A stretch of 64,000 nt of DNA from an uncultured Alphaproteobacteria bacterium (GTDB taxonomy: Bacteria > Pseudomonadota > Alphaproteobacteria > Rhizobiales > Beijerinckiaceae), in contig OY970154.1 of the NCBI GenBank assembly GCA_963706215.1, positions 2,190,243 through 2,254,242 on the forward strand. Reading direction: 5' to 3'. Positions within the stretch are counted from its first letter, which is position 1; every line of letters begins with the position of its first letter. The translations under genes and the position numbers were made by a program. The notes beneath the pieces are model-generated. The model ran no database searches and had not been told where the DNA came from. It saw only the letters and a program-made list of their open reading frames with translations. Shown here one piece after another: positions 1 to 64,000 of this stretch.

Positions 1-103
1 GGGGCCTTGCGAACCGCTTCGCCTGGCGTAAACTTGCTCGCGCGGGCGGTGGCCTTTATATGTCCGCGCGGCCGAGTGAAGAGCCCGCCGCTTAGAAACT
101 TCC

Positions 104-179
104 GCGCCCATCGTCTAGCGGTCTAGGACGTCGCCCTTTCACGGCGAAAACAGGGGTTCGATTCCCCTTGGGCGCGCCA
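104..179 (+). tRNA. tRNA-Glu (anticodon TTC)
   Basis: 76-nt cloverleaf: acceptor GCGCCCA/TGGGCGC, anticodon loop CTTTCAC, T-loop GGTTCGATTCC, encoded CCA. Confidence 0.98.
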
Positions 180-215
180 GCTAAATCTATGATATGACCA
201 CGCTCCGAGCCGATC

Positions 216-241
216 CGGCTGCCGCGGCACGGCAGCCGTTT
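216..241 (+). terminator. Putative terminator hairpin after tRNA-Glu
   Basis: Perfect 9-bp stem CGGCTGCCG/CGGCAGCCG with a 5-nt loop, followed by only TTT. Confidence 0.4.
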
Positions 242-387
242 GCCCGAGGGCGAACCGGCAAAATAACCAAAACCTGCTTCGACCGGGAGGAACCAATCCC
301 GTTGCCGCGCCACTAGCAAACCGAGGAAAGGCGATTAACTACGTTTGAGCGATCCGCGGAAATCATGAACAGGAAAGGGAGGAACTC

Positions 388-720
388 ATGGCAATCTATA
401 TCACCCAGGGTCGGTACACGCCCGATGCGGTCAAGGGCATGGTGGCCAATCCCGAAAACCGGGAGAAGGCCATCGCGGACCTAATGGAAAAAGCGGGGGC
501 CAAGCTACTTGCCCATTATTTCACTTTCGGCGAGTATGATTTCCTCTCGATAGCGGAGGCGCCGAGCGAAGAGGTCATGGCTTCCGCGCTCATCGCGGGG
601 GCGGCATCGGGCGGGATTTCCCACCTAAGGACGTCGGTCGCGATGACCGCCAAGGATGCCGTGAAGGCGTTTAAATCAGCCGGCGCCCTCAGCAAGTCAT
701 TCAAACCGCCGGGGCGGTAA
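388..720 (+). CDS. GYD domain-containing protein
   Basis: 110 aa with GEYD motif and the typical N-terminus (YITQGRYT...GMVANPENR); RBS GGAGG upstream. Confidence 0.85.
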   Translation: MAIYITQGRYTPDAVKGMVANPENREKAIADLMEKAGAKLLAHYFTFGEYDFLSIAEAPSEEVMASALIAGAASGGISHLRTSVAMTAKDAVKAFKSAGALSKSFKPPGR

Positions 721-743
721 CGAAACCTTGGGTTTAGGTCATT

Positions 744-1092
744 CCATGCTTATCTGGATGGTTGACATTTAGGTTTCCCATCTGACCGCTTCCTTGGAAA
801 CCGAGCGTCGTCAGCGTGGCACTCAGCCTGAGCGGCATCGGTTTGTTCGGTTTCGGCCTCTATCGCTTGCTGGCATCGTGAACAAACCGGAGTGAAGCTG
901 ACGCCGGGTGCGCCAATGATTGTTCCATCCTTAAGCCTCGTTCCCCATCGGACGTCGCCGCTCATTAATGGCTCGCCTTCCGGCCATTGGTGAGGCTGTA
1001 GGCCAATCCATGATTTAAAGCGTCCCCAAAATTGTCCACTGAGCAGCTCGCCAAGTTTCGTAGCCATTTGTCACCCATCCCGATAAGCATGG
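744..1092. mobile_element. 349-bp non-autonomous (MITE-like) element with 24-bp terminal inverted repeats and 6-bp target-site duplication
   Basis: 744-767 CCATGCTTATCTGGATGGTTGACA matches the reverse complement of 1069-1092 (CCATGCTTATCGGGATGGGTGACA) at 22/24. GTCATT lies directly outside both ends (738-743, 1093-1098). Confidence 0.8.
750..1067 (-). CDS. Hypothetical 105-aa ORF filling the inverted-repeat element
   Basis: ATG starts 2 nt inside the right repeat and the ORF ends within the left repeat; no recognisable motif. Confidence 0.35.
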   Translation of the reverse strand: MATKLGELLSGQFWGRFKSWIGLQPHQWPEGEPLMSGDVRWGTRLKDGTIIGAPGVSFTPVCSRCQQAIEAETEQTDAAQAECHADDARFPRKRSDGKPKCQPSR

Positions 1093-1093
1093 G

Positions 1094-1570
1094 TCATTCG
1101 GCTTTTTCGTCGCCCTCGGGGGTGAGTTTTCCGCGGCGCACGGAGCCAAGTTCGCCGGTGAATTGAAGGAGCCTTGCGCGCAGGGATTGCCGCAGCCGTT
1201 CCGCGCTGCCGGGAAACTCATGCAGGACACGATGGAAAAGCTGCCGTGAAATCCGCAGAACGGTCGAGGGTTCGCGCGCGATCGCCGTCGCGGGCCGCCG
1301 CGTTTGCGTCAGCAGCGCGAGATCGCCGATGAGCCCGGGCGGCCGGATGATCCGCGCCGCGGCGGCGCCATCGCCGGAGGCGTCCATCGCGATCGAGCCG
1401 GCGAGCACCACGAACCCGTCATTGGAAATCTCGTCGCGGCGAAACAAAACGTCGCCAGCGCGCAGAACACGTGTTTCGGCCGAAAAAGCAATCAACCGCA
1501 GCGCTTCGGGTTCGATCGCGGCAAACGCCGGAATGCGCGCGAGTTTGCCAACGTCGTCTTCCAATCCCAT
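1094..1570 (-). CDS. Cyclic nucleotide-binding (Crp-type cNMP) domain protein
   Basis: cNMP-domain pattern (LFRRDE...GFVVLAG...GDLALL...RPATAIA). ATG at 1570 preferred; an alternative TTG at 1600 overlaps the upstream stop. Confidence 0.85.
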   Translation of the reverse strand: MGLEDDVGKLARIPAFAAIEPEALRLIAFSAETRVLRAGDVLFRRDEISNDGFVVLAGSIAMDASGDGAAAARIIRPPGLIGDLALLTQTRRPATAIAREPSTVLRISRQLFHRVLHEFPGSAERLRQSLRARLLQFTGELGSVRRGKLTPEGDEKAE

Positions 1571-1596
1571 GCCGGCGTTCCCTGGCCGCAAGCCGT

Positions 1597-2283
1597 TCAA
1601 GGGATCAGCTTATAGCCGCCCGCCGCGGTGATGAGAAGCTGCGCTTTCGCCGGATCGCGTTCGATCTTCTGGCGAAGCCTGTAAATATGAGTTTCGAGGG
1701 TGTGGGTCGTGACATTCGCATTGTAGCCCCAGACTTCGCGCAACAACACTTCCCGGGAGATGACCGCCTGTCCGGCGCGATAAAGGAACCGCAGTATAGC
1801 GGTTTCCTTTTCCGTCAGTCGTAGCTTATTGCCTTTTTCGCCGATCAGATGTTTGGCGCCCGGCTGGAACGTATAAGGGCCGATCCGGAACAGCGCCTCT
1901 TCGCTCAACTCATGCTGCCGCAAATGCGCGCGGATCCGCGCGAGCAGCTCGGCGAAGCGAAACGGCTTTGTCACATAATCGTTGGCCCCGGCATCGAATC
2001 CCTCGACCGTGTCGGTTTCCGAATCATGCCCGGTCAGCATGATGACCGGGTTATTAAATCCTTCCTGGCGCAATTGCCTGACCGCCGCGCGTCCATCCAT
2101 ATCCGGCAAACCGACGTCCATGATGATGAGGTCCGGCGTCTGTTCGCGCGCCGTGTCAAGAGCGCCCCGCGCCGTATCCGTCTGAACGGCCACGAATTCT
2201 TCGTGCAAGGCGAGCTGCTCGGCCAGGGCCGCGCGCAAATCGGCGTCGTCGTCGGCAATCAGGATCTTAAGAGCCGTGGTCAT
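1597..2283 (-). CDS. OmpR-family DNA-binding response regulator
   Basis: Receiver domain (ILIADDD, IIMDVGLPD, YVTKPF) plus winged helix (THTLETHIYRLRQKIE); start trimmed to MTTALKIL. Confidence 0.93.
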   Translation of the reverse strand: MTTALKILIADDDADLRAALAEQLALHEEFVAVQTDTARGALDTAREQTPDLIIMDVGLPDMDGRAAVRQLRQEGFNNPVIMLTGHDSETDTVEGFDAGANDYVTKPFRFAELLARIRAHLRQHELSEEALFRIGPYTFQPGAKHLIGEKGNKLRLTEKETAILRFLYRAGQAVISREVLLREVWGYNANVTTHTLETHIYRLRQKIERDPAKAQLLITAAGGYKLIP

Positions 2284-2560
2284 GAACCTGTCCTTGATGA
2301 AGCGGGCTTCCCCCCGTTCAATACCCGGCACGGATTCATACTGGTTCCTCCGGCCGCGCGGCGCCGCCTCATATTGTGGCGGCGTTTCTACACGAAACTC
2401 CTTTGCTTTCCAGCGCTGCAGGCCCAACAACGCGCACTCTGCGTGAAGGCCGGAGCATTTCAACCGGGTCATGTTCGCCGCGCCGCGGATAATGCGCTAG
2501 AATGGAACGGTTCGATCGCACCGGCGAATCGCATTCAATCGTATGGAAGCATAGACTTGC

Positions 2561-3157
2561 ATGAAATTGATTGCAAAAAAACCGGCGAAATCTTTTGCGC
2601 GCGGGCACACGGAGGTCAAGCGTGGCCTAAGCCGCCTGGTGGCAACACGCTTGCCCCGCGAGTCTTACGCGCAAGAAATTCCTCTTGGCAGGTTTCACGC
2701 CGGGCCCGTCGTGGTTCGCTGCGCAATTGGGCGCGGGGGGATCAGGCAAGACAAGCGGGAGGGCGACCGCGCGACGCCTGGCGGAGCCTTTCGCCTTCTC
2801 GGCGGCTTTTTCCACCGCGACAGGGTTTTGCGTAAAGCTTGGGTTTTGCCGATGCGCCCGGCCGGGCCAAGCGACGGCTGGTGCGACGATCCTGAAAGCG
2901 CGCTCTACAACCGGCGCGTGGTGTTGCCTTGCCGGGCGAGCCACGAAAAACTCTGGCGCGCGGATCGCCTCTACGATCTTGTAATTATCCTAGATTACAA
3001 TATCCATCCGCGCCGCAAAAATCGCGGCAGCGCGATCTTTCTGCATTGCGCGCGGCCGGATTTCGCGCCGACCGGGGGCTGTATCGCGCTTCGCCTCGAC
3101 GATCTGCGCCGGCTGCTGCCACGTCTGTCGCGCAAGGCGGTGTTGACGATCAGGTGA
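2561..3157 (+). CDS. L,D-transpeptidase (YkuD-like) family protein
   Basis: KREGDRATPGG, GWCDD and GSAIFLH...PTGGC His/Cys motif; start uncertain. Confidence 0.85.
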   Translation: MKLIAKKPAKSFARGHTEVKRGLSRLVATRLPRESYAQEIPLGRFHAGPVVVRCAIGRGGIRQDKREGDRATPGGAFRLLGGFFHRDRVLRKAWVLPMRPAGPSDGWCDDPESALYNRRVVLPCRASHEKLWRADRLYDLVIILDYNIHPRRKNRGSAIFLHCARPDFAPTGGCIALRLDDLRRLLPRLSRKAVLTIR

Positions 3158-3179
3158 GGGTCCGTCGCGAGCCCAGATC

Positions 3180-4205
3180 TCAACCCCTGGCGGTCTTGCT
3201 TCGCGCGGTATGCGCGATCGTCCAGAGCGCCCGCGCGGCGAGCGATGCCCCAAGTTTCGGCTCTCGCCGTGCGCTGGCAACTGCCTCGGCGAGGGCGTCG
3301 ATCGTCCGGCCGAGACTTGGCCGCGTCCAAGCACGCAGATGCCGCTCGAAAGCGTCCTTTTGCTTGAACCCCGCGCCGGCGAAACCCGAGCCTTCGCGAG
3401 GCCCTTCCTCCGCGTCGCGCCGGGCGCGATGGAGATCCAGCGCGTGACGCAGCGCCGCCGCGAGCAGCGCATGATAATCGCTGGCTCCGGCGAAGATATG
3501 ACGCAGGCGCGAATCGAGCGCCGCGAAGCCGCCATCGAAGGCCGCGTCCACCGCCTCACCGGCAATGAGGTTCGATGCGTCGCAGACAATGGCCGCGACA
3601 TGATCGAGGGTGATTTCGCCCGCGCCATTCGCGTAAAGCACGAGTTTTTCAAGTTCGGAGCGAGTCGAAAGCCGGTCCTGGCCGAGCTGGGAAACGAGAA
3701 ACGCCTTGGCATCCTGGGCAATCGACAGGCCTGCCGCGCCAACCTTGGCATCGATCAATTGCGCGATGTCCGTGGCGGAATCGAGATAGCACTGGATCGC
3801 CGCGGCGTTTCTTTCGCGTTCGCAAAGTGTCCGCAAAGGCGCGTCCTTCTTCAACGCGCCGGCTTCGATGACGATCGTACAATCGCGTGGCGGCGCCCCG
3901 AGAACCGGCGCGAAGGCGGCAACAAATGTCTTGCCCTGCGCCGCGATCGAAATCGCCCGCCGGCCGCCGAACAGAGGAATGGTATTGGCCTCGTCGGCGA
4001 GCCGCGCCAAATCATTGGCAAGCTCGTCGCCGCCGATCCGCACGAGTTGAAAAGGGTTCTTAGGATCGTCGACCGCGCGGGAAATAATTTTCCGCGCCCG
4101 CTCGGCGACAAGCCCGGCGTCGGTTCCAAAGACGAGGTACAAATAAATATGCGGCGGCGGGCGGGCGAGAAAACGCTCGGCTTCGTGGCTTTTGACCGCG
4201 ACCAT
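3180..4205 (-). CDS. holA: DNA polymerase III subunit delta
   Basis: YLVFGTDAGLV, RSELEKLVLY, LFGGRR motifs; follows leuS-lptE as is usual. Confidence 0.93.
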   Translation of the reverse strand: MVAVKSHEAERFLARPPPHIYLYLVFGTDAGLVAERARKIISRAVDDPKNPFQLVRIGGDELANDLARLADEANTIPLFGGRRAISIAAQGKTFVAAFAPVLGAPPRDCTIVIEAGALKKDAPLRTLCERERNAAAIQCYLDSATDIAQLIDAKVGAAGLSIAQDAKAFLVSQLGQDRLSTRSELEKLVLYANGAGEITLDHVAAIVCDASNLIAGEAVDAAFDGGFAALDSRLRHIFAGASDYHALLAAALRHALDLHRARRDAEEGPREGSGFAGAGFKQKDAFERHLRAWTRPSLGRTIDALAEAVASARREPKLGASLAARALWTIAHTARSKTARG

Positions 4206-4210
4206 GCCGG

Positions 4211-4744
4211 CTATCCTCGCGCGGCTATCGCGGCCGCGACGCGGATGCGGATCTCATCGGCGAGCCTTTTCGCGTCGCGGATCTCGGCATCGCGCGCGGC
4301 ACGAAGACTGGCGAACCTTTAACTCGTCCGGTCGTAACTTGCAAGGACGGTCGCCTGACCCTTCGTGATCGGCTCGGTACCCCCGACCGGCATCAGACGG
4401 TAATCCGCGTTCACCACAACGTTCGCGGCGGTCGCATAGCCGCTCACCGTATCGAGCAAGGGAGTCTGTGTATTCTCCGTCACGGTCACAATAAGCCGGT
4501 ATTTCGGAGGCACCTGCGATCCGGTGCCGTTTAACGCGAAGATAAGCTCATCGCCGAGATAATGGCCGAGCCGGTTGGGGATCGGATCGACCGCGATGGC
4601 CTGCAATTCCGAAGCAACGTTGCCGCCCGCGCTAAGCGGCCCATAGAGCGGCTGGATGCAGCCGGAGAGGGCGAGGCCCATTAGGAGCGCGGCGAAGATG
4701 CGCGGGAGCGCCCGGCCATGCGGCCACAATTCAACCAACGACAT
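4211..4744 (-). pseudogene. lptE: LPS assembly lipoprotein LptE with an in-frame premature TAA at 4319-4321
   Basis: Lipobox LSGC; located between leuS and holA. The frame continues past the TAA for 35 codons of family-like sequence (RFASLRAARDAEIR...RIRVAAAIAARG) to TAG at 4211. Confidence 0.8.
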
Positions 4745-7376
4745 TGACGATCCTTTGCGGAACGATGATGATTTTTTTCACGGGCCTGCCGTCGAGCGCG
4801 CGGCGGACCGGATCGAGCGCGAGCGCGGCGGCCTCGATCGCCGCCCTGCCGGCGCCGCGCGCAACAACGAGATCCGCCCGCTTGCGCCCATTGACCTGGA
4901 CCGGCAGCGCGATCGTATCCTCGACAACAAGAGCCCGGTCCGCGACGGGCCAGGCCGCCTCGGCCGCCAAATCCGCATGGCCGAGCAGCGCCCAGCATTC
5001 CTCGGCAAGATGCGGCATCATCGGCGCAATCATCAGCACGAGAATTTCGGCGGCTTCGCGGAAGGCGGCGCGGATGTCCTCCCCGGTATTCGTGGTCTCG
5101 ATCGCGCCGATCGCCGCCGAAAGCTTGTTCGCCAAATCGTGCACTTGCGCGACGGCACGGTTGAACCGCAGCCGCTCAATGTCTTCCTCGAGTTTGATCA
5201 GGCTCATGTGGACCGCCCGGCGGATTTCTATCGCGGCCCGAGACGGATTTCTGGGCGCGGGCGTGCCGACGGGCGCGGCGAACATAGCGAGTTCGCTAAC
5301 GAGCCGCCATAGGCGCTGGACGAATTTCGCGGCGCCTTGCACGCCCTCCTCGGTCCAGATGACATCGCGCTCGGGCGGCGAATCCGAAAGCACGAACCAG
5401 CGCGCGGTATCGGCGCCATGGGCCGATATAATGTCGTCCGGATCGACCGTGTTGCGCTTCGATTTCGACATTTTTTCGATCGCGCCAATCGTGAGTTCCT
5501 CGCCGTTATCGATCCTAAAAGCCTGCCGAAAAGGCCCTAAGCTGCCGTGGAAATGGTAATCAAATTTGACTTCCGCCGGGGAAAACCACGTGCCGTCCTT
5601 GTCACGATAGGTCTCGTGCACGACCATGCCTTGCGTGAAGAGCCCGGCGAAAGGCTCCGTCAAGGCGCCCACATAGCCCGCCGCCTGCATCATGCGGGTG
5701 AAAAACCTTGCATAGAGCAGGTGCAAAATCGCATGTTCGATGCCGCCGATATATTGATCGACGGGCAGCCACTTTTGCACCAATGCGGGAGTGGTTGCCG
5801 ACGCGTCGTTCCACGGATCGGTGAACCTTGCAAAGTACCACGAGGAATCGACGAACGTATCCATCGTGTCGGTCTCGCGAAGCGCCGGGCCGCCGCAAGC
5901 GGGACAGGGAACATGTTTCCAGGTGGGATGCCGGTCGAGCGGATTGCCCGAGCCCTCGAAAGACACATCCTTTGGCAATTCGACCGGCAGGTCGCGCGCG
6001 GGAACCGGCACCACGCGGCAGGCCTCGCAATGGACGACCGGGATCGGACAACCCCAATAGCGCTGCCGCGAAATCCCCCAATCGCGCAGCCGGTAATTGA
6101 CCTCGCGTCTGGCTTGCGGCCGGTTGCCAAGGCGTTTTGCTTCGAGGCGCCGGGCGACTTCTTCTTTTGCCGCTTGCGTCGTCATCCCATCGAGAAAGCG
6201 CGAATTGATCAACACGCCATCGCCTTCATAAGCGGTGGCGCCGATCGTGAACGTTGCTGGGTCCTCGCCCGCCGGGCAGACAACAGGAGTATTGCCAAGG
6301 CCATATTTGTTGGCGAAATCGAGGTCGCGCTGATCATGCGCCGGGCAGCCGAAAATCGCGCCGGTGCCATAGTCCATCAAAACAAAATTGGCGGCGTATA
6401 CCGGCAGACGCCATTCCGGATCGAAGGGATGCGACGCCTTGAGCCCCGTATCGTAGCCCTTCTTTTCCGCCGTTTCGATCGCCGCCGCGGACGTGCCACC
6501 ATGATGGCATTCGGCGATGAAGCCCGCCAGCCCCGGGTCGTTCCGCGCAACCTCCGCCGCCAGGGGATGATCGGCGGCGATCGCCACGAACTTGGCGCCG
6601 AACAGCGTGTCGGCCCTTGTCGTATAGACTTCGATCTCGCGCGCGGCAACGTTCCGCGCAGGCTCGAGTTCGAAGCGCAAAGCGAGACCTTCCGAGCGGC
6701 CGATCCAATTCGCCTGCATCAGCCGGACCTTTTCCGGCCAGCGGGGAAGATCGTCGAGGGAGGCCAAAAGATCCTCCGCGAAGTCAGTGATCTTGAAAAA
6801 CCATTGGGTCAGCTCGCGCTGCTCGACAAGCGCGCCGGAGCGCCAGCCGCGCCCGTCGATCACTTGCTCATTGGCAAGCACGGTATGATCGAGCGGGTCC
6901 CAATTGACCTTGGATTTTTTGCGAACGGCGAGACCCGCGTTGAGGAAATCCAAAAACATCTTTTGTTGATGCTTGTAGTAGGCGGGGTCGCACGTCGCGA
7001 TCTCGCGCGACCAATCGAGCGAAAGGCCCATCGCCTTCAATTGGTCGCGCATTGAAGCGATATTGAAATAGGTCCAGTACGCCGGATGGTTCTTGCTGTG
7101 CCAGGCGGCGTTCTCGGCCGGCATGCCAAAGGCGTCCCAACCCATCGGGTGCAGCACGTTAAATCCGCGCGCGCGCTTATAGCGGGCAATCACATCGCCC
7201 ATCGTATAATTGCGGACATGGCCCATGTGGATGCGGCCGGAAGGATAGGGAAACATTTCTAGGACGTAATATTTTTCGCGCGGGTCATCGTTCCGCGCGC
7301 GGAAGATTTCCCTTTCCTCCCAAATCCCTTGCCATTTGGGTTCTGCTACGCGGGCGTTATAGCGCTCAGAGTCCAT
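4731..7376 (-). CDS. leuS: Leucine--tRNA ligase
   Basis: 881 aa; [13 protein letters not shown] (HIGH) and KMSKS motifs. Confidence 0.99.
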
Positions 7377-7499
7377 GTGCTTTTGATCGTCGATCGCTTC
7401 GGTGAGCTGGCCTATATGTGAGGCCTACACAGCATTAATTAACGGACTCGGTCAATCTTTCCGCTCCCGAAGTGTGGGTCAGCAAGCCGAGCAAAATTC

Positions 7500-7536
7500 T
7501 TGCATATTCGCGGATTGTAGCTACAATGTAGGTACA
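7500..7536 (+). promoter_or_regulatory. Sigma70-type promoter with overlapping palindromic operator for the TA operon
   Basis: TTGCAT-N16-TACAAT; perfect 14-bp palindrome ATTGTAGCTACAAT (7514-7527) over the -10 box, then an imperfect copy TGTAGGTACA (7527-7536). Confidence 0.65.
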
Positions 7537-7549
7537 AGGAGTGTTTGTC

Positions 7550-7810
7550 ATGGCAACAGATACGACTGTACGAGCCAGAATTGACGCGCGGGTTAAAAAG
7601 GAAGCCGCCCGCGTTCTCGAAGACATGGGCCTTTCGGTTTCCGACGCCATCCGCATGATGTTGGTGCGCATCGCCGCTGAGAAGGCCCTGCCATTCGAGG
7701 TCAAGGTAGCGAACGCCGTCACCGCCCGAACGCTACGCAAGGCCGACCGGGGCGAGGATTTGGTGCGATCCAAGAATGCCGCCGATCTGTTCGGCAAACT
7801 CGGGATTTGA
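7550..7810 (+). CDS. RelB/DinJ-family antitoxin
   Basis: VRARID...AARVLEDMGLSVSDAIRMMLVRIAAEKALPFEV; RBS AAGGAG. Confidence 0.92.
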   Translation: MATDTTVRARIDARVKKEAARVLEDMGLSVSDAIRMMLVRIAAEKALPFEVKVANAVTARTLRKADRGEDLVRSKNAADLFGKLGI

Positions 7811-7890
7811 TGCGGACGCCGGTTCATACCGGGCAGTTCCGCCGCGACATCCGCCGCGCCCAAAGGTGGGGAAAAGACATGTCGAAGCTG
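7810..7890 (+). pseudogene. YafQ/RelE-family toxin, N-terminal remnant only
   Basis: ATG overlaps the antitoxin stop. MRTPVHTGQFRRDIRRAQRWGKDMSKL matches the YafQ N-terminus; similarity is lost after about 27 codons. Confidence 0.75.
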
Positions 7891-7908
7891 CCGTATCGAC
7901 CGAGGCAG

Positions 7909-7932
7909 GGGCCGCCTTCAGGCGGCCCTTTG
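7909..7932 (+). terminator. GC-rich hairpin, probable terminator
   Basis: GGGCCGCC-TTCA-GGCGGCCC followed by TTTG. Confidence 0.5.
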
Positions 7933-8351
7933 TGCGACTGTCTGCGGGGCGTCGAGCCTGTCGTTTGCGAACTAACTGCGAATGGACGTGCTCACATTTA
8001 TTCCGATGAAGTCTTCCGAATTTTGGCCAAAGCCCGAATACGAGCTTGCTCAGCCCTTTCTGCCGCCCATTGTGCTTCGTCACGTTGACGCTCCCAATAG
8101 TCCACTAACGCCTGTGGCAAAAGTTCATCCGTGAACCGACTCAAGTCTTCTGACCAATAGCTCGCAAATTCCTTTTTGGTGTCACGAAGCATTTCGCGCA
8201 GCCCTTTAGCGTCATCTGCGTAATCCTGCGCAGCATCTTCGAGACGCTCTTTCATGTCATCAACATATGACATGAGGTTTTCGCTCAGCGTGTTGATAAG
8301 ATCAAAGGATTCTTCGCGCGGCAGTTCATGAAATCTTTTTGTGTGGGTTAG

Positions 8352-9569
8352 CCCGGTACTAGACGCGGTTGGATAAGGCATTGAGATGATTCATAAAGGC
8401 GATTCTTTTCGGCAAGAGAAGGATCGCCTAGATGCAACCATTATTCTCGAATGCCCTATCCAAGGCCGTAGAAAATCACATCAAATTGTCGGACACAAGG
8501 CGTGAGACGCTGGCGTGGCTGGCGCTATTGATCATGCAGCAAGGCACGATCTGCCTGTGGCGGTTGGCGGCGTATGTCGCGAGCCCGGCGCAAACAGATT
8601 CCGTGCGGCGGCGGTTCTATCGATTTTTCCAGCATGTCAAACTGGACGGCGCGGCGGCCGCGTGCGTGGTCGTCGATCTTTTGGGACTTTCCGGCAAGCC
8701 TTGGGTTCTGGCCGTGGATCGGACCAACTGGGAGTTCGGTAAAACGACGATCAACATCCTGATGGTTTCGGTGATCTGGAACGGCATGGGGATACCTCTG
8801 ATATGGACGCTGCTGCCAAAGGCGGGGAACTCGAACACACTTGAGAGAACCGGTCTTCTGGATCGTCTGCGTGCTGTGTTTCCAGACCTGAAGATCGCCT
8901 CGCTCATGGGCGACCGCGAGTTCATTGGCGACGTATGGATGGCTTACCTGCATGAGGCGAAGATCCCGTTCATTCTGCGGCTGCGCGAGAACCAACATGT
9001 CGTGCGCGAGGGCTACGAGACATGGACGATCGCCAACATTGCGCGGCATCTGAACAAAGGCCAGAAAACGATCCTCAAAGGCGCTTGCCGGCTTGGGCAA
9101 AACGGGCAGGCGCCGTCGCCACCCATACGGCTCGCGATCATGCGGATCGCCTCGGGCGAACTTTTGGCGCTGGCCTGTTCCAGCAAGCCGCATCATGCGC
9201 TGGCCCGCTATCGCCAGCGATGGACCATCGAAACCATGTTTGGCAACCTGAAAACCAAGGGCTTCAATCTGGAGGACACGCATCTGACCAACGCCGATAA
9301 GCTGTCCACCCTCTTGGCGTTGCTGGCTTTGGCCGTGGCACTTTCCGTTAAAACAGGTGTGGCGGCGGCGCGGCGGCGGTCAATCCCCATCAAAAAACAC
9401 GGCCGCCGGGCGTGGTCGCTGTTTGCCCTCGGCCTATCCGCGTTGCGGAAAATCTTCGCCGCCGCAAATCCTCCCCAAATAAGCGCTTTCCTCACCCAAC
9501 TCCTGTCCCCGAAACTCCAACTCAACTCACTGAAATATCTGGCACACTGAAAGTGAGTTTAGTACGATG
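8352..9569 (+). mobile_element. Complete IS4-family insertion sequence, 1218 bp, with 9-bp target duplication GTGGGTTAG
   Basis: TSD at 8343-8351 and 9570-9578; imperfect terminal repeats sharing GTACTA(G/A)AC. The right end is confirmed by where the second copy at 61316-61522 diverges. Confidence 0.93.
8432..9550 (+). CDS. IS4-family DDE transposase
   Basis: 372 aa; DRTNW, DREFIG and the IS4 Y-2-R-3-E-6-K signature YRQRWTIETMFGNLK. Confidence 0.95.
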   Translation: MQPLFSNALSKAVENHIKLSDTRRETLAWLALLIMQQGTICLWRLAAYVASPAQTDSVRRRFYRFFQHVKLDGAAAACVVVDLLGLSGKPWVLAVDRTNWEFGKTTINILMVSVIWNGMGIPLIWTLLPKAGNSNTLERTGLLDRLRAVFPDLKIASLMGDREFIGDVWMAYLHEAKIPFILRLRENQHVVREGYETWTIANIARHLNKGQKTILKGACRLGQNGQAPSPPIRLAIMRIASGELLALACSSKPHHALARYRQRWTIETMFGNLKTKGFNLEDTHLTNADKLSTLLALLALAVALSVKTGVAAARRRSIPIKKHGRRAWSLFALGLSALRKIFAAANPPQISAFLTQLLSPKLQLNSLKYLAH

Positions 9570-9964
9570 GTGGGTTAGAACAATCTTACGGTCGAAAGCG
9601 ACTATGTTATCAAAATTGGCCGCGCCTGTTCTCTTGAGGATTGCTGCTGGAACATCCTTCACAGCGACATGGGATCGCGTGTCGCCTACGACATCGACGA
9701 CGCCCCAAACGTCGAAGGTCTGCCCGATGAGCGCGAGATATGGTTTTCCCTCTTTGAACTGCAAGGATTCGTAAGAAATCCTCGCCGAATTTGGCGTAGT
9801 CGGTGTAACGTCTATTGTAGGCGAACTGTTTGGCGCCACTGATGCTGTCATTTGGGGAACTGGCCTCTTAAAAAGGTCGGATAGTTCCATTTGCTTGTCC
9901 TTTGCTCGGCCAAACAGCGGTTTCAGAAAAGATGGCCGCAAACGGTAGTGCGAGACCCGGATGC

Positions 9965-10525
9965 TCAGGGCTTATGCTCCTCGCGCCATTTCCTGACGGC
10001 GGCCAGCGTATTCTCGATGTGTTTTTCCGCGTTGGAATCGGAGTAGGCGTAAAGAATCTTTCCCTCGGGCGAAATCACATAGGAAATGCGGTTGGCGAAG
10101 GCCGCGCCCACTAGCGGAATGCTGAACGCGGCGTCATAGGCCTTTATGACCGAAAAGCTGGGGTCGGCGCCCACCGGGAATTTGTCGCGGCACTCCTTTG
10201 CCGAAAAGTCGCGCTGCACCTCGATCTTGTCGCCCGAAAGACCAATGACGCTCGCGCCGGCCGCCGCGAAATTCTCGATGTTTTCGGCAAATTCATGCGC
10301 CTCGACAGTGCAGACCTTCGTGAATGATTTGGGATAAAAGTAGAGAACCACCGGTCCCTTTTTCAAGGCTTCGGCGAGGGAGAATGTGAACTCCTTGCCG
10401 CCCCGCGCGGCGTCCACGGTGAAATCAGGCGCCGCATCTCCCGGCTTCAACGCCGCCCATGCAGCGGTTGTGAAGAGGCCAAGACAAAGAGAGAGGAGCA
10501 GGGCCGATGGCTTCACTGGACGCAT
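9965..10525 (-). CDS. Peroxiredoxin (BCP/PrxQ type) with N-terminal signal peptide
   Basis: PxxxTxxC motif PKSFTKVC; hydrophobic leader ending AWA; start trimmed to MRPVKPS. Confidence 0.9.
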   Translation of the reverse strand: MRPVKPSALLLSLCLGLFTTAAWAALKPGDAAPDFTVDAARGGKEFTFSLAEALKKGPVVLYFYPKSFTKVCTVEAHEFAENIENFAAAGASVIGLSGDKIEVQRDFSAKECRDKFPVGADPSFSVIKAYDAAFSIPLVGAAFANRISYVISPEGKILYAYSDSNAEKHIENTLAAVRKWREEHKP

Positions 10526-10877
10526 CCTTTTGTTTGGTGCCCGTCTCGCGGCGATGATAAAAGCCGAACGCTTGCCGTGCAAGCAACACATAATGCCACT
10601 CCCGATCAAATCAACGCCGATTGATCGGAAGAGGTTTTCCGCTGCGCATCATCGGGCATCCACTACCAATTTTCCGCGCAATCCCGTCTTAAACCCGCAC
10701 GACGTATGAGCGCATGTAAGGTTTTCGGCCCCGATCGGACTTCCCGCGTGCGCCGATGGCTTTGCGGAACGGCCCGCCCGGCTGATATGAAAGGCACCCG
10801 CTTCGCGTTGATCGATGGGCTATCGCGGTCGATCTTGGGAGGTAACCTTCCAAATCTTTTTGACGAAGGGAGATATC

Positions 10878-11363
10878 ATGCATTGGTCTGTTCGCGCCGC
10901 TTTCTTGGCCGCGATCGCCGGGGCCGTGATGATCTCGTCCATGGGCACGGCCCGTGCGCAGGACATGCAGTCGCTTTGCGCGAGGGTAACCGACGACGAT
11001 CGCGTGAGACGCATCCCAGCCGCCCTTGTTCCAGCGGCGCGCCGACTATTCAGCTTCCCGGCTGACACACCCAGCGTATACGTTCGGAAAAGCACCACCT
11101 TCCGGTGCATGGAGGGCAAAGTATGGCTGTGTAACTATGGCGCGAACCTCGTTTGCGAGAAAGCGGACACCCGCCGCACGTCAGCTGGCGCCGCGGATTT
11201 TTGCAAACAAAACCCTGGTTCGGATGTCGTTCCCATGGCCGCTACGGGTCACGACGCGATCTACGACTGGAAATGCGTGGGAAATAAAGCGGTCATCTCC
11301 AAACAGATCGAAACGGTCGATCCACGTGGCTTCATTGCCAGAAACTGGAAGCCGCTGGATTAG
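10878..11363 (+). CDS. Secreted cysteine-rich hypothetical protein
   Basis: Signal peptide ending ARA, six Cys in the mature part, RBS GAAGGGAG. Confidence 0.75.
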   Translation: MHWSVRAAFLAAIAGAVMISSMGTARAQDMQSLCARVTDDDRVRRIPAALVPAARRLFSFPADTPSVYVRKSTTFRCMEGKVWLCNYGANLVCEKADTRRTSAGAADFCKQNPGSDVVPMAATGHDAIYDWKCVGNKAVISKQIETVDPRGFIARNWKPLD

Positions 11364-11374
11364 AGGCCAAAGCC

Positions 11375-12058
11375 TTGCAACAAACCAAAAAACCTCCCGC
11401 GACGACCCTCGACCGCCTCGCCTTGGTGCGTGCTCGCATTGCCCGCGCCGCGCGGGATGCGGAACGCGACCCGCAAGACGTGACCCTGGTCTGCGTCTCC
11501 AAGACCTTTGCCGCGCCAGACGTTACGCCCGTGATCGGCGCCGGAGAGCTTGTTTTCGGCGAGAACCGGGTCCAGGAGGCGTTGGCCAAATGGCCTTCGC
11601 TCATGGCGGACCATCCCGGCCTCGAACTCCACCTCATCGGTCCCTTGCAGTCCAACAAGGCGCATGACGCGGTTCTCTTTTTCGACGCGATCGAGACGGT
11701 GGACCGCGAAAAGATCGCCAAGGCGCTCGCCTCGGAAATTCAAAGGACCTCCCGCCATCCCCGCCTTTATGTCCAGGTCAATACCGGCGCCGAGCCGCAA
11801 AAGGCGGGCATCCTGCCGCAACAGGCGGATGCCTTCATCGCAAGCTGCCGCAAGACTTTCGGCCTCGAAATTTCAGGGCTCATGTGCATTCCGCCCCTCG
11901 ACGATCAGGCCTCGCCGCATTTCGCGCTTTTAAACCAGATCGCCGCGCGCAACGGGATTGCGGCGCTGTCCATGGGCATGAGCGCTGATTTCGACCTCGC
12001 GATTCAACTCGGCGCGACCCATGTAAGGATCGGCAGCGCGATTTTTGGGGAACGCTGA
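11375..12058 (+). CDS. yggS: YggS-family pyridoxal phosphate homeostasis protein
   Basis: VSKT, FGENRVQE, HLIGPLQSNK, SMGMSADF, VRIGSAIFG motifs. Confidence 0.96.
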   Translation: MQQTKKPPATTLDRLALVRARIARAARDAERDPQDVTLVCVSKTFAAPDVTPVIGAGELVFGENRVQEALAKWPSLMADHPGLELHLIGPLQSNKAHDAVLFFDAIETVDREKIAKALASEIQRTSRHPRLYVQVNTGAEPQKAGILPQQADAFIASCRKTFGLEISGLMCIPPLDDQASPHFALLNQIAARNGIAALSMGMSADFDLAIQLGATHVRIGSAIFGER

Positions 12059-12195
12059 GGGTGTTCACGAATGTGTCATCGAAACCGGACGAACATCTGG
12101 AAACATCGCCCGCGCATTTGCCTTGCCATGTTCAACGAATGCGCCCTAAAAGTGATGCCGCAACGGACCACCTGGACAAGCGAGCCTAGCGAGAT

Positions 12196-13260
12196 ATGGC
12201 GTCCTCCAATGTCTCCGTGAAGAGCAACAAACAGGTTCCGCCGGGAAAGATTGGCATTCTGCTCGTCAACCTTGGCACGCCGGACGCCCCCCGTTTCTGG
12301 CCGGTGCGCCGGTTTCTCAAGGAATTCCTGTCGGATCCGCGGGTGATCGAGACGCCACGGATTTTCTGGTGGCCGATTCTGCACTTTATCATTCTGGTTC
12401 TGCGCCCGCGCCGGATCGCCAAGCACTATGCCGCGATCTGGAACAAGGAAGGGGGCGATGGTCCGCTGAAGGCAATCACCCGGTCGCAGGCCGAAAAGCT
12501 CGCGGCTTGGATCGGCGCCGGGGGCCTCGATCCGAAAGGACAGCACGCCGCCCGCGACAAATTCTTCATCGCTTGGGCCTTGCGCTACCGCAAGCCGGAC
12601 ATCACGCAAGGAATCGTGACCCTCAAAGAGCACGGCTGCACGAGAATCCTTGTCCTGCCGCTTTATCCGCAATATGCCGCCGCCACGACGGCGAGCGTCC
12701 ATGACAAAATTTTCGAAACATTGAAAGCGATGCGATGGCAACCTGCGGTGCGGATCGCGCCGCCCTATTTCGACGACCGCAGCTATATCGACGTTCTGGC
12801 GACTTCCCTTCGAGCCCGGCTGTCGCGTCTCGATTTCATTCCCGATACGATCCTGGTTTCCTTCCACGGCCTTCCGAAGGCGACAGTCGCCAAGGGCGAT
12901 CCTTATTGCGACCAATGCCTCGAGACATGGCGGCTCTTGCGCGAAGACCTCGGGCTTGGCGCCGACAGGTGTCCGGTCAGCTTTCAATCGCGCTTCGGTG
13001 CGCGGGAATGGCTGCAACCTTACACGGCGGAGAAGGTGAAGAGCCTCGCGTCCGAGGGGACCAAGGGCTTGGTCGTCATTACGCCCGGGTTTTCCGCCGA
13101 TTGTCTCGAAACGCTCTATGAAATCGAGGTCGAATACCGCCAGATCTTCACCGAAAATGGAGGCAAGAACTTTGCCGCGATTCCATGCCTCAACGATAGC
13201 GAGCTCGGCATGATGCTCATTCACGATTTGGCCGCGCGCGAGCTGAAAGGCTGGATCTAG
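12196..13260 (+). CDS. hemH: Ferrochelatase
   Basis: LVNLGTP, PLYPQY, SFHGLP, FQSRFG, DCLETL motifs. Confidence 0.96.
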   Translation: MASSNVSVKSNKQVPPGKIGILLVNLGTPDAPRFWPVRRFLKEFLSDPRVIETPRIFWWPILHFIILVLRPRRIAKHYAAIWNKEGGDGPLKAITRSQAEKLAAWIGAGGLDPKGQHAARDKFFIAWALRYRKPDITQGIVTLKEHGCTRILVLPLYPQYAAATTASVHDKIFETLKAMRWQPAVRIAPPYFDDRSYIDVLATSLRARLSRLDFIPDTILVSFHGLPKATVAKGDPYCDQCLETWRLLREDLGLGADRCPVSFQSRFGAREWLQPYTAEKVKSLASEGTKGLVVITPGFSADCLETLYEIEVEYRQIFTENGGKNFAAIPCLNDSELGMMLIHDLAARELKGWI

Positions 13261-13351
13261 GGCTGTGTGGTTCTAGGCGAACTTCTGGACAGATGATAAG
13301 CGGCGTGTGCCGCTTGCGTTCTTCGACGCGGCCGGCGAAGGCAAAAAATTT

Positions 13352-13372
13352 GGGAATTATATATTTTACGCC
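13352..13372. repeat. Candidate IS1595-family (ISNwi1-group-like) terminal repeat at the edge of the low-GC islet
   Basis: GGGAATTATATATTTTACGCC fits the ggnnatTAT end consensus as I recall it; AT-rich flank AAAAATTT; no clear partner repeat. Confidence 0.4.
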
Positions 13373-13422
13373 CTTTCTGATGTTGATGAGGCTGCCACGC
13401 CGCATTTCCAGAAGGAATCATC

Positions 13423-13881
13423 TTAGACGGACGGCTTTCGTCTCTTGAGGTAGCGCACAATCTGTCCGTATAGGGCTCCTGCTATGGCGCCAAGCTCATG
13501 CTCAATATCGATGCCTCTACCGAGTTTGCTCGTCCAACAGTGAGCGTCTAGCTGCCTAGCCGCGTGTTTCGGAATCCCGTTCTTTGCGAAGATGGCAATC
13601 TTCTCGAAATTCTCTTCAAAAGTTCCGTCCACACATTCGACATATTCTTTGAACTCGAAAGCCTTTACGTAGGCATCAACGGTTTCTTGCTGCGGAACGC
13701 CAGGAGGCCAATATCGCTTCCCTCCTAACAATGGCACCGGTTGCCACCATAGTTTAGTGCCAGCGGCAAATCCGATGCAGTTGTAGCGCGGATCACACTC
13801 ACTTGTCTTTTTGTGGTTGCCATCCGTTAGCCCAGGAAACGCCAGGCGATAGTCTGGTGGGGGTGCCTTGACATCGCTCAA
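13423..13881 (-). CDS. Hypothetical protein with papain-like Cys/His arrangement (DUF7689-like)
   Basis: YNCIGFA...YWPPG...FEKIAIF...KHAARQL...WTSKLG...DIEH; TTG at 13881 overlaps the upstream TGA. Confidence 0.75.
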   Translation of the reverse strand: MSDVKAPPPDYRLAFPGLTDGNHKKTSECDPRYNCIGFAAGTKLWWQPVPLLGGKRYWPPGVPQQETVDAYVKAFEFKEYVECVDGTFEENFEKIAIFAKNGIPKHAARQLDAHCWTSKLGRGIDIEHELGAIAGALYGQIVRYLKRRKPSV

Positions 13882-14309
13882 CGAACGATACTGCGACGTT
13901 TGCCCCAGTCCAGCCAAGCGTCACACGCTGCTTGAATGTCGCCGTCAGGCACGTGTTCAGCGGGGTTGGCTCCCGTAATCGCGGCGAGCGCCCAATACCA
14001 ATGGTCAGGTTCATTTTGCAGTTCTTGAAGGATTAATGGCACAACAGCGACGCCCATACCAATGATTTGCTGATAGCTTGGGTCCAAAACAATTTCGGTC
14101 ACCGATGAAGAGAACGCCGTGTTATGTCGCCATTGACCGGTAAGTTTCTCGAACTTCTCTTTTAGAGATGACCCAACGGAGCTTGTAGCTAAGAACAGCG
14201 CAGCTCCACGCTCAGGCATTCCTCGATGCGACGGAGGCACCGAAAAGTCAGCTAACCAAGAACCCAGCATTGGCTCGTAGCTGATAGTGGATGTCGAGAG
14301 AGCATTCAT
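13878..14309 (-). CDS. Hypothetical protein with helical C-terminal domain
   Basis: 143 aa; FEKLTGQW...PSYQQIIGMG...VPLILQEL...HWYWALAAITGANP...AWLDWG; ATGA overlap with the upstream gene. Confidence 0.8.
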   Translation of the reverse strand: MNALSTSTISYEPMLGSWLADFSVPPSHRGMPERGAALFLATSSVGSSLKEKFEKLTGQWRHNTAFSSSVTEIVLDPSYQQIIGMGVAVVPLILQELQNEPDHWYWALAAITGANPAEHVPDGDIQAACDAWLDWGKRRSIVR

Positions 14310-14692
14310 TTCTTATCCTTCGGGCGGTTTGCCTTCGTGGTAGCAATGATTTCATTCATTTGCTGAAACTCACTGATTTTTCCATCAAGCCAAGTGCGAA
14401 GCGCAATTGCGGTTTCTTCTGAAATAATCAAGTCGGCCTCAATCTCACGAAAGAGGCCATGCCGTCCCTCCCGCTTCTCCAGGATCTCTTGACCAATGAT
14501 GCCCTTATCTATTTTGTGCGTCACAACTTTCGGAATTGGCTGACGCTCGTTATAGACCGCCATGTGGAGCAATTTAGAACCGGGAGAAATCCCGCCAAAC
14601 ACCCCGTCCACATGAATGACGCGGAAAAGATTGCTCTTCTCGAACTGAAATTCGATCTCCGATTCATCGAAGATTTTTGGTGGTCGATCCAT
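14306..14692 (-). CDS. Hypothetical protein (possibly DUF3467/secretion-chaperone-like alpha-beta fold)
   Basis: 128 aa; FRVIHVDGVFGG, YNERQPIP, REIEADLII; RBS GAGGAA. Confidence 0.8.
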   Translation of the reverse strand: MDRPPKIFDESEIEFQFEKSNLFRVIHVDGVFGGISPGSKLLHMAVYNERQPIPKVVTHKIDKGIIGQEILEKREGRHGLFREIEADLIISEETAIALRTWLDGKISEFQQMNEIIATTKANRPKDKK

Positions 14693-15091
14693 CGTTTCCT
14701 CACGGGCCGCATGTACACGCGGCGGCGCTCCAGTAGTCGCTTCCGCGCGGGCTTTGGCTTTGGTTTTGGCCTAAAGGATAGCACCAGGTCGGCAATCGCG
14801 TCCAATACCTTCGGCGGCTTGGAGTTCTTGAAATGTGTTTCAAGCCGGAACGGTGATACTCGGCGAATTTTTGGACGGATGGAAAGCGGCGTGCGCCGCT
14901 TGAGGTCCTCGAAGCGGCCTGCGATCCAGGCACCGGCCTGCCCATTGGCGAAACCTCGAATAATTTCAGAGCCGCCCCGGACGGCCTCGGTCGACATTTG
15001 CCGGCGTTAAGGAAAATTGCCGGCGAAAGCATCGCGGTCTTCCAGCACGTTGAATGACCACGCCTTCGCGGAACCTAAGTCAAAACGAGTC

Positions 15092-16384
15092 TCATTCGGC
15101 GGCGCGTTTGAACTCCGGGAACGTGCAACGCGCGTCGCTCTCCTGCTTGAATTCGAGTATTTTTGCAGGCTCGACGAAGGGCAGCTCGAGCGTTCGCCAG
15201 ACATCGGCCATGCTTTCCACGAGATGCGCGATATGCGCATCCGTGTGCAAGGGAGTTGGCGTGATGCGCAATCTTTCGCCGCCTCTGGCGACCGTCGGAT
15301 AATTGATCGGCTGGATATAGATCGCGTGGCGATCGAGCAGCATGTCGGTCGCGCGCTTGCAGAGTTCGGGATCGCCGACGAGCACTGGCACGATATGGGA
15401 CGGGTTCGGCATCACCGGCAGACCGGCCGCGCTCAGGGCATGTTTGGTGAGCATCGCCTGGCGTTGATGTTGGGCGCGGAGTTCATCGCCTTGTCCCTGC
15501 TTCAAGAAGCGTATGGCGGTTGTCGCGGCGGCGGCGACCGCCGGAGGCAGAGCCGTGGTGAAAATGAAGGCGGGCGCGTGCGAGCGCACGGCATCGACGA
15601 TCGCCGTCTTGGCGGCGATATAGCCGCCGAGCGTTCCAAATCCCTTGGCAAGGGTTCCTTCGATGACGTCGATCTGGTCCATGACGCCGTCGCGTTCGGC
15701 GATGCCTCCGCCATGCGGACCGTAGAGACCGACCGCATGCACTTCGTCGATATAGGTCATGGCGTTGTAACGGCGCGCGAGATCGGCGATTTCCGCGACC
15801 GGAGCGATGTCGCCATGCATCGAATAGAGGCTTTCGAAGACGATCAGCTTGGCCCGCTCCCGCCCCGCCCCGCGCAAAAGCTCTTCGAGATGGGCGAGAT
15901 CGTTATGGCGAAAAATTTGCCGCTGAGCCTTGGAGCGGCGGATGCCTTCGATCATCGAGTTATGGTTGAATTCATCCGAAAGGATGAGGCAATCGGGCAA
16001 AAGATCGCCAATCGTGGAAATCGCCGCCAGATTGGAAATCCAGCCCGAGGTAAACACGAGCGCCGCCTCCTTGCCGTGGAGGCCGACCAATTCGGCTTCG
16101 AGCTCGACGAGGGGATGATTGGTGCCCGCGATATTGCGCGTGCCGCCGGCACCGGCCCCATGCCGGATCGCGGCCGCGGTCATCGCTTCGATCACCTCTG
16201 GATGCCGGGCCATGCAGAGATAGTCGTTGGAACACCAAATCACGACTTCGCCGATGCGGTCCGGTCCGTGCCACACGGCGCGCGGAAACGCCTTTGCGTC
16301 CCGCTCGAGGTCGGCGAAGACCCGGTAGCGGCGTTCCCCCTTCAACTTTGAGATCGCATCGTCGAAGAAGCGCGAATAGGGCAT
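15092..16384 (-). CDS. hemA: 5-aminolevulinate synthase
   Basis: [35 protein letters not shown] (PLP lysine). Confidence 0.97.
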
Positions 16385-16641
16385 TTTGTTCGGTCTCCAA
16401 ACTCCGGGGCGGACGGGCGGAAATCCGCGCGCGGTTGCATAATTCTACAAAGGGTCGATTTATTTTTTGTGCCTCTTTGAAAAAACACCCGGCGAACGAC
16501 GAAGGGTACCGGCAGGAGCGCGGGGCCTTCAACGTGGTAATCGCCCGCCATTTGTGCGAGTATTCTGCTTCCCGCTGGTGACTAAGGCTTTAGCGAGGTT
16601 CGCGCGGGCCGTCAAACCTCTTGTCCGCGATCGCTCGACCA

Positions 16642-17649
16642 ATGCGTATTTTCGTCACCGGCAGCGCCGGCTTCATAGGTTTTCACGTGGCTCGCCGCCT
16701 TCTCGGCGACGGCCATGAAGTCGTCGGCCTCGATGGGTTTACGCCCTATTACGATCGTAACCTCAAGCTGCGCCGGCATGAACTATTGCTGCAATGGCCG
16801 GGCTTTTCCGGCCACGAGGCCATGCTCGAGGATTGCGCCGCGCTTGCCGGCATTTATGGCGCCGGATTCGATGCGGTCTATCATTTCGCCGCGCAGGCAG
16901 GGGTGCGCTACAGCCTCGACAATCCGCGCGCCTATCTCGACGCCAATCTCACCGGAACCTTTAATCTCCTGGAATTGATGCGCCATGCGCCGCCGGCGCA
17001 CGCGCTGATGGCTTCGACATCCTCGGTCTATGGGGCCAACGCGAAGATCCCGTTTCGCGAGACGGACCGGGCCGATCATCCCTTAACGCTCTATGCCGCC
17101 TCGAAAAAGGCGAACGAGGAGATGGCCCATGCCTACAGCCATCTCTTCAAAATCCCGATCACAATGTTGCGATTTTTCACGGTCTACGGCCCCTGGGGCC
17201 GCCCGGACATGGCGCTTTTCAAATTCGCCGCCGCGCTTTTCGAGGGCCGCTCAATCGACGTTTACAATCACGGAAATATGAGCCGGGATTTCACTTACAT
17301 CGACGATCTCGTCGAAGCGATGCTCCGGCTGCTAAACCATGCACCGCCCTTGGCAGAGGTGCGTGCGCCGCCCCTGGCCGAAGACAGCCGTTCCCCCGTC
17401 GCGCCCTGGCGGGTCGTCAATATCGGCGCGGCGATGCCGGTCGCGCTCATGGATTTCGTGGCCGCCATCGAGGCCGCGACCGGATTGCGGGCCAAGTGCA
17501 ATTTCATGGGGATGCAGCAAGGCGATGTTCCAGTCACCTTCGCCGACACCTCGTTGCTTTTGGCGCTGACTGGTTTTGCCCCCAGAACGCAGCTGAAAGA
17601 AGGAGTTAAGGCTTTCATCGCGTGGTACCGGGATTATTTCGGCGCTTGA
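16642..17649 (+). CDS. NAD-dependent epimerase (UDP-glucuronate 4-epimerase-like)
   Basis: GSAGFIG, HFAAQAGVRYS, YAASK, RFFTVYGPWGRPDMA. Confidence 0.92.
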   Translation: MRIFVTGSAGFIGFHVARRLLGDGHEVVGLDGFTPYYDRNLKLRRHELLLQWPGFSGHEAMLEDCAALAGIYGAGFDAVYHFAAQAGVRYSLDNPRAYLDANLTGTFNLLELMRHAPPAHALMASTSSVYGANAKIPFRETDRADHPLTLYAASKKANEEMAHAYSHLFKIPITMLRFFTVYGPWGRPDMALFKFAAALFEGRSIDVYNHGNMSRDFTYIDDLVEAMLRLLNHAPPLAEVRAPPLAEDSRSPVAPWRVVNIGAAMPVALMDFVAAIEAATGLRAKCNFMGMQQGDVPVTFADTSLLLALTGFAPRTQLKEGVKAFIAWYRDYFGA

Positions 17650-17892
17650 GACGTCGGCGTAACAACGACAATGGCCGGGTTTTGGCCTGGCCACGACGCA
17701 AGGGCAAATACTTTGCCCTGGCGCGCCGATCACGGCGACACAAAACCCCGCGAACGTCCGCCGGGGACCCTGCACGAAAAGCCTTCGCCGATATCTCAGT
17801 TTCTTCAGGAGCACGAACCTACCGGCGTCAGCCGGTAGTTCTTCAGTACACTAACTAAAAAAGACGACAATCGACGGCATTGAATTGAGTTG

Positions 17893-17968
17893 TGGCTCCC
17901 TGAGCAGGACTCGAACCTGCGACCGATCGATTAACAGTCGATTGCTCTACCAGCTGAGCTATCAGGGA
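17893..17968 (-). tRNA. tRNA-Asn (anticodon GTT)
   Basis: Minus strand TCCCTGATAGCTCAGCTGGTAGAGCAATCGACTGTTAATCGATCGGTCGCAGGTTCGAGTCCTGCTCAGGGAGCCA, 76 nt. Confidence 0.98.
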
Positions 17969-18123
17969 ATCGCGTTTTTTCGCGAGCGCATTTAACAAGC
18001 CCGCGCTGCCTTTGCAAAGACCTAATACCCCGCGGGCCGGCTTGTGCTGACCGGAACCCGCGCCTTGCGGTAAACCCCCATCGTATGTATAGGCGGGGGC
18101 TCCGCGCGGCTCGTGGCGGCAGA

Positions 18124-18197
18124 GGCCTCGTGGCGGAATGGTTACGCAGAGGACTGCAAATCCTTCCATCCCGGTTCGATTCCGGGCGAGGCCTCCA
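18124..18197 (+). tRNA. tRNA-Cys (anticodon GCA)
   Basis: 74-nt cloverleaf GGCCTCG...GACTGCAAATC...GGTTCGATTCC...CGAGGCCTCCA. Confidence 0.98.
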
Positions 18198-18209
18198 AAC
18201 CAACCCTCT

Positions 18210-20555
18210 TCAGCCGATGGCGGCGGTGCGCAGCCGCAAGGCATTGCCGATCACGCTGACCGAGGAGAGCGACATCGCGGCGGCGGCGATGACCGGCGAC
18301 AGAAGAATGCCGAAGGCCGGATAAAGAACACCGGCGGCGATCGGGACTCCGGCGGCATTGTAAATAAACGCGAAGAAGAGATTCTGCCGGATGTTGCGCA
18401 TCGTCGCCTCGGAGAGGCGGCGCGCGCGCAGGATACCCCGCAGATCGCCCTTAAGCAAGGTGACGCCCGCGCTCTCGATCGCGACGTCGGTGCCGGTGCC
18501 CATGGCGATGCCGACGTCGGCGGCGGCAAGCGCCGGTGCGTCGTTGACGCCGTCGCCGGCCATGGCCACAATTTGGCCTTTCGCGCGTAACCCCTCGACC
18601 ACGGCGCTCTTTTGGCTGGGCAGAACACCCGCCTTGACATCCGCGATGCCGAGCCCGCGCGCAACCGCCTCGGCGGTGGTTTTATTATCGCCGGTGAGCA
18701 TCACCACGCGCACGCCTTCGCTTTGCAGGGCCTTGACCGCGTCGAGCGCCGTGGGCTTCACCGGATCTGCGATGGCGAGGAGCCCGGCGGCCTTGCCGTC
18801 CAGCCCCATGAATATGACGGTGGCGCCGTCTTGCCGCAATTCGTCCGCCTCTTTGGCAAGCTCCTCCGTACCGATGCCGCTCGCGTCGAGAAAACCAGCG
18901 TTGCCGATCGTAAGCGTGTGCCCATCGACCATGCCGAGAACCCCTTTTCCGGCCGGAGCGTCGAACCCGGACGGCTCGGATAATTCGAGCTGGCGTTCCT
19001 TTGCCGCGTCAACGATCGCACCCGCGAGCGGATGCTCGCTGGCCCGCTCAAGGCTTGCCGCAAGCCGCAAAAATTCGTCCTCGGCAAGGCTGGCAAGGGT
19101 CCGGATCGCCACGACCTTGGGCTTGCCCTCGGTGAGCGTGCCGGTCTTGTCGACGACCAACGTGTCGATCTTTTCGATGCGCTCCAGTGCCTCGGCATTC
19201 TTGATGAGCACGCCCACTTGCGCGCCGCGTCCGACCCCAACCATGATCGACATGGGCGTCGCGAGGCCGAGCGCACAGGGGCAAGCGATAATCAAGACCG
19301 AGACGGCGGCGACGAGCCCGTGGGCGAAGCGCGGCTCCGGGCCAAGGATCGCCCAGGCGGCGAAGGCGGCAAGCGCCGTGGCGATCACCATGGGCACAAA
19401 CCAGGCGGCGACCTGATCGGCGAGGCGCTGGACCGGCGCCCGGCTCCGTTGCGCCTTGGCCACTAAATTCACGATCTGGGAAAGAAGCGTGTCGCTTCCA
19501 ACCTTTTCCGCGCGCATGACGAAGGAGCCGGTCTGGTTGAGCGTGCCGGCTATGACCTTGGCGCCCGCGTCCTTGCCAACCGGCATGGATTCGCCGGTGA
19601 CGAGCGACTCGTCGAGCGTCGCGCGCCCCTCGAGAATCGCTCCATCAACCGGCACTTTTTCGCCCGGCCGCACGCGCAGGCGGTCGCCAACGGCGATCGC
19701 ATCGAGCGGCACTTCCTCGTCGGTGTTATCGCCGCGAAGACGCCGCGCGGTCTTTGGCGCGAGGCCGAGAAGCGCCTTGATCGCGTTGGAGGTTTGTTCA
19801 CGCGCCCGGAGCTCCAACACCTGTCCGAGCAGCACGAGAACGGTGATAACCGCGGCGGCCTCGAAATAGATCGCGACCGAGCCTTCGGCGCCCCGGAACG
19901 CTTGCGGAAAAAGACCCGGCGCCAATGTCGCGACGACGCTGTAAGCCCAAGCGACGCCGGTGCCCATGGCGATCAGCGTGAACATGTTGAGGTTACGGGT
20001 GACGAGCGATCGCGCGCCGCGTTCGAAGAACGGCCAGCCCGCCCAAAGCACGACCGGAGTGGCAAGGACGAATTGCACCCAGTTCGACGTCATCCGCGAG
20101 ATCAGCGTGTGAAGGTTGAACAGATGCCCACCCATCTCCAAAACCACCACTGGCAGGCTAAGTGCGAGCGCGATCCAGAAGCGCTTGGTCATGCCGGCAA
20201 GCTCGGGATTTGGACCCGAATCCGCGCTCGCTACATCAGGTTCGAGCGCCATGCCGCAGATCGGACAATTGCCGGGGCCGGTCTGACGGATCTCCGGATG
20301 CATTGGGCAGGTGTAGATGGCGCCTTGCGGCACTGGTACCGGAGGTTTTGGCTTCTCGCCGATATAGGATGCGGGATCGGCGACGAATTTGGTTTTGCAC
20401 CCCTGGCCACAGAAATAATAGGTGTGACCGCCGTATTCGGCGCTGTGCTTGGCGCTGCCGGGATCGACATCCATGCCGCAAACCGGATCTTTTTCCAAAT
20501 GCGTGGCCTCGCCAACATTGCCTGACTGTGCGTGCGGGTGATCATGATCGTGCAT
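18210..20555 (-). CDS. copA: Cu(I)/Ag(I)-translocating P1B-type ATPase with YHS and YTCPMHP metal-binding domains
   Basis: [44 protein letters not shown] and MSLSS motifs; His-rich start MHDHDHPH. Confidence 0.93.
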
Positions 20556-20745
20556 CGGTTTGCTCCGGGACATCCATATCAAACCACCGATCCGCGCAGG
20601 GCGTCGAACATGGCCGCAAGGCAAGAGGTGGCTGACTTGATCTTGAGACATAGTGGCGCTCTCCGCATGTTCCAAGAGATCGCGTTCGATTGCCGAATTT
20701 ATGGGCGCGGCGGATGGATACATTCGCCGGGCCAAAACTCTGACC

Positions 20746-21423
20746 TTAGCGCGCGCAACCGGGCAGAGCGGCGAGCACCTCCCGCCCGAGAATACGCTGT
20801 TCTTTTGGCCAGCTCCAAAAATCGCCTTGGTGCGCCATCGCGTCCGCTAGTCTTCGCCGGTAGGCTTCCTTCGTCACTTCGACCGCGCCAAGCGAAGCAA
20901 GATGCGGCGTCACGAATTGCGCGTCGAGCAGGTGGAACCCGCCGTTCGCCAAACGCGCGACGAGATGCGCCAGGGCGACTTTCGAGGCGCCGGTCTTGCG
21001 GTGAAACATGCTTTCGCCGAAAAACGCCGCGCCGAGGTGGACGCCGTAGAGCCCCCCAACCAGCGCGCCATCCGCCCAGCTCTCCACAGTGTGGACCCTG
21101 CCGGCATCGAAGAGCTGGCGATAGAGCAGTCTAATCCGGCCGTTGATCCATGTCTTCTCGCGTCCTCCGTGGGAGGCGGCGCATCCGTCGATCACGGCAT
21201 CGAAATCGCAATCGATTCTGATCTCGAAACGATCGGAGCGGATTGTCTTGGCGAGACTCTTCGATACGATTAGGCCATCGAGCGGGAAAATGCCGCGCAC
21301 TTCCGGATCGACCCAGAAAAGATTCTGATCCGTGGCGCTCTCCGCCATCGGAAAGAGGCCGATGGAATAGGCGCGGAGCAAAATATCGCTAGTTATTTCG
21401 AATTGGTCGCGGGGATGGCTCAT
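20746..21423 (-). CDS. aat: Leucyl/phenylalanyl-tRNA--protein transferase
   Basis: [34 protein letters not shown]. Confidence 0.96.
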
Positions 21424-21552
21424 CGGACTAGACTGAGCGTGGCGGCGGACGCCGTCAAGCGCGAGCGATCTGGTAGCCGCGCGGTTTTTCGTGGTTGCTC
21501 CCCCGCGCTTGACAAAAGCTCGATCCGTGCTCTTTTCGCGGCCGGCGCCCGG

Positions 21553-21900
21553 ATGTCCAACGGAGCTTTACCCATGATGGTCTCGACGACAAATGACATA
21601 ACTGGTTTCAAGATCGTCCGGCATCTCGGGATTGTGCGCGGCATCACCGTTCGCTCGCGCAGCGTCGTCGGCAATTTGGTCGGCGGCCTTCAATCCATCT
21701 TCGGCGGCCAGATCGGCGCCTATTTAGACCTTGCGGAAACCTCGCGGCAGGAAGCCTTCGATCACATGTGCGCGCATGCCACCCAAGCAGGCGCCAATGC
21801 GGTCGTTGGGATGCGCTATGACGCCAATGAGATCATGGACGGAATTACCGAAGTCCTCGCCTATGGCACCGCGGTTTGGGTCGAGCCTTTCGCGGCATGA
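21553..21900 (+). CDS. YbjQ/UPF0145-family protein
   Basis: GIVRGITVRSR, GANAVVGMRYD, EVLAYGTAV; start uncertain (21553 or 21574). Confidence 0.92.
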   Translation: MSNGALPMMVSTTNDITGFKIVRHLGIVRGITVRSRSVVGNLVGGLQSIFGGQIGAYLDLAETSRQEAFDHMCAHATQAGANAVVGMRYDANEIMDGITEVLAYGTAVWVEPFAA

Positions 21901-21945
21901 CCGGTAACAGCCGGAACCGGTGATCGAAATTTAAGAAACCCCGCG

Positions 21946-22479
21946 ATGTTGTCCACCATCGTCTTTTGCGAGGACAGGCCCGCGAGCCCCCCCGGCCGCG
22001 ATTTGGCCGAGGTTTTGGCGCGCACGCTGGCTTCGCTTGTGACGGCCAAGGTCGAAGGCCTTCTCGGCGACGTCAGAATTGCGGGGCCTGCGCGGAAGGG
22101 CCTTGGCGTTGTCGCCAATCACGCTGGCTGCGCCCTGATCGAAGCCGAAAACGAGGCGGACTGGCTCCGTCTCGCCCTTGAAGCGGCGCGCGGCCCCGAT
22201 GTTTTTCTGCTTCGTTGCGGGCGGGCTCCGGAGGCTGGCTTTATCGAGGAAGCCGGCGATTTCCTGGCGAAAAACACCAAGGATAAATCGCGCGCGGCGC
22301 GTTTGCGCGCGGCGCCGGAGAGTTTTCTCGAACGGGTCTTTCTGTCCCTAGCGCCGGTCGCGGGGCTGATTGCCCCCCGCCATCTCATGCTCCACGCGCC
22401 GCGCGGCGGCTTTCGAAAGCTCGCGCGTTGCATCGGTCCCGCCGCGACTTTGAAGACGCGGGCGCTTCGGATCGGCTGA
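21946..22479 (+). CDS. Hypothetical protein, degenerate glycosyltransferase-2-like
   Basis: MLSTIV...LARTLASLV...A.HAGC pattern; no clear DxD. Confidence 0.55.
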   Translation: MLSTIVFCEDRPASPPGRDLAEVLARTLASLVTAKVEGLLGDVRIAGPARKGLGVVANHAGCALIEAENEADWLRLALEAARGPDVFLLRCGRAPEAGFIEEAGDFLAKNTKDKSRAARLRAAPESFLERVFLSLAPVAGLIAPRHLMLHAPRGGFRKLARCIGPAATLKTRALRIG

Positions 22480-22494
22480 GTGGGATCACGGACG

Positions 22495-22536
22495 AATCGT
22501 ACCGAAATGTTCCACGTACAACATTTTGGTACGATT
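22495..22536. repeat. 17-bp inverted repeat centred on a parS-like 16-mer
   Basis: Arms AATCGTACCGAAATGTT / AACATTTTGGTACGATT (16/17) around CCACGTAC; centre TGTTCCACGTACAACA (22508-22523). Confidence 0.75.
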
Positions 22537-22882
22537 GACGGGCGAGGGAGACAGACGCTCGCAAGGCGAGGCGATTGTCTTTTGGGCGAAATCTTTTGTC
22601 CGGTTCGAGACGCGGCGGCTTGGTTGGCCCTGCCCGAAAGATCGGGTCGGGCATCGCCCGCGTATTGCGTAAATCAAGGCCTGATCGACGCCGGACTAGC
22701 GAAATGTGGAAGAGAGACTATCATGTCACTTCTCCGGCACAGCGGGCAGCGTTGTCCGGCGGCGCCGGAGGAATTGCCGGGAAGGGGACATCTTGCGCGA
22801 GCAAGGTGTCCCCTCGGCTATCCATCATCATTTTTCTTTGACACCCTCATCCGTCTCGACCGGCGAAGAGAGCGGCGGATGG

Positions 22883-24043
22883 TTAGGGCGTACATCCTCC
22901 GGAATATGCACAGTTCACGTCATTGAACCAAATTTGGTATGGCGGCCCGATTTCCGGAGTGTAGGAGATGGGAGTCGTGCCGTTGTCAGCATACATGGTG
23001 AGGAGGGATGTGTTAGACCCCGTTTGTCCCGGATAGCGCAGCACGCCAGCACCCGTGTAGGCGTAGTTACTCGCCCAGAAATCCCCCACGTAGTTGACCA
23101 GCGCATAGTAGTTGGAGCCATTGCAGCATGGCCGCTCCACGATATATTCGGCGCTGTCGCCGACCAGACGGGTCGACCCCGTGGGCGCGATGCTGTAAGC
23201 TCCATAGATTGCGCGGGTCAGATCGTAGACGTACACATACCCTTGCGTGGCGCTGGGCGCGTAGGTTTCGACAAACATATCGTCGCCGGGACCCACGTAG
23301 TACGCGCCGAGAATGGGGTAGCTCGGGTACCACTCGATCCATGCGAAATACTGGGTAGAGGTCACGGGAAGTCCACCATAGTTAACGCAAGAGGCCTGCG
23401 ACAAGGTGCCGCCTTGCAGCACATCGCCATTATCATAGCCATCGATGCCGTTCCAGCTGACTTCTAAGTCAGTAGTTCCATCGCAGAAGCCGAAGGCCTC
23501 CTGAGCGACCGGCACATTGAATTCCGAGACGACGAAGAGGAACGAGTTGCTCGCATTCCATGATGTCAGGTTGGGAACGAGATTGGCGACGCCGCTCCAG
23601 TTGAACGAGCCAACGCTGATCGTCCCCTCGGCCGACCCCGCGGGTTTGCCAGCCGCCTTCATTGGCATGCTCTTCCGATTAGTGACTGTCAGAGGCCCCG
23701 CATAGTGCGTTGCGTGCGCGACCATGGACATCGCTTTCATCCATTTCGCGTAACTAGCCGGATCGGCGGCCTGGTTGGGCGCCGGCGGCAGACCATAGGC
23801 GGCACGCTGCTCGGCGGACGCGTTCACCGCATCGAATCCGGCCGGCAAATCAGGAAATCCCGTCACTCCTGGTACGTTGGTCTTAATCCTGTGGGACGAT
23901 TGGTAAATTGCCGCCGCGGTGGAGCTTATTGCCGCCGCGGTGGAGCTTTGCGCCATTGCCGCGCCGGCCAACGGCATCATCCCGATGGAAACGATGGGCA
24001 CCGCGAACGCCGATACCCGGTTCAAAGACAGATGAAAACGCAT
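22883..24043 (-). CDS. Secreted G1-family glutamic endopeptidase with pro-region
   Basis: Signal peptide, then NWSG, WNGIDG, LQGGT (catalytic Q), AWIEWYP and AEYIVERP (catalytic E). Confidence 0.85.
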   Translation of the reverse strand: MRFHLSLNRVSAFAVPIVSIGMMPLAGAAMAQSSTAAAISSTAAAIYQSSHRIKTNVPGVTGFPDLPAGFDAVNASAEQRAAYGLPPAPNQAADPASYAKWMKAMSMVAHATHYAGPLTVTNRKSMPMKAAGKPAGSAEGTISVGSFNWSGVANLVPNLTSWNASNSFLFVVSEFNVPVAQEAFGFCDGTTDLEVSWNGIDGYDNGDVLQGGTLSQASCVNYGGLPVTSTQYFAWIEWYPSYPILGAYYVGPGDDMFVETYAPSATQGYVYVYDLTRAIYGAYSIAPTGSTRLVGDSAEYIVERPCCNGSNYYALVNYVGDFWASNYAYTGAGVLRYPGQTGSNTSLLTMYADNGTTPISYTPEIGPPYQIWFNDVNCAYSGGCTP

Positions 24044-24347
24044 GGGACCCTCCTTAAAACCTTTTGGTTGTTTCGATTATCGAGTGAAAATTCTCCCCTC
24101 ACCCGACAGTCCCCAATTGACCGGGGGCCGGAGACCAAACCACATTCTTCGTTTCGGCGCACCCCCTGTTTAGGGGGCGCGTTGCCAACTAAGGCCGAAC
24201 CAATCACGAACGAACGACGGAAAATGGTAGTGTCCTATTTTGATCTGTATGTGAGGCCGGTCACCATCGACAACCGCCGGGCGAAAAGGAAGTGCCCGCC
24301 GGGGAGGATCGGCGGCACTTCCGGCAAGGAAGGCTCGGCCCTTTGCC

Positions 24348-25220
24348 CTAGCGCGCGAAGGTGTTGCAGGAATCGACCTCGCCCGATTTCAAGCCGACGC
24401 TCAGCCACTGGACGCGCTGCGCCGCCGTGCCGTGGGTGAAGGAATCGGGCACCGCGTAGCCTTGCGACGCCTTCTGAAGACGATCGTCGCCGATCGCCTG
24501 CGCGGTATTGACCGCCAATTCGAGGTCGCCCGCCTCCAGGAATTGGTATTTGCGTTCGGCATTGGCGGCCCATACGCCGGCGAGGCAATCGGCCATGAGC
24601 TCGACCCGCACCGACAAATTATTCGCAGTGCTCTCCTCGCCCTTGCGCGCGGCGGCTAGCTGCGCCGCCTGAACCTTCGGCAATATGCCGAGCAGGTTTT
24701 GGACGTGATGGCCTATCTCATGCGCAATGACATAAGTGTAGGCGAAGTCGCCGCCGCCGCCGAGGCGCCGTTTCATGTCCTGGAAGAAGGCCGTATCGAG
24801 ATAGACTTTTTGATCCCTCGGGCAATAGAAAGGCCCCATGGCCGACTGGGCGCCGCCGCAGCCCGAGGCGGTCCGCCCGCTATAGAGGACGAGTTTTGGC
24901 TTGACGTAGGGAATCCCTTTCTGCTGCGGCAGGATCTCCGTCCACACCGTCTCGTTCGCGGCGAGAACGGCGGCGACGAATTGGCCCATGTCGTCCGACG
25001 GCGTCCCCGTCTGCGTCGCCGTGGTTTGCGTGCCCGGGCGCATCTTGTTGACCATTTCCGCGCCGCCGATCAGAAGCCGCGGATCGATGCCGAGCGCCCA
25101 ACCGAGGAGACCCAGAACCACCACGGTCCCGATGCCGAGACCGCCCTTGCCGGCCATGCCGCCGGTTTGCCCCCGCCGGTCCTCGACGTTGGCCGAGCGG
25201 CCGAAATCTTGCCATTTCAT
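24348..25220 (-). CDS. Neutral zinc metallopeptidase (YpfJ-like)
   Basis: NVEDRRG, GPFYCP, YVIAHEIGHHVQ, ELMADC, SFTHG. Confidence 0.93.
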   Translation of the reverse strand: MKWQDFGRSANVEDRRGQTGGMAGKGGLGIGTVVVLGLLGWALGIDPRLLIGGAEMVNKMRPGTQTTATQTGTPSDDMGQFVAAVLAANETVWTEILPQQKGIPYVKPKLVLYSGRTASGCGGAQSAMGPFYCPRDQKVYLDTAFFQDMKRRLGGGGDFAYTYVIAHEIGHHVQNLLGILPKVQAAQLAAARKGEESTANNLSVRVELMADCLAGVWAANAERKYQFLEAGDLELAVNTAQAIGDDRLQKASQGYAVPDSFTHGTAAQRVQWLSVGLKSGEVDSCNTFAR

Positions 25221-25365
25221 AAGCGCCTCCCGCTGGTTACTTTGTCATATCCCGCTTGGCTCCCAAAAAGCCACACGACAAAACTCGAAGTCAACGGCGG
25301 GGGCGCGCATGGCGTTCGTTCCTTAGCTTAGCGCATTTCGTCCTTCAAGAACTGGTTCGGGCCGC

Positions 25366-26430
25366 TCACCCGCCGGTGACGCTCATGTGACGCGCAACCG
25401 CGGGCTTCGCGTGGTCCCGATCGATGATGAAATCATGGCCCTTGGGCTTGCGGGCGATCGCGGCGTTAAGAGCCTCGTGCAAAAGCGCGTCCGTTGGCGA
25501 TGCGCGCAACGGCGCGCGCAGATCGGCCGCCTCCTCTTGGCCAAGGCACATGTAAAGCGTTCCGGTGCAGGTCACGCGCACGCGATTGCAGCTTTCGCAA
25601 AAATTATGGGTGAGCGGGGTGATGAAGCCCAAACGGCCCCCGGTTTCCGCGACCTGCACATAACGGGCGGGGCCGCCTGTCCGGTAGCCGGTCTCACGCA
25701 AGGTGAAGCGGTCCTTGAGCCGCTGCTCGATGAGGTTCAAAGGCAAAAATTGATCGGAGCGCCGCGCGTCGATCGCGCCAAGCGGCATGACCTCGATCAA
25801 GGTGAGGTCGAACCCACGCGCATGCGCCCATTCGAGCATCGCAACGATCTCGGCCTCGTTCACGCCTTTAAGCACCACCATGTTGATCTTGACCGATAAT
25901 CCCGCCGCTTGCGCGGCATCGATCCCGGCCATCGTTTGGGCGTGATCGCCGCGGCGGGTGATCGCCTTGTATTTCGCCGGGTCGAGCGTATCAAGCGACA
26001 CGTTGAGGCGGCGCACGCCCGCCTCCGCGAGTTCTTTCGCATGATGCGCGAGCCGGGACCCGTTGGTCGTGAGGGTCAACTCGGAGAGTGCGCCGGACTC
26101 GATGTGGCGGCCGAGCGCGTGGAACAGGTGGAGGATATTCCGGCGCACCAAGGGTTCCCCGCCGGTGATTCTGAGCTTGCGGACGCCGCGGCTGACGAAA
26201 GCCGTGCACAAACGGTCGAGCTCTTCCAAGGTGAGCAAATCGCGCTTGGGCAGGAAATTCATGTCTTCCGGCATGCAATAGACGCAGCGCATGTCGCAGC
26301 GATCGGTCACCGACACGCGAACATAGGAGATCACGCGTCCGAACGGATCGACGAGCGGCGGCGTGGCAGGCGAGCCGGGCGCTGGTTGAAAACCCGCCCG
26401 TGGAATTTGGCTGACGACGATCATGGGCAT
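25366..26430 (-). CDS. moaA: GTP 3',8-cyclase
   Basis: Radical [19 protein letters not shown]-terminal CESCNR...CLG and terminal GG. Confidence 0.97.
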
Positions 26431-26548
26431 ATCTGTACCTATCCGGCGGCGGAAATTCCACGCCAATATGATACATAATGAGAGCCGCCGGAAAAGCGCG
26501 GCAGCAAAATCTGCAAGCTCAAGCGCAAGGCAGGACGGAGATCACGCG

Positions 26549-26929
26549 ATGCGCGACAATCGGAATCAATGGCCGAGCGAATTACGGCTGAGGGAGAACG
26601 GCCGTATCCTTAGGGTCAGTTTCGAGAGCGGCGACGCATACGACCTGTCCGCCGAATATCTGCGGGTCATGAGCCCCAGCGCGGAAGTCCAGGGCCACCG
26701 CCGCGAAGAACACTTGACCATCGGCGGCAAGCGGCATTGCTGCGTGACCGGGATCGAGCCGGTCGGCACCTATGCGGTGCGGCTGATATTCGACGATTTG
26801 CACTCCACCGGCATCTTCACCTGGGACTATCTCCATGAGCTCGGCTCGCGTCATGACGTGAACTGGGCGGTCTACGAGGCGGAGCTCAAAACCAAGGGGC
26901 TCAGCCGCGACCGGGCGGGACAGGCATGA
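26549..26929 (+). CDS. DUF971 (gamma-butyrobetaine hydroxylase N-terminal-like) protein
   Basis: EYLRVMSPSAEVQGH, VGTYAVRLIFDDLHSTGIFTWDYL. Confidence 0.9.
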   Translation: MRDNRNQWPSELRLRENGRILRVSFESGDAYDLSAEYLRVMSPSAEVQGHRREEHLTIGGKRHCCVTGIEPVGTYAVRLIFDDLHSTGIFTWDYLHELGSRHDVNWAVYEAELKTKGLSRDRAGQA

Positions 26930-27037
26930 GAGTTTTCGCCTCGCCGGCGCTGAATAGAGCGTCCATTGTCGCGCCAAATCAAAATTTGCGGTGTCAAGAC
27001 GCGAGCGGAACAGCATTGACGAAGCGAGCTGATCGAG

Positions 27038-27736
27038 ATGGATTTTTGGGCGGATTTGTGCAGCTTTATGCATCACTGGTCGGATGTATGGAGTTTCCTG
27101 ACGGCCATTGGGACAGTTGGCATGACGGTGGCGACATATGCCATCGTTCGCCAAGGCAAGCATCAGAGAGAGGACGCTCAGCAGCAACATCGGGATCGGT
27201 TCAAGCCGATTTGCATCCTAATGCCCTATAATAGCGTTGATCCGTGGAATAAGCGGTGTCAGTTGATCGAGAAGATCGATCCATCCCCGGACAATCCTTC
27301 CTTCGGCGCTCTGGCGATCAAGTGCGTTCTCCGAAATGTCGGGACCGGTCCGGCATTGAAGCTGCGGATCAAATTCCGATTTCCGGATATGAATGGTTGG
27401 ACTACCGAACCATGGGAACTCTCGCCGCTTGGCGCGGGAGAAAGCCGGGGCTGCGAGAATACCCCGCTGCTCGTCCCCGTTCGTATTGATGACCAATTCA
27501 CAGGCTTTTCCTTCGCGTCAATGGATTTTTACACCGTGACCGGGAAATTATGGGAAATCTGGCTCGAATATGAGGACGTCTTCGGGCGGCGCTTTTGCGC
27601 CGTGCATCACAAGAAACCCGTGCAGGCGGAGAATCAAAAGCCTATCCCGGGATCGGCGGACCGACTGGGACTATCGCCCATGTATTATTCCCCACCGCAG
27701 CCATGGGTCACCTTCCCCAAGAACCCGGAATCTTGA
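27038..27736 (+). CDS. Hypothetical membrane-anchored protein
   Basis: 232 aa; N-terminal hydrophobic helix, polar linker, LRNVGTGPA beta-rich region; lower GC than the backbone. Confidence 0.65.
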   Translation: MDFWADLCSFMHHWSDVWSFLTAIGTVGMTVATYAIVRQGKHQREDAQQQHRDRFKPICILMPYNSVDPWNKRCQLIEKIDPSPDNPSFGALAIKCVLRNVGTGPALKLRIKFRFPDMNGWTTEPWELSPLGAGESRGCENTPLLVPVRIDDQFTGFSFASMDFYTVTGKLWEIWLEYEDVFGRRFCAVHHKKPVQAENQKPIPGSADRLGLSPMYYSPPQPWVTFPKNPES

Positions 27737-27799
27737 GCCATGTGGCGCGGCCTCGTCGAGCGCAATGTCGAGGAAGCGACGCTCGCGGGGCTTGAGGCT

Positions 27800-30700
27800 T
27801 GGCTACACGCGAAACGCGGCTTCAGCTTGCACCCGACAGACAGGCCCCCTTACCGCGCGGCCGGTCTCCGGCGCGGGCGGCATTATCCGATGACTATTTT
27901 AAAATTCCGCGTTTGCGACTTCTATCGGGGCCGGGTGCCGCGACCAGGTAGTGCCATCGCAGCATCAGGCTTTCGAGGCCGCGCGCCTCGCACAAGGAGA
28001 GAATGCTTTCGAAATCGGTAATCGTAACCGCGCTCTCCCCATGCCGGATCGCACTCTCCTCGCCGTCTCCGTAATCGGCTTCATCGGCGATCATGTGGTC
28101 GAAGAAGCTCGTCGGCGGCAGCTGTTTCTTGTCGCCCACGACGACGATCCTGCGGCAGCGCGCGACAAGACCCAAGGCGTCTTCCGGGCGCATTTGACTT
28201 GCCTCGTCGATGACGAGGAGATCGAAATCGACCGAACCCGGCGGCAGGAATTGCGCGACCGAGACCGGGCTCATGAGAAAGACCGGTTTGATTTTCTGGA
28301 TCGTGCCGCCCGCCGCCTTCATCAGCTTGCGCAACGGCATGTGAGCGCGCTTGCGGCCGATTTCGCCGCGTATCACACGCATATCGCCGAGGGCGCCGCG
28401 CGGGATTGCTGCCTGATGCCGCGCGCGAACATTGCGCACGGCGGCCTCGCGCGACCTCTCCTCGATCTCGACGAATTGCGCGACAAGCTCGCCGTGCCGG
28501 TCTCCGTCGAAGGCGGCGAGTTCGGAGTCGGCCGCGATCGCCTTTTTCCAGCAGGCTTCGGCAAAAGCGGCTTCGAGTTCCACATAAGCGTTCTTGGGAT
28601 CGAGCTCGCCCGTGGCAAGAGCATTGGCGATCCAGGCGGGTCCGGCCGCGCGCACCTTTCGATCAGCGTTGACGAGCCTTGCCCATTCCTCGAAACGAAC
28701 GTGACTCGCGGCCCACCCCGCCGCCCACTCGCTCAGACGATTGACGTCGATCGTTCCGATGGACTCGGTTTGAAAAGTCGCCGCGATGTCGAGGTCGAGA
28801 AATCTTATCGCATCGGCAAACATGGTGACCACCTCGTAGAGGAGGGTTTCGAGATGATCGCAATGTGCCTCGGCCGTGACGTCGCGGGCCATGCCGATGA
28901 CCCGCTCGGCGTTGAGATGCGGATCGAAGGCGGCCAGCTCCCCGGCTGTCCTGGCAACCTCGTGGATCAGGCGAAAGACCGTCCTTTTTTCTTGCCAGAC
29001 ATCGCTCAGAATACTCGCCAGGACTCCGGCCTCGGCGACAAATTTGCGGCGCAACGCCTGGCTCGCGAGGACCACGTCGAGGAGCGCGCGCCGGTCGGCT
29101 GGCCGCGCCGGCAACGGCACCGACAACAGGCTCGCGAGCGAACCTGCCGCCTTGCGGTAGGCTTTGCCCGCCCTGGCGAGCCAGGACGCCGCGCCTTGGG
29201 CGAGCGGCGCGCGAAGCTCCTCGACGAGACCGGCCCAGGCCGCCGGATGGAAAGCGTGGAGATAGGGCGCTTGCCGTTCCAGCCATTTCGCGCCGAGAGC
29301 GGCGGCATCGGCGGCGCTGCGCGGCGAAGGGGATGTGGCGATCATGGCGGCGATGTTTTCGGCTCCCCGCGGCAAATTCGATATGGCGCGGAAGATCGCG
29401 ATGAGAGTCTTGACGCCGGCCAAGGTTGGTTTGGCGGGGAGACCGAAATAATTCGTGACCATGGTTGCGTAGGCGGCGAGCGCCGCCGCTTTGCCGGCGA
29501 GCGCTTGCAGCTTCGGAATTTGGCGCCGGAAATCCGCGGGTTGCAAAGCGCTCCGCCGCTGCACGCCGACGTACATGTGGCGGTTCAGCAGGCCAGCGCT
29601 TTCCGTAAGGCACGCGAGCCGCTCGATCAGCCGCGCTTTTTCGGCGAATTCCTTGCCGGTCCAAAGCGCCGCCTCCTCGACAAGACGCGCATCGGGCGTA
29701 AACCCGCGCCGCGCCGCCGCGATTTGGATCGAGAGCGCTCGATACGGCGTCATGGCGGTGTCGCCTATCTGGGCGTTGAGGCGTCTTGCGATATGATTCA
29801 AGTGGTCACGCGCCGCGGTCGATTGCCTTGCCGTCTCGTCTGTCGCGGATGAGCCGGCGGCCGCTTGCAAAGCGCGATCCAGTCTTTCGGCAACGATCCG
29901 CTTGTTCGCGGCCCGGCCGTGGAGTTCGAGGCAGATATCGTCGAGGCCCACCTTGTCCAGCCGGTCATAAGCAACGTTGAGGGCGGCCGTTTTCCCGGCG
30001 ACGAACAGAACCGTTTGTCCGTCATGCACGGCCGCCGCGATAATATTCGTGATCGTCTGCGATTTGCCTGTTCCAGGCGGACCTTGGACGACAAGATTAT
30101 GTCCGGCGCGAACGGTCTCGATGACCCGCGCCTGTGAGGAGTCCGCGTCGACAACATGAATGAGATCGGTTGGATTTAATATTTCGTCCTGCCGGACGGC
30201 CTCGGGCGGGACCGGAGGCTCGGCCGCGAATCCTTCGCCGAGAAGCCCGCGCAAGAGCGGATGCGCGACCAGCGCATTGCCTGGCCAATTGGCGGGTTCA
30301 AGATCGCGCATCATCAACAGCTTCGCGAAGGAATAAAAGCCAAGCTCGATTGCATTGGCGTCGATCGACCATCGCCGCTTGGCGGCAACCGCATTGGCGA
30401 CCGCATCGAAGTAACTCGATGGCCGCCAATCTTCGGTCTTTGCAACATCGGGCAGGGCGAGGCCGAAATCGCCGCGCAGCCGTTCCTGCAAGGCCTGATT
30501 GGTGGCGATGTCGTCCTCGCGAAGCTTCAGATCGAAGGTCGAGCGCTCGGCATCGCGAACCAAGGAGACCGGAAGCAGGATCAGCGGCGCGTCGCGCGGC
30601 ACGCCGGATTCTTCGTTCTCGTACCAGCGCAGGAAACCAAGGGCGAGGAAGAGGATGTTGACGCCGCACTCCTCCTCGGCGGTCTTCGCGGCGCGCTGCA

Positions 30701-31079
30701 TCCCATGCAGCCGCTTGTGCAAAAGCCCGGGCGACAGCGATGTCTGCAAACCGGTCTGGTCGCTTGTCCTAGGGGTGACCGGACGCGGCGTTTCCGGGGT
30801 CGCCGCGTCGCGCCGCATGTCCGCGATTTCCTCGGCCGCGAGAACCCGCAGCGGCTTGCTCTGGCGAACGAGATTCGCGAAGACTTCATCCGATGCATTG
30901 CCGGTGAGGGTAAGCGCGCGCGACCGCTTGGCTCCCCGCGGGGAATGAATGAGCCGGTTGCGGGTCCCGGTTTCGATTAGCTTGAGCCGTGCTTCGGCGA
31001 GCAGTTTTTCGATAGGGATCCCGGCCCGGCCGCTGGCGGTCTGTCTCCTCGCCGTCCGGATCGAAGTGACTTTCCCCAT
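27800..31079 (-). pseudogene. DUF4011 + SF1 helicase gene (Hhe-like), frameshifted and truncated
   Basis: KLIETGTRNRLI, FLALGFLRW, QGPPGTGKSQT, DEASQ, VGDKKQLPP. An extra base at 27946 breaks HYRSRHP, TAA follows at 27899-27901, and the C-terminal helicase motifs and nuclease domain are absent. Confidence 0.85.
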
Positions 31080-31479
31080 TTGCGTCTCCCTTTTGCCCGG
31101 AGGCCGCCGCAAGGCCGCCTCGGGAATGTCTTCATTCATAAGCAAGTGAAGGGATACGTATGTGACGTAAAGTCAGCTGGCAATAATCAATGAGCAATGT
31201 TTAGATGATAACCTTTATTACTAAGATCTTCGCGAGATTCTTTACCAAATATTTACCAATGGCCCGCTTGGCGCGCTTTCCTGCCGGCTTGGAAGCCGCC
31301 GGGCCGCGTTACTAAATCCCCCCTAAATGTGGACCATCGAGCATGGTCCGGACCGTTGGCTTTCCGATCATGCTTTGACGTCTTGGTGTTCGCATGATCT
31401 TTATGGCCAACGAGCCTCTGGCCGGCATCGTCCGTTTTGCCTTTCGCCGCATTTTTGGCGCCAGACCCGAGAGACCGTG

Positions 31480-32571
31480 GTGTTGAACATATTGCCGCAA
31501 GACCAGCTCGATCTCATCTTGCGCCGGCACGCGGAAATTCTCGCCCGCCTCGCCGGGGCGCTCGAGCCCGCGGCGTTCGTGGCCTTGTCGCGCGAGTTGG
31601 CCGGCATCGAGAATGTTGCGAGGGCCATCCGGGATTTTCGCGGGCAAGCCGAGGAAGCCGCCGGACTCGAAGCCCTGCTGGCCGATCCCGCGACCGGCGC
31701 CGAGATGCGCGGCCTCGCCGAGGAAGAATTAAGGGCGGTCCGCGCACGGCTTTTTGATCTCGAACGGGATCTGAAGATCGCGCTTCTGCCAAAGGACGCC
31801 GCAGATGAAAAAAACGCCATTCTCGAAATTCGTGCCGGGACCGGCGGCGACGAGGCGGCACTTTTCGCCGGCGGCCTTTTCCGGATGTATCATCGCTACG
31901 CCGAATTGAAAGGCTGGCGCGTCGAGATTTTGTCGGCGAGCGAAGGAACGTCGGGAGGCTACAAGGAGATCGTAGCCGAGATCGCGGGACGCGGCGTCTT
32001 CGCGCGGTTGAAATTCGAATCCGGCGTGCATCGGGTGCAACGCGTGCCGGAAACCGAGACACAGGGGCGCGTTCATACCTCGACGGCAACCGTCGCGGTC
32101 TTGCCCGAAGCCGAGGAAGTCGACGTCGATATCAACGAAGCGGACCTGAAGATCGATACGATGCGCGCGCAAGGCGCCGGCGGCCAGCATGTCAACAAGA
32201 CCAAATCCGCGGTCCGCATCACCCATTTGCCGACGGGTACCATCGTCTTCGTGCAGGACGAGCGTTCGCAGCACAAGAACCGCGCCCGCGCCATGACGCT
32301 CTTGCGTTCCAAGATCTACGACTCCCAACGCCAGAAACGCGACGCCGAGCGGGCCGCGGACCGGCGTGCCCAGGTCGGTTCCGGAGATCGCTCCGAACAA
32401 ATCCGCACCTATAATTTTCCGCAAGGGCGGCTCACCGACCACCGGATCCATTTGACTCTCTACAAGCTCGACAAGGTCGTGACCGGCGAAGCGCTGGACG
32501 AAGTGATCGATGCCCTCGTCACTCACCATCAGGCAGGTTTGCTCGCGGCGCCCGAAAGCGGGGCAGCTTGA
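31480..32571 (+). CDS. prfA: Peptide chain release factor 1
   Basis: [26 protein letters not shown] (PxT), [17 protein letters not shown]; start uncertain (31477-31492). Confidence 0.93.
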
Positions 32572-33005
32572 AGACCTGGTCCGCGTCTTGGCTCTTCTGG
32601 GCTTTGCTGTCGGCAATTTTTGCCGCCGTGACCGCGATTTTCGCGAAAATCGGGGTCGCGAACATCAATTCCGATCTCGCGACTTTGTTTCGCACGGTCA
32701 TGATTGCGGTCATCCTCGCCGCGATTGTCGCGCTCACCAAACAATATCAGCCGCTCGCCTCGATTTCGACGCGCACCTATGTTTTTCTTGCCTTGTCCGG
32801 CGTCGCCACGGGGGCTTCCTGGCTTTGCTATTTTCGCGCCTTGAAGCTCGGCGAGGCCTCCCGCGTCGCGCCGGTCGACAAGCTTTCGATTGTTCTCGTT
32901 GCTGTCTTTGGCGCCGTATTTTTGGGCGAGCGGCTCACGGCGGCGAATTGGCTCGGCATTGTTTTGATCGGCTGCGGCGCGCTGCTCGTCGCCTCCAAGG
33001 GCTGA
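32568..33005 (+). CDS. EamA-family (single-domain) membrane transporter
   Basis: [30 protein letters not shown]; hydrophobic helices. Confidence 0.9.
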
Positions 33006-33132
33006 TCCGGGCCTGGGTTGAAGCAGGACACCGCGAATTAACGGAACCAACCACGGCTCCAGCGGTTTTGCTTCTCGCGAATAGCCTTTGACCGTCGCGG
33101 GAAACGGCGAAACCGCTTGGCACTCAGACGTT

Positions 33133-33160
33133 CTAACGAGTCCGCCCTAACGAGTCCGCC
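33133..33160. repeat. 14-bp exact tandem duplication
   Basis: CTAACGAGTCCGCC twice, upstream of the transglutaminase gene. Confidence 0.9.
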
Positions 33161-33221
33161 GCCATCCTCGGCAACGAATGGGGCAAGGCCAGCGCCGCGC
33201 AACGCAACCGGAAACTGAATC

Positions 33222-34064
33222 ATGCTGATAAGATATGGCTATGAATTGACGTTCAATTGCGCGGAGCCGGCATTGATGGTTTGTCTGCTCGACGCGCATC
33301 GCGATCAGGCGCAAAATATCCGGTACGAGACACCGTTCGAGACCACGCCGGCGATTTCGACGGAGACTTATCTCGACACATTCGGCAATCATGTCCGCCG
33401 GTTTATCGCGCCCGCGGGCGATCTCACGGTTCGCCGCGACGCCATCATCGAGGATAGCGGCCAGCCCGATCCGGTCATGATCGAGGCGCAAGAGATCGCA
33501 GTCGAACGATTGCCAAACGACACATTGGTTTTCACGCTCGGCAGCCGTTATTGCGAAACCGACAAGCTTTGTGACGTCGCGTGGCAATTGTTCGGATCGA
33601 CATTTCGCGGCTGGCGCCGGGTGCAGGCGATCTGCGATTTCGTCTGCAACCATCTGACGTTCGGCTATCAATATGCCCGCGCCACCCGCACCGCCTATGA
33701 AGCCTATCAGGAGCGGGTGGGCGTGTGCCGCGATTTCGCCCATCTCGCCGTCGCTTTCTGCCGCTGCATGAACATTCCGGCGCGTTACGCCAATGGGTTT
33801 CTGGGCGATATAGGCGTGCCGCCGGATCCGGTTCCAATGGATTATAACGCTTGGTTCGAAGTCTTTCTCGATGGGCGCTGGTTCACCTTCGACGCGCGCC
33901 ATAACATGCCACGCATCGGACGCATCACCGTCGCGCGCGGCCGTGACGCAACCGATATCCCGCTTGCGACATCCTTTGGGCCCCACACCTTGAAGAGCTT
34001 CAGGGTCTGGACGGAAGAGACGGGGCCGGGTGTCCTGTGCGGCCTCACCCGCCGCATCGCCTAG
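33222..34064 (+). CDS. Transglutaminase-like family protein
   Basis: GVCRDFAH (Cys), ARYANGFLGDIG, WFTFDAR, GRDATD. Confidence 0.92.
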   Translation: MLIRYGYELTFNCAEPALMVCLLDAHRDQAQNIRYETPFETTPAISTETYLDTFGNHVRRFIAPAGDLTVRRDAIIEDSGQPDPVMIEAQEIAVERLPNDTLVFTLGSRYCETDKLCDVAWQLFGSTFRGWRRVQAICDFVCNHLTFGYQYARATRTAYEAYQERVGVCRDFAHLAVAFCRCMNIPARYANGFLGDIGVPPDPVPMDYNAWFEVFLDGRWFTFDARHNMPRIGRITVARGRDATDIPLATSFGPHTLKSFRVWTEETGPGVLCGLTRRIA

Positions 34065-34276
34065 ACGCCGGTCGTTGCAAGCGGCAAACCGATGCTATCT
34101 GTGGCAAATAAGCAACCCGCCGCGAAAAAATTCAACGAGGGATTTCTGGAAAAATTTGGCGACTTTCGATAAATTACTGATATTATTTATGTTTTACGAG
34201 ATATGCGGCCGCGCCAGGCGAGCGCCGCCGGAGTCGCGCGGCTTCACTTTATCTTGACGTTGCCAGCCCGGTACCG

Positions 34277-35605
34277 TTGCCTGATCGTGGCGGTTTTTGG
34301 ACAAGTGGGCTGATGCGTCGTTTCACCTTTTGGCCGTGGCGAACAGGCTTTCGTGGTCTCCTGGCGGCCCGCGTTCGGGGTTCGCGCATTCCTCCGCACC
34401 ACTTGCTTGTCATTGTCATCACGGTTTGCGGCCTCGCCGGTTGTGCTTCCCCAACAGGCTTTCTCGCGCCGGTGGCCGCGCGCGCTCCCGGCGCGAGCGA
34501 GGTCGAAATGCTGGTCGCGACGACACGCATGCGGACCACGCCGGCGGAGATGTTTTCCGGCGAGCGTGCGCAGACATTGGACTTTGCCGATATTGTTGTT
34601 TCGATTCCCCCGGTGCACCAACCAGGCAAAGTTGAAGATCCCCATCAAATTCCCGGCAATCCAGCAACTGATTTCGTGACGCTCAAAGCCGACTACAACG
34701 ACCGCACGGAAGCGCTCGCCACCTTCCGCCGGCTGGTGCGGACAACGCCCAAAAAGCAGGTGCTGGTGTTTGTCCACGGTTTCAACAACCATTTTGAGGA
34801 CGCGGTTTTCCGCTTCGCGCAAATCGTCCACGATTCAGGGGCGGAAGTCGTGCCCGTCCTCTTCACATGGCCGTCGAAGGGCAGCGTTTTTGCTTACGGC
34901 TACGACCATGAGAGTGCCGAATACTCACGCGATGCGCTCGAAGACGGCTTGCGCTTCCTCGCCAAGGATCCTGAGGTAGGCGAAATTACCGTCTATGCCC
35001 ACTCGATGGGAAACTGGGTGACGCTCGAAGCCTTACGCCAGATGGCCATTCGCGATGGCAAAGTGGCGGAAAAAATCCGCGACGTCATACTTGCGTCGCC
35101 AGATGTGGATGTGAATGTCGCCGAGAAGCAAATTACCGCGATGGGCCCGCGAGCGGGCAGGCCGCGCTTTTTTTTGTTCGCCTCGGAGGATGACCGGGCG
35201 CTGGCGGCCTCGCGGGCGCTCCACAGCGACCAGCGACTTGGATCCATCGATCCGGACCAGGAGCCATGGAAAGGCACGCTGAGAAGCGAAGGGATCCGAT
35301 CCTTCAACCTGACAAGTGCGGGCGCGGGGGACATCACTCGTCATGACAAACCCTTCGAAATCCCTCAAGTTGTCGCGCTCGTCGGCCAGATAATCATGAG
35401 CGGCCAGACCCAGACGGATTCGAGGGTGAGCCCTGGTGAAAGTATCACGCGGGCAACCGCTGGCGCGGCTGCCGCGGTTGGCCATGCGGCTGGCCTGGTT
35501 GTCTCGGCGCCCGTTGCCATCGTCGATCCGCTTACGCGCGAGCAATATGGCGACCAGATCGATGCCTTTAGCCGGTCGGTCCAGGATGTCGTCACGCCAC
35601 AGTGA
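34277..35605 (+). CDS. DUF900-type alpha/beta hydrolase, probable lipoprotein
   Basis: Lipobox LAGC, VFVHGFNN, FTWPS, nucleophile elbow AHSMG; true start probably downstream of 34277. Confidence 0.85.
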   Translation: MPDRGGFWTSGLMRRFTFWPWRTGFRGLLAARVRGSRIPPHHLLVIVITVCGLAGCASPTGFLAPVAARAPGASEVEMLVATTRMRTTPAEMFSGERAQTLDFADIVVSIPPVHQPGKVEDPHQIPGNPATDFVTLKADYNDRTEALATFRRLVRTTPKKQVLVFVHGFNNHFEDAVFRFAQIVHDSGAEVVPVLFTWPSKGSVFAYGYDHESAEYSRDALEDGLRFLAKDPEVGEITVYAHSMGNWVTLEALRQMAIRDGKVAEKIRDVILASPDVDVNVAEKQITAMGPRAGRPRFFLFASEDDRALAASRALHSDQRLGSIDPDQEPWKGTLRSEGIRSFNLTSAGAGDITRHDKPFEIPQVVALVGQIIMSGQTQTDSRVSPGESITRATAGAAAAVGHAAGLVVSAPVAIVDPLTREQYGDQIDAFSRSVQDVVTPQ

Positions 35606-35662
35606 CATCGGTCATGGCGAGGCCCAACCATTGCCTTCGCGTTTCCGCGAGCCATGCAGAGT

Positions 35663-35950
35663 TTAGGCCGCGCAAGAAACCTTGACCGCGATACCGGTGG
35701 CGACAACGCGTTTGAGCTTCACGCCGGTCTCGTCGATCCGCACTGCGCCGCCGTTTTGGTAATCGACCCCGATGATGGCGTCGGCGTCGATATCTTCCGC
35801 CGTGCGAATGAGTTCACGCAGAATAAGTTCCCGCCAATTGTCTTGGAGCGGTTCGCTATTTTCGGGATGCCAGGCGGAGGCAGCCTCGATCTTGCCGATG
35901 TTATAGAGAACACGGCCTCCTTCGAGGGTGCCGGTGAAACTGATACGCAC
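35663..35950 (-). CDS. Small YbjQ-like (putative heavy-metal-binding) domain protein
   Basis: 95 aa; ADAIIGVDY and ATGIAV match the YbjQ fold pattern. Confidence 0.7.
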   Translation of the reverse strand: MRISFTGTLEGGRVLYNIGKIEAASAWHPENSEPLQDNWRELILRELIRTAEDIDADAIIGVDYQNGGAVRIDETGVKLKRVVATGIAVKVSCAA

Positions 35951-36096
35951 GATCCCGCCTCCGGATATTCGTTCTGTTTAATGCCTGGAAGTTTCGCGAA
36001 GCTTAATGCGTGGCGATCGCGGCGGTTTCGAGACGAATTGTCACGGATCGGTGAAGAACGGGACGGGCGCCCCGCACACATCAAATTAATTTTTTG

Positions 36097-37689
36097 TTAA
36101 TGCCGGAAGTGCCGTACCCCTGTAAACACCATGGCGAGGCCGGCGCCGTCGGCGGCCTTGACGACCTCGCCGTCGCGCACCGATCCTCCCGGTTGAATGA
36201 TGGCCGTCGCGCCCGCCTCGGCGGCGGCAAGCAGGCCGTCGGCGAACGGAAAAAACGCATCCGAGGCGACGACCGATCCTTTGGCGAGGCTTTCGGGAAG
36301 CCCTGCGGCCCTAGCGGCCTCGGCGGCATTCATCGCCGCGATCCTCGCGGAATTGACGCGGCTCGTCTGGCCCGCGCCGATCCCCACTGTCGCGCCGCCC
36401 TTGGCGTAGACGATCGCGTTCGACTTCACATGCTTGGCAACGCGGAAGGCGAATTTGAGATCACGCCATTCCCTCTCGTTTGGCGCGCGCTTGGTGACGA
36501 CGCGCAAATCCATGTCGTCGACACTCGCACGATCGCGGGTTTGAGCAAGAAAACCGCCCGCGACCGGACGAAAGATCCAACCTGTCCCACGCGGATCGGG
36601 CACACCGCCGGTTAGGAGGAGACGCAGGTTTTTCTTGGCGGCGACGATTTCGACGGCCGCATCGTCGGCCTCGGGCGCGATAATGACTTCGGTGAAAATC
36701 TTCACAATCAGCGCGGCGGCCTTCGCATCAAGTTTCCGGTTCAAGGCAACAATGCCGCCAAATGCCGAGACCGGATCGCAACGCAGCGCAAGCTCATAGG
36801 CCTCGGCAAGATTCGCCGCCTCGGCGGCGCCGCAAGGATTGGCGTGCTTGACGATCGCGACGGCGGCGGTCCGCGCCGGATCGAACTCCGCGACGAACTC
36901 GAATGCCGCATCGGTATCGTTGACGTTATTGTAGGAGAGTTCCTTGCCCTGCACCTGGCGTGCCATCGCGACGCCGCGACGTGGCTCTCCCGACGCATAG
37001 AAAGCGGCGGTCTGATGCGGGTTCTCGCCATAACGCAAGCGCGATACAAGCCTGCCGCCGAACGCGCGATAGGCGGGCGCGGCAAGCCCCATTTCCGCCG
37101 CGAGCCAATTCGAGATCGCCGCGTCATAGACGGCGGTGCGCGCAAACGCTTTTTGCGCGAGTTCCTGGCGCAATTTCCTGGTCGTGCAACCGCCGTGCGC
37201 CGTCAATTCGCCGAGGATTTTAGAATAATCGCCGGGGTCCACGACGACCGCGACATCGTTGTAATTCTTGGCGGCGGCGCGGATCATCGCCGGGCCGCCG
37301 ACGTCGATATTTTCGATGCAATCGGCGAAACCGGCCCCCCTCTCGATCGTCGCCTCGAACGGATAAAGGTTCACCACGAGGAGATCGATCGGCGCGATGC
37401 CATGCGCCAGCATCGCCGCCTCATGTTCCGGATTCTCCCGTATCGCCAGAAGCCCGCCATGAACTTTTGGGTGCAGGGTTTTCACTCGCCCGTCCAGGAG
37501 TTCGGGAAACCCCGTCAGATCAGCGACATCGCGGACCGGCAGACGGGCATCGGCAAGCGCCTTGCGCGTGCCGCCGGTTGACACAAGCTCAACGCCAAAG
37601 CCGGCAAGACCGCGTCCGAAACCGGCGAGGCCGGTCTTATCGGAAACGGAAAGCAACGCGCGGGCAGCGCGGCGAAGGTCAGCCGGCAT
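36097..37689 (-). CDS. purH: Bifunctional AICAR transformylase/IMP cyclohydrolase
   Basis: [47 protein letters not shown]. Confidence 0.98.
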
Positions 37690-38046
37690 CGGTCGTTCGC
37701 CTGGGGCCGTGTCGCTTGAAAACTGCTGCATGATCCAAGCGCTCGATCGGCAAGGGAGAGATGAAAACGAGTATATACATCGAGTCATCGAGATCGCGAA
37801 AAAAGCGCTTGTCACGGGGTGATTTCGGGAACCGTACAGGGAACATGATTCGCGTCGTTTTTTTTTGAAACCAATCGCGGCGGGCTGGGCCAGCGGCCCC
37901 GATGGCGAAAGCCGCCATTCGCCGGCGCCGGGCGCGAACGCGCGCCGCGCCGGCGGGTCTCGCGATATACACGCCTGCCGGCTGAAGCGGACGCGGTTTT
38001 TGGGGCCGGTTGATGAATTGGAGGCGAGGCCGTTCGGTCATGGCGA

Positions 38047-38400
38047 ATGGAGCGGCGGATGACCAAGAGGACGAGACGGAAGATCGCCGCGGCGCCGAAG
38101 GCAAGAATTGCCCTCGAGGCGCCGCGCGGGCAGGCGGCGGTGGCGGACCTGGCGCGCTGTCGCGAGGTCCGTCCGAATCCGGTTTACGCTTGGAAGAAGC
38201 AGCCGCCGGAGCAAGCCGCCCGCGCCTTCGGCGCCGGCGCTGGCAACGGCGCCGGGGCGATCCGGGAACGCGAGATCGCGAAGCCGCGCGCCAGGATTGG
38301 CCAGTTGACGGCGGATGGTTCGACAAGCCCGCCATGAGCGGGATTTTTTAGCCAACAGGTCCGGAAGATGAGTGTCCCGGACGCGGGGACGATGGGCGAG
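38047..38400 (+). mobile_element. Degenerate IS3-family remnant (OrfA and OrfA/B junction)
   Basis: MTKRTRRKI..A.KARIALEA...VADLA...VRPN.VYAWKKQ; shifted continuation ERDFLANRSGR*, then MSVPD. Confidence 0.8.
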
Positions 38401-38611
38401 GCGATTTCGTTGAGAGTCCCGAGCCTGCTGGCGCAAGCCGGCAAGGCCGTGAAACAGAATGGGACCTTTTGCTCGTCCGGCCGCATCATGCGGCGGCCTC
38501 TGCGCCGGCCGCGCAGAGAAGCGAGCAACCCGCGGGAACGAAAAGCCGCCAATCGCGGAAGGAAGATTAAGGGAGCAGCTCGATTCCGGCGGCCCCAATC
38601 AGAGAGGGCTC

Positions 38612-39109
38612 TCAGAACGGGATGTCGTCGTCGATGATGTCCGCCGTGCGGCTCGGGCCCGCAGCGGCGGGAGGGCGATCCGGCGCCTGCTCCATCGGCG
38701 ACGCGCGGCCGAAAGAACTACTGGACGCCTCGATGGCACCGCCGGCGTCGCCGCGGCCGCGGCTGTCCAAAAGGGTCAGTTCGCCGCGAAAGCGTTGCAG
38801 CACCACTTCTGTCGCCTTGCGCTGATTGCCGTCGCGATCGGTAAATTCGCGCGTCTGCAATTGACCTTCGAGATAGATCTTCGTGCCCTTCTTGCAATAT
38901 TGCTCGGCGATCTTGCCCAAATTCTCGTTGAAGATCACGATATTGTGCCATTCGGTCCGCTCCTTGCGCTCGCCGGAGGCCTTGTCGCGCCAGGACTCGG
39001 ACGTGGCGAGAGAGAAGCTTACGATAGGATCGCCGGCGCCCGTTCGCCGCACCTCGGGATCGCGGCCGAGATTACCGACGAGAATGACCTTGTTGACGCT
39101 CCCAGCCAT
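38612..39109 (-). CDS. ssb: Single-stranded DNA-binding protein
   Basis: MAGSVNKVILVGNLGRDPE, TEWH, IYLEGQLQTR, DDDIPF tail. Confidence 0.98.
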   Translation of the reverse strand: MAGSVNKVILVGNLGRDPEVRRTGAGDPIVSFSLATSESWRDKASGERKERTEWHNIVIFNENLGKIAEQYCKKGTKIYLEGQLQTREFTDRDGNQRKATEVVLQRFRGELTLLDSRGRGDAGGAIEASSSSFGRASPMEQAPDRPPAAAGPSRTADIIDDDIPF

Positions 39110-39256
39110 GATTGTCTCCGCTCTTGCAAAACGCCAAATACACTGCTTGCGGCGAACGCCTCCTTTGTCCCATATCCGCGGCGCCCTTGGCGCGGCTCGC
39201 GGGACTTGTCCACGACGTTCCGGAGGTTTGAACGCTCCTTTTTGTTCTAGCACCGC

Positions 39257-39324
39257 AACAGGCCCGCGCAAGCCGCCGGCGCGAAAACAGGCCCGCGCAA
39301 GCCGCCGGCGCGAAAACCGGCCCG
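39257..39324. repeat. 29-bp tandem repeat (two full copies plus a partial) upstream of ssb
   Basis: AACAGGCCCGCGCAAGCCGCCGGCGCGAA at 39257 and 39286; partial AACCGGCCCG at 39315. Confidence 0.92.
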
Positions 39325-39451
39325 ATTGACGACGACGCCGACATGCCCCGCTTTCGCTCGCACCGCCTCCAAACCGCGACCATAAAATAATATAATAAAA
39401 TAAATTACGATATTTCTGAATAAGCCCCTTTACAAGCGCGTCAAGAGATGC

Positions 39452-39487
39452 GAACGTAACAGCAACATTTGGCGAACATAAGGGAAC
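39452..39487 (+). promoter_or_regulatory. Array of LexA-box-like half sites
   Basis: GAAC-N7-CAAC-N7-GAAC-N6-GAAC ending 6 nt before the ATG at 39494. Confidence 0.4.
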
Positions 39488-39493
39488 GCAAAA

Positions 39494-39730
39494 ATGCGAA
39501 AGCCGGCATCGTTGGCACGCAGATTAAGCCGTGTTTTGACGGAGGAAAAAACTGCGAAACCTATTGAAATCACGGAGATTGTCGAGGGCGCGCAATGCAC
39601 CGCGGCCTATATTGCCCAACTAACCGGAGAACTTGCCGGCCTCGCCAACGGGGCGCGTTTCGCCAATTTGGCCCTTCTTCTCGCCAGGGCCCAGCTCGAA
39701 GCCGAGCTTTGGTCGTGTCAAGGCGAATGA
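39494..39730 (+). CDS. Small helical hypothetical protein
   Basis: 78 aa; AAYIAQLTGELAGLA...LALLLARAQLEAE resembles small Rhizobiales hypotheticals. Confidence 0.65.
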   Translation: MRKPASLARRLSRVLTEEKTAKPIEITEIVEGAQCTAAYIAQLTGELAGLANGARFANLALLLARAQLEAELWSCQGE

Positions 39731-39859
39731 CTACCGCCGCGTGTTTTCTCGCGCTCACGACCGCCTGCGCAAACGGCACGCCGTTTTGGCGCCGCCGCTG
39801 CCTCGTCAAGAGCGCGGGATCGTCCCGAGCGCTCTCGGTTGCCCGAAGTCTTCCATTGA

Positions 39860-40140
39860 CGCCGGCGCCGGTCTTGGTCCGCAGGCTGTTGAAGAAGCAA
39901 GTCTGGGCGCCGCCGGTGCTCATCGCCGCAAGCCGAAGAGCCATGGGGCCGCCGGGCGGCCGATCATGCCCGGGACCGGGCACCGTCAGCACCAGCCTCG
40001 ACAACCGGGCCAAAAATTTTCGACCCATGGCCGGGCGCCCAATGTCTTCATCCGCCGCCAAGATCACGCTACCGGCGGCGCATTCCGTTCCTCCCGCAAC
40101 CAAACACTCACAACCTTGGCCGGGGTCAAGCTCGCCACGG
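39860..40140 (+). mobile_element. Degenerate IS6-family transposase C-terminal remnant
   Basis: Across shifting frames: RRLLKKQVWAPPVLI, KSHGAAGRPIMPGTGHRQH, LDNRAKNFRP, FRSSRNQTL. Confidence 0.7.
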
Positions 40141-40224
40141 CTGGATAATCACGCCCCTGCGGGTCATGGCGCAACCGATCGCGGTTCGCTCGATCCGTGG
40201 ACGCCAAGTCGCCGGTGCCGGGTC

Positions 40225-40335
40225 AAGCCGGAAACTCCGCGGCATCGCTACCCGCTACGACAAGCCCGCCGTCCATGTCGCGGCCGCGGTATTCTTGGCC
40301 GCGGTCGTCGTTTACCGGTCTATGAGTTTTGAGCC
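40225..40335 (+). mobile_element. IS5-family transposase C-terminal remnant and right end
   Basis: GIATRYDK...AAVFLAAVV from 40241, then terminal-like TGAGTTTGAGCCTA. Confidence 0.7.
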
Positions 40336-40416
40336 TACGGCGTGACATGAAAAAAATCTCGCGCTATTTTATGCCATCGCGAAGCCAACCAATTTGCGTG
40401 AGCGCGGGCGGATCCG

Positions 40417-41952
40417 ATGGTGACAGGACCGGAGATCGAACTGAAGTTCCTGTTCGCGGAGAGGGACGGTGCCAGAGTCAAGGCCCTGGTTGCGGCGGCC
40501 TCCGGCGCCCGGCAGGCGACCCCTCAGCGCCGTCGCGCGATCTATTTCGATACGCCAAATCAGGACCTTTGGAACCGTGGGTTCACTGTGCAGGTCCGGG
40601 TGATCGGGGGAAGCCATGTTCAGACCGTCAAGCGGATGGCGTCCTCAAGCATCCAAAGAGACGAATGGGAAGCGCAAACCGGCCGGCGCGAACTCGATCT
40701 GGAGCCGATCAAAAATACCCCCCTCGCCCGTCTCGCCGGCAAACCTTCCATTCGCCGCGCAATGAGACCCGCCTTCGAAGTGGATGTTGAACGCACGTCC
40801 TATAGGCTCGAAACAGGCGCCGGTTGGATCGAGGCGTCCGTCGACCAAGGCGCGATCGAAGCGAACGGTGAAAAGCTTGGCGTGCACGAGCTGGAACTCG
40901 AATTGAAAAGCGGCGACCGGTCCGCCTTGTTCGACGTTGCCCGCACCTTTGTGTCGCAGGCGCCTCTCCATCCAAGCCTTATAGGCAAGGCCGAGCGCGG
41001 TCATCTTCTTGCCGAGGGCGCCTGGGGCCGCGCGGCGAAAAGTTCAAAGCCGCGTCTTGCCAAGGACATGACGTGCCGGCGAGCGTTCCAGGAAATCTGT
41101 CAGACTTGTCTGCACGACTTTCATTTGAATCTTCCGGGTTTGGAGAAGTCCGACAATGTCGAGGCATTTCACCAAGGCCGCATCGCGATTAGACGCCTTC
41201 GCGCGGCCATGGCGTTTTTTAAGCCGATGGCCTTCGATAGTGCATATCGAAGGCTTCGCGGCGAATTGAAGTGGCTGGCGGGTTTGTTTGGCGCGGCGCG
41301 GGACATGGATGTCCTACGGGCGAACTTGCCGCCGCCGGCCCCGGAGGATCAAGCGAGCATGCCGGCGGGAGAGTTCGCCGGCGATTGCGAAGCCAAGCGT
41401 CTTCGCGCGCATCAGGCGGTCGTCGAAGCCTTGGATGGCGAACGCGCGCGGACCATGCAGCTCGATCTCGCGGTGTGGATCGAGGACGGAAGATGGTACA
41501 GGCAGTCCTCCGGCATCGCGGAAGAACCAATACCAAGGTACGCCGGCGCCCGCCTGAGAAAACGCTGCGAAAAACTGGTGAAACAAGGCGCGGGCCTCGC
41601 AAACCTTGCTTCCGGCGCCCGGCACCACATTCGCATAGAGGCGAAAAAGCTGCGCTACATGGCGGAATTCTTCGTCGACGTCCCAGGCGTCGCCAAGGAT
41701 CATAAGCGCTTAAAAAAACTCATCAATTGCTGCGAAACGCTGCAGGCGGCCCTCGGCGCGATCCGTGACGAGGAGGCCGTGGCCGAATTCATGGAAAACG
41801 AGGTTTGGATCTGCGCCGACGCCGCCAATGGCCTGGCGGAGACAGCAATTTTGCCGGCCGGTCCGCCCCCGCGAGCGAAGGGCGGGATAGCCAAACAACT
41901 CCAAAAGGCGGTCCGCTCCTATTCGAAATTGGCCGCGATCGAGCCGATTTAA
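40417..41952 (+). CDS. CYTH + CHAD domain protein
   Basis: N-terminal EIELKF and ELELELK (CYTH); HQGRIAIRRLR, ARDMDV, HHIRIEAKKLRY (CHAD). Confidence 0.92.
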   Translation: MVTGPEIELKFLFAERDGARVKALVAAASGARQATPQRRRAIYFDTPNQDLWNRGFTVQVRVIGGSHVQTVKRMASSSIQRDEWEAQTGRRELDLEPIKNTPLARLAGKPSIRRAMRPAFEVDVERTSYRLETGAGWIEASVDQGAIEANGEKLGVHELELELKSGDRSALFDVARTFVSQAPLHPSLIGKAERGHLLAEGAWGRAAKSSKPRLAKDMTCRRAFQEICQTCLHDFHLNLPGLEKSDNVEAFHQGRIAIRRLRAAMAFFKPMAFDSAYRRLRGELKWLAGLFGAARDMDVLRANLPPPAPEDQASMPAGEFAGDCEAKRLRAHQAVVEALDGERARTMQLDLAVWIEDGRWYRQSSGIAEEPIPRYAGARLRKRCEKLVKQGAGLANLASGARHHIRIEAKKLRYMAEFFVDVPGVAKDHKRLKKLINCCETLQAALGAIRDEEAVAEFMENEVWICADAANGLAETAILPAGPPPRAKGGIAKQLQKAVRSYSKLAAIEPI

Positions 41953-42140
41953 GGCCATCGCAAAGTCTTTAAGTCAAGCCCGCGCAGGGGCCCAGCGCCA
42001 GAAAAGGTGTTCACGAAAGCCTGCGCCGCAAACTCGCTCCGCGCCTATTGACAGCGCGCCGCGAACCGGCAATCTCGCGGATCATGTTGCACGGCGCAAT
42101 TTTCCGGCCGCCCAGAAAAACTTAGGGTAAAGCCCAACAC

Positions 42141-42875
42141 TTGATGTGGAAATCGCGTCGCATCAATGCATCACCTCAATTGCCGGAAGGGCTGCGCATT
42201 TACGCGGTCGGCGATGTCCACGGTAGGGCGGATTTGCTCGCGCAGTTGTTTTCACGGGTGGATGAGGATCTCAAGGAACACCCAATAGCCGAAACTATTC
42301 ACATCTTCCTCGGCGACTATATCGACCGCGGGCAAAACTCCGCGGCCGTTTTGGATTTGTTGATCGAACGCGCCCGAACCCATCGCATGTCGTGCCTCAA
42401 GGGCAATCATGAACTCTTTCTTTCCGAATTTCTCGAAAATCCCGGCGTTCTCAAGCATTGGGCGCAATATGGCGCCTTGCCGACGCTCGCCTCTTACGGC
42501 CTGACGCCGACAACAAATGCGGATCCCAAGGAACAGGCGGAGCTCTCCGCGGGCCTGGCTAACGCCATACCCAAAAGCCACAGTCAGTTTCTCGCCGGGC
42601 TAAAGCTCCGTTTCACCTGCGGGGATTTTTTCTTTGTGCATGCGGGGGTGCGGCCCGGCACGCGCCTGTCGCGCCAACGCGAGGAAGATCTGCTTTGGAT
42701 AAGAGATGAATTTTTGTTGCACGAGGAGCCGTTCGAAAAAATTATCGTCCATGGCCACACCCCGGTCTGGGAACCAGACGTGCGGAACAACCGCATCAAC
42801 ATCGACACGGGCGCTTATTTGACCGGCCGGTTGACATGTTTGAGACTGGAACGCGATAGAATTGAATTCGTTTAA
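42141..42875 (+). CDS. Metallophosphoesterase (Ser/Thr protein phosphatase-like)
   Basis: GDVHG, GDYIDRG, GNHE, VHAG, HGHTP, IDTGA. Confidence 0.93.
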   Translation: MMWKSRRINASPQLPEGLRIYAVGDVHGRADLLAQLFSRVDEDLKEHPIAETIHIFLGDYIDRGQNSAAVLDLLIERARTHRMSCLKGNHELFLSEFLENPGVLKHWAQYGALPTLASYGLTPTTNADPKEQAELSAGLANAIPKSHSQFLAGLKLRFTCGDFFFVHAGVRPGTRLSRQREEDLLWIRDEFLLHEEPFEKIIVHGHTPVWEPDVRNNRINIDTGAYLTGRLTCLRLERDRIEFV

Positions 42876-42959
42876 GGAATTATCCGGTTTGGCGGGACCG
42901 GATCATGTTCTAAACTGTCCGCTTCCGAGCGATTTTTGGTTTCCCCGTTCGCAAATCAT

Positions 42960-43734
42960 GCTCCGGCCGTATCGAACAGGATCGTTGACGCCGGACCCAT
43001 CCGACCCCCGGTTCCAGGCGCTCCTGGCAAGGCTAGATCTCATGTTCTCATCGGCGCCCATGAGGCTGCGCACGGCGCTCCTGATCTTTGGCATCGGTCT
43101 CGGACTATCCGGGCTTTGGATGTTGCTTCCGGAGTTGCCGAGGCCGAAGCCCGCCGACCTTCCATTCGATCGCAACGGCGCCGGAGCAGCCGCCGCGCGC
43201 CGGAGCCGCGCGGTTCTTGCCGCGGAAATCGGCGTGATTAGGGGAGATTTTTGGGCCGAAGCCGCATTCACCGGCGCGCGGTTCATGAGGACCGATCGCT
43301 CGACCAGTCTCGGCCGGACCAATTCCGGACATCTCGCGCGGGCCAGAGCCAACACGGAGACGGCCCTAGCGCTCGCCCCGGTCAATGGCGCGGCAGTGCT
43401 TTTTTTGGCGAGACGTCCGGCAAGTTCGCAGGATGGCGAGAACCGCGTTGGGGCTCTTCTCGAAATGTCGTATTTCGCCGCGCCGAGTGCCTTGGACCTC
43501 GCCCCCCGGCGCCTCGAACGCGCGGCAACCTTAAGCGCGCTCGCGAACAAGGACCTCCAGGCGTTCGTCAAGAGCGATATTCGCGCGATTCTGGATCGCG
43601 GGCCAGAATTTCAACAAGCGATGATGGCCGCCGATCGCAACGCCTGGCCGCGGAACCAGCCTATTTTCAAATCTCTTGTGGCCGATGCCGATCCGGCCGC
43701 AGCCCAATTGCTTCCCTCCGGCCAGCCAAAATGA
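42960..43734 (+). CDS. Hypothetical membrane-anchored protein
   Basis: Long ORF with one hydrophobic helix (LLIFGIGLGLSGLWMLL) and a helical periplasmic part; start uncertain. Confidence 0.55.
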
Positions 43735-43918
43735 GAGCGGTTGGCCAGCCGCGGCGGCTTCCTGAAAAACCGGTGTTACATTTGCTTGTCCTTCAAGTCC
43801 CGCGGGGCTCGACGTTTAAGCTCGCGCCGCGGGCCGAGTCGCGAAGGCCGCGCCCACCCGCAAGGCCAAGCGAATCCGTTCCTTCCCGCCAATTCCGCAA
43901 TAGCCAAGGGCAGCAGCG

Positions 43919-45136
43919 ATGAAAAAGATCAGGGTCGAAAATCCCGTTGTCGAACTCGATGGCGACGAAATGGCGCGGATTATTTGGCATTATATACGCG
44001 ACAAGCTCATTCATCCTTACCTCGATATCGAACTCGAATATTACGATCTCTCGATCGAAAACCGCGACGCGACGAACGATCGGATCACGGTGGAGGCCGC
44101 CAATGCCATTAAAAAACACGGCGCTGGCGTCAAATGTGCCACCATCACTCCGGACGAAGCCCGGATGGAAGAGTTCAAGCTGAAGCAAATGTGGAAATCG
44201 CCGAACGGCACGATCCGCAACATTCTCGGCGGCGTGATCTTCCGCGAGCCTATTATTTGCCAAAATGTGCCGCGCCTCGTGCCCGGCTGGACGCGGCCGA
44301 TCGTCATCGGCCGCCACGCTTTCGGCGACCAATATAGCGCGACCGATTTCAAGGTTCCCGGCAAAGGCCGCCTCGTCATCAGGTTCGAGGGCGACGATGG
44401 CACGATCATCGAACGAAAAGTGTACGACTATCCGGGTCCAGGCGTTTCCCTGGCGATGTATAACCTCGACGAGTCGATCCGCGATTTTGCCCGCGCTTCG
44501 ATGAATTTCGGGCTCATGCGTGAATATCCGGTCTATCTATCGACGAAGAACACGATTTTGAAATCCTATGACGGGCGCTTCAAGGATCTGTTCCAGGAAA
44601 TTTACGAAACCGAATTCAAAGATGCGTTCGGCGAGGCTGGAATCAGCTACGAGCATCGCCTTATCGACGACATGGTCGCCTCTTCGCTCAAATGGTCCGG
44701 CGGCTATGTCTGGGCCTGCAAGAACTACGACGGCGACGTCCAGTCCGACATCGTCGCGCAGGGTTTTGGATCGCTCGGCCTCATGACATCGGTGCTGATG
44801 ACTCCGGACGGCAAGACGGTCGAAGCCGAGGCCGCGCACGGCACGGTGACCCGGCATTACCGCGAACATCAAAACGGCAAGGAGACATCGACCAATTCGA
44901 TCGCCTCGATTTTTGCCTGGACACGTGCATTGGCCCACCGCGCCAAGCTCGACGGCAATGCCGAACTTGCGAAATTCGCGCCAACTCTCGAAACGACTTG
45001 CGTCGCCACGGTGGAAGCCGGCCACATGACCAAGGACCTTGCCCTCCTTGTCGGCGCCGACCAGCGTTGGCTCTCAACGGCTGGTTTCCTCGACAAGGTC
45101 GGTGAAAATTTGCGTGCGCGCATGAGCGAAGCATAG
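43919..45136 (+). CDS. icd: NADP-dependent isocitrate dehydrogenase
   Basis: [47 protein letters not shown]. Confidence 0.98.
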
Positions 45137-45254
45137 GAAAAAGCGCGTCGGCGGGCGCCGGCTTTATGCGGGCCGCGCCAAGCTTCGCCGGTAACCAAAA
45201 ATCCGCTGGTCGCGAGCGATCTCGTCCTTTGGATCCAAGAATAGGGGAAGCGCA

Positions 45255-45356
45255 ATGACCAACGATGAGGATGACACGATGAAAATTGCGATCGCAATAG
45301 GAGCAATCCTTTTGATAATATGGGCGATAAGAATGACAATTATCGCCCTTAAATAG
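45255..45356 (+). CDS. Candidate 33-aa (or 25-aa from 45279) single-pass membrane peptide
   Basis: MTNDEDDTMKIAIAIGAILLIIWAIRMTIIALK*; AGGGGAAG before the first ATG and GAGGA before the second. Confidence 0.45.
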   Translation: MTNDEDDTMKIAIAIGAILLIIWAIRMTIIALK

Positions 45357-45770
45357 TACTGTTGCGCCGCGCTGTAGACCTTATTCTTGACGATGATCGC
45401 AGGCGTTCAGATGAAACTTCGTCCAATTCCTCTGTGGATTGAGACTTTCTTCAATATTGCCAATGGAATACTTCGCAGCGATGGCCTTGGCACATGAACG
45501 GCTTAGCCTTCAGCGCCGGTCGCCGAGCACTGACAGCAGGGGATGGCTCGACAAAGCCCTGCCGCTAACGGTCGCACAAGATTACTTTTGCGTCCCTTGA
45601 GGCGTGCGAGAGTACTTGTCATCCGGCGCCCAGCGCGCCGGTGTTACCGGCACTGGTGTGCCGGAGCATCCCGGCGAAGGTTCGCTCTTGCCAATGCTCG
45701 TCCGAAGTGGCAATCTCAGCCTCTAAATCGGGTCATCTGGTGGATGCCGGTTTAACAAGGGAGGTGGAAA

Positions 45771-45908
45771 ATGAAAACCGAAGTTTTGGTACTCATCGGA
45801 ATCTTTTGCGTGGTTGTCATAGCGATGATAGGACTCGCGGTTGTCGGGCTACCAACGGCGCCCGGCACGCCGGGATCGGCGTTCCCACCCACCATAAACG
45901 GACAGTGA
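45771..45908 (+). CDS. Candidate 45-aa single-pass membrane protein
   Basis: MKTEVLVLIGIFCVVVIAMIGLAVVGLPTAPGTPGSAFPPTINGQ*; strong RBS AAGGGAGGT. Confidence 0.6.
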   Translation: MKTEVLVLIGIFCVVVIAMIGLAVVGLPTAPGTPGSAFPPTINGQ

Positions 45909-46084
45909 CGTTACGTCCGCCGCATGAGTATCGCGGAGGTTGAGCGCGCGCTGGCGCCGCTTTTGAATTACGATCCGGCAAGCATGGACGAGGCGGCGGC
46001 GTGCGGGCCGTCGTCGTCTCGCCGCCACGCGGGCGTGCCGGGTTTGGCTCGGGTCTTCGCCGCTAGAAAAAAACCGCGGTGAAA

Positions 46085-46270
46085 AAACGTCTGTCGCCCC
46101 TCTTGACGCGCCTTGCCAACGATGGCGGCCTCAAAATCAGCAACAATGCCGCCGAGCGCGCCATTCGGCCAATCGCGCCCGGCGGCAAGAATTATTTCTT
46201 GCTGGTTCCGACGCCGGAGAACGGCGATCATCAACACCTCATCGAGACCGCCAAACTCAACGATGTCGAA
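46085..46270 (+). mobile_element. IS66-family TnpC C-terminal remnant
   Basis: LTRLANDGGLKISNNAAERAIRPIAPGGKNY...LIETAKLN. Confidence 0.85.
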
Positions 46271-46517
46271 GGAGCCCTCAGCAGTTCCCCTTCACGCGAG
46301 GCGTTCGAAAACGATCATGACCGCCGGGATCGCCCATTAACATTTCGCGCGTCAGGTTCCATGCCCCAGAAAGCCATGCGGGCGGCCGCCGCGCGCGCAA
46401 ACAAGCCTGCGCCGCGGCCGCGTAGCGCGGCGGAGTTTCACCGCCGCGCTACGCGAACCTCATGAATTTCGACCGGCGCACCAGCCGAGCCTGCCGGAGC
46501 GCGTCAGCCGGCTCGTT

Positions 46518-46796
46518 CTATTTGGTTCTCTTCGCGCCCGCTTCCACGGAGCAGTTCCCTTGGTCGTTGGGATGCGAATTCTCCCAGGTGGTGATCGACT
46601 GCGTCTCCGAGGCTGACATCCTCTTGCTCATGCATGCACAATAGGCTGCGACGACGGCCGCGGTCTGGCCCTCGCCTTGGTTGTCGGCCACGCATTGCGT
46701 GATCCTGGCGGCATCGTCGGCGGCAAAGGCTGGCCCAACTCCCGGCGCCATCGCAACGGCTGCGACGGCAATGAGGGCGATACGGCTGAATGTCAT
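46518..46796 (-). CDS. Small secreted four-cysteine hypothetical protein
   Basis: Signal peptide MTFSRIALIAVAAVAMAPGVGPAFA; C...YCAC...C. Confidence 0.75.
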   Translation of the reverse strand: MTFSRIALIAVAAVAMAPGVGPAFAADDAARITQCVADNQGEGQTAAVVAAYCACMSKRMSASETQSITTWENSHPNDQGNCSVEAGAKRTK

Positions 46797-47067
46797 CGTT
46801 CTGCTCCACTTGTGATGCGAGACGCCCCAGCGGCGCTCGGCTGAACTATCATCGGGCGCTTCCTTCGGCTCGCCCAGCTCGAGAGCGCCTTCCTCGTCCC
46901 GGTCGAACGGCAGGACGGCGTCGTAGATGACGGCCATATGCGGGGATTCCCCAGACGACTCCCGAACCGGCGCGAATACTAGCGGTTTTCCGGCGTCGCG
47001 GGAAGACCGGCGCGACGGCCGGCACACCGGGCAGGCTGATCTGTCGCACCGGGAGGGCGCTCCGGTT

Positions 47068-48732
47068 TCATTGGGCCCCCTCCAAAAGCCGCGCGGCCGC
47101 CGCCCGCGCCTCGTCGGTGATCGTCGCGCCGGCCAGCATACGGGCGATTTCCTCGCGCCGTGCCTCCTTTTCGAGAATTGCGACCCGGGTCGCGACGTGC
47201 CTGCCGCGACCGGCGGCAGCCTTGGCGATGCGGAAATGACCTCGCGCGCGGGCCGCGACTTGCGGCGCATGGGTCACGGCGAGCACCTGCACGCGAGCCG
47301 CGAGCCGCGCAAGCCGCTGGCCCATGGCATCGGCCACCGCGCCGCCAGCCCCCGTATCGATTTCATCAAAGACAAGGGTCGGAGCCGACCCTTGCTCGGC
47401 AAGAACCACTTTCAGGGCCAGCATGAAACGGGCAAGCTCGCCGCCGGAGGCGATTTTCATCAAGGGGCCAGGCCGTGTTCCGGGATTGGTTTGCACCCAA
47501 AACTCGACTTGATCGTAGCCGTCCGGGCCTTCCGGCTCGATGCGGAATTCGGTTGTGAAATGGGCGCCTTCGAGCCTGAGCGGTGCGAGTTCGGCGGTCA
47601 CTTCGGCATCGAGCCCGGCGGCGGCTTTCTTGCGCGCCTCCGACAACGCCCGCGCCGCCGACGCATAGGCGGACTCCGCAGCCTCGGCCTCTCGCGTTAA
47701 TTGCGATAGCCTTGCCTCCCCGGCGTCGAGGGCGGCAAGCTCGGCTGCGAATTTTTCGGCGCGCGAGGCGAGCGCATCGACGGAAACCCCATATTTGCGT
47801 CCCGCGGCGCGCAAGGCAAACAGCCTTTCTTCAACATGCTCCAATTCGCGCGGATCGAAATCAGCGTCCCGCAAGGCCTGATCGAGGGCTTGCCCCGCGA
47901 GATCGAGGGCGTTCAAGGCGGCATCGAGGGCCTCGGCGGCGGGCGCGATCAAGCCGGGCGCCTGAGCCTGACGCCGCTGGAGCCTGCGCAGCGCGGCGGA
48001 GAGAGCAGGCATTGGCGAATACTCGCCCGTCACCGTCGCGTGGACATCGCGCAGTTCGGCCGCGACCTTCTCGGCCTGCATTATGATGGAGCGGCGCTCG
48101 GCGAGCGCGGCTTCTTCGCCAGGTTCGGCGGCAAGCCCCGTCAACTCGCCGGAAGCGTGGCGCAGGTACGCAGCTTCCTCCCGCGCATTTTCGACCCGCG
48201 CCTGTTCGCGGGTGCGCGCGGCCTTGAGACCGCGCACCCGCGCATGGGCGGCGCGCACTTCGGCAGCCGCAAGGTTCAAGCCGCCAAAGGCATCGACCAG
48301 TTGGCGATGCGTGCCTGGATTGACCAGCGCGCGGTCGTCGTGCTGGCCATGAATTTCGACCAGCTCGCGGGCGATCGCCCGCAATGCCTGCGTGGTCGTC
48401 CGCTGATCGTTGACGAAAGCGCGGCTGCGGCCATCCGCCAATTGCAGGCGCCGCAAAATAAGGCTGCCGGCGGTTTCGATGTCTTGTGCCTTCGCCGCGA
48501 CCACCGCCGGGTGGTCCTCGGCAAGTTCGAAAGCCGCGCTGACTTGACCTTGCGCCGCGCCGTGGCGAACCAAGCCGCCGTCGCCCCGGGCGCCAAGCGC
48601 CAGCGAAAACGCGTCGAGAAGAATCGATTTGCCGGCGCCCGTTTCGCCGGTCAAAATGGTAAGGCCACGGTCGAATACGAGATCAAGCTTGTCGATCAAA
48701 ACGATGTCGCGGATGGACAGTTGAACGAGCAT
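47068..48732 (-). CDS. recN: DNA repair protein RecN
   Basis: TGETGAGKS, IHGQH, ASGGELAR, FDEIDTG, VTHAPQVAA. Confidence 0.97.
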   Translation of the reverse strand: MLVQLSIRDIVLIDKLDLVFDRGLTILTGETGAGKSILLDAFSLALGARGDGGLVRHGAAQGQVSAAFELAEDHPAVVAAKAQDIETAGSLILRRLQLADGRSRAFVNDQRTTTQALRAIARELVEIHGQHDDRALVNPGTHRQLVDAFGGLNLAAAEVRAAHARVRGLKAARTREQARVENAREEAAYLRHASGELTGLAAEPGEEAALAERRSIIMQAEKVAAELRDVHATVTGEYSPMPALSAALRRLQRRQAQAPGLIAPAAEALDAALNALDLAGQALDQALRDADFDPRELEHVEERLFALRAAGRKYGVSVDALASRAEKFAAELAALDAGEARLSQLTREAEAAESAYASAARALSEARKKAAAGLDAEVTAELAPLRLEGAHFTTEFRIEPEGPDGYDQVEFWVQTNPGTRPGPLMKIASGGELARFMLALKVVLAEQGSAPTLVFDEIDTGAGGAVADAMGQRLARLAARVQVLAVTHAPQVAARARGHFRIAKAAAGRGRHVATRVAILEKEARREEIARMLAGATITDEARAAAARLLEGAQ

Positions 48733-48953
48733 GGGGTCGAGGGGCTCCCCGATGCGCCCTCAGATGGCGCGGCTCTTTCATGTTTTATGGCAACGGGAAA
48801 GAGTTTCAACTCGTCGATTTAACGCATTTCCTGGCCGTGCGGCGGACTTTCTTCCAGGAGAGCAGAGACACGTCAATAACAAATGCCCCGGACCGTGAAT
48901 TTTCCCGCGATCACAATCCATGGAAGAGGTTTCCGGCGGCCTCCGGCCGCGCC

Positions 48954-49868
48954 TTAGCCGAGGCCCACTTTGCGGAACGCTTTCGATATCCAGGACCCCT
49001 GGTCCTCATGCGGCTGCAGCCCGCCTTCTTGGAGCAGCGCATAAGCATCCTTGTACCAGACCGACCCCGGGAAATTGTGCCCTAAAACAGCGGCGGCGGT
49101 CTGTGCTTCGTTCGGGATGCCAAGCGCGAGATAGGCCTCGGTCAGCCGCAGCAGGGCTTCCTCGGCGTGCCGGGTCGTCTGATACTTGAACAGAACCTCG
49201 CGGAAGCGGTTGATCGCCGCCGGATAATCATGCTGGTTGAGATAATAGCGTCCGACCAGCATCTCCTTGCCGGCGAGCTGGTCGCGGGCGACTTGAAGCT
49301 TGTAGCGCGCATCGTCGGCATATTCCGACTTCGGGAATTTCTCGGTGATCAGGGTGAATATTTCCAGAGCCTTTGCCGCCCGGTCCTGATCGCGGTTTAT
49401 GTCCGGGATCTGATTGTAATAGGACATCCCCTCGAGATAGTAGGCATAATCGACGTCCGGAGAGGACGGGAACAAGCCGATATAGCGCTTCGCCGACGCA
49501 ATGGCGTCGTCGTAACTGGCGTTTTGATATTGGCTGAAGGTGGTCATCAAAATCCCTTTTCTTTGCCATTGCGAATAGGGATATTGCTTTTCGACCTCGG
49601 CGAATTTTTTGGCCGCGCCGTCGTAATCCTTGGATTGCAGCCGGGCGAGCCCTTGATTGTAGAGATCGCCCGCCGGGACATCGGGCACGATCTTGGTTTC
49701 GTATTTTTCGCCGGAAAACCAGTTAAAGGGATTGAGTGAATCCAACCAGGAGTCCGCGGAGGCCGGGAGGGACAGGGACACCGCCGCCGTCACCGCGGCC
49801 ACACGAATCAATAGCAGGCCCGCGGCGCCTCGCCACGGCTTTCGCGTCTTCCTAAAGGCGGTGTTCAT
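48954..49868 (-). CDS. bamD: Outer membrane protein assembly factor BamD
   Basis: TPR-like helices, [29 protein letters not shown]; directly upstream of recN; start uncertain. Confidence 0.93.
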
Positions 49869-50133
49869 ACGCTCTGCTCTCGCAAATAAACCAACCCCGG
49901 CCGCGACCGTTCTATCGCAACCATCGCCGCCGCGCCAGCCTCCTGTCGGTCCGCAAAATAGCATAAATGTGGCGGAAAATTCTCAAACTTGGTCCGGCGG
50001 CGAGCGGTCGCGGCCTCCGCATCGATTTGGATCGGCAAGCTACATGGTATTTTGTAGCACCCTTGACGAATCCTCCCGGTCATGTGCCATGCGCCGGCGT
50101 GGGATTTCGCCGCGCCTGCCCGGGAGGATTTCG

Positions 50134-51162
50134 ATGGCCTTGAACGTCGCCGTCCAGATGGACCCGATCGACAAGATCAATATCGCGGGCGATTCGACCT
50201 TCGCGCTCCTGCTCGAGGCGCGTGCGCGGGGACATCGGCTATCTTACTACACTCCCGACAAGCTTTCGCTGCGCGGCGGCCGGGTCGTGGCGGAGACGGC
50301 TCCGGTCGAGGTCCGCGATGTCGTCGGCGATCATTTCACCCTGGGCGGCACAAGAGCGACGGATCTCGCAGCGTTCGAGGTCGTGCTTTTGCGTCAGGAT
50401 CCACCATTCGATCTCGCCTATATCACCTCGACGCACCTGCTTGAGCATTTGCAGCCAAGGGTCCTGATCGTCAATGATCCGGCCGGCGTGCGCAACGCGC
50501 CGGAGAAGCTTTTTGTCATGAATTTTCCGCGCCTTATGCCGCCGACCTTGATCACCCGCGACAAATCGGCCATCGAGGAATTTCTTGCCGAGCACGGCGA
50601 ATCCGTGATGAAGCCCTTGCATGGCTACGGCGGCGCGGCGGTGTTCAAGATTGCCCGCGGCGATCCAAACTTTGGCTCGCTTTATGACCTCTTCGCGGCG
50701 AGTTTTCGCGAGCCATGGGTGGTGCAGCGCTTTCTGCCGCAGGTGGCAGGTGGCGACAAGCGCATCATCCTCGTCGAGGGCGTGGCGGCGGGCGCGGTCA
50801 ACCGGGTGCCGGCCGGAAACGACATCCGCGCGAACCTGGCGCGTGGCGCCACCGCGTCGGCGGCCGAGTTTACGCCGCGCGAGCGGGAAATTTGCGCGGT
50901 GATCGGCCCCGAGCTGAAACGGCGCGGCTTGCTTTTTGCCGGCATCGACGTCATCGACGGCAATCTGACCGAGATCAACGTGACCTCGCCGACCGGGATC
51001 CGGGCGATCAAACGGCTCGGCGGTCCGGATCTCGCCGTCGCGATCTGGGATGCGATCGAAGCAAAATTGCGCCTCGGCTCGGGCTTGTCATTCACGGAAA
51101 CGGAAACCACCTTGGAAGAATCGCGAGGGATCCGCCTATCGCCTGGCCATCGGAATCCATGA
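50134..51162 (+). CDS. gshB: Glutathione synthetase
   Basis: [39 protein letters not shown]. Confidence 0.96.
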
Positions 51163-53981
51163 ACGCCATGCTCGAGACAGCGTCGCCGGTCCAGCCCCGG
51201 CGCTATCGGATCAACTTGCCGCATGGGGCCTATTTCCATCGCGCGGGCCTGCGCGGCAAAATCGCGGCGCTCCATGCGGGGGGCGAGCCGTCTCACATCG
51301 CGCGCCAGCAAACGGTCGCGCTTTTTCGCGCCGCCTTGGACCAAGGCCGCGCGCTCGCCCTCGAAACGTTCTTGGCCAACGGGGGTGGCCTCGCCTGCGC
51401 CGGTCATTTCGCCCATATCGAAGACGAGCTGATCCGCGAGATTTTCAATTATGTGACGGCCTATGTTCATCCGGCCGCAAACGGCCCGGCCGGCGCACCC
51501 TTCGTGATCGCGGCGGTGGGCGGCTACGGGCGGGCGACCCTTGCGCCGGGTTCAGACATCGATCTCCTTTTTCTGCTCTCTCCCGCGGCGCGGCCGCGCG
51601 GAGAACGCATCGCCGAGGCGATCCTCTATATGCTTTGGGATCTCGGCCAAAAAGTCGGCCATTCGACCCGCTTGGTCAAGGAATGCCTGGTTCAGGCCCG
51701 CAAAGACATGACCGTCCGCACGGCGCTCCTTGAAGCGCGCCTTATTCTCGGCGACAGCGGGCTTTTCGAAGCCATGCGGACGCGGTTCGAGCGCAAGATC
51801 GTGCAAGGAAGGGCCGCCGAATTCGTCGCGGCGAAGCTTGCCGAACGCGACAGCCGCATCGCGCAGGCCGGCCGCTCGCGCTATCTCGTCGAGCCAAATG
51901 TCAAGGACGGCAAAGGCGGCCTCCGGGACCTCAACACATTGTTTTGGATCGCCAAATACGTCTACCGGCTGCGCGAATCGGCCGATCTCGTCGGCGCCGG
52001 CGTGTTTTCGCGTTCTGAATATAAACTGTTTTGCCGTTGCGAGGAGTTTCTCTGGCGTGTCCGCTGCCATCTCCATTTTTTAACCGGCCGGGCGGAAGAA
52101 AGACTGAGCTTCGACCATCAACGCCGGATCGCGGACCGGCTCGGCTATTCGACGCGAGGCGGCCTCGCCAGCGTCGAGCGGTTCATGAAACATTACTTCC
52201 TGATCGCCAAGGATGTCGGCGATTTGACCGCGATCGTCTGCGCCGCGCTCGAAGAAAAGCAAGCCAAACCAAACGCGAGGCTCGACCGGTTCCGGCCTTG
52301 GCGGCGCAAGCGGGCGGCCATAGCGACCGGAGATTTCGAAGTTGAAAATGGCCGCGTCACGGTCACCGGACCAGAGGTCTTCGCCCGCGATCCGGTCAAT
52401 TTCATCAGGCTGTTCTGGGTCGCCGACCGCAATGGCCTCGCGATCCACCCGGACGCGACAAGGCACGTCACCCGGGCACTGAAACGTATCGACGCGACGT
52501 TGCGTGCCGATCCCGAAGCGAACCGGCTGTTTCTTGACATATTGACCTCGCGCCATGAGCCCGAAATCGTGCTCCGGCTCATGAACGAAGCCGGCGTTCT
52601 CGGGCGCTTCATCCCGGAATTCGGCCGCATCGTCGCGCTCATGCAATTCAACATGTATCATCACTACACGGTCGATGAGCATCTCTTGCGCGCGGTGGGA
52701 AACCTCGCCGAGATCGAAGCGCAGAGGCTTGCCGCGGACCATCCCCTGGCGAGTGAAATTCTGCCGTCGATCGCCAACCGGAGGGTGCTGTTTCTCGCGC
52801 TTTTTCTGCACGATATCGCCAAGGGGCGGATGGAAGATCATGTGAGCGCCGGTGCGGCTGTCGCGCGCGCGCTCTGTCCGCGTCTCGGCCTCACGGAAGC
52901 AGAAACCGAAACGGTCGCGTGGCTTATCGAGACCCATTTGATCATGTCGGATACGGCGCAGCGGCGCGATCTTGGCGACGCGAAAACGATTGCGACCTTC
53001 GCCAGGCGCGTGCAGACCCTTGAACGCCTCAAAATGCTGTTGGTCCTCACCGTTTGCGACATCCGCGCTGTGGGGCCCGGGGTCTGGAACAACTGGAAGG
53101 CCGAACTCCTGCGCACCCTCTATTGGGAGACCGAGGTGGAGCTCTCGGGCGGTCACTCCGCGACCGATCGCAAACAGCGCGTCGCCCAGGCACGCGGGGA
53201 ACTGCGCCGCGCGCTGCCGAAGTGGCCGGACCTCGATTTCGAGGCCTATGCCGCGCGTCTTCCCCAAGCCTATTGGCTAAAGGCCACACTGGAGCAGAAG
53301 CTTCTTCACGCCAAACTTTTGAACATGACCGAAGTCGAGATACCCGCGCCGATAACCGATATCCTCGTTGACCGGAACCGGAGCGTAACCGGATTGACCG
53401 TCATTGCGCCCGACCATGCAAGGCTTTTATCCACCGTCGCCGGTGCATGCGCGGCAACCGGAGCCAATATTGTCGATGCGCAGGTTTTTACGACGGCCGA
53501 CGGCATGGCGCTCGACACAATTTTTGTTTCGCGCGCTTTCCAATACGACGAAGACGAGTTGCGCCGGGCGGGCAGCATCGTGCTCGCAATCGAGCGCGCG
53601 CTCAGCGGACAAGTCAGGCTGCGGGACATGGTCGCCGCAAGGACGCGGCAGGCCGGAGAGGACCGCGATGTTTTTCGCATCCATCCGGAAGTATCAATCG
53701 ACAATACGCTTTCCAACCGCTTCACGGTTGTCGAAGTGACCGGCCTCGATCGGCCTGGCCTGCTCTATGAATTGACGGCGATGATGTCCAGGCTCAGCCT
53801 CAACATAGCCTCGGCCCATATCGCGACATTCGGCGAAAAGGCGGCGGACGTGTTTTATGTGACCGATCTTACCGGGGAGAAAATTACTTCCGCGCATAGG
53901 CAAGAAGCGATTCGGCGGGCAATTTTGGGAGTTTTCGATCCGGCCGAGGACGCGTCCGTCATCCCGGACAGCGGGTTCTGA
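51159..53981 (+). CDS. glnD: [Protein-PII] uridylyltransferase
   Basis: [42 protein letters not shown], two ACT domains; ATGA overlap with gshB. Confidence 0.97.
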
Positions 53982-54096
53982 CATCTTCCGGGGATCGCGA
54001 TCTTGCGCGAATCGCGGAGGGTCGCGGCGGGACCTTGATTTTGGTAGGCAATATACTGATGTCCCGGCGTGGTTTGTCATTTATCAAAGAGCGATC

Positions 54097-54723
54097 ATGA
54101 ACGATTCGAAAAAAGCCGAAAACGAAGCCGCCGCGATCGGCCCGGACGGGTCCACCGGCGATGCCGGCGCGGCGGTCGCCGGTCCTGCCGAGCAAGCTCC
54201 GGCTGGAGAACCGGATCCTTTCGTTGTCTTGGAAAATCTCCGGCTCGAAAACGCGGCGCTGAAAGACAAGGTCCTGCGCGCCCTCGCCGAGATGGAAAAT
54301 CAGCGCCGCCGCGCCGAGCGCGAGGTCGCCGACGCCAAAACCTATGGCGTGACCTCGTTTGCCCTCGATATGCTGACATTCGCCGACAATTTGCGGCGCG
54401 CCGTCGAAAGCCTGCCGCCCGATGCCCGCGAGCAGGCGGGGCCCGCGCTGAAAACCTTGATCGAGGGCGTTGAGCTCACCGAGCGCGACTTCCTGTCGCG
54501 GCTTGGCAGATACGGCGTCAAGAAGCTCGAACCACTTGGCGCCAAGTTCGATCCCAATCTCCATGAGGCGTTGTTCGAGGTGCCCGACGAGACGGCGCCG
54601 AACGCCACGGTGGTGCAGGTGGTCGAGGATGGCTACGCGATCGGCGATCGCGTGCTTCGCCCCGCCAAGGTCGGCGTCTCCCGCGGCGGTCCAAAACCCG
54701 CGAACGAAAACGCTCCCACGTAG
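54097..54723 (+). CDS. grpE: Nucleotide exchange factor GrpE
   Basis: [41 protein letters not shown]. Confidence 0.97.
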
Positions 54724-54797
54724 TCCGTGGAAGCGTTCTTTTTTCGTGCGAAGCGGCTTGGTCAGCGTCCGTTTTGCCGATGGGCCAGTGCCTTCGG

Positions 54798-55532
54798 CTA
54801 ATATTTGAAAGTGATGCCGGTGGACGCGATCCAGGGATCGATCTTGCCAAGGGTTCTGATGTGGATAGATGTGTTTAGGAGATTCCCTTGAAAGTCGGGA
54901 TTGAGGTAAATCAGCTTTTTCGCGTCGACAAAGACGCCCCAGTTTTGGGTCAGCATATAATCGAAGCCGCCTTGGACAACGAAGGAGAAAGTCGGATCAA
55001 CGCTGAAATTCGAAAGAATGCCGTCGCTGTTATTGGAGAACATCACCACATAGGCCGCGCCGGCGCCGAGATAAGGCTGAAAGGCACCGAATTGAGGGAA
55101 CTGGTATCGAAGGAGGCCCATGAGGGGCCCAACGCGCACGCTTCCCAAAGAGTCGGTACCCAAGAGTTGTGCAGCACTGAAAACAGTCGCCTTGATACGC
55201 AGGGGCGGGGGCACGCCGGCGGAAATTTCGAGCGCCCAATCTGGCGCGAAGAAATAGCCCGCTTCCAAGCCCAGGGTATAACTTGGCGGGATAGCTACGT
55301 TATTTAATGTGACGGTACCGAGGGGGGTCGGTATGTTCTTCAAGAACCCGCCTCCGGTCGACTGCGCGTCGGGCGGCGAGTAAAAGGCGCCCAGGGCGCC
55401 GACATGGACATAGAAGAGCGGCGGAGCCGGCGGAAGCGGTTCCGGCGTCGGAGTCAAATCCGCGGCGTCGGCACGCGTGATGGCGAGGGCTGCGACGACG
55501 GCAGCGGCCCAACTTTTGATAGCACCGGTCAT
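54798..55532 (-). CDS. OmpW-family outer membrane protein
   Basis: Signal peptide, AGVPP, QPYLGAG, QGGFDYM, IDPWI, terminal TFKY. Confidence 0.88.
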   Translation of the reverse strand: MTGAIKSWAAAVVAALAITRADAADLTPTPEPLPPAPPLFYVHVGALGAFYSPPDAQSTGGGFLKNIPTPLGTVTLNNVAIPPSYTLGLEAGYFFAPDWALEISAGVPPPLRIKATVFSAAQLLGTDSLGSVRVGPLMGLLRYQFPQFGAFQPYLGAGAAYVVMFSNNSDGILSNFSVDPTFSFVVQGGFDYMLTQNWGVFVDAKKLIYLNPDFQGNLLNTSIHIRTLGKIDPWIASTGITFKY

Positions 55533-55826
55533 GAACTTTCCCTCCAGTTTTATGTTCTACGGTTCACGCGATATTGACCCTTTGTCAAACGATCAGTGCT
55601 TGCAAAGATGCTTTCGATGCGCACTATGACTTTTTTGCCACGCTCGAAGACGCCCGGGAGCTTGGATGAGGGGCAATTGCAAATTGATTTGGAACAATGG
55701 GGGCGCTGCCGCATTGCGACAACATGGCCCCTACCCATGGCGTTGAGGATTCGCGATAAACCTTGGCGAGGCGTGGGAAACACGATCCCGAACGCCACGG
55801 GAAACAAAAAAACATGGAGCTACCGG

Positions 55827-56219
55827 ATGAGGCGCGCGATTGACCGGAGGGGACGGACCTTCCTCGTTTATTTCGTTGTGTTGCTTGGGTTCGGCCTCGG
55901 GATCTCCGGAGCCGCGGCGCATTCGCGTCTGGTTAAATCCGATCCTTCCGCGCGCGCTGTGCTCGAGACGGCACCCAAGGAGTTGAAGCTATGGTTTAAC
56001 GAGGGGGTCGAACCGGCGTTCGCGAAGGTGTGGATCATCCCGGCGCAGGGTGCGCAGATCCCCTTGACCAGCCATGGAGACAGTTCCGATCCGCGGCTTC
56101 TGATTGTCGCGTTTCCGGACAATCTGCCAGCCGGGCCGGTCAACATTGGATATCATATGTTGTCCGTCGACGGTCACACGGTTGACGACAAGCTTACCTT
56201 CACCGTCAAGGCACCATAA
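55827..56219 (+). CDS. copC: CopC periplasmic copper-binding protein
   Basis: Signal peptide then His1 (AAA-HSRLVKSDP), LWFNE, SVDGH; no Met-rich Cu(I) loop. Confidence 0.9.
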   Translation: MRRAIDRRGRTFLVYFVVLLGFGLGISGAAAHSRLVKSDPSARAVLETAPKELKLWFNEGVEPAFAKVWIIPAQGAQIPLTSHGDSSDPRLLIVAFPDNLPAGPVNIGYHMLSVDGHTVDDKLTFTVKAP

Positions 56220-56237
56220 GTTAGGCAGAGCGCGATC

Positions 56238-58274
56238 ATGATCGATCCATTTGCAATTGTCCGCGCCTTTGGGACCTTGGGGGCGGCGATCGTCGTCGGC
56301 TCGGGGATATTAATCTGGTACACACGCGATGCCCGTTCGCCTGCGGGAGGTTCCATTTGGCGCCGGCGGGTGGTGCTAACTGTTTTGGTGGCCGCTCTGG
56401 TCAGCGCCGTCGCAACCGTGGCGGGCGCGATCGGCGCCGCCGCCGCCGCCGCCGGAATCGGAGCGTTTTCGGTCGACGGCTCGATCATCGGGACCTTTTT
56501 TCTCCATACCGGAGTTGGCCGGATCACGATCGCCGAGATCGTGTGTGCCGTGGCGGCCTGCGTGCCTGCTTTGGTTGCCTGGTTTACGCTCAAGAGGACA
56601 AATATTTCGGACCTGCTTTTGCTCGCCGCGGCGCTGGTGGCGGCTCTTGGCCTCGCCACCGTGCCTTTCGCCAGCCATCCGACCACCCTAGACGAGCGTG
56701 TCCTAGGCCTCGCCGCGGCCATCCTCCACCGTTGGACGTTAAGCCTCTGGCTTGGCGGTCTGCCCGCTCTTATTCTGTTGATCGGAACCGGACCGGTTCC
56801 GGACGGCACCCAGCGTTTGGCGACTGTCGTCCTGCGCCGCTTTTCGCAGGTTGCGACTGTCGCAATGGGGATCATCCTGGTGACCGGGGGGATGCTGACC
56901 TGGCTTCTCGTCGGCAATTTTCCGGGAATGATCGGAACGGAATACGGACGCCTGCTGACCCTCAAGCTTACCTTGCTTGGCGGCATTCTTTTCATCGCCA
57001 GCGGACTGCAACGCCACCTTTTGCCGATGCTTGAGGCAAAGCCTAGCGATCCCACCTTTCGAAGCTATGCCAACCGGGTCAAGCTCGAGACCGTACTGGC
57101 AGTGCTCATGGTTGTCGTGGCATCCGACTTGGCCAGCCTGGCCCCGCCCGAGCATGAAAACATTGTTTGGCCGCTGCCATTCCGCTTCTCGTTCGCGGCG
57201 ACTTGGGCCATCCCCTGGGTTCCGACCCGCTTCATCGGCGGCGGTGCGCTGATTTTGTGTGGCATTGGGGCGCTCGTTCTCAGTCTTGTGCCGTCGCTTC
57301 GGCCCGCCTGGTTCCATATTTCGAAAAACGCCGGTCTTGGAGCGGGCGTTGCCGCGGCCTTGGCGGGAGGCGGGCTCGCCTTCCCCGCGATCTCGGTGCA
57401 GGCCTTCCCGGATACCTACCTCTCCACGGACATTCCCTATGCGGCAACGTCGATCACCGCCGGGCTCAAGCATTATGAAGACAATTGCACCGGCTGCCAT
57501 GGCGTGAGCGGCCATGGCGATGGGCCGGCGGCTTCGAGCTTGCCGGTAACGCCGGCCGATCTTTCGGCGCCGCACACGGCCTTGCACACCGGCGGCGACC
57601 TTTATTGGTGGGTGACCCACGGTATTTCTCCCTCCGGCATGCCGGCCTTTGCCGACGTCCTCAGCAATGACGATCGCTGGGACATCATCAATTTTCTCGG
57701 CGCTTTTTCCATTGGCTACCAGGCACGCATCATCGAACCCAAGATCAACCCGGGCCAGTACTGGCTCGCGCCCCCCGATTTCCAAATCACCGATGAAACC
57801 GGCAAGACCTTCATATTGAGCGACTATCGGCGCCAGTCCGCGATCCTCTTGGTGCTTTTTTCGTGTACGCGAGAGAACGTGGCGCAAGAAACGGCGCGGC
57901 TCGAACAGCTATTGACCGCCCGCTGGCGGCTGGCCGACCGCGGCGCCAAGATAGTCTTGGTTGCGCCCGGCAAGACGTGCGAGCCGCTGCGCCGCCTCGC
58001 AACCGGCAAGTTTCTCATCGCCGATCACGACACGGCGGACGTGGCCGCCACCTTTGGCTTTTTCACCCGCTCCTTTCACAACCGGAAACAGGACGTGGTC
58101 AGGGTTCCGGAAATCCACGCCGAGTTCTTGATCGACCGCTCCGGCTATATTCGCGCGCGTTGGCTGCCCGAGGAAGACAACAGTTGGAGCGATCCCGGTT
58201 TCATCGAAACGCAGCTCGATATGTTGGCGGGCGAGCCGCCGGCCCCGCCACCGCCTGGCCCGCACGACCACTGA
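56238..58274 (+). CDS. CopD-family membrane protein fused to a c-type cytochrome and an AhpC/TSA-like domain
   Basis: CopD helices (ASHP, LHRWTLSLWLGGL, YGRLLTLKL), CTGCHG heme motif near 57486 with distal SGMPAF, then PDFQITDETGK...EFLIDRSGYIRARW. Confidence 0.88.
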   Translation: MIDPFAIVRAFGTLGAAIVVGSGILIWYTRDARSPAGGSIWRRRVVLTVLVAALVSAVATVAGAIGAAAAAAGIGAFSVDGSIIGTFFLHTGVGRITIAEIVCAVAACVPALVAWFTLKRTNISDLLLLAAALVAALGLATVPFASHPTTLDERVLGLAAAILHRWTLSLWLGGLPALILLIGTGPVPDGTQRLATVVLRRFSQVATVAMGIILVTGGMLTWLLVGNFPGMIGTEYGRLLTLKLTLLGGILFIASGLQRHLLPMLEAKPSDPTFRSYANRVKLETVLAVLMVVVASDLASLAPPEHENIVWPLPFRFSFAATWAIPWVPTRFIGGGALILCGIGALVLSLVPSLRPAWFHISKNAGLGAGVAAALAGGGLAFPAISVQAFPDTYLSTDIPYAATSITAGLKHYEDNCTGCHGVSGHGDGPAASSLPVTPADLSAPHTALHTGGDLYWWVTHGISPSGMPAFADVLSNDDRWDIINFLGAFSIGYQARIIEPKINPGQYWLAPPDFQITDETGKTFILSDYRRQSAILLVLFSCTRENVAQETARLEQLLTARWRLADRGAKIVLVAPGKTCEPLRRLATGKFLIADHDTADVAATFGFFTRSFHNRKQDVVRVPEIHAEFLIDRSGYIRARWLPEEDNSWSDPGFIETQLDMLAGEPPAPPPPGPHDH

Positions 58275-58296
58275 GCGCCGGCCCTGCATATCGGGC

Positions 58297-58413
58297 CAGA
58301 GCATGTCCTTAAAAAAGTTGTTCGACTTTTTTGATTCCGACATGCTCCTGCTCTTTGAATTTGAGCGGTTCCTTGCCGGTCACCTGATTCCGCGCGATCG
58401 GAACGCGCTCTAG
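58297..58413. repeat. ~117-bp palindromic interspersed repeat (Rhizobiales MITE/RPE-like)
   Basis: Ends AGAGC...GCTCTAG; internal stem GAGCATGTC...GACATGCTC around AAAAAAGTTGTTCGACTTTTTT; second stem GATTCCGCGCGATC. Confidence 0.7.
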
Positions 58414-58450
58414 CTAGAGCAACGGGTAGCCGTAAGGCCCCAGCCGCTCG

Positions 58451-59017
58451 CTAGGCATTTGCCCCCGGCGCTTCGCCAGCGCTTGTCTTTGACGACCAGA
58501 CGGGTTGACCACCCTGTTCGTAGATCACGAGATTTCCGTCATCCTGCATCCTAAAAAATGCTTGAGGATATGATCCCGTGTTCGTTTGAAATAGGATGTT
58601 GTTATCGCCGCCAAGAATGAGCATGTTGCCGTCGTCCCGGAACACCAACTCCTTCGCCCCCTGATTTGCGGTATTTGACGCCCAGATAGGTGTCCAGGGC
58701 ACGTCGACGGCGGGTTTCGGCTTGGTCGGCCAGTTGGACGGCACATTGCCCGTATCGACGACCTGCAGCACAACATTGCCGTCAGTGGCTTGGAAGGTCA
58801 GCCGGAACGCCCGCGCGGGCGAATAAAGGCTTTCCCCTGCGCGGAGTGGCACAGGTGCCGCGTTTGGCGCTACCGGCCCCATCTGACATAAAATGTCACC
58901 CTGCATTGTATAAACCGGCGAACCGTCCGGTGCAGTACCGTCTATCGGCCGGGGGAGTATCTGAATATTCAACCCATAAACCCCCTCTTCTGCCGCCTTA
59001 GGATAACTATAAGGCAT
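58451..59017 (-). CDS. Bulb-type (B-type, mannose-binding) lectin domain protein
   Basis: One intact QxDxNxVxY site (QDDGNLVIY) and two degenerate ones (RDDGNMLI, ATDGNVVL), with IWASNT/VWSSKT; RBS GGAG. Confidence 0.85.
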   Translation of the reverse strand: MPYSYPKAAEEGVYGLNIQILPRPIDGTAPDGSPVYTMQGDILCQMGPVAPNAAPVPLRAGESLYSPARAFRLTFQATDGNVVLQVVDTGNVPSNWPTKPKPAVDVPWTPIWASNTANQGAKELVFRDDGNMLILGGDNNILFQTNTGSYPQAFFRMQDDGNLVIYEQGGQPVWSSKTSAGEAPGANA

Positions 59018-59264
59018 GATTTTGCTCCATTCCGCTGTTCTGGTTGTAAGTTGGCTTGCCTCAGTCAGTGCGATCGGGAGGTAACTTTGCCCGAAGTCGC
59101 AATCCCGCGACGCTTCGGAGTTTGCCCATAAGGGCGCAGGATCGCATCATCAGAATTGGTGAGGCGTGATAGAAATTTGATGTGTTGATTGGATGCGATG
59201 TCGGAAACTGAGGGAAAGTCAGAAATTGAAAGGCCTATTTTTTGTTTAATGGGCTCTCGTCGAT

Positions 59265-59823
59265 CATACCGCACCCCGCCGATGACGCCGATGCATTCGC
59301 CGAATTCGACCTGCACATGGCCAGGCGGATGGGCCAGCGGCACGAAGACCTCGCGGGCTCGTGTCCGCGCGATCCGAACGTAATCCTTCACCACGGTATA
59401 ACCGCCGGCAAAGCCGTGTTCGAGCCGCAGCCGTTCGAAAATCCGCTTCGCGGTGTGACGCTGTTTCTTGTGAACGCTGCGGTCGCTTTCAAGAATGGCG
59501 TCAATCCACGCCATAAAAGGTCCAAGCTTCCTGGACGCCGGCCGCTCGCGCCGCCGATATCCAGGCGGAACGGAAAAACTCAGCATCTTCGTGATCGTGT
59601 TCCGATGAATGCCAAACCGCTTCGCCGCTTCCCTGCGGCTCAGCCCCTCAATCATCACCGCATGTCTGACCTTGGCATAAAGTTCCACTGTGAACATCCT
59701 TCCAGCCCCTCCATGCCAATCACCGGCATCGGAACGGCCTAGCAGGACCGGTACACTATTGCGCCGCCGTCATACCCCAGCGCACAGCCGGTTCAGTGGT
59801 ACACTTTGCATCCGCGATTTATA
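59265..59823 (-). mobile_element. IS21-family left end with truncated istA
   Basis: IstA N-terminus (start 59697: EGLSRREAAKRFGIHRNT, QRHTAKRIFERL, VFVPLAHPPG) breaks off after VIGGVR; left end has repeated AGTGTACC. Confidence 0.88.
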
Positions 59824-59878
59824 GCGAAAATCAAAACGGTGAAAACCTTATTTCATTTGTTGTATCAGCTATCCCCGA

Positions 59879-60967
59879 TCATCCATGCGAAACTGCAATC
59901 CCGCCAAGCAGCGCAACCACTTCGGCCTGACGGCGGCAGCCGGTCTTTTCCAGCACTCCACGCACTTGAGTGCGGATCGTGTTGAGCGAAACGCCACCAG
60001 TGGAAGCGATTTCATCGACTGTTTCTCCGGCGCTCAGGCTGCGGGCGACGCGCGCCTCGGCGGGTGTCAGGTCGAACAGGGACTGCACCAGTTCGACCGG
60101 CGGTGCTTGCGGTAAGGTCACGGGTGTCATCACCAGGACTCCGGCGCAGCGCACGAATATGTCGCGGGCCGTTCTGCGAATGGGGATGACATGAGCGACC
60201 ATCGCCGCGCTGGCGTCGACGCTGCGAACCGCAAAGGAGCGCACCGGCGCGACGCTTTCTATGGCGAGGGTCGTGATGGCTTGCTGGAACAGCGCATTGG
60301 CGCTGGAGTTTTTCAGCGAGATTCGATCTTGCGCGCGCCACCTAATGTGATTGGTCAGCGCTTCAATCAAATGGTTCGCCGCGAGAACCTTGCCCTGATT
60401 GTCGAAAACCAGCGCCGGCAAGCCGATCAGCGACAGCGTTTCGGCGGCGGCACGCGCCCGCTCCAACTGGAGCCGCGCAGACATCAGCGCGCTGCGAGCA
60501 AGGTGCGGCCGCAATGCGTCCAACTGTTGGATGAAGGTTTGTTCCACGGGTCCGCGGGAATAGCTGCGTTCTACACTCAAAGCTATCAAATCCCCGGTTG
60601 GCAAGGGAACGACCGTTATCGCCATCCAACCAAGTCCGTGCGGGCGATAAAAGTCTCGATATGTCGGATCGCTATCCAATTCTTCGGCGGTGAAAACGTC
60701 AGATTCGGTCAAGAACCCGGCGTGATGGGCCTGAAAGCAGCGATAACGCCGTTGATCGTGGGAAAACCACGGCCCTGAAAAATAAGACGTTGCATCTTCA
60801 AATATGTCTGTCGATGCGGTCCAGCGTAGAATTCCAACATCAGGCTTGGCAGTAAAAAATACGCCGCCGCGCGCATCAGCGATTTGGGCGAGTTCATCCA
60901 AAACGCCCGGCCAAAGCTCGGGTGCGAATGAGCATTCGTAGATGCGATCGATGAGTTGCGGGTCCAT
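59879..60967 (-). CDS. LuxR-type HTH transcriptional regulator with N-terminal sensor-like domains
   Basis: C-terminal LTPAEARVA...SLNTIRTQVRGVLEKTGCRRQAEVV; LIDRIYE start and a PAS-like middle. Confidence 0.9.
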   Translation of the reverse strand: MDPQLIDRIYECSFAPELWPGVLDELAQIADARGGVFFTAKPDVGILRWTASTDIFEDATSYFSGPWFSHDQRRYRCFQAHHAGFLTESDVFTAEELDSDPTYRDFYRPHGLGWMAITVVPLPTGDLIALSVERSYSRGPVEQTFIQQLDALRPHLARSALMSARLQLERARAAAETLSLIGLPALVFDNQGKVLAANHLIEALTNHIRWRAQDRISLKNSSANALFQQAITTLAIESVAPVRSFAVRSVDASAAMVAHVIPIRRTARDIFVRCAGVLVMTPVTLPQAPPVELVQSLFDLTPAEARVARSLSAGETVDEIASTGGVSLNTIRTQVRGVLEKTGCRRQAEVVALLGGIAVSHG

Positions 60968-61124
60968 GGGCCGGCCCCTTCAACCACTTCGTGCGAGGTC
61001 AATCTTTGCCTTGCACGACGCTTCTTACGAAGCAGCGGCAAAAAGAGTTTTTTGCGGGGATCGAGACCTTAGTAAATGAATAACTATTTGATAATGTCTT
61101 ATATTAATTGCAGTTTTTAACGCG

Positions 61125-61332
61125 TCAAATCGTGATCCGCTCGACCTCGTCGAGCGTGATCTCATCTCCCGTGCGATCATAGAGCTTGGTGGTGCGCGGG
61201 CTTTCATGCGCGGCCATCGCCTGCGCGTTCTCCAGAGTGCCGCCGGCTTCAAGATAGGCGGTGATGCCCGTGGCGCGGAAGGTATGGCAGCCGATCCGGG
61301 CGCGCGTGCCGAGCTCGGCGGCGCGGCGGCGG
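61125..61332 (-). pseudogene. Tyrosine recombinase C-terminal remnant
   Basis: HTFRATGIT (H-x-x-R), AAHESPRTTKLY (His/Tyr); upstream part replaced by IS sequence. Confidence 0.9.
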
Positions 61333-61522
61333 TCAATCCCCATCAAAAAACACGGCCGCCGGGCGTGGTCGCTGTTTGCCCTCGGCCTATCCGCGTTGCG
61401 GAAAATCTTCGCCGCCGCAAATCCTCCCCAAATAAGCGCTTTCCTCACCCAACTCCTGTCCCCGAAACTCCAACTCAACTCATTGAAATATCTGGCACAC
61501 TGAAAGTGAGTCTAGTACGATG
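61316..61522 (+). mobile_element. 207-bp right-end fragment of the IS4 element at 8352-9569
   Basis: Aligns to 9363-9569 with two substitutions seen; diverges after ...TAGTACGATG. Confidence 0.95.
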
Positions 61523-61669
61523 CACAGTGACTTACACATACACATTTGAAATCAATAATATATAAATAATATAAATACGTTATGTTACACATAATCGCAC
61601 TCAAAATTCCATGTGGTTGACGCCTCGCCTGCCCGATCCTGATTGTGGCGGCGGCGGAGCGCCTCGTTC

Positions 61670-62704
61670 TCAATTCCCCGTATATTGGTGCACGCTCGCG
61701 TCAACGGCGGACTTCTCCTGCGGCGAGAGCTTGGCCAATTCGCCGTCGAGCCAGGCATCCTTCTCTCCGGCGGCCCTTGCGAGAAGATGCCATTTCATCG
61801 CTTCGACCATATCCTTTGGCAGTCCACGCCCGGCCGCCAGAAGACGCGCGACGCGGTTTTGCGCGACGGGGTTGCCGCGCACCGCCGCCTTGAGAAAGAG
61901 CTTCGCCGCCGCCGTCTCGTCCTTCTCGACGCCGATGCCGTTGAAAAGCATGATCGCGTATTCGACTTGCGCCGGCACGTTATCGTCGTTTGCCGCGCGG
62001 CCAATCCACTGCGCGGCTTGCTCATCGCTTTTTTCGACGCCGGTGCCATTCCTGTACAATAGGCCCAGGGCATAGGCGGCGTCGGAAAAGCCAAGTTCGG
62101 CGGATTGCTTGAAGAGCCGCGCGGCCTTCGGGAAATCCGAGGCGCCGCCATCGTTTTGGACGGCCAGAACGCCAAGGTTATAGAGCGCGCCGGGATGGTT
62201 TTGCGCCGCAGCCTGTTCGAATAGCTTGGCCGCGCCGACGCGATCCCGGGGCACGCCCTCGCCCTTCAATTTGGCGACCCCGAGAGCGAAAATGGCCTGC
62301 CGGTCGGAGCGTTCGGCCGCGAGCTTGTACCAGCGTGCTGCTTCCGTGACGTCGCGCCGGACGCCCAGCCCTTGCGAATAAAGCTCGCCGATGAGGGTCA
62401 TTGCCGGTCCGTCGCCGGGATCGGCCTCGATCCGCTTCATCGCCTCGCGCATCGCGGTCACATAGTAGCCGCGCTGATAAGCCCCGAACGCGATATCCGG
62501 CGCGCCGCCTAGCCGCGCTGGAACCGGCAGGGGGTCCGTCACCGGCGGCGCGTCGGACGGCGTTCCGGAATGGGTTCCGGCCGGCTGCCGCGCAGCCGGG
62601 CCGGCCTGCGCATGCGCGAAAAATCCGCCGCCTTGCAAAACCGCCCATGCCGCCGCCAAGCCGGCGCAAAGCCGCAAAACGCGGGTGCCGGAGCCACCGG
62701 TCAT
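61670..62704 (-). CDS. Sel1-like repeat protein with signal peptide
   Basis: Repeated GxGVxxD...AA.W/LF..AA units (LGELYSQGLGV, LGLLYRNGTGV, LFNGIGV). Confidence 0.92.
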   Translation of the reverse strand: MTGGSGTRVLRLCAGLAAAWAVLQGGGFFAHAQAGPAARQPAGTHSGTPSDAPPVTDPLPVPARLGGAPDIAFGAYQRGYYVTAMREAMKRIEADPGDGPAMTLIGELYSQGLGVRRDVTEAARWYKLAAERSDRQAIFALGVAKLKGEGVPRDRVGAAKLFEQAAAQNHPGALYNLGVLAVQNDGGASDFPKAARLFKQSAELGFSDAAYALGLLYRNGTGVEKSDEQAAQWIGRAANDDNVPAQVEYAIMLFNGIGVEKDETAAAKLFLKAAVRGNPVAQNRVARLLAAGRGLPKDMVEAMKWHLLARAAGEKDAWLDGELAKLSPQEKSAVDASVHQYTGN

Positions 62705-63328
62705 TCGGCCGCTTCCGGGGTTGGCGCCATCAGGCGGGCGGCGTCGCGCAAGGCCGCCGCGGCGCCACGAGGATCGGCGAAGACCGCGTCGCCAAGCGCA
62801 ATGAAATCGGCTCCCGCGCGAACTAGATCGCCGATCGAGTCGAGATCATGCGCGTAGCCGACGCAAGGGACGTTGAAGATTTCCGCCCACCAAGCGACGC
62901 GCTCGACGATGACTACGTGCGGCTCCGCGCCCCCGCCGAACATCACATAGTCGGCGCCCGCCTCGCCGGCGGCCATCGCCGCGTCCCGCGTCGGCAATCC
63001 TCCGGCGCCGACAATGTGGCCGGGTTTTATCGCGCGCAAAGCCACGTCGAGCCTTTTCCCGCTCCCATCGACATGGACGCCATCGGCGTTGGCGCGGACC
63101 GCCCACTGAGGATCGCCGGCAACCAGACAAGCAACGCCGTGCTTTTGCACCAAAGAGGCGAGCGTGCGCACGATCTTCTCTTTCTCGCCTTCTTGGTGCG
63201 CGGCGGTTCGTAAAAGCACGCAAGCCACGTCGCACGCCGCCATCGCCGCCTCAAGAATAGGCGGGTAAGGAGTTCCAATCGGAGATGGGCGGCGTGATCA
63301 AATAGAGGCGAGGCGCGTCCCTGGGCAT
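62701..63328 (-). pseudogene. Thiamine phosphate synthase-like (ThiE/TenI) gene with a +1 frameshift near codon 22
   Basis: MPRDAPRLYLITPP (from 63328) is one base out of frame with LEAAMAACDVACVLLR...ADGVHV...GADYVMFG...GADFIALG. Confidence 0.75.
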
Positions 63329-63623
63329 GACCCGAAGCAACTCCGGCGGGATACCATGCCCAATCTTATTGGATTTTGCGACGGATTTAAGCCTGAAATT
63401 AGGAAACCGGTTGGAGCCGCGCGCGGCTTTCAACCATCCTCGCCGGGGCGGCGCGGCGGATCGTCCTCCGCGTCCACGCCGCCCCGCCGGCCGGCTTTTA
63501 TTCCGCGGTTACCATCAGCTCATAGAACCCGGGCCATTCGTATTTGGCGAGATAAACAGCCACACTCTCGTTTCGAGCGGCTCAAAACGATCTTGACGGG
63601 TCGCAGAAAAAATAACAGCCAGC

Positions 63624-64000
63624 CTAGCCGTCCCGGTTAGGTGTACCGAGAACGTGGACGTTTGGCGCAATCATCACATTGTCGAACTGCTGCGTGAACA
63701 TCGCCGCCGCGAAGAAGGCGACTGCCCGCAATGTTTCCGAGCCTGTGTTGGCGAGGTCGTGCCGCACCGGCGTCGGGATGACGAAAACATTACCCGGTTT
63801 GACCTGATGAGTCGTGCCGTCTTCCATGCGTAGCTCGCCGGCGCCGGCAAGGATATACTGCGTTTCCTCGGTCGCGTCGGTGTGCCAGCCGAGCCGTCCG
63901 CCGGGCTCGATCTCGTACACGATCGTCGAGGATTGGGTGGCTCCGTGCCCACCATATGCGGCGAAAGCGCCAGCCCAACGGACCGAGGGATCATCCACTC
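63624..64000 (-). CDS. Cupin domain protein (start may lie beyond the window)
   Basis: WHTDATEE and IPTPVRH cupin motifs. Confidence 0.85.
   Translation of the reverse strand, partial: VDDPSVRWAGAFAAYGGHGATQSSTIVYEIEPGGRLGWHTDATEETQYILAGAGELRMEDGTTHQVKPGNVFVIPTPVRHDLANTGSETLRAVAFFAAAMFTQQFDNVMIAPNVHVLGTPNRDG

Follow-up and report, generated by a model that had tools for sequence, protein, structure and literature searches.

A low-GC islet in the hemH–hemA interval carries a DUF7689 gene, its constant partner and an exchangeable upstream gene: a candidate toxin–antitoxin-like or anti-phage module

Introduction

Three small overlapping genes occupy a short stretch of low-GC DNA between hemH and hemA in an uncultured alphaproteobacterium of the Beijerinckiaceae, and the question is what such a compact islet does at this place. 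The whole stretch of DNA analysed (64,000 nucleotides of contig OY970154.1) is referred to as the window. An earlier note on this DNA had proposed that the genes, here named g1, g2 and g3, form a toxin–antitoxin–chaperone (TAC) or defence module, in which g1 would be a small chaperone or sensor, g2 an inhibitor and g3 a papain-like effector.

Structure of the islet

The features of the locus are as follows (coordinates of the window).

13267..13338, no strand: direct repeat copy 1, 72 nt, beginning 7 nt past the hemH stop codon
13339..14852, no strand: low-GC islet of about 1.5 kb between the repeat copies, putative inserted DNA
13423..13881, minus strand: g3, 152 aa from a TTG start, DUF7689, putative effector
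13878..14309, minus strand: g2, 143 aa, ATGA overlap with g1, DUF7689 partner
14306..14692, minus strand: g1, 128 aa, opens the triad; GAGGA as Shine-Dalgarno sequence of the ORF
14853..14924, no strand: direct repeat copy 2, 72 nt with 81% identity to copy 1, in the gap from the g1 start to the hemA stop

The earlier description of the genes and of the low-GC islet was confirmed. The three minus-strand ORFs were also called as 128, 143 and 152 aa in identical public contigs, and the overlaps ATGA (14309–14306, g1/g2) and TTGA (13881–13878, g2/g3) lie exactly where they had been placed. An alternative TTG start of g3 at 13917 gives a protein of 164 aa. The GC content is 0.475–0.545 over 13400–14800 vs 0.58–0.64 in the flanks, and the neighbours are a ferrochelatase gene (hemH) and a gene (hemA) whose Aminotran_1_2 product fits an ALA synthase. 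Numerous homologues were found for each of g1, g2 and g3, which shows that they are real genes. The DNA of the public islet contigs is identical save one base in one contig; g3 was left uncalled in two of them because of its TTG start, which is a gene-caller matter, and its ORF is intact in 8/8. No signal peptide was recognized by eye in any of the three proteins. A consensus scan gave no promoter or terminator match within the islet, its sole terminator-like match being at 13162–13176 inside hemH.

The 72-nt direct repeat which brackets the islet was absent from the earlier note. Its copies align locally with a score of 44 vs 9 ± 1 in shuffled sequence. Copy 1 holds the hairpin AAGCGGC-GTGT-GCCGCTT; apart from one conserved hairpin, the repeat does not fold better than shuffled sequence. 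It has no Rfam match, and no integron attC-like core sites were seen at it by eye.

The DUF7689 protein g3 and its partner g2

The g3 protein belongs to the Pfam family DUF7689 (PF24738), with 110.6 bits (E 9.6e-32, profile positions 2–118 of 118) against a curated whole-protein cut-off of 22.6 bits. The earlier note had pointed to Cys47 and His118 in the numbering of the 164-aa form as a papain-like pair. These residues correspond to Cys35 and His106 of the 152-aa protein, and C35, H106, D125 and H128 are invariant in an alignment of 33 sequences, with homologues down to 37% identity. In the confident AlphaFold2 (AF2) model (pLDDT 93.7), C35 opens the helix 35–39, H106 lies in the strand 103–110, and D125 and H128 lie in the strand 124–128. 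As modelled, the invariant residues thus sit at the catalytic positions of papain/NlpC-P60 enzymes, with Cys at a helix start and His and Asp/His on adjacent strands. The top Foldseek matches were mostly NlpC/P60, C39, C58/AvrPphB, CHAP and Tse1-like proteins, and the likeness to C39-type leader peptidases was as close as that to NlpC/P60. The scores were weak (E 0.02–0.3, TM about 0.3–0.5, none at E≤0.001): the best PDB match was 3h41 (probability 0.77, TM 0.41), and the best BFVD matches reached probabilities of 0.97–0.99 at TM 0.40–0.51. A sequence-profile search of the PDB with g3 gave nothing useful. The claim of a conserved papain-like Cys/His protein is thus upheld by the invariant residues and by a predicted NlpC/P60-like fold with weak fold scores. 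We predict that g3 is a cytoplasmic enzyme of papain/NlpC-P60-like fold, for which peptidase, amidase and acyl-transferase activities are candidates.

The alignment of g2 revealed a variable, low-complexity N-terminal extension followed by a conserved Trp-rich domain of about 95 aa with which the protein ends. F53, W60, Y79-Q80, I82-G84, P91, W104, W132 and W135 are invariant, and the domain is probably helical as judged from sequence. Neither a Pfam family nor a PDB sequence match was found for g2. Most type II antitoxins possess a DNA-binding domain; no Pfam family of this kind (HTH, RHH, AbrB) was detected in g2 or in 28 homologues.

The translationally coupled g2-g3 pair is the invariant core of the module. 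In 78 of 80 genome loci, from at least 10 phyla, the DUF7689 gene has a co-directional g2 homologue immediately upstream; the remaining two loci are cut by a contig end at the g2 position. The pairing was also found in 19/19 viral contigs, in 36 metagenome loci with a g1-type gene and around 3/3 additional g2 homologues which were looked up. In one natural g3::g2 fusion, the YNC, H and W-SK-G motifs are retained. Neither g2 without g3 nor g3 without g2 was found. Since the two genes were not found apart, the asymmetry expected of orphan antidotes is missing, which we count against a conflict function.

The interchangeable upstream gene

The three genes do co-occur. The conserved unit is the g2-g3 pair, however, and g1 is a minority choice as the upstream gene in the genome sample. 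Among the 80 loci, the gene preceding the pair belongs to TIGR04255 in about 30, to two unnamed families (g0B and g0C) in 11 and to the g1 family in 3. The pair also occurs without an upstream partner gene, and in one locus a histidine kinase gene is followed by a receiver::g2 fusion and g3. Distant homology among g1, TIGR04255, g0B and g0C was ruled out (hhalign probability about 1%). The upstream gene is therefore interchangeable among at least four unrelated families. The window g1 has no TIGR04255 match, whereas the upstream gene of locus L021 scores 154 bits (NCBIfam cut-off 30 bits); TIGR04255 is therefore an alternative first gene elsewhere and not in the window. The g2 N-terminal extension was not significantly associated with the presence or absence of an upstream partner (p = 0.22, with only 9 clean pair-only loci).

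The g1 family itself is large. A profile search retrieved 2299 cluster representatives at E≤1e-3, i.e. a family of about 2300 clusters at 50% identity. Window g1 matched no Pfam or NCBIfam model; DUF3467 was matched weakly by 13/148 of its relatives (best E 1.4e-4) and not by g1 itself. Sequence-profile searches of the PDB with g2, g1 and TIGR04255 gave nothing useful. Homologues of g1 precede g2-g3 in 36 loci and another two-gene cassette, d1-d2, in 24 loci; homology of d1/d2 with g2/g3 was ruled out by hhalign. The AF2 model of g1 (pLDDT 94.4) has a beta-sheet head and a long C-terminal helix and found no counterpart among PDB folds, the top entry being a levivirus coat protein (TM 0.27). 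The suggestion that g1 is a chaperone was not borne out as far as a SecB-like fold is concerned: there was no SecB structure among 55 PDB fold matches at E≤10 and no SecB Pfam match.

Genomic context and mobility

DUF7689 occurs in at least 543 genomes, and the cassette was found mainly in Planctomycetota, Nitrospirota, Acidobacteriota and Bacteroidota phages. Triads of the TIGR04255 type include one embedded in a Nitrospira R-M operon and one on a Bacteroidota prophage. It lies inside type I restriction–modification (R-M) operons in at least six loci (L010, L021, L046, L059, L060 and L071), in several phyla with hsdR on one side and hsdS/hsdM on the other, although this is only about 8% of the sampled loci. 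Such embedded positions are rich in defence genes, which is the basis of 'guilt by embedding' (bioRxiv 10.1101/2024.01.29.577857; PMC11411939). The Bacteroidota phages carrying the cassette are real ones; the large terminase encoded by one contig shares 67–76% identity with its counterparts in Porphyromonas phages. In related bacteria, triads closely homologous to this one occupy other genomic sites, next to an IS1-like gene and in the vicinity of a TIR-domain gene. Long flanking direct repeats were found around 7/101 modules vs 1/303 control windows. Type I R-M operons, phages, repeat-flanked islets and the neighbourhood of IS elements are surroundings typical of conflict systems, and to this extent the idea of a defence module in the earlier note is supported. 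Two observations are counted against this reading: the majority of neighbours are ordinary metabolic genes, and the islet is fixed, being the same in 22/22 contigs of the species with the same HemH, among which no empty insertion site was found. A tblastn search with the window g3 gave no match in sequenced plasmids and cultured phages, and one with g1 gave none in sequenced plasmids.

No family of PADLOC-DB v2.0.0 matched g1–g3 at E≤1, or TIGR04255, g0B, g0C and a Nitrospira g2/g3 pair at E≤0.1, and the module is therefore not tied to any validated defence system. In the literature, DUF7689 and TIGR04255 are nowhere mentioned, and a mention of DUF3467 was irrelevant. This agrees with the earlier note, whose author knew of no characterised system with this composition.

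Discussion

We propose that the islet is a member of a widespread, horizontally mobile three-part conflict module, of a sensor/adaptor/effector, TA-like or anti-phage kind, and assign this reading a probability of about 0.5. The presence of the cassette within R-M operons and phage genomes makes it a good candidate for a new system of this type. In such a module, g2 would bind g3 through its C-terminal domain and keep it inactive or controlled, and the upstream protein (g1 in the window) would act on g2, by way of the g2 N-terminus, as an input or a stabiliser; in the variant locus, this part might be played by the histidine kinase acting on the receiver domain fused to g2. If this control were upset, for instance by an infecting phage or because the element is lost, g3 would be set free to cleave or modify a cytoplasmic target, so that growth stops. 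A far-reaching version is put forward only tentatively, as something that may well prove wrong: DUF7689 and g2 would be the 'warhead' of a new phylum-spanning anti-phage/addiction family, in which at least four unrelated plug-in sensors (g1, TIGR04255, the two unnamed families, or a histidine kinase by way of a receiver domain) control a cytoplasmic NlpC/P60-like hydrolase halting the cell, and which may spread as a very small cassette that lacks an integrase and recombines at duplicated target sequences.

The kinase/receiver variant would fit an ordinary regulated enzyme too. DUF7689 would then be a cytoplasmic peptidase or amidase in housekeeping or stress (e.g. in the turnover of peptides, cell-wall precursors or protein modifications), with g2 as an adaptor or a regulatory subunit and with a regulator specific to the lineage encoded upstream. 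The arrangement of a histidine kinase, receiver::g2 and g3 resembles ordinary signal transduction, the g3::g2 fusion fits an enzyme with a regulatory domain, and the mostly metabolic neighbours, the fixation of the islet in the species and the absence of PADLOC matches all agree with it. However, partner swapping among four unrelated families is not housekeeping behaviour, and neither the patchy distribution over phyla with multiple copies per genome and tandem arrays, nor the positions inside R-M operons and on phages, nor the low GC and the repeat-bounded insertions, nor the placement next to an IS element and at differing sites among close relatives would be expected of such an enzyme. We consider it unlikely, though worth keeping in mind. 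The hypervariable N-terminus of g2 adjoining a conserved domain, together with the C39-like features of g3, might also bring to mind a peptide-maturation pair, in which g3 releases the variable part of a g2 precursor as a signal or bacteriocin-like product. This is most improbable: the surroundings of the cassette hold no conserved gene for a transporter, a modification enzyme or immunity, g2 is conserved in a Trp-rich domain of 95 aa that is not leader-like, Gly-Gly-type motifs are absent, and the kinase/receiver fusion does not fit.

The proposal of a TAC or defence module finds support in the conflict-type contexts but not in the fold of g1. The islet resembles the TAC systems (M. tuberculosis HigBA-SecB(TA), E. 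coli HigBAC and CmdTAC) in its three small coupled genes and in g2 having a variable, low-complexity extension. The chaperone gene is the last one in TAC operons, whereas the gene of the third component is the first one here. TAC effectors are RNases or ADP-ribosyltransferases, whereas g3 is a papain-like Cys-His protein and not a HigB, HicA, MqsR or CmdT toxin. The third protein of TACs is SecB-like and g1 is not, and membership in the TAC family is therefore not supported. Moreover, the g2-g3 pair also goes with three other unrelated upstream families, TIGR04255 among them, or with none, and its extension is N-terminal, in contrast to the C-terminal antitoxin extension of the described TACs (PMC5105189; PMC6377645). 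The g1 family serving different two-gene 'warheads' (g2-g3 and d1-d2) mirrors the reported TAC modularity, with a third component common to different two-gene units (bioRxiv 10.1101/2024.02.24.581848). Although the triad is very unlikely to be a TAC system, a TAC-like logic is possible by analogy with systems in which the third component detects the phage and governs how stable the middle one is (PMC5105189; PMC6377645; bioRxiv 10.1101/2024.02.24.581848; PMC11618068).

As in type II TA systems, the genes of the conflict module favoured here are small, overlapping and co-directional with the putative antidote first, and mixed-and-matched partners, a fused form and presence on prophages and islets are common to both. 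This comparison includes the hyper-promiscuous PanA/DUF4065 antitoxin domains and fused sensor-type TAs such as CapRel-SJ46. The module differs from them in the lack of a recognisable DNA-binding domain in g2, in the pairing that is strict both ways and in the usual presence of a third gene. Its position in some loci is that of PrrC, TgvAB and the PADLOC PDC candidates, which are embedded in type I R-M operons; it differs in matching no PADLOC v2 model and in being embedded in the minor share of loci given above. Among papain-like cysteine hydrolases, beside which LRAT-type acyltransferases belong, g3 shares with NlpC/P60, CHAP and C39 enzymes, including the T6SS amidase effectors Tae/Tse1, a Cys at a helix N-terminus followed by a His and a polar residue on beta strands. 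It differs from these in the lack of a sequence-level match, the weak fold scores, the lack of a signal peptide or secretion domain and its constant association with g2.

Should the module be a conflict system, the TA/defence repertoire would gain a new effector chemistry (a papain/NlpC-P60-like hydrolase acting in the cytoplasm) and, with g2, a new obligate partner domain. Three uncharacterised families, namely DUF7689, TIGR04255 and the large one of g1, would receive their first functional leads. In that case the module would also be a natural mix-and-match set for the study of how one effector is connected to various sensors. The phyla hosting the cassette are poorly studied and their defence systems under-sampled. 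The repeat-bounded, integrase-less islets, which span 1–2.4 kb, also make one ask by what means cassettes this small are moved. The distribution over phyla is patchy, several copies per genome occur, and three copies lie in tandem in one genome.

The islet genes

The islet between hemH and hemA was described in the earlier note as lower in GC than its surroundings, and its GC content of 0.475-0.545 over 13400-14800 against 0.58-0.64 outside bears this out. It carries three minus-strand genes, here g1, g2 and g3, and the same 128-, 143- and 152-aa genes are present in public gene calls (identical contigs, several MAGs).

Features of the islet and its borders in the window
ends 13260, plus strand, hemH (ferrochelatase), flanking gene
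13267-13338, 72-nt direct repeat bracketing the islet, copy 1
13423-13881, minus strand, g3, ORF of 152 aa with a TTG start
13878-14309, minus strand, g2, ORF of 143 aa
14306-14692, minus strand, g1, ORF of 128 aa
14853-14924, 72-nt direct repeat bracketing the islet, copy 2
ends 15092, minus strand, hemA, flanking gene (Aminotran_1_2 protein, consistent with 5-aminolevulinate synthase)

The 4-nt overlaps noted previously, ATGA between g1 and g2 and TTGA between g2 and g3, are both in place. Good Shine-Dalgarno sequences precede g1 (GAGGA) and g2 (AAGGA) and none precedes g3, which fits translational coupling; an alternative TTG start of g3 at 13917 would extend the protein to 164 aa. The islet DNA is identical in seven of eight contigs of the species and differs by a single base in the eighth, and no empty insertion site was found among the 22 contigs that encode the same HemH protein. 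On the hemH side, a few kb off the islet, there are genes for a DDE_Tnp_1 transposase and a RelB-family antitoxin, approximately 4-6 kb beyond hemH (14760-16760 of L001, the survey locus holding the islet).

The g2-g3 pair as a conserved unit

The product of g3 matches the Pfam family DUF7689 (E 9.6e-32), on which no published literature was found. Scanning one genome per species gave at least 543 positive species, and 80 loci were kept, from Planctomycetota, Nitrospirota, Acidobacteriota, Verrucomicrobiota, Bacteroidota, Myxococcota, Chloroflexota, Actinomycetota and Pseudomonadota. Six-frame ORFs of the loci were searched with HMMs built from homologues. In 78 of the 80 loci a g2 homologue was located directly upstream of DUF7689 and in the same orientation, the remaining two loci being cut by a contig end. 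DUF7689 also came next after each of three additional g2 homologues, which had been picked because their length or domain content was unusual. The two are also found as a natural g3::g2 fusion, whose parts stand in the opposite order to the separate genes (L062, 7259-8158, minus strand, 299 aa), in which a divergent DUF7689 part retaining the YNC, H and W-SK-G motifs is attached to a g2-like domain. In the g2 protein the N-terminus is variable (0 to approximately 130 aa) and the C-terminal domain, of approximately 95 aa, is conserved and rich in Trp; neither Pfam nor PDB sequence searches gave a match.

The Cys47 and His118 of g3 highlighted by the earlier note correspond to Cys35 and His106 in the 152-aa numbering used here. 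Both are invariant in an alignment of 33 homologues reaching down to 37% identity, together with S27, Y33, N34, W46, W58, P59, E89, A96, Q110, W116, S118, K119, G121, D125 and H128. In the confident AlphaFold2 model (pLDDT 93.7, pTM 0.88), Cys35 begins a helix, His106 lies in a strand, and Asp125 and His128 lie in a later strand in the same sheet region as His106, which is the papain-like order of residues. The best PDB matches in Foldseek were mostly papain-like cysteine hydrolases, including the NlpC/P60 proteins 2hbw, 4xcm, 2evr, 3h41, MepS and CwlO, the C39 domain of PCAT1, and AvrPphB. The best named BFVD matches were NlpC/P60, CHAP, peptidoglycan endopeptidase and 'Type VI secretion exported 1' (probability up to 0.99, TM-scores 0.4-0.5). 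The papain-like assignment made earlier agrees with the residue order and with most of the best fold matches, although no Foldseek match reached E<=0.001. On these grounds we call g3 a predicted divergent papain/NlpC-P60-like Cys-His enzyme. By analogy with known activities of the NlpC/P60 superfamily, its substrates as a cytoplasmic enzyme might, speculatively, be gamma-glutamyl or peptide bonds of cell-wall precursors, or proteins, or lipids.

The interchangeable upstream gene

The 80 genome loci were sorted by the gene that ends where g2 starts, the two often overlapping by 4 nt. This gene encodes a TIGR04255-family protein of approximately 250 aa in about 29-30 of them (NCBIfam E 5e-45), a member of the unnamed family g0B (approximately 220-235 aa) in six, and one of the unnamed family g0C (approximately 90 aa) in five; the other loci, apart from those with g1, have another gene or nothing obvious. 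The co-occurrence of the three islet genes, raised in the earlier note, holds strictly for g2 and g3; g1 precedes them in only three of these loci, all from Alphaproteobacteria. No relationship among the TIGR04255, g0B, g0C and g1 families was detected by hhalign. In a metagenome contig (L193, 2191-5190), a 601-aa histidine kinase is followed by a 246-aa protein that joins a response-regulator receiver domain to g2 (receiver::g2) and then by DUF7689, so that a predicted two-component input stands in place of the usual upstream gene.

The g1 family is large (2299 cluster representatives at E<=1e-3 in a full profile search) and has no Pfam model, 13 of 148 members matching DUF3467 weakly. Among 80 metagenome loci with g1 homologues, 36 have g2 next, nearly always with g3 behind it, and 24 have a different coupled pair, d1 and d2 (L102, 5387-6479; L164, 5319-6346; L119, 5351-6346; approximately 20 more loci). 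The d1 proteins form two or three families and d2 has approximately 140-160 aa; neither matched Pfam, nor did hhalign relate them to g2 or g3. Since upstream families are exchanged before g2 and g1 precedes two cassettes, modularity extends to both halves: a given front gene is combined with several back pairs, and a given back pair with several front genes.

The confident g1 model (pLDDT 94.4) shows five strands and, after them, a helix of approximately 30 residues. It had no PDB match at E<=0.001, the top one being a levivirus coat protein (TM 0.27). Of the previous suggestion that g1 is a small chaperone or sensor, the chaperone option was not borne out by the fold search as regards SecB, of which no structure is among the 55 PDB matches listed.

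Flanking repeats and genomic contexts

The 72-nt repeat around the islet is absent from the earlier note. Its copies are 81% identical (score 44 against 9 ± 1 for shuffles), both keep the hairpin AAGCGGC-GTGY-GCCGCTT, and they are the only two within the 64-kb window, where none is expected by chance. An Rfam search with the repeat gave no match, and no integrase lies between the copies. The repeat may have arisen from the old hemH-hemA spacer through an att-like or Campbell-type duplication. It fits the pattern of other modules (g2-g3 with or without an upstream gene), as long flank-to-flank direct repeats (44-280 nt, 90-97% identical) were found at 7 of 101 modules and at 1 of 303 size-matched control windows.

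Direct repeats flanking two g2-g3 modules
L042, 8618-8791 and 10055-10228
L058, 5870-5953 and 6948-7031

In both of these loci the 3' end of the gene next to the module appears to have been duplicated as the repeat, which is a signature of Campbell-type insertion. Further modules with flanking direct repeats are L053, L032, L035 and L088; the repeat-flanked modules measure 1-2.4 kb and have no integrase. Three g2-g3 pairs stand in tandem in a Planctomycete contig (L026, 9270-13006), separated by a 180-nt repeat (four copies, spacing approximately 1.16-1.24 kb, 72-95% identical) which, judging from its sequence, derives from tandem amplification and has since diverged.

The commonest neighbour family among 150 flanking ORFs was the type I R-M specificity subunit. 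According to Pfam, the triad (upstream gene, g2 and g3) occurs in the orders hsdR, triad, hsdS ... hsdM (L021, L059), hsdR, triad, hsdM/S (L060) and hsdM ... triad, hsdS, hsdR (L071), and the cassette lies inside type I R-M operons in L010 and L046. Defence systems are frequent among genes that lie inside type I R-M loci (bioRxiv 10.1101/2024.01.29.577857; PMC11411939). The proximity to defence genes raised in the earlier note was found in these six loci. Most neighbours of the cassette are ordinary genes.

The module is present on 19 IMG/VR contigs, mainly in its TIGR04255 form, and at least two of these are real phage genomes. A 600-aa ORF of L172 shares 67-76% identity with large terminases from Bacteroidota phages, Porphyromonas phages among them, and an ORF of L184 matches Flavobacterium phage proteins. 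In both, the TIGR04255-g2-DUF7689 triad lies between putative head genes and a putative tape-measure gene (1163-1420 aa), labels resting on ORF sizes and order. Searches by tblastn gave no match in sequenced plasmids for g1 or g3 of the window, nor in cultured phages for g3. The closest g1-g2-g3 relatives (66-69% identity in g3) are located elsewhere than hemH-hemA, beside an IS1-like transposase gene; in one case TIR-domain, PP2C phosphatase and kinase genes are nearby.

Interpretation

The strict pairing of g2 and g3 and the swapping of unrelated upstream families, the patchy distribution across phyla with several copies per genome and tandem arrays, and the low GC, repeat-bounded insertion, phage carriage, IS proximity and type I R-M embedding all point the same way, to the triad as a candidate conflict system. 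In such a system g3 would be the effector, g2 its cognate inhibitor or adaptor, and the upstream protein (g1 in the window) the input controlling g2; the kinase/receiver::g2 variant speaks for g2 being the element that is regulated. The main rival, an ordinary regulated enzyme, we consider rather unlikely, and a peptide-maturation pair very unlikely.

The proposed scheme of input, g2 and effector follows the logic recently demonstrated for toxin-antitoxin-chaperone (TAC) systems, whose chaperone senses the phage and whose 'warheads' are swappable (bioRxiv 10.1101/2024.02.24.581848). The earlier candidacy of the islet as a true TAC system is, however, very improbable: g1, g2 and g3 are unrelated to TAC components, two of the three tests of TAC membership came out negative, and the defining chaperone is absent, judging from the listed matches of the g1 model. 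PADLOC gave no match for any component and, in line with the earlier note, no characterised system of this composition was found. Tripartite toxin-antitoxin-like or defence modules are a known kind, whereas the component families here are all uncharacterised.

In a Xanthobacteraceae MAG (L188, 7303-12462), a close relative of the g1-g2-g3 triad adjoins genes for a Ser/Thr kinase-Sel1 protein, a TIR_2-domain protein, a PP2C phosphatase and an FHA-trypsin protein, a neighbourhood that may be another conflict locus.

Follow-up and report, generated by a model that had tools for sequence, protein, structure and literature searches.

Here we present the anatomy of a copper-related gene pair in a 64-kb window, by which we mean the whole stretch of DNA that was analysed. 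The first gene, copC, ends in a stop codon at 56217-56219, and 18 nt separate it from the ATG (56238) of a second gene (56238-58274), whose 678-residue product consists of a CopD core, two further helices, a cytochrome c domain and a peroxiredoxin fold. These coordinates agree with a preliminary description of the same DNA, which had placed copC 18 nt upstream of a 678-aa gene. The parts themselves (CopC; the CopD core, cytochrome c and peroxiredoxin fold) are identified with high confidence. The features of the locus are the following:

54798-55532, minus strand: OmpW-family outer-membrane protein gene (Pfam OmpW, 3.3e-18), divergent from copC
55533-55826, no strand: divergent intergenic region, with clade-conserved blocks near its ompW end, GGGTTCACGCGATATTGA...TTTGTCAA.CGATC and CTATGACTTTTTTGCCACG
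55827-56219, plus strand: copC, 130 aa, predicted periplasmic Cu(II)-only CopC without a Cu(I) site; residues 1-31 signal-peptide-like
56169-56171 and 56175-56177, plus strand: CopC Asp115 and His117, the D-x-H of the Cu(II) site
56238-57149, plus strand: CopD core, residues 1-304, eight transmembrane helices (Pfam and NCBIfam matches, AlphaFold2 helices, YebZ alignment)
56676-56678 and 56727-56729, plus strand: His147 and His164, corresponding to YebZ His135 and His154 (BLASTP and the H-x6-W-x-G-G-L motif)
57150-57407, plus strand: subfamily-specific extension, residues 305-390, in which the predicted periplasmic segment PPEH306ENIVW311PLPFR316 precedes transmembrane helices 9 and 10
57420-57731, plus strand: class I cytochrome c domain, predicted to be periplasmic, residues 395-498 (Pfam, Foldseek, conservation), with a conserved PH446...H450TxGD motif
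57486-57500, plus strand: the single CxxCH, residues 417-421 (Cys417, Cys420, His421)
57639-57641, plus strand: distal ligand Met468, invariant
57750-58232, plus strand: peroxiredoxin/thioredoxin-fold domain without a catalytic motif, residues 505-665 (Foldseek, profiles, family alignment)
57864-57866 and 57978-57980, plus strand: clade-specific Cys543 and Cys581, absent outside the close clade
58116-58118, plus strand: His627, in the column of the peroxiredoxin catalytic Arg (AhpE Arg116)
58233-58274, plus strand: C-terminal Pro-rich tail EPPAPPPPGPH676DH678 and stop codon (family alignment)

The copC product was matched by Pfam CopC (PF04234; 69.9 bits against a cut-off of 23.3; 3.8e-19) and fell below both NCBIfam equivalog cut-offs (74 vs 95 and 57 vs 129); its best solved relative is the CopC of M. 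trichosporium OB3b (5ICU). Following predicted cleavage at ...GAAA, His32 (55920-55922) would be the mature His1. Among the partner CopCs of the family, this residue is kept in 100 of 100, Asp115 and His117 each in 102 of 102, Glu59 in 101 of 102 and Glu62 in 102 of 102. The Met-rich Cu(I) loop is absent, with 0-4 Met per aligned segment in the 102 partner CopCs and one Met in the mature CopC here. CopC thus appears to carry just a Cu(II) site of the His-brace type, and the Cu(II)-site-only protein described earlier (His1, Glu, DGH, no Met loop) is borne out by residues that are both present and conserved across the partner CopCs.

The second gene product scored 69.5 bits with Pfam CopD (PF05425; cut-off 32.1) and 104.2 bits with the NCBIfam equivalog NF033808 (cut-off 195), though positions 5-295 of the 295 in that profile were matched; it is a member of the CopD family and no equivalog of canonical CopD. 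Its core conserves the transporter features His147, His164, Thr234, Gly237, Lys243 and Glu284, with 99% of the family retaining His147 and 100% retaining His164. The CopD helices of the preliminary description correspond to the above-threshold Pfam match and an eight-helix core in the AlphaFold2 model (pLDDT 95.2, pTM 0.89), which shows ten transmembrane helices together with cytochrome c and thioredoxin folds. Its statement that plain CopD is about 300 aa long fits E. coli YebZ (290 aa), the end of which aligns with Pro303 of the fusion protein. Pro303 and Trp311 are invariant in the family, and His306 is kept in 99%. Helices 9 and 10 are predicted to bring the chain back to the periplasm, placing the heme and peroxiredoxin-fold domains there: the helix count is even, and mean Lys+Arg is 10.0 in cytoplasmic-side loops vs 5.5 in periplasmic ones, a bias followed by 123 of 132 family sequences. 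A cytoplasmic heme domain had been named at the outset as a finding that would speak against the proposed copper import module; ten helices and the positive-inside bias predict a periplasmic one.

The heme domain is above threshold in Pfam (Cytochrom_C; 45.1 bits, cut-off 21.3), and all of the 120 representatives and all of the 111 close relatives retain both CxxCH and Met468, confirming the earlier claim of one CxxCH heme domain with a distal Met. A His/Met-ligated heme c in the periplasm is predicted. The closest solved relative is T. paradoxus cytochrome c552 (PDB 7O9U, 9VR0), with 37% identity and a Foldseek TM-score of 0.74 to 9VR0 (target-normalised). The PH..HxxGD motif is common to both, whereas c552 is soluble and stand-alone, without a transporter fusion. 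It has an Em of ~+160 mV, an exposed heme, a copper enzyme as partner and His-rich termini (PMC9456337).

For the C-terminal domain, Pfam AhpC-TSA (PF00578) was matched below its cut-off of 26 bits, at 19.1 bits over the entire protein and 23.1 bits for the isolated domain; at E<=1, the model matched 29 of 38 family members. The peroxiredoxin fold is backed by the family profile (AhpE, 4.7e-8) and by Foldseek, and the matches obtained by the two methods comprise AhpE, Bcp, ResA, TlpA and BsSco. The AhpC/TSA-like domain proposed earlier therefore stands as a fold, although its Pfam match does not reach the cut-off. Compared with AhpE, which together with Bcp (AhpC-TSA family) gives the best profile and fold match, the peroxidatic Cys loop has been lost here, His627 occupies the Arg116 column and a Pro-rich H-x-H tail has been added. 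The loop is deleted in the family profile, the Cys column being Ser in the family consensus and Glu550 in the present protein, and most members have His where the catalytic Arg would be. No CxxC was found in the fusion protein or the family, and neither CxxxC nor PxxxTxxC in the C-terminal domain, within which lies an EFLID633RxGYxR639ARW motif. In the Methylocapsa/USC-alpha clade, five inserted residues include Cys543, and Cys581 is present as well; the single loop Cys of the fusion protein was found only in its own clade. Judged from these sequence features, the C-terminal domain is a dead peroxiredoxin. Since the Cys loop is deleted and the Arg column is His, it is not expected to act as a thiol reductant, and the earlier idea of the thioredoxin-like domain as the reductant was abandoned on these grounds, together with the missing CxxC and the clade-restricted loop Cys. 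A Sco-like copper domain was also considered, from a remark in the literature and from a His four residues before FLID, which we take to resemble the Sco His position; it was rejected because there is no CxxxC and the domain is closer to AhpE and Bcp. SCO1-SenC (PF02630) matched 0 of 38 family members, and BsSco was a weak fold match (TM-score 0.53, target-normalised).

The protein ends in ...PPAPPPPGPHDH, and its tail is nearly invariant in the family, with the consensus EPxxxPPP[DE][DE]H[VIL]H-COOH; residues 671-678 are modelled at pLDDT 80. His676 is kept in 118/119 and His678 in 111/119 distant representatives. The terminal HDH reported earlier is present, and H-x-H is conserved family-wide, but only about half of the close-clade sequences have His as their last residue, the rest ending HSQH. 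The conservation of CxxCH, Met468, His676 and His678 rules out chance; loss of CxxCH or of the terminal His among relatives, which the preliminary description had listed as counter-evidence, was not what the family showed, both being conserved across a large set of members.

The full-length architecture is shared by over 150 clusters defined at 50% identity (383 matches at E<1e-30), and approximately 4% of CopDs, including that of M. trichosporium OB3b, have been reported to have a cytochrome c and a Sco1/thioredoxin-like domain (PMC11923076, 2025), so that the earlier guess that the fusion exists in databases was correct. The three-part architecture is thus already in print, and the present locus is a further member whose anatomy is drawn more sharply here. 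New are the dead-peroxiredoxin assignment, the H-x-H tail, the linkage to pmoD and copper membrane monooxygenase (CuMMO) genes, the clade-specific glnD-grpE-ompW locus and the two gained cysteines. Distant family members in the protein search were labelled Bradyrhizobium, Rhodoferax, Nevskia, Burkholderiales and Nitrospiraceae. Proteins of 326-392 aa consisting of the cytochrome c and peroxiredoxin-like parts alone were considered as split versions and rejected: the two examined begin within ~140 nt of a contig end and are probably truncated gene calls.

The copC gene lies directly upstream of the fusion gene in 48/48 close and 57/61 distant loci, and the wider context of the pair differs between the two groups. 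In the close clade (Methylocapsa/USC-alpha), the pair sits within a conserved glnD-grpE-ompW(-)-copC-copD locus. ompW is a conserved neighbour of copC in this clade: an OmpW homologue is upstream in 39 of the 40 close-clade loci with at least 1.5 kb of upstream sequence vs 1 of 50 distant loci. Outside the clade, the pair usually adjoins pmoD and CuMMO genes. A PmoD homologue is near the pair in 31/42 distant loci vs 2/36 close-clade loci, and CuMMO genes accompany it in 7/12 distant loci flanked by 6 kb or more on each side vs 2/18 close-clade loci. Five of seven long contigs, including Bradyrhizobium and Rhodoferax records, have CuMMO genes. We treat pmoD/CuMMO adjacency as the typical context of the subfamily and as no strict membership criterion. 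Published work has also placed copC and copD in extended amo operons of ammonia oxidisers. Besides PmoD, the recurrent neighbours (~147-170 aa and 299 aa) gave nothing significant in a Pfam scan. Within the 64-kb window itself, no match to PmoA, PmoB, PmoC or PmoD was found, and the pair is without an adjoining CuMMO gene; also, no copA/copB (pcoA/pcoB) or copRS resistance genes flank it.

The conserved intergenic blocks listed above come from a MAFFT alignment of 41 intergenic regions. A promoter scan of 55533-55826 found no sigma-70 consensus site upstream of copC, and terminator-like matches within genes were judged not credible. An intergenic TTGAC-N5-GTCAA palindrome was considered as a regulator site; its half-sites, TTGA-N7-TCAA, are unlike FNR/FixK boxes, its left half is without conservation in more distant loci, and this reading was dropped. 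Two soil runs labelled RNA-Seq covered 54000-58523 evenly, including the intergenic DNA, and fell to zero after 58524. Such coverage fits DNA carry-over or related strains and permits no reliable statement on expression or co-transcription.

Several known systems bear on the function of the pair. The OB3b-type CopD, likened to the present protein by its published architecture, has the same three parts with copC directly upstream; furthermore, the host lineage here is related to methanotrophs, and the putatively Cu(II)-only CopC has its best solved relative in that organism. In contrast to the OB3b type, the pair here lies outside any pmo operon, in the glnD-grpE-ompW(-)-copC-copD locus, and its clade has gained the insertion with Cys543, and Cys581. 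M. trichosporium OB3b also makes methanobactin. Its copCD, judged from a knockout cited in PMC7558416 and PMC6849597, was reportedly no part of the copper switch and not critical to copper uptake. The E. coli YobA-YebZ importer (AZY operon) likewise pairs a CopC-like periplasmic Cu(II) protein with an eight-helix CopD, and YebZ His135 and His154, the functional periplasmic histidines shared with the present protein, are both needed for copper uptake (PMC11923076). YebZ differs in lacking the extension, the heme and the peroxiredoxin-like domain and in having a third partner, YebY; it is 28% identical to the CopD core here. B. subtilis YcnJ (CopC-CopD-YtkA) takes up copper under copper limitation, and its extracytoplasmic C-terminal YtkA domain aids CuA assembly, so that it too is a CopD with a C-terminal copper-related domain supporting cuproenzyme assembly; no reductase is known for it or, as the same paper has it, for CopD systems (PMC13344008, 2026). 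In YcnJ, however, CopC is fused rather than separate, the C-terminal domain is YtkA/DUF1775-like and no redox cofactor is known. To our knowledge, CcoG, an Fe-S protein, is the sole specific bacterial cupric reductase so far described. A functional analogy only is possible with CcoG of Rhodobacter capsulatus and with the eukaryotic Fre/Steap/Dcytb enzymes, which share one-electron Cu(II) reduction in copper trafficking, the eukaryotic heme reductases acting ahead of import (PMC7558416). CcoG has two [4Fe-4S] clusters and no sequence relation to the present protein, and the eukaryotic enzymes rely on hemes of the b type and on reductants from the cytoplasm.

Our main reading, to which we give a probability of roughly 45%, is that the locus is a two-gene copper acquisition or delivery unit of a Methylocapsa/USC-alpha-type Beijerinckiaceae bacterium. 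The copper character claimed in the preliminary description agrees with the domain matches and the conserved copper residues, and its suggestion that copper is passed to a cuproenzyme fits the family linkage to pmoD and CuMMO genes; on balance, we think it probable that the locus supplies copper to copper enzymes. A heme-driven Cu(II)-to-Cu(I) reduction step is a plausible component, put forward tentatively. In this scheme, periplasmic Cu(II) would be captured by CopC, which would dock at CopD His147/His164. Periplasmic c-type cytochromes would feed the fused heme c, which would give up one electron and so let copper leave CopC, whose site is specific to Cu(II), in the Cu(I) state. The pocket of the degenerate peroxiredoxin domain (His627, with Cys543 and Cys581 in the close clade) might then receive the metal, with the H-x-H end on its Pro-rich arm joining the relay. 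From there, Cu(I) would either cross into the cytoplasm through CopD or be handed to a periplasmic target, for example pMMO or PmoD. Since approximately 96% of CopDs function without heme (PMC11923076), functional YebZ and YcnJ among them, reduction is not intrinsic to CopD transport. Two observations weigh against the acquisition or delivery reading: copCD of OB3b, of the same architecture according to PMC11923076, was reported from its mutant as not critical for uptake (PMC7558416, PMC6849597), and there is no CuMMO gene beside the pair in the window.

In a rather unlikely alternative, the unit would insert or chaperone copper for CuMMO or PmoD in the periplasm instead of importing it. Here CopD would mainly anchor and position the periplasmic domains, copper would move from CopC to the peroxiredoxin-like domain and H-x-H tail and thence to periplasmic copper sites, and the heme would set its oxidation state. 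The tight association of the family with pmoD and CuMMO genes and the conservation of His627 and the H-x-H end are consistent with this, as are the CopD-fused cuproenzyme-assembly domains YtkA of YcnJ (PMC13344008) and CtaG of CtiP (PMC9145763). But the CopD core keeps all of the conserved transporter features, which argues for continued transport, and in most close-clade loci the pair is unlinked from pmo genes (PmoD 2/36, CuMMO 2/18). The same co-location with CuMMO operons, along with the invariant heme motif and a closest solved cytochrome whose redox partner is a copper enzyme (PMC9456337), could be read as an electron-transfer accessory, a membrane-anchored cytochrome c that supplies electrons to CuMMO or PmoD or takes them away, with CopD as scaffold and copper secondary. 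We consider this improbable, for copC immediately precedes the fusion gene in 48/48 close and 57/61 distant loci, the CopD copper-uptake histidines are kept in 99-100%, the genes lie outside the pmo operon in the clade of the window, and OB3b without copCD was reported to retain its copper switch (PMC7558416).

Copper detoxification or export, with Cu(I) exiting through CopD, the heme domain oxidising it and CopC capturing the Cu(II), is more improbable still. Public labels ('copper resistance protein D', 'copper export protein') and a CopC predicted to bind Cu(II) only would suit it; the labels are automatic annotations, however, the YebZ and YcnJ experiments favour import (PMC11923076, PMC13344008) and copA/copB (pcoA/pcoB) and copRS are absent from the flanks. 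Nor do we give more than slight credence to an active peroxiredoxin or thiol-disulfide oxidoreductase at the C-terminus, reducing, for instance, target cysteines in the manner of TlpA or Sco. The weak AhpC-TSA matches, the Foldseek and profile matches (AhpE, Bcp, ResA, TlpA, BsSco) and the presence of Cys543 and Cys581 in the close clade are set against the lack of CxxC, CxxxC and PxxxTxxC, the Cys loop deleted in the wider family, the Arg column that is His, the loss of both cysteines outside the close clade and the SCO1-SenC result of 0/38.

A bolder proposal, possible though rather doubtful, is that the permease of this CopD subfamily incorporates a bacterial heme-dependent cupric reductase working in the periplasm, with a peroxiredoxin pseudoenzyme as a His-based relay (His627 and H-x-H), dedicated to the copper supply of CuMMO. 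For the question of how bacteria turn Cu(II) from CopC into Cu(I) fit for transport or insertion, and of whether this reduction is coupled to CopC/CopD transfer, a CopD whose fused heme c is invariant offers a natural test case. USC-alpha is the proposed main biological sink for atmospheric methane, and no methanobactin or Csp genes were found in it (PMC6849597). Because the family travels with CuMMO genes and occurs in USC-alpha, its function bears on copper supply to CuMMO enzymes, an association that takes in methane oxidisers as well as the Bradyrhizobium and Rhodoferax records. If the proposal is true, the subfamily would be the functional counterpart of the eukaryotic Fre/Steap-plus-Ctr1 system and would constitute a copper supply line that serves, among others, the high-affinity pMMO of the organisms that oxidise atmospheric methane and have no methanobactin.

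The preliminary description reported a copC gene followed by a fusion of CopD, cytochrome c and thioredoxin-type domains, and its account of their coordinates, spacing, domains, heme motif and C-terminal end was accurate. The two genes lie on the same strand, separated by 18 nt:

55827-56219, + strand, copC, 130 aa
56238-58274, + strand, fusion ORF, 678 aa

The copC product matches Pfam CopC (E 3.8e-19), and its best solved relative is 5ICU, the CopC of Methylosinus trichosporium OB3b. The N-terminus is signal-peptide-like, ending in AAA, with His32 as the predicted first mature residue; judged from the sequence, His32, Asp115 and His117 form the Cu(II) site. With only one Met in the mature sequence, there is no Cu(I) loop, as the preliminary description had noted. 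Among 102 partner CopCs encoded directly upstream of fusion relatives, each of the three site residues is retained in 100-102, and the aligned segments contain 0-4 Met.

The 678-aa protein scored 69.5 bits against Pfam CopD (cut-off 32.1) and 45.1 bits against Cytochrom_C (cut-off 21.3), while AhpC-TSA on the full protein was sub-threshold at 19.1 bits (cut-off 26). The NCBIfam CopD model spans residues 6-304, with a score below its equivalog cut-off. A confident AlphaFold2 model built from 132 sequences (mean pLDDT 95.2, pTM 0.89) places a helical cytochrome c domain (~395-498), a beta-alpha domain of thioredoxin type (~505-665) and a Pro-rich tail after ten transmembrane helices; the final block of the tail has a pLDDT of 80, and the protein ends in PPAPPPPGPHDH. 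Helices 1-8 are canonical CopD. The E. coli CopD, YebZ (290 aa), is 28% identical by BLASTP, and its His135 and His154, both needed for copper uptake (PMC11923076), correspond through a GH motif and an H-x6-W-x-G-G-L motif to His147 and His164 of the fusion, which are retained in 99% and 100% of the family, respectively. The YebZ C-terminus corresponds to Pro303, past which the subfamily gains an invariant P303-x-x-H306-x4-W311 segment and two extra helices. Lys+Arg averages 10.0 in the loops assigned to the cytoplasm versus 5.5 on the other side, a bias found in 123 of 132 family sequences; together with the even helix count, this predicts that the N-terminus and everything after helix 10, including the heme domain, are periplasmic rather than cytoplasmic. 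The periplasm is where c-type heme attachment takes place.

The fusion has a single CxxCH (residues 417-421); this motif and Met468 show no exception among 111 close relatives or among 120 representatives that are 30-40% identical. Of the solved proteins, the nearest is the cytochrome c552 of Thioalkalivibrio paradoxus (E 1e-12, 37% identity; target-normalised TM-score 0.74), which shares a PH...HxxGD motif with the heme domain. This cytochrome has an exposed heme with a midpoint of ~ +160 mV, and thiocyanate dehydrogenase, its redox partner, is a copper enzyme (PMC9456337).

The C-terminal domain has a peroxiredoxin fold that has been disabled. Foldseek retrieved peroxiredoxins (Bcp and AhpE among them), glutathione peroxidases, BsSco and TlpA-like proteins at target-normalised TM-scores of ~0.4-0.72, and when the domain was scanned singly in 38 family members, AhpC-TSA was matched in 29, Redoxin in 7 and SCO1-SenC in none. 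In the profile alignment with AhpE, the top match (4.7e-8), the FTGIC loop falls exactly opposite a 3-residue gap in the family, the family consensus has Ser in the column of the peroxidatic Cys, and the catalytic Arg116 is aligned with His627, a position that is His in all close relatives and in 80 of 119 distant representatives. CxxC and CxxxC are absent in every family member checked. Since the catalytic Cys loop is lost, the Arg is replaced by His and no CxxC or CxxxC is present, the domain cannot, on its sequence, be a thiol reductant, and the redox role originally suggested for it was wrong. In the window's own clade, the Methylocapsa/USC-alpha relatives, five inserted residues, Cys543 among them, lie in the loop that precedes the first helix, and Cys581 is a second addition; both cysteines are ~94% conserved there and absent elsewhere. 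An EFLID633RxGYxR639ARW motif is nearly invariant, and the family consensus ends in EPxxxPPP[DE][DE]H[VIL]H, the second His being the last residue in most sequences. His676 is present in 118 and His678 in 111 of 119 distant representatives; some close-clade sequences end in HSQH instead. The conserved His residues suggest that the former active-site pocket and the tail are now a putative metal binder.

The expectation that the fusion would exist in databases was borne out: when 1.84 billion cluster representatives were scanned in full, 383 proteins scored E<1e-30, and end-to-end alignments were obtained for more than 150 full-length relatives (620-700 aa). These proteins are labelled [quoted passage not shown] at JGI and "CopD family protein" at NCBI; the architecture is already in print, in accounts that offer no mechanism. 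In an Anaerolineae MAG (locus L038, 1622-5524), a single ORF of ~1300 aa has matches to CopC as well as to the CopD-cytochrome c region, pointing to an even larger fusion in Chloroflexota.

Among distant members, copC is directly upstream of the fusion in 57 of 61 loci, a PmoD homologue (identified by its match to 6CPD, 2.6e-19) is present in 31 of the 42 with enough upstream DNA, and subunit genes of copper membrane monooxygenase (CuMMO; AmoC, AMO, Monooxygenase_B) are present in 7 of the 12 with 6 kb on both sides. CuMMO genes also adjoin the fusion in 5 of 7 long contigs examined through precomputed Pfam calls, the Bradyrhizobium and Rhodoferax ferrireducens records below being among the five. 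This linkage agrees with the published OB3b operon order, pmoCAB-pmoD-copC-copD-pCuAC (PMC6189053). CuMMO gene sets stand beside copC and heme-CopD in these loci:

L130, 2737-8992, Bradyrhizobium record SPQS01000041.1
L131, 1-9109, Rhodoferax ferrireducens record QEII01000281.1
L045, Xanthobacteraceae MAG

The labels are of genera not usually counted as methane or ammonia oxidisers, and in the Rhodoferax locus an aldehyde dehydrogenase and pqqA-E-like genes lie close by. A gene of ~147 aa with a signal peptide, a predicted mature N-terminus of HSDEY and no Pfam match recurs immediately after the fusion in distant loci (L042, 9040-9483; L043, 9087-9407; 11 others), in the slot of PCuAC in the OB3b operon.

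In the close clade this linkage is mostly lost (PmoD in 2 of 36 loci, CuMMO in 2 of 18), and neither CuMMO nor PmoD is matched anywhere in the window. Methylocapsa polymorpha and one MAG have, on the opposite strand, a lone pmoC and a pmoD homologue 4-7 kb downstream of copCD, and in another MAG pmoC starts 3 kb downstream:

L028, 11702-15365, lone pmoC, pmoD homologue and 299-aa-type gene
L030, 13000-16667, the same set in M. polymorpha RX1
L017, 13208-13738, pmoC

These genes, 3-7 kb downstream in some close-clade members, are a residual copCD-pmo link.

The closest relatives of the fusion (97-54% identical) are in Methylocella-named MAGs (GTDB usage), USCa_MF, USCa_AHI, Methylocapsa aurea, M. 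polymorpha and M. palsarum, and the exact sequence occurs in soil metagenomes. The order glnD-grpE-ompW(-)-copC-copD is conserved in this clade, with copC upstream of the fusion in 48 of 48 loci and an OmpW homologue upstream in 39 of 40; outside it, almost no OmpW-family gene stands beside copC, and in one distant locus, L044, a gene for a FadL/TodX-type channel follows the fusion instead. The intergenic region 55533-55826 has conserved blocks near its ompW end. In most relatives an unannotated convergent minus-strand gene (~330 aa) lies just downstream of copD, and the unit is thus two genes, copC and copD. The surroundings in the window are:

54798-55532, - strand, OmpW-family outer-membrane protein gene, divergent from copC
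58451-59017, - strand, bulb-type lectin-like ORF, 188 aa, sub-threshold match
59065-59697, - strand, HTH-containing fragment resembling the N-terminal part of an IS21-type transposase, 210 aa
59879-60967, - strand, LuxR-type regulator gene

The last three replace downstream genes conserved in 19 related loci, and related-strain coverage drops to zero at ~58524 in two soil runs; the DNA downstream of copD looks like a strain-specific insertion. Some 35 kb from copCD, amid housekeeping genes, is a P1B-type ATPase, probably a copper or heavy-metal pump, and a survey of large ORFs gave two genes unrelated to copCD:

18210-20735, - strand, P1B-type ATPase with N-terminal YHS and HMBD metal-binding domains, 841 aa
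27894-31145, - strand, DUF4011/AAA_11 helicase-like protein, 1083 aa
40417-41952, + strand, CYTH-CHAD protein

The copper-import and cuproenzyme ideas of the preliminary description are reasonable. What is shown is which parts are present, on which side of the membrane they are predicted to lie, and how well they are conserved. From this we infer a mechanism in which CopC would bind Cu(II) and dock on CopD at its periplasmic histidines, following the YobA-YebZ model (PMC11923076). The fused heme would then give one electron, so that copper would be released from the Cu(II)-only site in its Cu(I) form, pass along His306, His627 and the H-x-H arm, and be either imported by CopD or transferred to periplasmic copper sites. 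Indirect support for the redox step comes from the invariant heme and from its nearest relative, c552, with a midpoint of ~ +160 mV and a copper-enzyme partner. Further indirect support is given by the statement that no reductase is known for YcnJ, the CopC-CopD-YtkA system of Bacillus subtilis (PMC13344008), and by the eukaryotic heme reductases that act before Ctr1 import (PMC7558416).

Against this step, heme is absent from most CopDs, and an OB3b copCD mutant is reported to show that neither copper uptake nor the copper switch depends critically on these genes (PMC7558416, PMC6849597). Methanobactin is also made by OB3b, whereas no methanobactin or Csp genes were found in a USC-alpha draft genome (PMC6849597). 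As rivals, the fusion might act purely as a periplasmic insertase serving CuMMO or PmoD, as an accessory in electron transfer, or as an exporter coupled to oxidation; an active thiol enzyme is ruled out by the sequence of the C-terminal domain. Heme reduction of CopC-bound copper is an attractive, testable hypothesis.

The copC and heme-CopD feature is real, well conserved and of a kind noted in the literature. Newly described here are the missing catalytic residues of the peroxiredoxin fold, the terminal H-x-H-COOH, how strongly the family is linked to PmoD/CuMMO, and the changed location and extra cysteines that mark the window's clade.
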